From a virus (lineage: Duplodnaviria > Heunggongvirae > Uroviricota > Caudoviricetes): a stretch of 5,152 nt of DNA. The notes under the pieces were generated by a model that made no database searches, was not told the origin of the DNA, and worked only from the letters and a program-made list of their open reading frames with translations. Positions within the stretch are counted from its first letter, which is position 1. Every line of letters starts with the position of its first letter. The stretch lies in IMG/VR virus record IMGVR_UViG_2706794698_000004. One strand, given 5' to 3'. This document shows positions 1 to 5,152 of this stretch, one piece after another. The position numbers and the translations under genes were made by a program.

Positions 1-57
1 GGAAACAAGTGAGCGTTTCCGGATTCTTACACAGCCACTGGATCGGTCAACTGATCC

Positions 58-966
58 TTAACTGATCGGCATTACACCACCGGGACGCGGATTCATATCT
101 TCCAGGTCGCGGCAGTCATTGGAAGAGTAAATTCCCCAGTTGATCCCGGTGGCGTAGGCTTCAAAACGGGACTTCATATCCCCGCGCAGTAACGCCCCGG
201 CGTTAAATTTGGCGTAATAAACGCCCTGCTTACTTTTTCGTACCAGTCCGGTGTTGATCCGCTGTTCGATGCGGGTCAGATACGGCACCAGTGAATAGTT
301 GATAAATCCCAGCCCCAGCTCTTCGATATTGTTGAAGGTGGCGCGATCGGTGTTCTGCACCATGTGCAACGGCACCCGGAACAGACGACAGATTTCTTCC
401 AGCTGAAACTTGCGGGTTTCCAGGAACTGACTGTCCTCGGCGTTCAGCGCCATCGACTTCCAGTCCAGCCCCATTTCCAGAATCATCGGGCGGTGAGCAT
501 TGCCAAGCCCCGTGTGACACTCCTCAAAATCTTTCTTCAGACGCTCGTAAGCATCCGGCGTGAGCTTTTGTTCCGTACGCAACACACCGGATGTCACCGC
601 ACCATTACTAAACAACCTGGCACCGTGCTCCTCGGTTGCCGCTGCCAGTGAAATGGCCTCACGCGCATACGCAATGGGATTCAGCCCGACAAGTCCATCC
701 AGCGTCAGGGTGCGCACATGCCAGATTTCATTCTGGGTCAACACATCCACGGAACCATCCGGAAACGTCACCTGATAAACCGGCTGCCACTGGCTGTTCA
801 GCTTCGGTTCCACACAGCCCGGATCTATCGGAAGAAGCTCCACCACTTCTCCCAGTGCCTTTACCTTGTAGGCGTAAAAATTCCCCCGTAGACACAGGCA
901 GACAATAACCAGCTCCCAGAATTCCTGCGGTGTCATGTAGCCATTAGGTTTTGCCGAAACCAACTT
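58..966 (-). CDS. Phage portal protein, HK97 family (C-terminal 302 aa visible; N-terminus hidden in N-run)
   Basis: Minus-strand ORF with stop TAA at 60-58. Visible translation KLVSAKPNGY...EHGARLFSNGA...NPRPGGVMPIS* has the length and character of HK97-type portal proteins (recognised from memory, no search run). In this frame a stop (TAA, 1248-1246) lies just upstream of GTG 1242-1240, so the start is at that GTG or inside the N-run; maximum length 394 aa. Confidence 0.88.
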   Translation of the reverse strand, partial: KLVSAKPNGYMTPQEFWELVIVCLCLRGNFYAYKVKALGEVVELLPIDPGCVEPKLNSQWQPVYQVTFPDGSVDVLTQNEIWHVRTLTLDGLVGLNPIAYAREAISLAAATEEHGARLFSNGAVTSGVLRTEQKLTPDAYERLKKDFEECHTGLGNAHRPMILEMGLDWKSMALNAEDSQFLETRKFQLEEICRLFRVPLHMVQNTDRATFNNIEELGLGFINYSLVPYLTRIEQRINTGLVRKSKQGVYYAKFNAGALLRGDMKSRFEAYATGINWGIYSSNDCRDLEDMNPRPGGVMPIS

Positions 967-967
967 A

Positions 968-1238
968 NNNNNNNNNNNNNNNNNNNNNNNNNNNNNNNNN
1001 NNNNNNNNNNNNNNNNNNNNNNNNNNNNNNNNNNNNNNNNNNNNNNNNNNNNNNNNNNNNNNNNNNNNNNNNNNNNNNNNNNNNNNNNNNNNNNNNNNNN
1101 NNNNNNNNNNNNNNNNNNNNNNNNNNNNNNNNNNNNNNNNNNNNNNNNNNNNNNNNNNNNNNNNNNNNNNNNNNNNNNNNNNNNNNNNNNNNNNNNNNNN
1201 NNNNNNNNNNNNNNNNNNNNNNNNNNNNNNNNNNNNNN
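968..1238. other. Run of 271 N (masked or unresolved bases); content unknown
   Basis: Directly visible as n characters; interrupts the 5' part of the portal ORF. Confidence 1.
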
Positions 1239-1241
1239 ACA

Positions 1242-1424
1242 CTATTTACCTCCGCCGACAGACTGCCGTGTACGGTCGAGATATCGCGCCACCAGCCACG
1301 ACCAGAACAGGCACAGCGCCCCGGCAACAACAAAACCCGCCGGGGGATAAATCAGCCAGGCACCATACGCCAGCAAAAGCGCACCCAGCACGCCCACCAG
1401 AGGCGCGAGAATCAGCATGATCAT
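1242..1424 (-). CDS. Small hypothetical membrane protein (60 aa, two predicted hydrophobic segments) between terminase large subunit and portal
   Basis: ATG 1424-1422 preceded by GAGGT (1433-1429) with a 4-nt spacer; stop TAG 1244-1242. Translation [60 protein letters not shown] has two hydrophobic stretches and a basic C-terminus. Sits in the same operon with 13 nt between the TerL stop and its ATG, and its stop overlaps the first possible portal start. No family recognised. Confidence 0.55.
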
Positions 1425-1428
1425 AATT

Positions 1429-1433
1429 ACCTC
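1429..1433 (-). promoter_or_regulatory. Shine-Dalgarno (GAGGT) for the 60-aa ORF, placed right after the TerL stop codon
   Basis: Minus-strand sequence TAA-CT-GAGGT-AATT-ATG read directly from coordinates 1438-1422. Confidence 0.5.
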
Positions 1434-1435
1434 AG

Positions 1436-3169
1436 TTAAAGCGAGCGGATCCCGTAGGACTCAATGTGGTCAGACAGCGTGTCTTCTTTCTCGTACAGCA
1501 TGGCTCTGCCAACCGCCATAATCAGCGCAACTGCACCATCGATTTTGTTTTCCGCCTGCTCTTTGACGGGTTTCACCACATCATCGTTACCCGGCATGTT
1601 TTTGCCGACCACGTTGCCGATACACCAGGTCATGATGGGATTGCCGTCATGATGAAAACGTCCCGATTCAATCGCTGCTTCCAGCTCTTTCATCGGATCG
1701 GACATATTGGTGAAGTTCTGGACGATAGTGACGGGATTCAGGTCTTCATCAGCAAGGTCATGTGACAACCCGGTCGCCCCGAAGGGGTCGATGGGTGACT
1801 CACTGACCGGGCTGATTTTGTTCGCCGCTTTGGCCTCCTCGAGGATGTAGCGATAATCCACCTCCGCACCATCGGTAACGGTCAGAACGCCCATTTCCAC
1901 CCATTTCTGAAAGCGTTCGGCTGTCCGTCGATCTTCATTTTTCTCGACGCTGTACACCGTGTCATACGGTACCCAGAAACGCGGGGCCACACTGTAGTAA
2001 TGCGTTTTACCGTCAATCTCGCGGGTATAAAGTCGCGCCATGCTGTTCATATCCAGCTTACGCGCCAGGTCAAAGGCCAGAATGCACGGCTGCCCCTCGA
2101 ACTGCTCAAGGGTCAGTGATTTATCCTCGCAGCTCTGCCAGCTCACCAAGTTGAAATACGCCGAACGCGCCGACACCCAGATATTGAGGTGTTTTGTTTT
2201 AAAGACGTTTGCCAGACGGGCGTTATTTTTCGCACGCTGCTGCTGACTTAACAAAAATTCGCGATAAACCGACACGCCAATATTTGGATTGGCTTTTTCC
2301 AGCACCTGCGGGCCGGTCCAGTCGTCACCTTCATCAACGGTATAGATGATCCCGAACAGTTCATCGTTAGGCACCGAGCCGTTGAGCATCTCGATGACTT
2401 CCCGCCGCTTGTCGTAGCACGGCCCCTCAATGTTGTACCCGGCGGTGGTGATGGCCCACATCAGTGGCTGACGTCGCGCCCCCATCCCGGTAAGCATTGT
2501 GGTATAAAGCGCATCGGTGGCATGCTCGTGATATTCATCAACCACGGCACAGTGGGGTGATGAACCATCACCTGGGTTGCCGATCAGCGGTTCAAACCGC
2601 GCGCCATCCTCCGGACGGTTCATGTTTGAGGCGTTAACCTCAATCCCGAACGCTTCCGTCAGCATGGGTGTGCGTTTACACATCAGTCGCGCCGGGCGAA
2701 AGACTTCCCACGCCTGTTTCTCTGTCGTGGCACCGGAATACACTTCCGCGCCAAACTCGTTATCACAGGCAAAACAATACAGGGCAACACCGGCAGAGAT
2801 TGCTGATTTGCCGTTCTTACGGGGGATTTCGGTGTACACCTCCCGGAAGCGGCGCAACCGGGTGCCTTTATTGACCCAGCCAAACGCACAGCAGATCACA
2901 AATAGCTGCCACGGCTCCAGCGTGATGGGCATCCGTTTGAATGCCCACTCCCCCTTGGTGTGCGGCAACAGCTGAATAAATTTCGCGGCCCGTTCAGCCA
3001 GGTCCTTGTCGAAGCGGTAACGAAACGACTTACTTTTTTCCGCCATCAGGTCATCAAGATGGCGCTGGCAGGCCTGAATCACAAACTGGCAGGCAACAAT
3101 CTTTCCGCGCACGACATCCCGGGCATACTGATTTGCAGCATTTACGTTGGGGTAAGATTTCCGGCTCAT
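1436..3169 (-). CDS. Terminase large subunit (HK97/Terminase_1 type ATPase-nuclease)
   Basis: 577-aa minus-strand ORF, ATG 3169-3167, stop TAA 1438-1436. Walker A-like PRKNGKS (nt 2824-2804), Walker B-like VVDEYHE, and C-terminal acidic nuclease-type motifs ([20 protein letters not shown]). Its ATG overlaps the upstream TerS stop as ATGA. Family assignment from memory of terminase architecture, not from a search. Confidence 0.93.
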
Positions 3170-3549
3170 GATTCGATAATTTTCAGAAACGGGTTAGTGG
3201 CTTTCTTCTGCCCCGCCAGGCCAATCAGACGCTGGCGGCTGCTGGGGTCGAGTCCGAGCATTGCCCCCGTGCTGCTCATCTCGGACTCCTGTTCTTTTTT
3301 GGCGGTCAGCTCCGGATTTTTGACCCTGCCGCCCATTGCACCGGTGATGGTGTTGCCCTGTATGGCAATATTTTTCACGGCACGTCGCCAGAACTCATAG
3401 GCCACGCACCACCGCTCAAGTACCGCCAGGTCAGTCACGCACAGCAGGCCCTGACCGCAGAGTTCTTTGGTTGTCAGTTGCCACATGATCGTGGCGAGAG
3501 GGAGATCTTCTTCAGCGAACCACTCTGGTGGCTCAACACCTTTGATGGG
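3166..3549 (-). CDS. Terminase small subunit, P27-like (C-terminal 127 aa visible; N-terminus hidden in N-run)
   Basis: Minus-strand frame open from the N-run to TGA 3168-3166, which overlaps the TerL ATG. Visible translation [16 protein letters not shown]...[15 protein letters not shown]...[16 protein letters not shown]...KIIES* resembles P27-family small terminases (from memory). Position directly upstream of TerL supports the call. Confidence 0.78.
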
Positions 3550-3550
3550 C

Positions 3551-3802
3551 NNNNNNNNNNNNNNNNNNNNNNNNNNNNNNNNNNNNNNNNNNNNNNNNNN
3601 NNNNNNNNNNNNNNNNNNNNNNNNNNNNNNNNNNNNNNNNNNNNNNNNNNNNNNNNNNNNNNNNNNNNNNNNNNNNNNNNNNNNNNNNNNNNNNNNNNNN
3701 NNNNNNNNNNNNNNNNNNNNNNNNNNNNNNNNNNNNNNNNNNNNNNNNNNNNNNNNNNNNNNNNNNNNNNNNNNNNNNNNNNNNNNNNNNNNNNNNNNNN
3801 NN
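3551..3802. other. Run of 252 N (masked or unresolved bases); hides the HNH 3' end, the HNH/TerS intergenic region and the TerS 5' end
   Basis: Directly visible as n characters. Confidence 1.
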
Positions 3803-4035
3803 GCCTCGCTCACCACACCGACACGCAGACACAACTGACACAGACCTTTATCGCGCTTCAGAATACGGGCACGAATCACCGTCCATTTTGAGCCATAGCC
3901 ACGCTGGTGGCGGCTCAGTCCGCGCTGGTGCTGCACCCAGCCTTCACCGCGATGTTTATCGCAGTAACCCGAACTGTCTGTGGTTGTACCTGCACATCCA
4001 CGCTTACGGCAGGCACGTGGGATTAGTGATGGCAT
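3803..4035 (-). CDS. HNH endonuclease (N-terminal 77 aa visible; C-terminus hidden in N-run)
   Basis: ATG 4035-4033 preceded by GAGGT (4044-4040) with a 4-nt spacer. Translation MPSLIPRACRKRGCAGTTTDSSGYCDKHRGEGWVQHQRGLSRHQRGYGSKWTVIRARILKRDKGLCQLCLRVGVVSE has a Cys/His zinc-knuckle (CRKRGC...YCDKH) followed by an HNH-type core (W..IRARILKRDKGLCQLC). Confidence 0.85.
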
Positions 4036-4039
4036 AAAT

Positions 4040-4044
4040 ACCTC
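4040..4044 (-). promoter_or_regulatory. Shine-Dalgarno (GAGGT) for the HNH endonuclease gene
   Basis: Minus-strand GAGGT-ATTT-ATG read directly from coordinates 4044-4033. Confidence 0.5.
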
Positions 4045-4077
4045 ATACCCTGCGAAATGTTTACCACGATAAAAAGG

Positions 4078-4356
4078 CTACTTAATGCACTGAGTGCGGA
4101 TATACTCCTGTGCCCCTTCCAGTTGCATCTGCATCGTCATCAGCCGCTCTCTGAGGGTGAAATAATCCCGTTCAGCGGTGTCTGCCAGTCGGGGGCTGGT
4201 TGCATTATCCACGCCGGAGGCGGTGGTGGCTTCACGCACTGACTGACAGACTGCTTTGATGTGCAACCGACGACGACCAGCGGCAACATCAGCGCGCAGA
4301 GTTTCATTTTCAGCTTTCGCATCAGCTAACTCCTTCGTGTATTTAGCATCGAGTGC
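4078..4356 (-). CDS. Rz: Rz i-spanin, C-terminal segment (copy B; 92 codons visible, no start codon visible, upstream part in N-run)
   Basis: Minus-strand frame reads [92 protein letters not shown] with stop TAG 4080-4078. This closely matches the C-terminal ~90 residues of lambda-type Rz as I recall it. The ORF track only reports 4078..4266 because it starts at an internal TTG. Confidence 0.8.
   Translation of the reverse strand, partial: ALDAKYTKELADAKAENETLRADVAAGRRRLHIKAVCQSVREATTASGVDNATSPRLADTAERDYFTLRERLMTMQMQLEGAQEYIRTQCIK
4140..4322 (-). CDS. Rz1: Rz1 o-spanin (outer-membrane lipoprotein), embedded in the +1 frame of the Rz C-terminal segment
   Basis: 60-aa ORF with ATG 4322-4320. 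MRKLKMKLCALMLPLVVVGC has a signal peptide with a lipobox-like VVGC, followed by a proline-rich stretch (PPPPP) and ending in ISPSESG, matching lambda-type Rz1 from memory. The embedded arrangement is canonical for Rz/Rz1. Confidence 0.85.
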   Translation of the reverse strand: MRKLKMKLCALMLPLVVVGCTSKQSVSQCVKPPPPPAWIMQPAPDWQTPLNGIISPSESG

Positions 4357-4358
4357 AT
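4304..4358. repeat. Direct repeat copy 1 (55 bp, abuts the N-run); identical to 4639-4693
   Basis: Base-by-base comparison: tcattttcagctttcgcatcagctaactccttcgtgtatttagcatcgagtgcat at both positions, offset exactly 335 bp. Identity stops at 4303 vs 4638; further left the two flanks are only partly similar. Confidence 0.95.
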
Positions 4359-4611
4359 NNNNNNNNNNNNNNNNNNNNNNNNNNNNNNNNNNNNNNNNNN
4401 NNNNNNNNNNNNNNNNNNNNNNNNNNNNNNNNNNNNNNNNNNNNNNNNNNNNNNNNNNNNNNNNNNNNNNNNNNNNNNNNNNNNNNNNNNNNNNNNNNNN
4501 NNNNNNNNNNNNNNNNNNNNNNNNNNNNNNNNNNNNNNNNNNNNNNNNNNNNNNNNNNNNNNNNNNNNNNNNNNNNNNNNNNNNNNNNNNNNNNNNNNNN
4601 NNNNNNNNNNN
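4359..4611. other. Run of 253 N (masked or unresolved bases) between the two repeat copies in the spanin locus
   Basis: Directly visible as n characters. Confidence 1.
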
Positions 4612-4612
4612 C

Positions 4613-4657
4613 CATTATCAAGCTTGCGCCGAAGAGCATCATTTTCAGCTTTCGCAT
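4613..4657 (-). CDS. Second Rz1-like o-spanin start (copy A; first 15 codons visible, remainder in N-run)
   Basis: ATG 4657-4655 is exactly 335 bp from the Rz1 ATG at 4322-4320 and lies in the +1 frame of the Rz copy A segment. Reads [15 protein letters not shown], sharing MRKLKM with Rz1 and then diverging. Only 15 residues are visible, so the call is tentative. Confidence 0.35.
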
Positions 4658-4877
4658 CAGCTAACTCCTTCGTGTATTTAGCATCGAGTGCATTAACATC
4701 ACGCTGTCTCTGCTGCATGTCAGTAATGGTTGCGTTCGCCAGCTTCAGTTCTCTTGCGTTTTTGTCGCGCTGCTCTTTGTAGGTAATGGCGTTATCACGG
4801 TAATGATTAACAGCCCATGACAGGCAGACGATGATGCAGATAACCAGAGCGGAGATAATCGCGGTGACTCTGCTCAT
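4614..4877 (-). CDS. Rz: Rz i-spanin, N-terminal segment (copy A; 88 codons visible, continues into N-run)
   Basis: ATG 4877-4875 with GGGGG 5 nt upstream; its ATG overlaps the endolysin stop as ATGA. Translation [88 protein letters not shown] has an N-terminal hydrophobic transmembrane segment and is lambda-type Rz-like up to ENDALR, then diverges. The ORF-track GTG start at 4889 (MGAAM) is rejected in favour of the conserved MSRVTAI start. Confidence 0.8.
4639..4693. repeat. Direct repeat copy 2 (55 bp); identical to 4304-4358
   Basis: See copy 1. Lies within Rz copy A codons ~62-80 and contains the second Rz1-like ATG. Confidence 0.95.
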
Positions 4878-5152
4878 TGCTGCCCCCACAAACAGACTTC
4901 ACGCTCAATCTCACGACGGGTCATCAGCCCTTTCCATTGCTTACCGCCAGCATATGTCCAGCGACGTAGCTGGTCACATGCGCCTTTGATATCGCCCTGG
5001 TTTATTTTGCGAAGAAGCGTCGATGTTCTGAAATTGCCAGCGCCCACGTTGTAAACGAACGAGTAAAGAGCGCCGCGCGTTGTTTCCGGTATATCGACTT
5101 TGATGTACGGGTTAATTTGTCTGGCGACAGTGGCAAGGTCTTTATTCAGGAG
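4874..5152 (-). CDS. R: Endolysin, phage lysozyme family (C-terminal 92 aa; 5' end outside the window)
   Basis: Minus-strand frame is open from the window edge to TGA 4876-4874. Translation [92 protein letters not shown] is recognised from memory as the C-terminus of a lambdoid lysozyme-type endolysin (phage 21 R / RrrD-like). Position immediately upstream of Rz fits the lysis cassette order. Confidence 0.85.

Follow-up and report, generated by a model that had tools for sequence, protein, structure and literature searches.

What is a 60-residue membrane ORF doing between the gene for the terminase large subunit (TerL) and the portal gene of a tailed phage, and with which of these two neighbours does it belong? 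The question was raised by a 5,152-nt stretch of viral DNA (Caudoviricetes; IMG/VR record IMGVR_UViG_2706794698_000004), hereafter called the window. A preliminary description of this DNA, made from its letters alone, left two readings side by side: a moron-type membrane protein (superinfection exclusion, holin-like or toxin-like), or a conserved uncharacterised packaging accessory protein.

The ORF, its neighbours and its identity

As read from the sequence, the ORF occupies positions 1242..1424 of the minus strand, the strand that carries all genes of the window. It starts with an ATG at 1424-1422, ends with a TAG at 1244-1242, and encodes 60 amino acids. Upstream of it lies the TerL gene (1436..3169, minus strand), which matches the Pfam families TerL_ATPase and TerL_nuclease, and upstream of TerL are the small terminase gene, an HNH gene and Rz/Rz1. 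We take the ORF at 4874-5047 as the end of a putative endolysin gene. Downstream of the small ORF is the portal gene (58..1242, minus strand; PF04860, phiP27-like), which begins with a GTG at 1242-1240 and is masked with N from 968 to 1238.

The junctions on both sides of the ORF are tight. The spacer that follows TerL, CTGAGGTAATT (1425..1435, minus strand), contains the Shine-Dalgarno sequence GAGGT at 1433-1429, separated from the ATG by the four nucleotides AATT, just as had been claimed. The gap between the TerL stop codon and the ATG, however, is 11 nt and not the 13 nt given earlier, a minor error. At the other end, the ORF reads GGC GGA GGT AAA TAG TG and runs into the portal GTG. The described TAGTG overlap is real: the G at 1242 closes the stop codon and at the same time opens the portal start codon. 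A portal Shine-Dalgarno sequence, GGAGG (1249..1253, minus strand), lies within the last codons of the ORF, 6 nt 5' of the GTG, and the in-frame TAA described upstream of the portal start is present at 1248-1246. An identical junction is annotated in K-12 and in phiP27.

Three runs of the window are masked with N (968-1238, 3551-3802 and 4359-4611; 252-271 nt each). These runs conceal the N-terminus of the portal protein, and they make the HNH and small-terminase genes (3166-4035) as well as Rz (4326-4889) appear as single long ORFs. We also observed a 64-nt direct repeat in the Rz/Rz1 region, at 4295-4358 and 4630-4693, with copies 95% identical and spaced by 335 nt. The repeat gives rise to two Rz1-like lipoprotein starts, 'MRKLKM...', in minus-strand ORFs beginning at 4322 and 4657. 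The masked run 4359-4611 falls between the two copies, so that the visible repeats alone neither confirm nor exclude a full tandem duplication.

A PHROG scan of the ORF returned matches to phrog_502, 7105 and 12448 only, and the match to phrog_502, 'membrane protein', covered residues 1-55 of 60 with an E-value of 2.8e-28. The protein was 97-98% identical to YmfR of the e14 prophage and 97% identical to database clusters. At the nucleotide level, megablast gave 98.5% identity to ymfR of the e14 prophage in K-12 MG1655, and the ymfR region was present in 1360 of 5426 complete E. coli genomes, annotated as 'ymfR: protein YmfR'. Judged by these matches, the window carries an already catalogued prophage gene: its ORF is an allele of ymfR (PHROG 502). 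Equivalents of the ORF are L37 of phiP27 ('membrane protein'), sb3 of ST64B, and an ORF in SfI, SfII, SfIV and 118970_sal3. Like the window, e14 (ymfR, b1150), phiP27 and ST64B have the order TerL-ORF-portal and a 1-nt overlap; in e14, TerL and the portal gene are truncated and ymfR is intact, whereas the head module of the window is intact. With a full-length profile match, a position between TerL and portal, and a stop codon overlapping the start of a PF04860 portal gene, the ORF belongs to the family, and the homologue search that had been suggested for it yielded, besides PHROG 502, hundreds of further members.

A length of 60 aa is not significant on its own, with 52 ORFs in the window reaching 30 aa or more. 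The PHROG 502 match, 167 homologue clusters and an in-frame pattern of substitution nevertheless show that ymfR is a genuine protein-coding gene. For the 60-codon form, 22 different nucleotide sequences gave a pooled pN/pS of 0.38 in frame, compared with 0.86 and 1.53 in the shifted frames, and pairwise dN/dS was 0.24-0.29. Similar values were obtained for the SfV-type subfamily (0.36 in frame; 1.07 and 1.56 shifted), which puts the in-frame figure at about 0.37 over the two subfamilies, and pairwise pN/pS for family members was 0.12-0.29. An opposite-strand ORF at 1268..1420 (plus strand) was rejected as a candidate gene, because the substitution pattern suits the minus-strand frame alone.

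Other searches returned little. Pfam and NCBIfam scans of the ORF gave sub-threshold chance matches only (TctB, 15 bits; TIGR03770, 11 bits). A sequence profile search of the PDB found only NMDA-receptor membrane helices (E 0.4-0.9), and Foldseek found nothing in the PDB below an E-value of 6; fold searching is of little help here, since a helical hairpin is too simple. Several records (As1, vB_EcoM-720R4, -689R6 and -606R7) label a YmfR-type ORF as 'head-tail joining protein W'. Lambda W lies between the A and B genes, and the label fits the position of the gene; family searches give it no support. We rejected an identity with lambda gpW, because the protein is almost wholly hydrophobic and neither the Pfam nor the PHROG scan gave a gpW family. 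The literature that we searched on ymfR, DUF1056, the ST64B membrane protein and small membrane ORFs between terminase and portal offered gene lists and no functional study. ymfR was a first-round match in a membrane-protein overexpression screen, not pursued there (PMC10299036), and it is listed within an e14 deletion (PMC11541549).

A predicted membrane hairpin and its relatives

The product has the two hydrophobic segments ascribed to it (residues ~2-25 and ~30-47, with 19-residue Kyte-Doolittle means of up to 2.7 and 1.8), and its tail is indeed basic, with a net charge of +2. AlphaFold2, run with an alignment of 29 sequences, placed helices at residues 2-25 and 27-57 with a pLDDT of 74. 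YmfR is thus predicted to be an inner-membrane hairpin of two helices, whose termini are both cytoplasmic and whose outer turn is very short and highly conserved. It would comprise a first transmembrane helix (residues 2-25; 1421-1350), the turn YPPAG (residues 26-30; 1349-1335), a second transmembrane helix (residues 31-47; 1334-1284) and a variable basic tail (residues 48-60; 1283-1245), all on the minus strand. The N-in/C-in orientation is suggested by the basic C-terminal boundary, by basic N-terminal extensions in longer members and by the uncharged turn.

A word-indexed search returned 167 clusters, all of about 60 aa and in Enterobacterales. A profile search of 1.84 billion cluster representatives extended this to 409 representatives at E <= 1e-3. 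Among the 150 matches listed of these 409, nearly all measured 50-70 aa, and no fusion of the ORF to a portal protein occurred among these best 150. The family shares the core G..G..L..YGAW(L)(I/V)Y(P)PAG(F/Y)I..G, in which G14, G21 and G35 are almost invariant. Conservation was highest in the outer turn and the first helix, and lowest in the tail. In four independent representatives (P0157, P0183, P0190 and P0194; 102-122 aa), two hairpins are fused in tandem, giving four helices, and such fusions are what a self-pairing unit would be expected to show.

A motif scan with one genome per species found the family in Alpha-, Beta- and Gammaproteobacteria, Geobacter, Ruminococcaceae and Micromonospora. 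The enterobacterial taxa were Escherichia, Shigella, Edwardsiella, Mangrovibacter, Serratia and Citrobacter, and the other proteobacteria were Burkholderiaceae, Rhodoferax, Reyranella, Shinella, Sphingopyxis and Lysobacterales. The remaining taxa were Geobacter, three Ruminococcaceae MAGs and one Micromonospora isolate. Two further records carry an E. coli-type ymfR region at 94-97% protein identity, namely a Bacillota-labelled MAG (L097; JAEWTL010000102.1) and the 1764-nt 'Enterococcus phage Efm 3-10' (OR844959.1); contamination or mis-binning seems a better account of both than a genuine Gram-positive host.

A protein of this shape could act on the host envelope. In that case YmfR would be a late membrane effector, holin-, antiholin- or pinholin-like or a block on a host membrane protein, which tunes lysis timing or membrane potential, and the portal junction would merely be tolerant of insertions. 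YmfR, with its small size (about 60 aa), two helices, predicted N-in/C-in topology, small-residue faces and short basic C-terminus, recalls class II holins and pinholins such as S of phage 21, and a check against the class II layout found that hydropathy, charge distribution and the AlphaFold2 hairpin agree with the predicted N-in/C-in orientation. That the outer turn and the membrane core are best conserved suggests a membrane-embedded partner, and the tandem-fused versions hint at oligomers. Furthermore, the lysis cassette of these phages is just upstream of the packaging genes, and insertions are known at the TerL/portal junction of actinophages (PMC7302621). The position of the ORF, however, is not that of a class II holin, as it lies between TerL and portal and outside the lysis cassette. 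Nor is the 'MIM' double start conserved in the family. The gene, moreover, is tied by coupling to the portal gene, and the phages concerned already possess full sets of holin, endolysin and spanin genes; separate holins were annotated or detected in phiP27 and in loci L003 and L008. An unrelated effector would also not be expected to stay joined to the portal gene across phyla, or where TerL has moved away. On this evidence, we consider an action on the host envelope rather unlikely.

Still less can be said for a component of the virion, that is, a hydrophobic peptide in the head or at the portal that aids the passage of DNA across the membrane at infection. The gene adjoins the portal gene, and hydrophobic ejection proteins exist in other phages. 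YmfR, however, is nearly all membrane helix and would insert into the membrane of the producer cell as it is made, and no virion proteome evidence for it was found in the literature searched. This role seems to us highly improbable.

Association with the portal gene

We compared 80 viral contigs with a TerL that shares 68-100% identity with that of the window. A hairpin ORF came after TerL in 74 of the 80 loci (73 by HMM and L074 by eye); five loci did not have it, and one ended before the site. The synteny comparison called for in the preliminary description thus found the ORF conserved, not sporadic, and the five loci without it fell into two related portal classes of the mEp235/Fraca type, in which the TerL stop overlaps the portal start directly.

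Within this set, the subfamily of the small ORF followed the portal cluster. Window-type portals were paired with YmfR-type ORFs, and the SfV type, whose portals share about 28% identity with those of the window type, with the 49-53-aa PHROG 7105 type. A third portal class was paired with 'ML....F.IGL.GA' ORF types, and a fourth with a 69-aa type. Pairwise identity of the ORF correlated with that of the portal (Spearman 0.78; Mantel p 5e-4), compared with a Spearman coefficient of 0.13 for ORF and TerL. The last ~20 residues of TerL (about 1439-1498 in the window) also switched with portal class, while the remaining TerL was 68-100% identical; the tail variants across loci L002-L088 were ...GIRSL, ...DLLIL, ...DVLC and ...PIMVNF. 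A mosaic breakpoint therefore lies inside the terminase gene. From these comparisons, ymfR, the portal gene and the last ~20 TerL codons form one block of the mosaic, inherited together across distant phages. By lambda gpA, we take the C-terminal tail of TerL to be its portal-docking part, which would set the ORF between two elements that work together. The co-inheritance with the portal may nonetheless be mere adjacency within a mosaic block that the conserved body of TerL bounds on the left.

The association holds over much greater distances. In all 11 distant members looked up (29-48% identity), a PF04860 portal gene came directly after the ORF, and the head modules that contain these members also encode a capsid protein of the HK97 fold and a protease of type S78 or S49. 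The portal gene adjoined the ORF in 35 of the 38 loci of the genome scan; the exceptions included one fragmented portal region followed by a protease, and one true exception. The ORF remains joined to the portal, with stop and start overlapping, down to about 27% portal identity and across phyla. In a prophage of a Reyranella MAG (L128), a 2.1-kb insert on the opposite strand parts TerL from the ORF, and the ORF overlaps the portal start anyway. These findings provide evidence, new here, that ymfR has long accompanied the portal gene and not the terminase. The cargo of the Reyranella insert (1297-3350 of L128) consists of one gene of the Usp (universal stress protein) family and one of the Fic/DOC type, the latter with an HTH. 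In another locus, a short metagenomic contig (L095), a second 60-aa ORF with no family match (24-206) lies directly upstream of the YmfR-like ORF, replacing TerL.

The same data bear on the two readings with which we began. A family under purifying selection, with near-universal synteny and tied to the portal, agrees with an accessory protein; 'packaging' is too narrow a word for it, as the gene follows the portal and head block. The moron-type reading fared worse. It would make YmfR a lysogenic-conversion protein, expressed from the prophage for superinfection exclusion or defence. Small phage membrane proteins often exclude superinfecting phages (HK97 gp15, T4 Imm), PHROGs places family 502 in the category 'moron, auxiliary metabolic gene and host takeover', and the gene is intact in the decayed e14, whose TerL and portal are truncated. 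Nevertheless, no sigma-70-like promoter or terminator was found adjoining the ORF, its GC3 of 0.67 shows no compositional break from that of its neighbours (0.65), and it is coupled on both sides. A PADLOC defence-model scan of four family members gave no match at E <= 1, a complete lysis cassette is found elsewhere in the same phages, and the distribution is syntenic and tracks portal class. In addition, ymfR of e14 rose by log2 4.5 along with other e14 genes in an SOS-induced culture (PMC10012262), and so does not look like a gene expressed in the lysogen. A moron is thus very unlikely.

By the arrangement of its start and stop codons, ymfR, a gene of the late head operon, is coupled in translation to TerL on its upstream side and to the portal gene on its downstream side. 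Of the 66 different ORF/portal junctions, 57 show an overlap of 1, 4 or 11 nt, and in the remainder the two genes are no more than 7 nt apart. In 35 of all 66, GGAG, GAGG or AGGA lies 4-18 nt upstream of the portal start, compared with 2.3% of windows inside the ORF. At the TerL/ORF junction, the family elsewhere shows gaps of 9-11 nt or overlaps of 4 or 7 nt. The otherwise variable tails often end in GG(E/D/K), KEG or similar. The conserved C-terminal Gly-Gly is explained by the portal Shine-Dalgarno sequence embedded in the last ymfR codons, and these tail-end residues are probably kept for the ribosome and not for the protein.

Such coupling could itself be the main function. ymfR would then act in cis, as a leader that sets the amount of portal per TerL or the site of portal synthesis through membrane targeting of the ribosome-mRNA complex, and the peptide itself would be of little function. 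The overlapping junctions, the portal Shine-Dalgarno sequence inside the ORF and the coupling to TerL (by a Shine-Dalgarno sequence at 9-11 nt, or by the 4- and 7-nt overlaps) all agree with this, as do the direct coupling of TerL to portal in ORF-less phages and the filling of the same slot by unrelated hairpins of the same size. On the other hand, specific residues, including G14, G21 and G35, are conserved across phyla with a pairwise pN/pS of 0.12-0.29, which exceeds what a hydrophobic leader needs. We judge a mainly cis-acting role unlikely; it overlaps with our best explanation, set out below, if membrane targeting is the key.

Small two-helix ORFs are also found in this slot outside the YmfR family. 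According to the preliminary description, HK97-type modules usually run TerL straight into portal; this holds for HK97 and the mEp235 type but not for SfV, ST64B, phiP27, phiE125, D3 and Sfi21, all of which have a small two-helix ORF between the two genes. That of phiE125, gp3, is a true family member (43 bits). The SfV-type ORFs of PHROG 7105 (49-53 aa) share with YmfR the slot, the hairpin and a G..G......G / G / AR pattern, and cross-match PHROG 502. They differ in being only about 20-30% identical to YmfR, without the YPPAG turn, and in belonging to a different portal class (~28% identical) whose start they overlap by 11 nt. In the SfV records (NC_003444 / U82619, around 2158-2658), the 53-aa hairpin ORF between TerL and portal is unannotated. 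DUF1056 (PF06341, PHROG 1142), represented by the 59-aa orf59c of Sfi21, likewise has two hydrophobic segments and lies between TerL and a PF04860 portal gene of an HK97-like head module, but orf59c is 17 nt away from the portal gene, which YmfR overlaps. Comparison of DUF1056 with YmfR by hhalign gave a probability of 0.5%, and neither the ORF nor its subfamilies matched PF06341 at E <= 1. Similarly, orf3 of Pseudomonas phage D3 (54 aa, two hydrophobic segments) occupies the same slot, and no significant HMM match to the YmfR family was found (E above 0.1). It seems that small hairpins of a similar kind came to occupy the slot on more than one occasion, or that the sequences have diverged beyond recognition.

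A possible role in starting the head at the membrane

How might a membrane hairpin serve the portal? Our best explanation, which we put forward tentatively as a possible one, is that YmfR is a late, self-associating inner-membrane hairpin that ties portal synthesis or prohead initiation to the membrane. The protein would be made late, in step with the portal, and would associate with itself in the membrane through the small-residue faces of its helices; we infer self-association from these faces, with the invariant G14, G21 and G35, and from the tandem fusions. It would then act on the portal or the head pathway. The likeliest route would be that portal synthesis, and the initiation of the portal ring or prohead, are drawn to the membrane, with YmfR as a tether or chaperone, or through SRP-type targeting of the coupled mRNA and its ribosome.

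Such a role would be akin to the membrane-bound portal initiator system of T4. T4 gene 40 is not known to be adjacent to gene 20, and gp40 has no sequence similarity to YmfR in the PHROG scan and serves a different head type. The proposed likeness is that of a phage membrane factor which starts head assembly from a portal ring at the inner membrane. In T4, assembly of the portal initiator on the membrane requires gp40 and involves contact with YidC, and gp20 with gp40/YidC is the only documented precedent for membrane-initiated portal assembly (PMC9958956).

Phages that lack the ORF may be informative in this respect. Portal proteins encoded after the ORF start directly with MF..(L/F)F..(K/R)S, while those of ORF-less phages (mEp235 type and HK97; L068, L087 and L090) carry 7-15 extra polar residues at the N-terminus, a comparison that covers few independent lineages. 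Phages with this polar extension would manage without YmfR. Several points count against an assembly role. The conserved part of YmfR is buried in the membrane, the portal is soluble, and the cytoplasmic parts are short and variable. Closely related viable phages do without ymfR: the gene is absent from relatives with a TerL at least 81% identical (mEp235, Fraca, CharmingMan) and from HK97. No such factor is known to be needed when portal-containing HK97 proheads are assembled from cloned genes, and membrane-associated head assembly in HK97-like phages was not reported in the literature searched.

The proposal could be widened. In many HK97-type phages of both Gram-negative and Gram-positive hosts, an oligomer of a portal-coupled hairpin would tether or template the portal ring, and head assembly would start at the membrane as in T4. 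This would bring together at least three or four families that are unrelated or barely related, namely YmfR/PHROG 502 with 7105, D3 orf3 and DUF1056. We regard so general a reading as doubtful. If true, it would mean that a step has been overlooked because HK97 does not have the gene and reference genomes such as that of SfV leave it unannotated.

ymfR is carried as a y-gene by about a quarter of complete E. coli genomes, and public records mislabel it ('head-tail joining protein W', or the 'moron' category) or, as for SfV, omit it. For most tailed phages, it is unsettled how exactly one portal ring is built into each procapsid, and a conserved, portal-coupled membrane protein would open that step to concrete tests in the head type that is most common. 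The finding would be ordinary if YmfR turned out to be no more than a membrane effector or a leader for coupling.

Follow-up and report, generated by a model that had tools for sequence, protein, structure and literature searches.

The window, by which is meant the whole 5,152-nt stretch of DNA that was analysed, carries an exact 55-nt direct repeat beside a run of Ns within the lysis gene Rz, which raises the question of whether the genome itself holds this sequence twice or whether the second copy arose when the scaffold was built. As argued below, the repeat very probably belongs to the scaffold and not to the genome, being a false duplication produced by the scaffolding of two contigs that overlap by 55 nt.

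When the window was compared with itself, positions 4304–4358 and 4639–4693 were identical, and the number of matches of this length expected by chance was 0 (200 shuffles). Allowing mismatches, the repeat grew to 64 nt at 95% identity (4295–4358 and 4630–4693). Core copy 1 (4304–4358, minus strand) stops at 4358, directly adjoining an N-run of 253 Ns (4359–4611), and forms the last 55 nt of the segment 3803–4358 (segment 3), being part of the genuine allele-A Rz. Core copy 2 (4639–4693, minus strand) lies inside the segment that follows the N-run (segment 4) and represents the same Rz nucleotides as copy 1 (nt 184–238). The offset of 335 bp between both copies, which is out of frame, is made up of the 253 Ns, 27 nt and the 55 nt of the core. 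Moreover, the sequences to the left of the copies (4277–4303 and 4612–4638) were identical at 13 of 27 positions, and the minus-strand protein readings of copies A and B diverge, copy B being read as ...AKAENETLRADVAAGRRR. The first-pass annotation of this DNA had described an exact 55-bp repeat whose first copy ends at the N-run, with left flanks that align in register and are about half identical, and had given the protein readings of both copies; the self-comparison with its shuffles, the start of the Ns at 4359, the count of identical positions and the minus-strand translation all agree with that description.

The window compared with gap-free chromosomes

All genes of the window lie on the minus strand, in the order lysozyme R, Rz, HNH endonuclease, small terminase, large terminase, a 60-aa ORF and the portal gene. 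The large terminase gene (3169–1436, minus strand) is intact, and many chromosomes, as well as thousands of draft contigs, encode an identical protein. CP000038.1 (locus L010), which we take to be Shigella sonnei Ss046, is among these chromosomes. The segments 1–967, 1239–3550, 3803–4358 and 4639–5152 matched L010 and nine other loci exactly, so that the unmasked sequence of the window, about 4.35 kb, showed neither mismatches nor indels against the reference. In contrast, the lengths of the N-runs did not correspond to the real distances between segments, which in the reference were 243, 349 and minus 55 nt, against 271, 252 and 253 Ns in the window. In particular, scaffold gap 1 (968–1238) has 271 Ns in place of 243 real nt, scaffold gap 2 (3551–3802) has 252 Ns for 349 real nt, which cover the 3′ end of the HNH gene, the spacer and the 5′ end of the small terminase gene, TerS, and scaffold gap 3 (4359–4611) separates sequences that overlap, as segment 3803–4358 corresponds to L010 9270–8715 and segment 4639–5152 to L010 8769–8256, with exactly 55 nt in common. 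The whole region measured 4886 nt in the reference versus 5152 nt in the window.

The similar lengths of the three N-runs could suggest deliberate masking. However, an equal-length masking of real sequence was rejected, as all three lengths were wrong despite flanks that were 100% identical, and for this same reason (3/3 lengths differing from reality) the N-runs are taken to be scaffold gaps of estimated size. Thus, the 335-bp offset is very probably not a distance in the genome, and where the first-pass annotation fails is in its assumption of 253 real bases under the N-run. As a point against the scaffold explanation, repeats were not supported as the cause of gaps 1 and 2, since the sequence missing there occurs only once in most E. 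coli and its GC content is ordinary.

Some further features of this region were observed. At the left end of the window, positions 1–76 belong to the terminus of an IS4 copy inserted in the portal gene; this copy, which in L006 (13066–14495) is about 1430 nt long and has 20-nt inverted repeats, cuts the portal ORF short, and the prophage is considered defective because of this truncation. Between the large terminase and portal genes, a conserved and very hydrophobic 60-aa ORF (1242–1424, minus strand) was called in all related loci and had no Pfam match on record. Finally, in the spacer between the HNH and TerS genes (L010 about 9389–9509, under the N-run 3551–3802), seven Ts come after a G+C-rich inverted repeat, GGGGCGGGGCA...TGCCCGCCCC; this structure resembles a terminator, or it may belong to the cos region of the HNH-dependent packaging module.

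Every locus with an identical large terminase had one uninterrupted Rz gene of 154 or 155 codons with the HNH gene directly after it, and the nearest complete E. coli genomes (99.2–99.5%) likewise had a single uninterrupted Rz followed by HNH. The core was present once in the gap-free loci L001–L012, L025 and L027, the last of which covers this region on one contig of 4812 nt. The first-pass annotation had proposed a homologous recombination or mosaic junction between two Rz alleles, or a partial tandem duplication, and had named one unbroken Rz gene of about 153 codons as the outcome that would speak against it; such a gene, of 154 codons, was found in every chromosome with flanks 100% identical to those of the window. 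Its view that two alleles meet at the junction is upheld by the comparison described below, but a tandem or mosaic arrangement within one molecule is not, given the single Rz with a single core in the gap-free loci.

In the window, the 5′ part of Rz, the i-spanin gene (4639–4877, minus strand), has its ATG at 4875–4877 and comprises codons 1–79, including an N-terminal transmembrane segment whose hydrophobic character can be read directly in the sequence, and the allele-A 3′ part (4078–4358, minus strand) ends in a stop codon at 4078–4080. Joining 4877–4639 to 4303–4078 rebuilds the 465-nt, 154-codon Rz of L010, and the rebuilt 154-aa protein matched Pfam family PF03245 (E 2.8e-52). The gene of Rz1, a putative o-spanin lipoprotein of 60 aa (4140–4322, minus strand; PF06085, E 6.4e-20) with the lipobox-like motif LVVVGC, lies wholly inside Rz, in its +1 frame. 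The minus strand of the core reads AAGGAG, a 7-nt spacer and ATG CGA AAG CTG AAA ATG, thus holding the ribosome-binding site of Rz1 (Shine–Dalgarno AAGGAG), its ATG and its first six codons. Rz1 starts at nt 221 of the 465 nt of Rz, that is, at 0.47 of the i-spanin length, and an o-spanin start at about 0.4–0.5 of this length is typical of embedded spanins (PMC6139136). On the other side, the C-terminal 92 codons of endolysin R, a RrrD-like lysozyme (4874–5152, minus strand; PF00959, E 4.8e-29) called rrrD in the annotation of relatives, end in a stop codon that overlaps the Rz start (ATGA). As in the lambda-type embedded Rz/Rz1 (Kongari et al. 2018, PMC6139136), the i-spanin follows the endolysin and contains an o-spanin in the +1 frame; no notable difference from this type was found, and the identical protein was present on at least 999 contigs. 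Judged by its sequence, the locus is an ordinary lambda-type Rz/Rz1 predicted spanin pair in a defective prophage.

Two Rz alleles and the Rz1 start region

Two alleles of Rz were distinguished: allele A, whose C-terminus is lambda/DLP12-like, and allele B, whose C-terminus is of the P22/HK620 type. In line with the first-pass annotation, the two flanks derive from different alleles, 4277–4303 from allele A (L010) and 4612–4638 from allele B (L013, L014, L024 and L031). The latter 27 nt (minus strand) are therefore foreign to the Rz of this prophage, and the 82 nt at 4612–4693 matched the allele-B genes of the same four loci exactly, with no match to L010. Allele B is very common and occurs in a different prophage of genomes also carrying A (RMDEC465 and FDAARGOS_943). 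In the finished genome of FDAARGOS_943, the exact match between the A and B copies is this 55-mer alone, unextended on either side: four SNPs appear 1, 3, 14 and 16 nt upstream of the core, with near identity beyond them, and no DNA similarity between both copies was found downstream of it. Comparing L010 (8531–8995) with L014 (2799–3266), A and B were about 98% identical over Rz nt 1–238 and unrelated thereafter, which places the switch at codon 7 of the embedded Rz1.

The SNPs separating A-type (VN) N-termini from the common B-type (AD) ones fall at 4694, 4696, 4707 and 4709, in a cluster of 16 nt (4694–4709, minus strand) where the window bears the A-type bases. Next to it, a block of 443 nt (4710–5152, minus strand) comprising the lysozyme C-terminus and the Rz 5′ part is identical in allele-A and allele-B prophages, and hence it is a repeat in genomes with both. 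The allele-B draft contig L024 was equal to the window over 5152–4710 and 4693–4612, differing only at 4709, 4707, 4696 and 4694. A genome with both prophages thus presents the shared block, the SNP cluster, the shared 55-mer and then the fork.

Hybrids of the two alleles were also found. A protein with the A-type N-terminus and the B-type C-terminus (P0001, 156 aa, ending in ...RIQCLGG), named 'MULTISPECIES: lysis protein [Shigella]' in RefSeq, was located by exact-sequence look-up on 239 contigs, the longest being of 4.56 Mb, while the AD N-terminus with the same Shigella-type B C-terminus was present on only 8 short contigs. The reciprocal hybrid (AD N-terminus and A C-terminus) appeared only on 6 Logan contigs of up to 4.8 kb and looks like the result of assembly chimerism. 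It was further observed that the Shigella-type allele-B Rz (L024 276–746; P0001 and P0003) ends in ...RIQCLGG (156 aa), versus ...RTQCLK (155 aa) in E. coli, the gene having a different 3′ end in that prophage.

Lambdoid phages are mosaics whose modules are exchanged at short conserved boundary sequences. In the above alignments, the core is the natural boundary at which a shared Rz N-terminal module ends and divergent C-terminal/Rz1 modules take over. The evidence favours an exchange across the core between co-resident prophages having happened in Shigella (P0001), and it likewise favours the Rz1 translation-start region being an intragenic recombination joint at which the co-evolving pair of Rz C-terminus and Rz1 is swapped as a unit. 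A module boundary this sharp fits a joint exchange of the interacting parts of both spanin subunits. As elsewhere in lambdoid phages, near-identical sequences give way to unrelated alleles, and a natural A/B recombinant exists in Shigella; in contrast to the usual case, the boundary is intragenic, in a dual-coding stretch, and lies between genes of different prophages, not as a junction in tandem within the window. That the Rz1 start region forms the mosaic boundary of the Rz modules is a minor and unsurprising point.

Probable formation of the repeat in the scaffold

According to the preferred explanation, the window would be a short-read scaffold of a defective HK97-like prophage, as present in Shigella sonnei-type chromosomes, with four contigs joined by N-runs of estimated length and with a single Rz/Rz1 pair at the real locus. 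The source genome would also carry a second lambdoid prophage that matches this one fully or almost fully in the lysozyme 3′ end and the 5′ part of Rz and has allele B as its C-terminal/Rz1 module. Assemblers would then break where the two genes part, at the downstream edge of the 55-nt core. Segment 3 would begin with the 55-mer and lead into the allele-A C-terminus, HNH and TerS, and segment 4 would comprise the shared lysozyme/Rz 5′ block and run through the 55-mer and a further 27 nt into the allele-B branch. By setting these segments adjacent, which is right with respect to the shared block, leaving their 55-nt overlap unmerged and writing 253 Ns between them, the scaffolder would have created the apparent repeat with its 335-bp offset. 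In this account, the comparisons show the exact overlap, the incorrect lengths of the N-runs, the single Rz of gap-free genomes, the recurring breakpoint and where the 27 nt come from, whereas the second prophage of the source genome and the behaviour of the assembler are what we infer.

A de Bruijn graph with k = 55, a common default, gives overlaps of 55 nt between contigs. The 55-nt overlap of segment 3 would thus be set by the k of the assembler, if segment 4 is genuine or collapsed with the second prophage, and on balance segment 4 does seem to be either the genuine sequence of that prophage or a collapse with it. In either case, the repeat common to both prophages would run from the lysozyme gene up to and including the core. 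As to where segment 4 stops, the B-type alleles of L031 and of L014 and L024 differ at exactly the base following its 27 nt, and a fork between two B-like copies is a possible cause of its end. The k = 55 signature was absent at the left end of the window, where 76 nt, not 55, reach into IS4. Overall, the window looks like a whole small scaffold with repeats at both ends.

According to Ko et al. (2022, PMC9516828), a gap lying between two copies is a hallmark of falsely duplicated sequence in assemblies. The window resembles the cases described there in having an N-run between the copies, one of which abuts the gap, in the single copy found in gap-free assemblies and in a gap length unrelated to the real sequence. 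It differs from them in that those false duplications concerned vertebrate genomes, with heterozygosity as the driver, and in the present one the driver would be a pair of paralogous prophage genes in one bacterial genome.

If this explanation holds, independent assemblies should have contigs that start at the core and thereby encode one particular partial Rz of 92 aa. Exactly this partial protein, beginning at the core, was found in 29 blocks, all of them on contigs <5 kb, and L016–L022 (three NCBI drafts, two ENA metagenome scaffolds and two Logan contigs) start at base 1 of the core. Another draft scaffold, L015 (4853 nt), has the last base of the window as its first base, and 15 further places are similar to it. 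Its first contig is the 443-nt shared block down to 4710, followed by 14 Ns that stand for 16 real nt and take the place of the SNP cluster 4694–4709, after which it resumes at the core; no duplication of the core was found in it. The draft scaffold L034 has 108 Ns for 31 real nt in the core region, where a non-A upstream sequence is joined to an A downstream sequence, and a second N-run in the HNH–TerS spacer, as in the window. Thus, as is characteristic of false duplications, the breakpoint coincides with the boundary of the repeat, which is the maximal exact match between A and B within one genome, and recurs independently.

The right end of the window (5152, in the lysozyme gene) was also a contig start in 45 blocks of public assemblies. 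The contigs starting there carried differing downstream modules (Nu1/GpA, Terminase_3, Sf6-type and HNH/P27 terminases); several kinds of prophage evidently have the block made up of the lysozyme 3′ end and the 5′ part of Rz in common.

Alternative readings of the junction

Within the scaffolding explanation, and covered by the probability given to it, a less likely variant deserves some weight, namely that the 27 nt at 4612–4638 are not genuine contiguous sequence. The second prophage would then carry the common AD-type B allele, and segment 4 would be a phase-switched path or an extension by a gap filler, following allele A through the 16-nt SNP cluster but allele B once past the exact core, as k-mers of up to 55 cannot phase both. 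Consistent with this, in every locus read as contiguous DNA an A-type upstream part is followed downstream by A and a non-A one by B, and the 87-nt hybrid junction was absent from the genome, viral and metagenome contig collections and from 5,426 complete E. coli genomes. Furthermore, the Shigella-type allele-B contig L024 is AD-type, both variants of the SNP cluster are present in the genome of L015, as its gap shows, and the AD and A hybrid on 6 short Logan contigs indicates that such chimeras occur in public assemblies. However, the absence of the junction is weak evidence, as the DNA collections searched hold almost no Shigella genomes, and the VN and B protein is found on 239 contigs, one of them of 4.56 Mb, against 8 short contigs for the AD version. 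The case for a chimeric end of segment 4 is weakened by the natural VN and B allele being common in Shigella.

The tandem arrangement of the first-pass annotation, in turn, is very improbable. The source molecule would have to hold a hybrid Rz (A N-terminus, B C-terminus and Rz1-B) followed by a 5′-truncated A copy (about 50 nt, the core and the A C-terminus), with the N-run masking 253 real bases, as a fresh product of unequal or illegitimate recombination between the Rz alleles of co-resident prophages across the 55-nt Rz1 start region. Substrates for such an event exist, since both alleles co-occur in single genomes; an allele-B C-terminus of about 203 nt plus about 50 nt would fit the 253 nt, and the three N-runs resemble one another in length, as deliberate masks might. 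However, this reading needs three indels (+28, −97 and +335) placed exactly under the N-runs, with the rest 100% identical, and a chance coincidence between the left edge of the mask and the very base at which the alleles diverge. Moreover, independent assemblies break or have N-runs at that same base, the offset is out of frame, and the arrangement was absent from the gap-free chromosomes read and from the 5,426 complete E. coli genomes. No gap-free sequence with two cores was found among the loci read, no full-length match to a 1113-nt query was found in the 5,426 E. coli genomes (best 778 nt), the two gap edges at the spacing of the window had no match in the genome, viral or metagenome collections, and no X-containing gene product across the gap 4359–4611 was on record.

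Lastly, a target-site duplication by a transposon or IS element hidden in the gap, for which only the direct repeats around masked sequence and the abundance of IS elements in these genomes speak, has a negligible probability, as the first-pass annotation had also judged, because what adjoins copy 2 is Rz coding sequence, homologous and in register, and not the end of an element, the 253-nt gap is too small for an IS and, to our knowledge, 55 nt is far longer than the target duplications of IS elements.

With the false duplication as the preferred explanation, the case advises caution, since N-runs in draft scaffolds do not keep the real lengths and repeats that bracket them should be suspected of being unmerged contig overlaps. 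Taken at face value, the present repeat would give a falsely split or duplicated spanin gene, and public protein collections already hold many partial Rz and some apparently chimeric products of this locus. The public Rz protein clusters contain many fragments of 41–136 aa from contig ends, named 'lysis protein, partial'.
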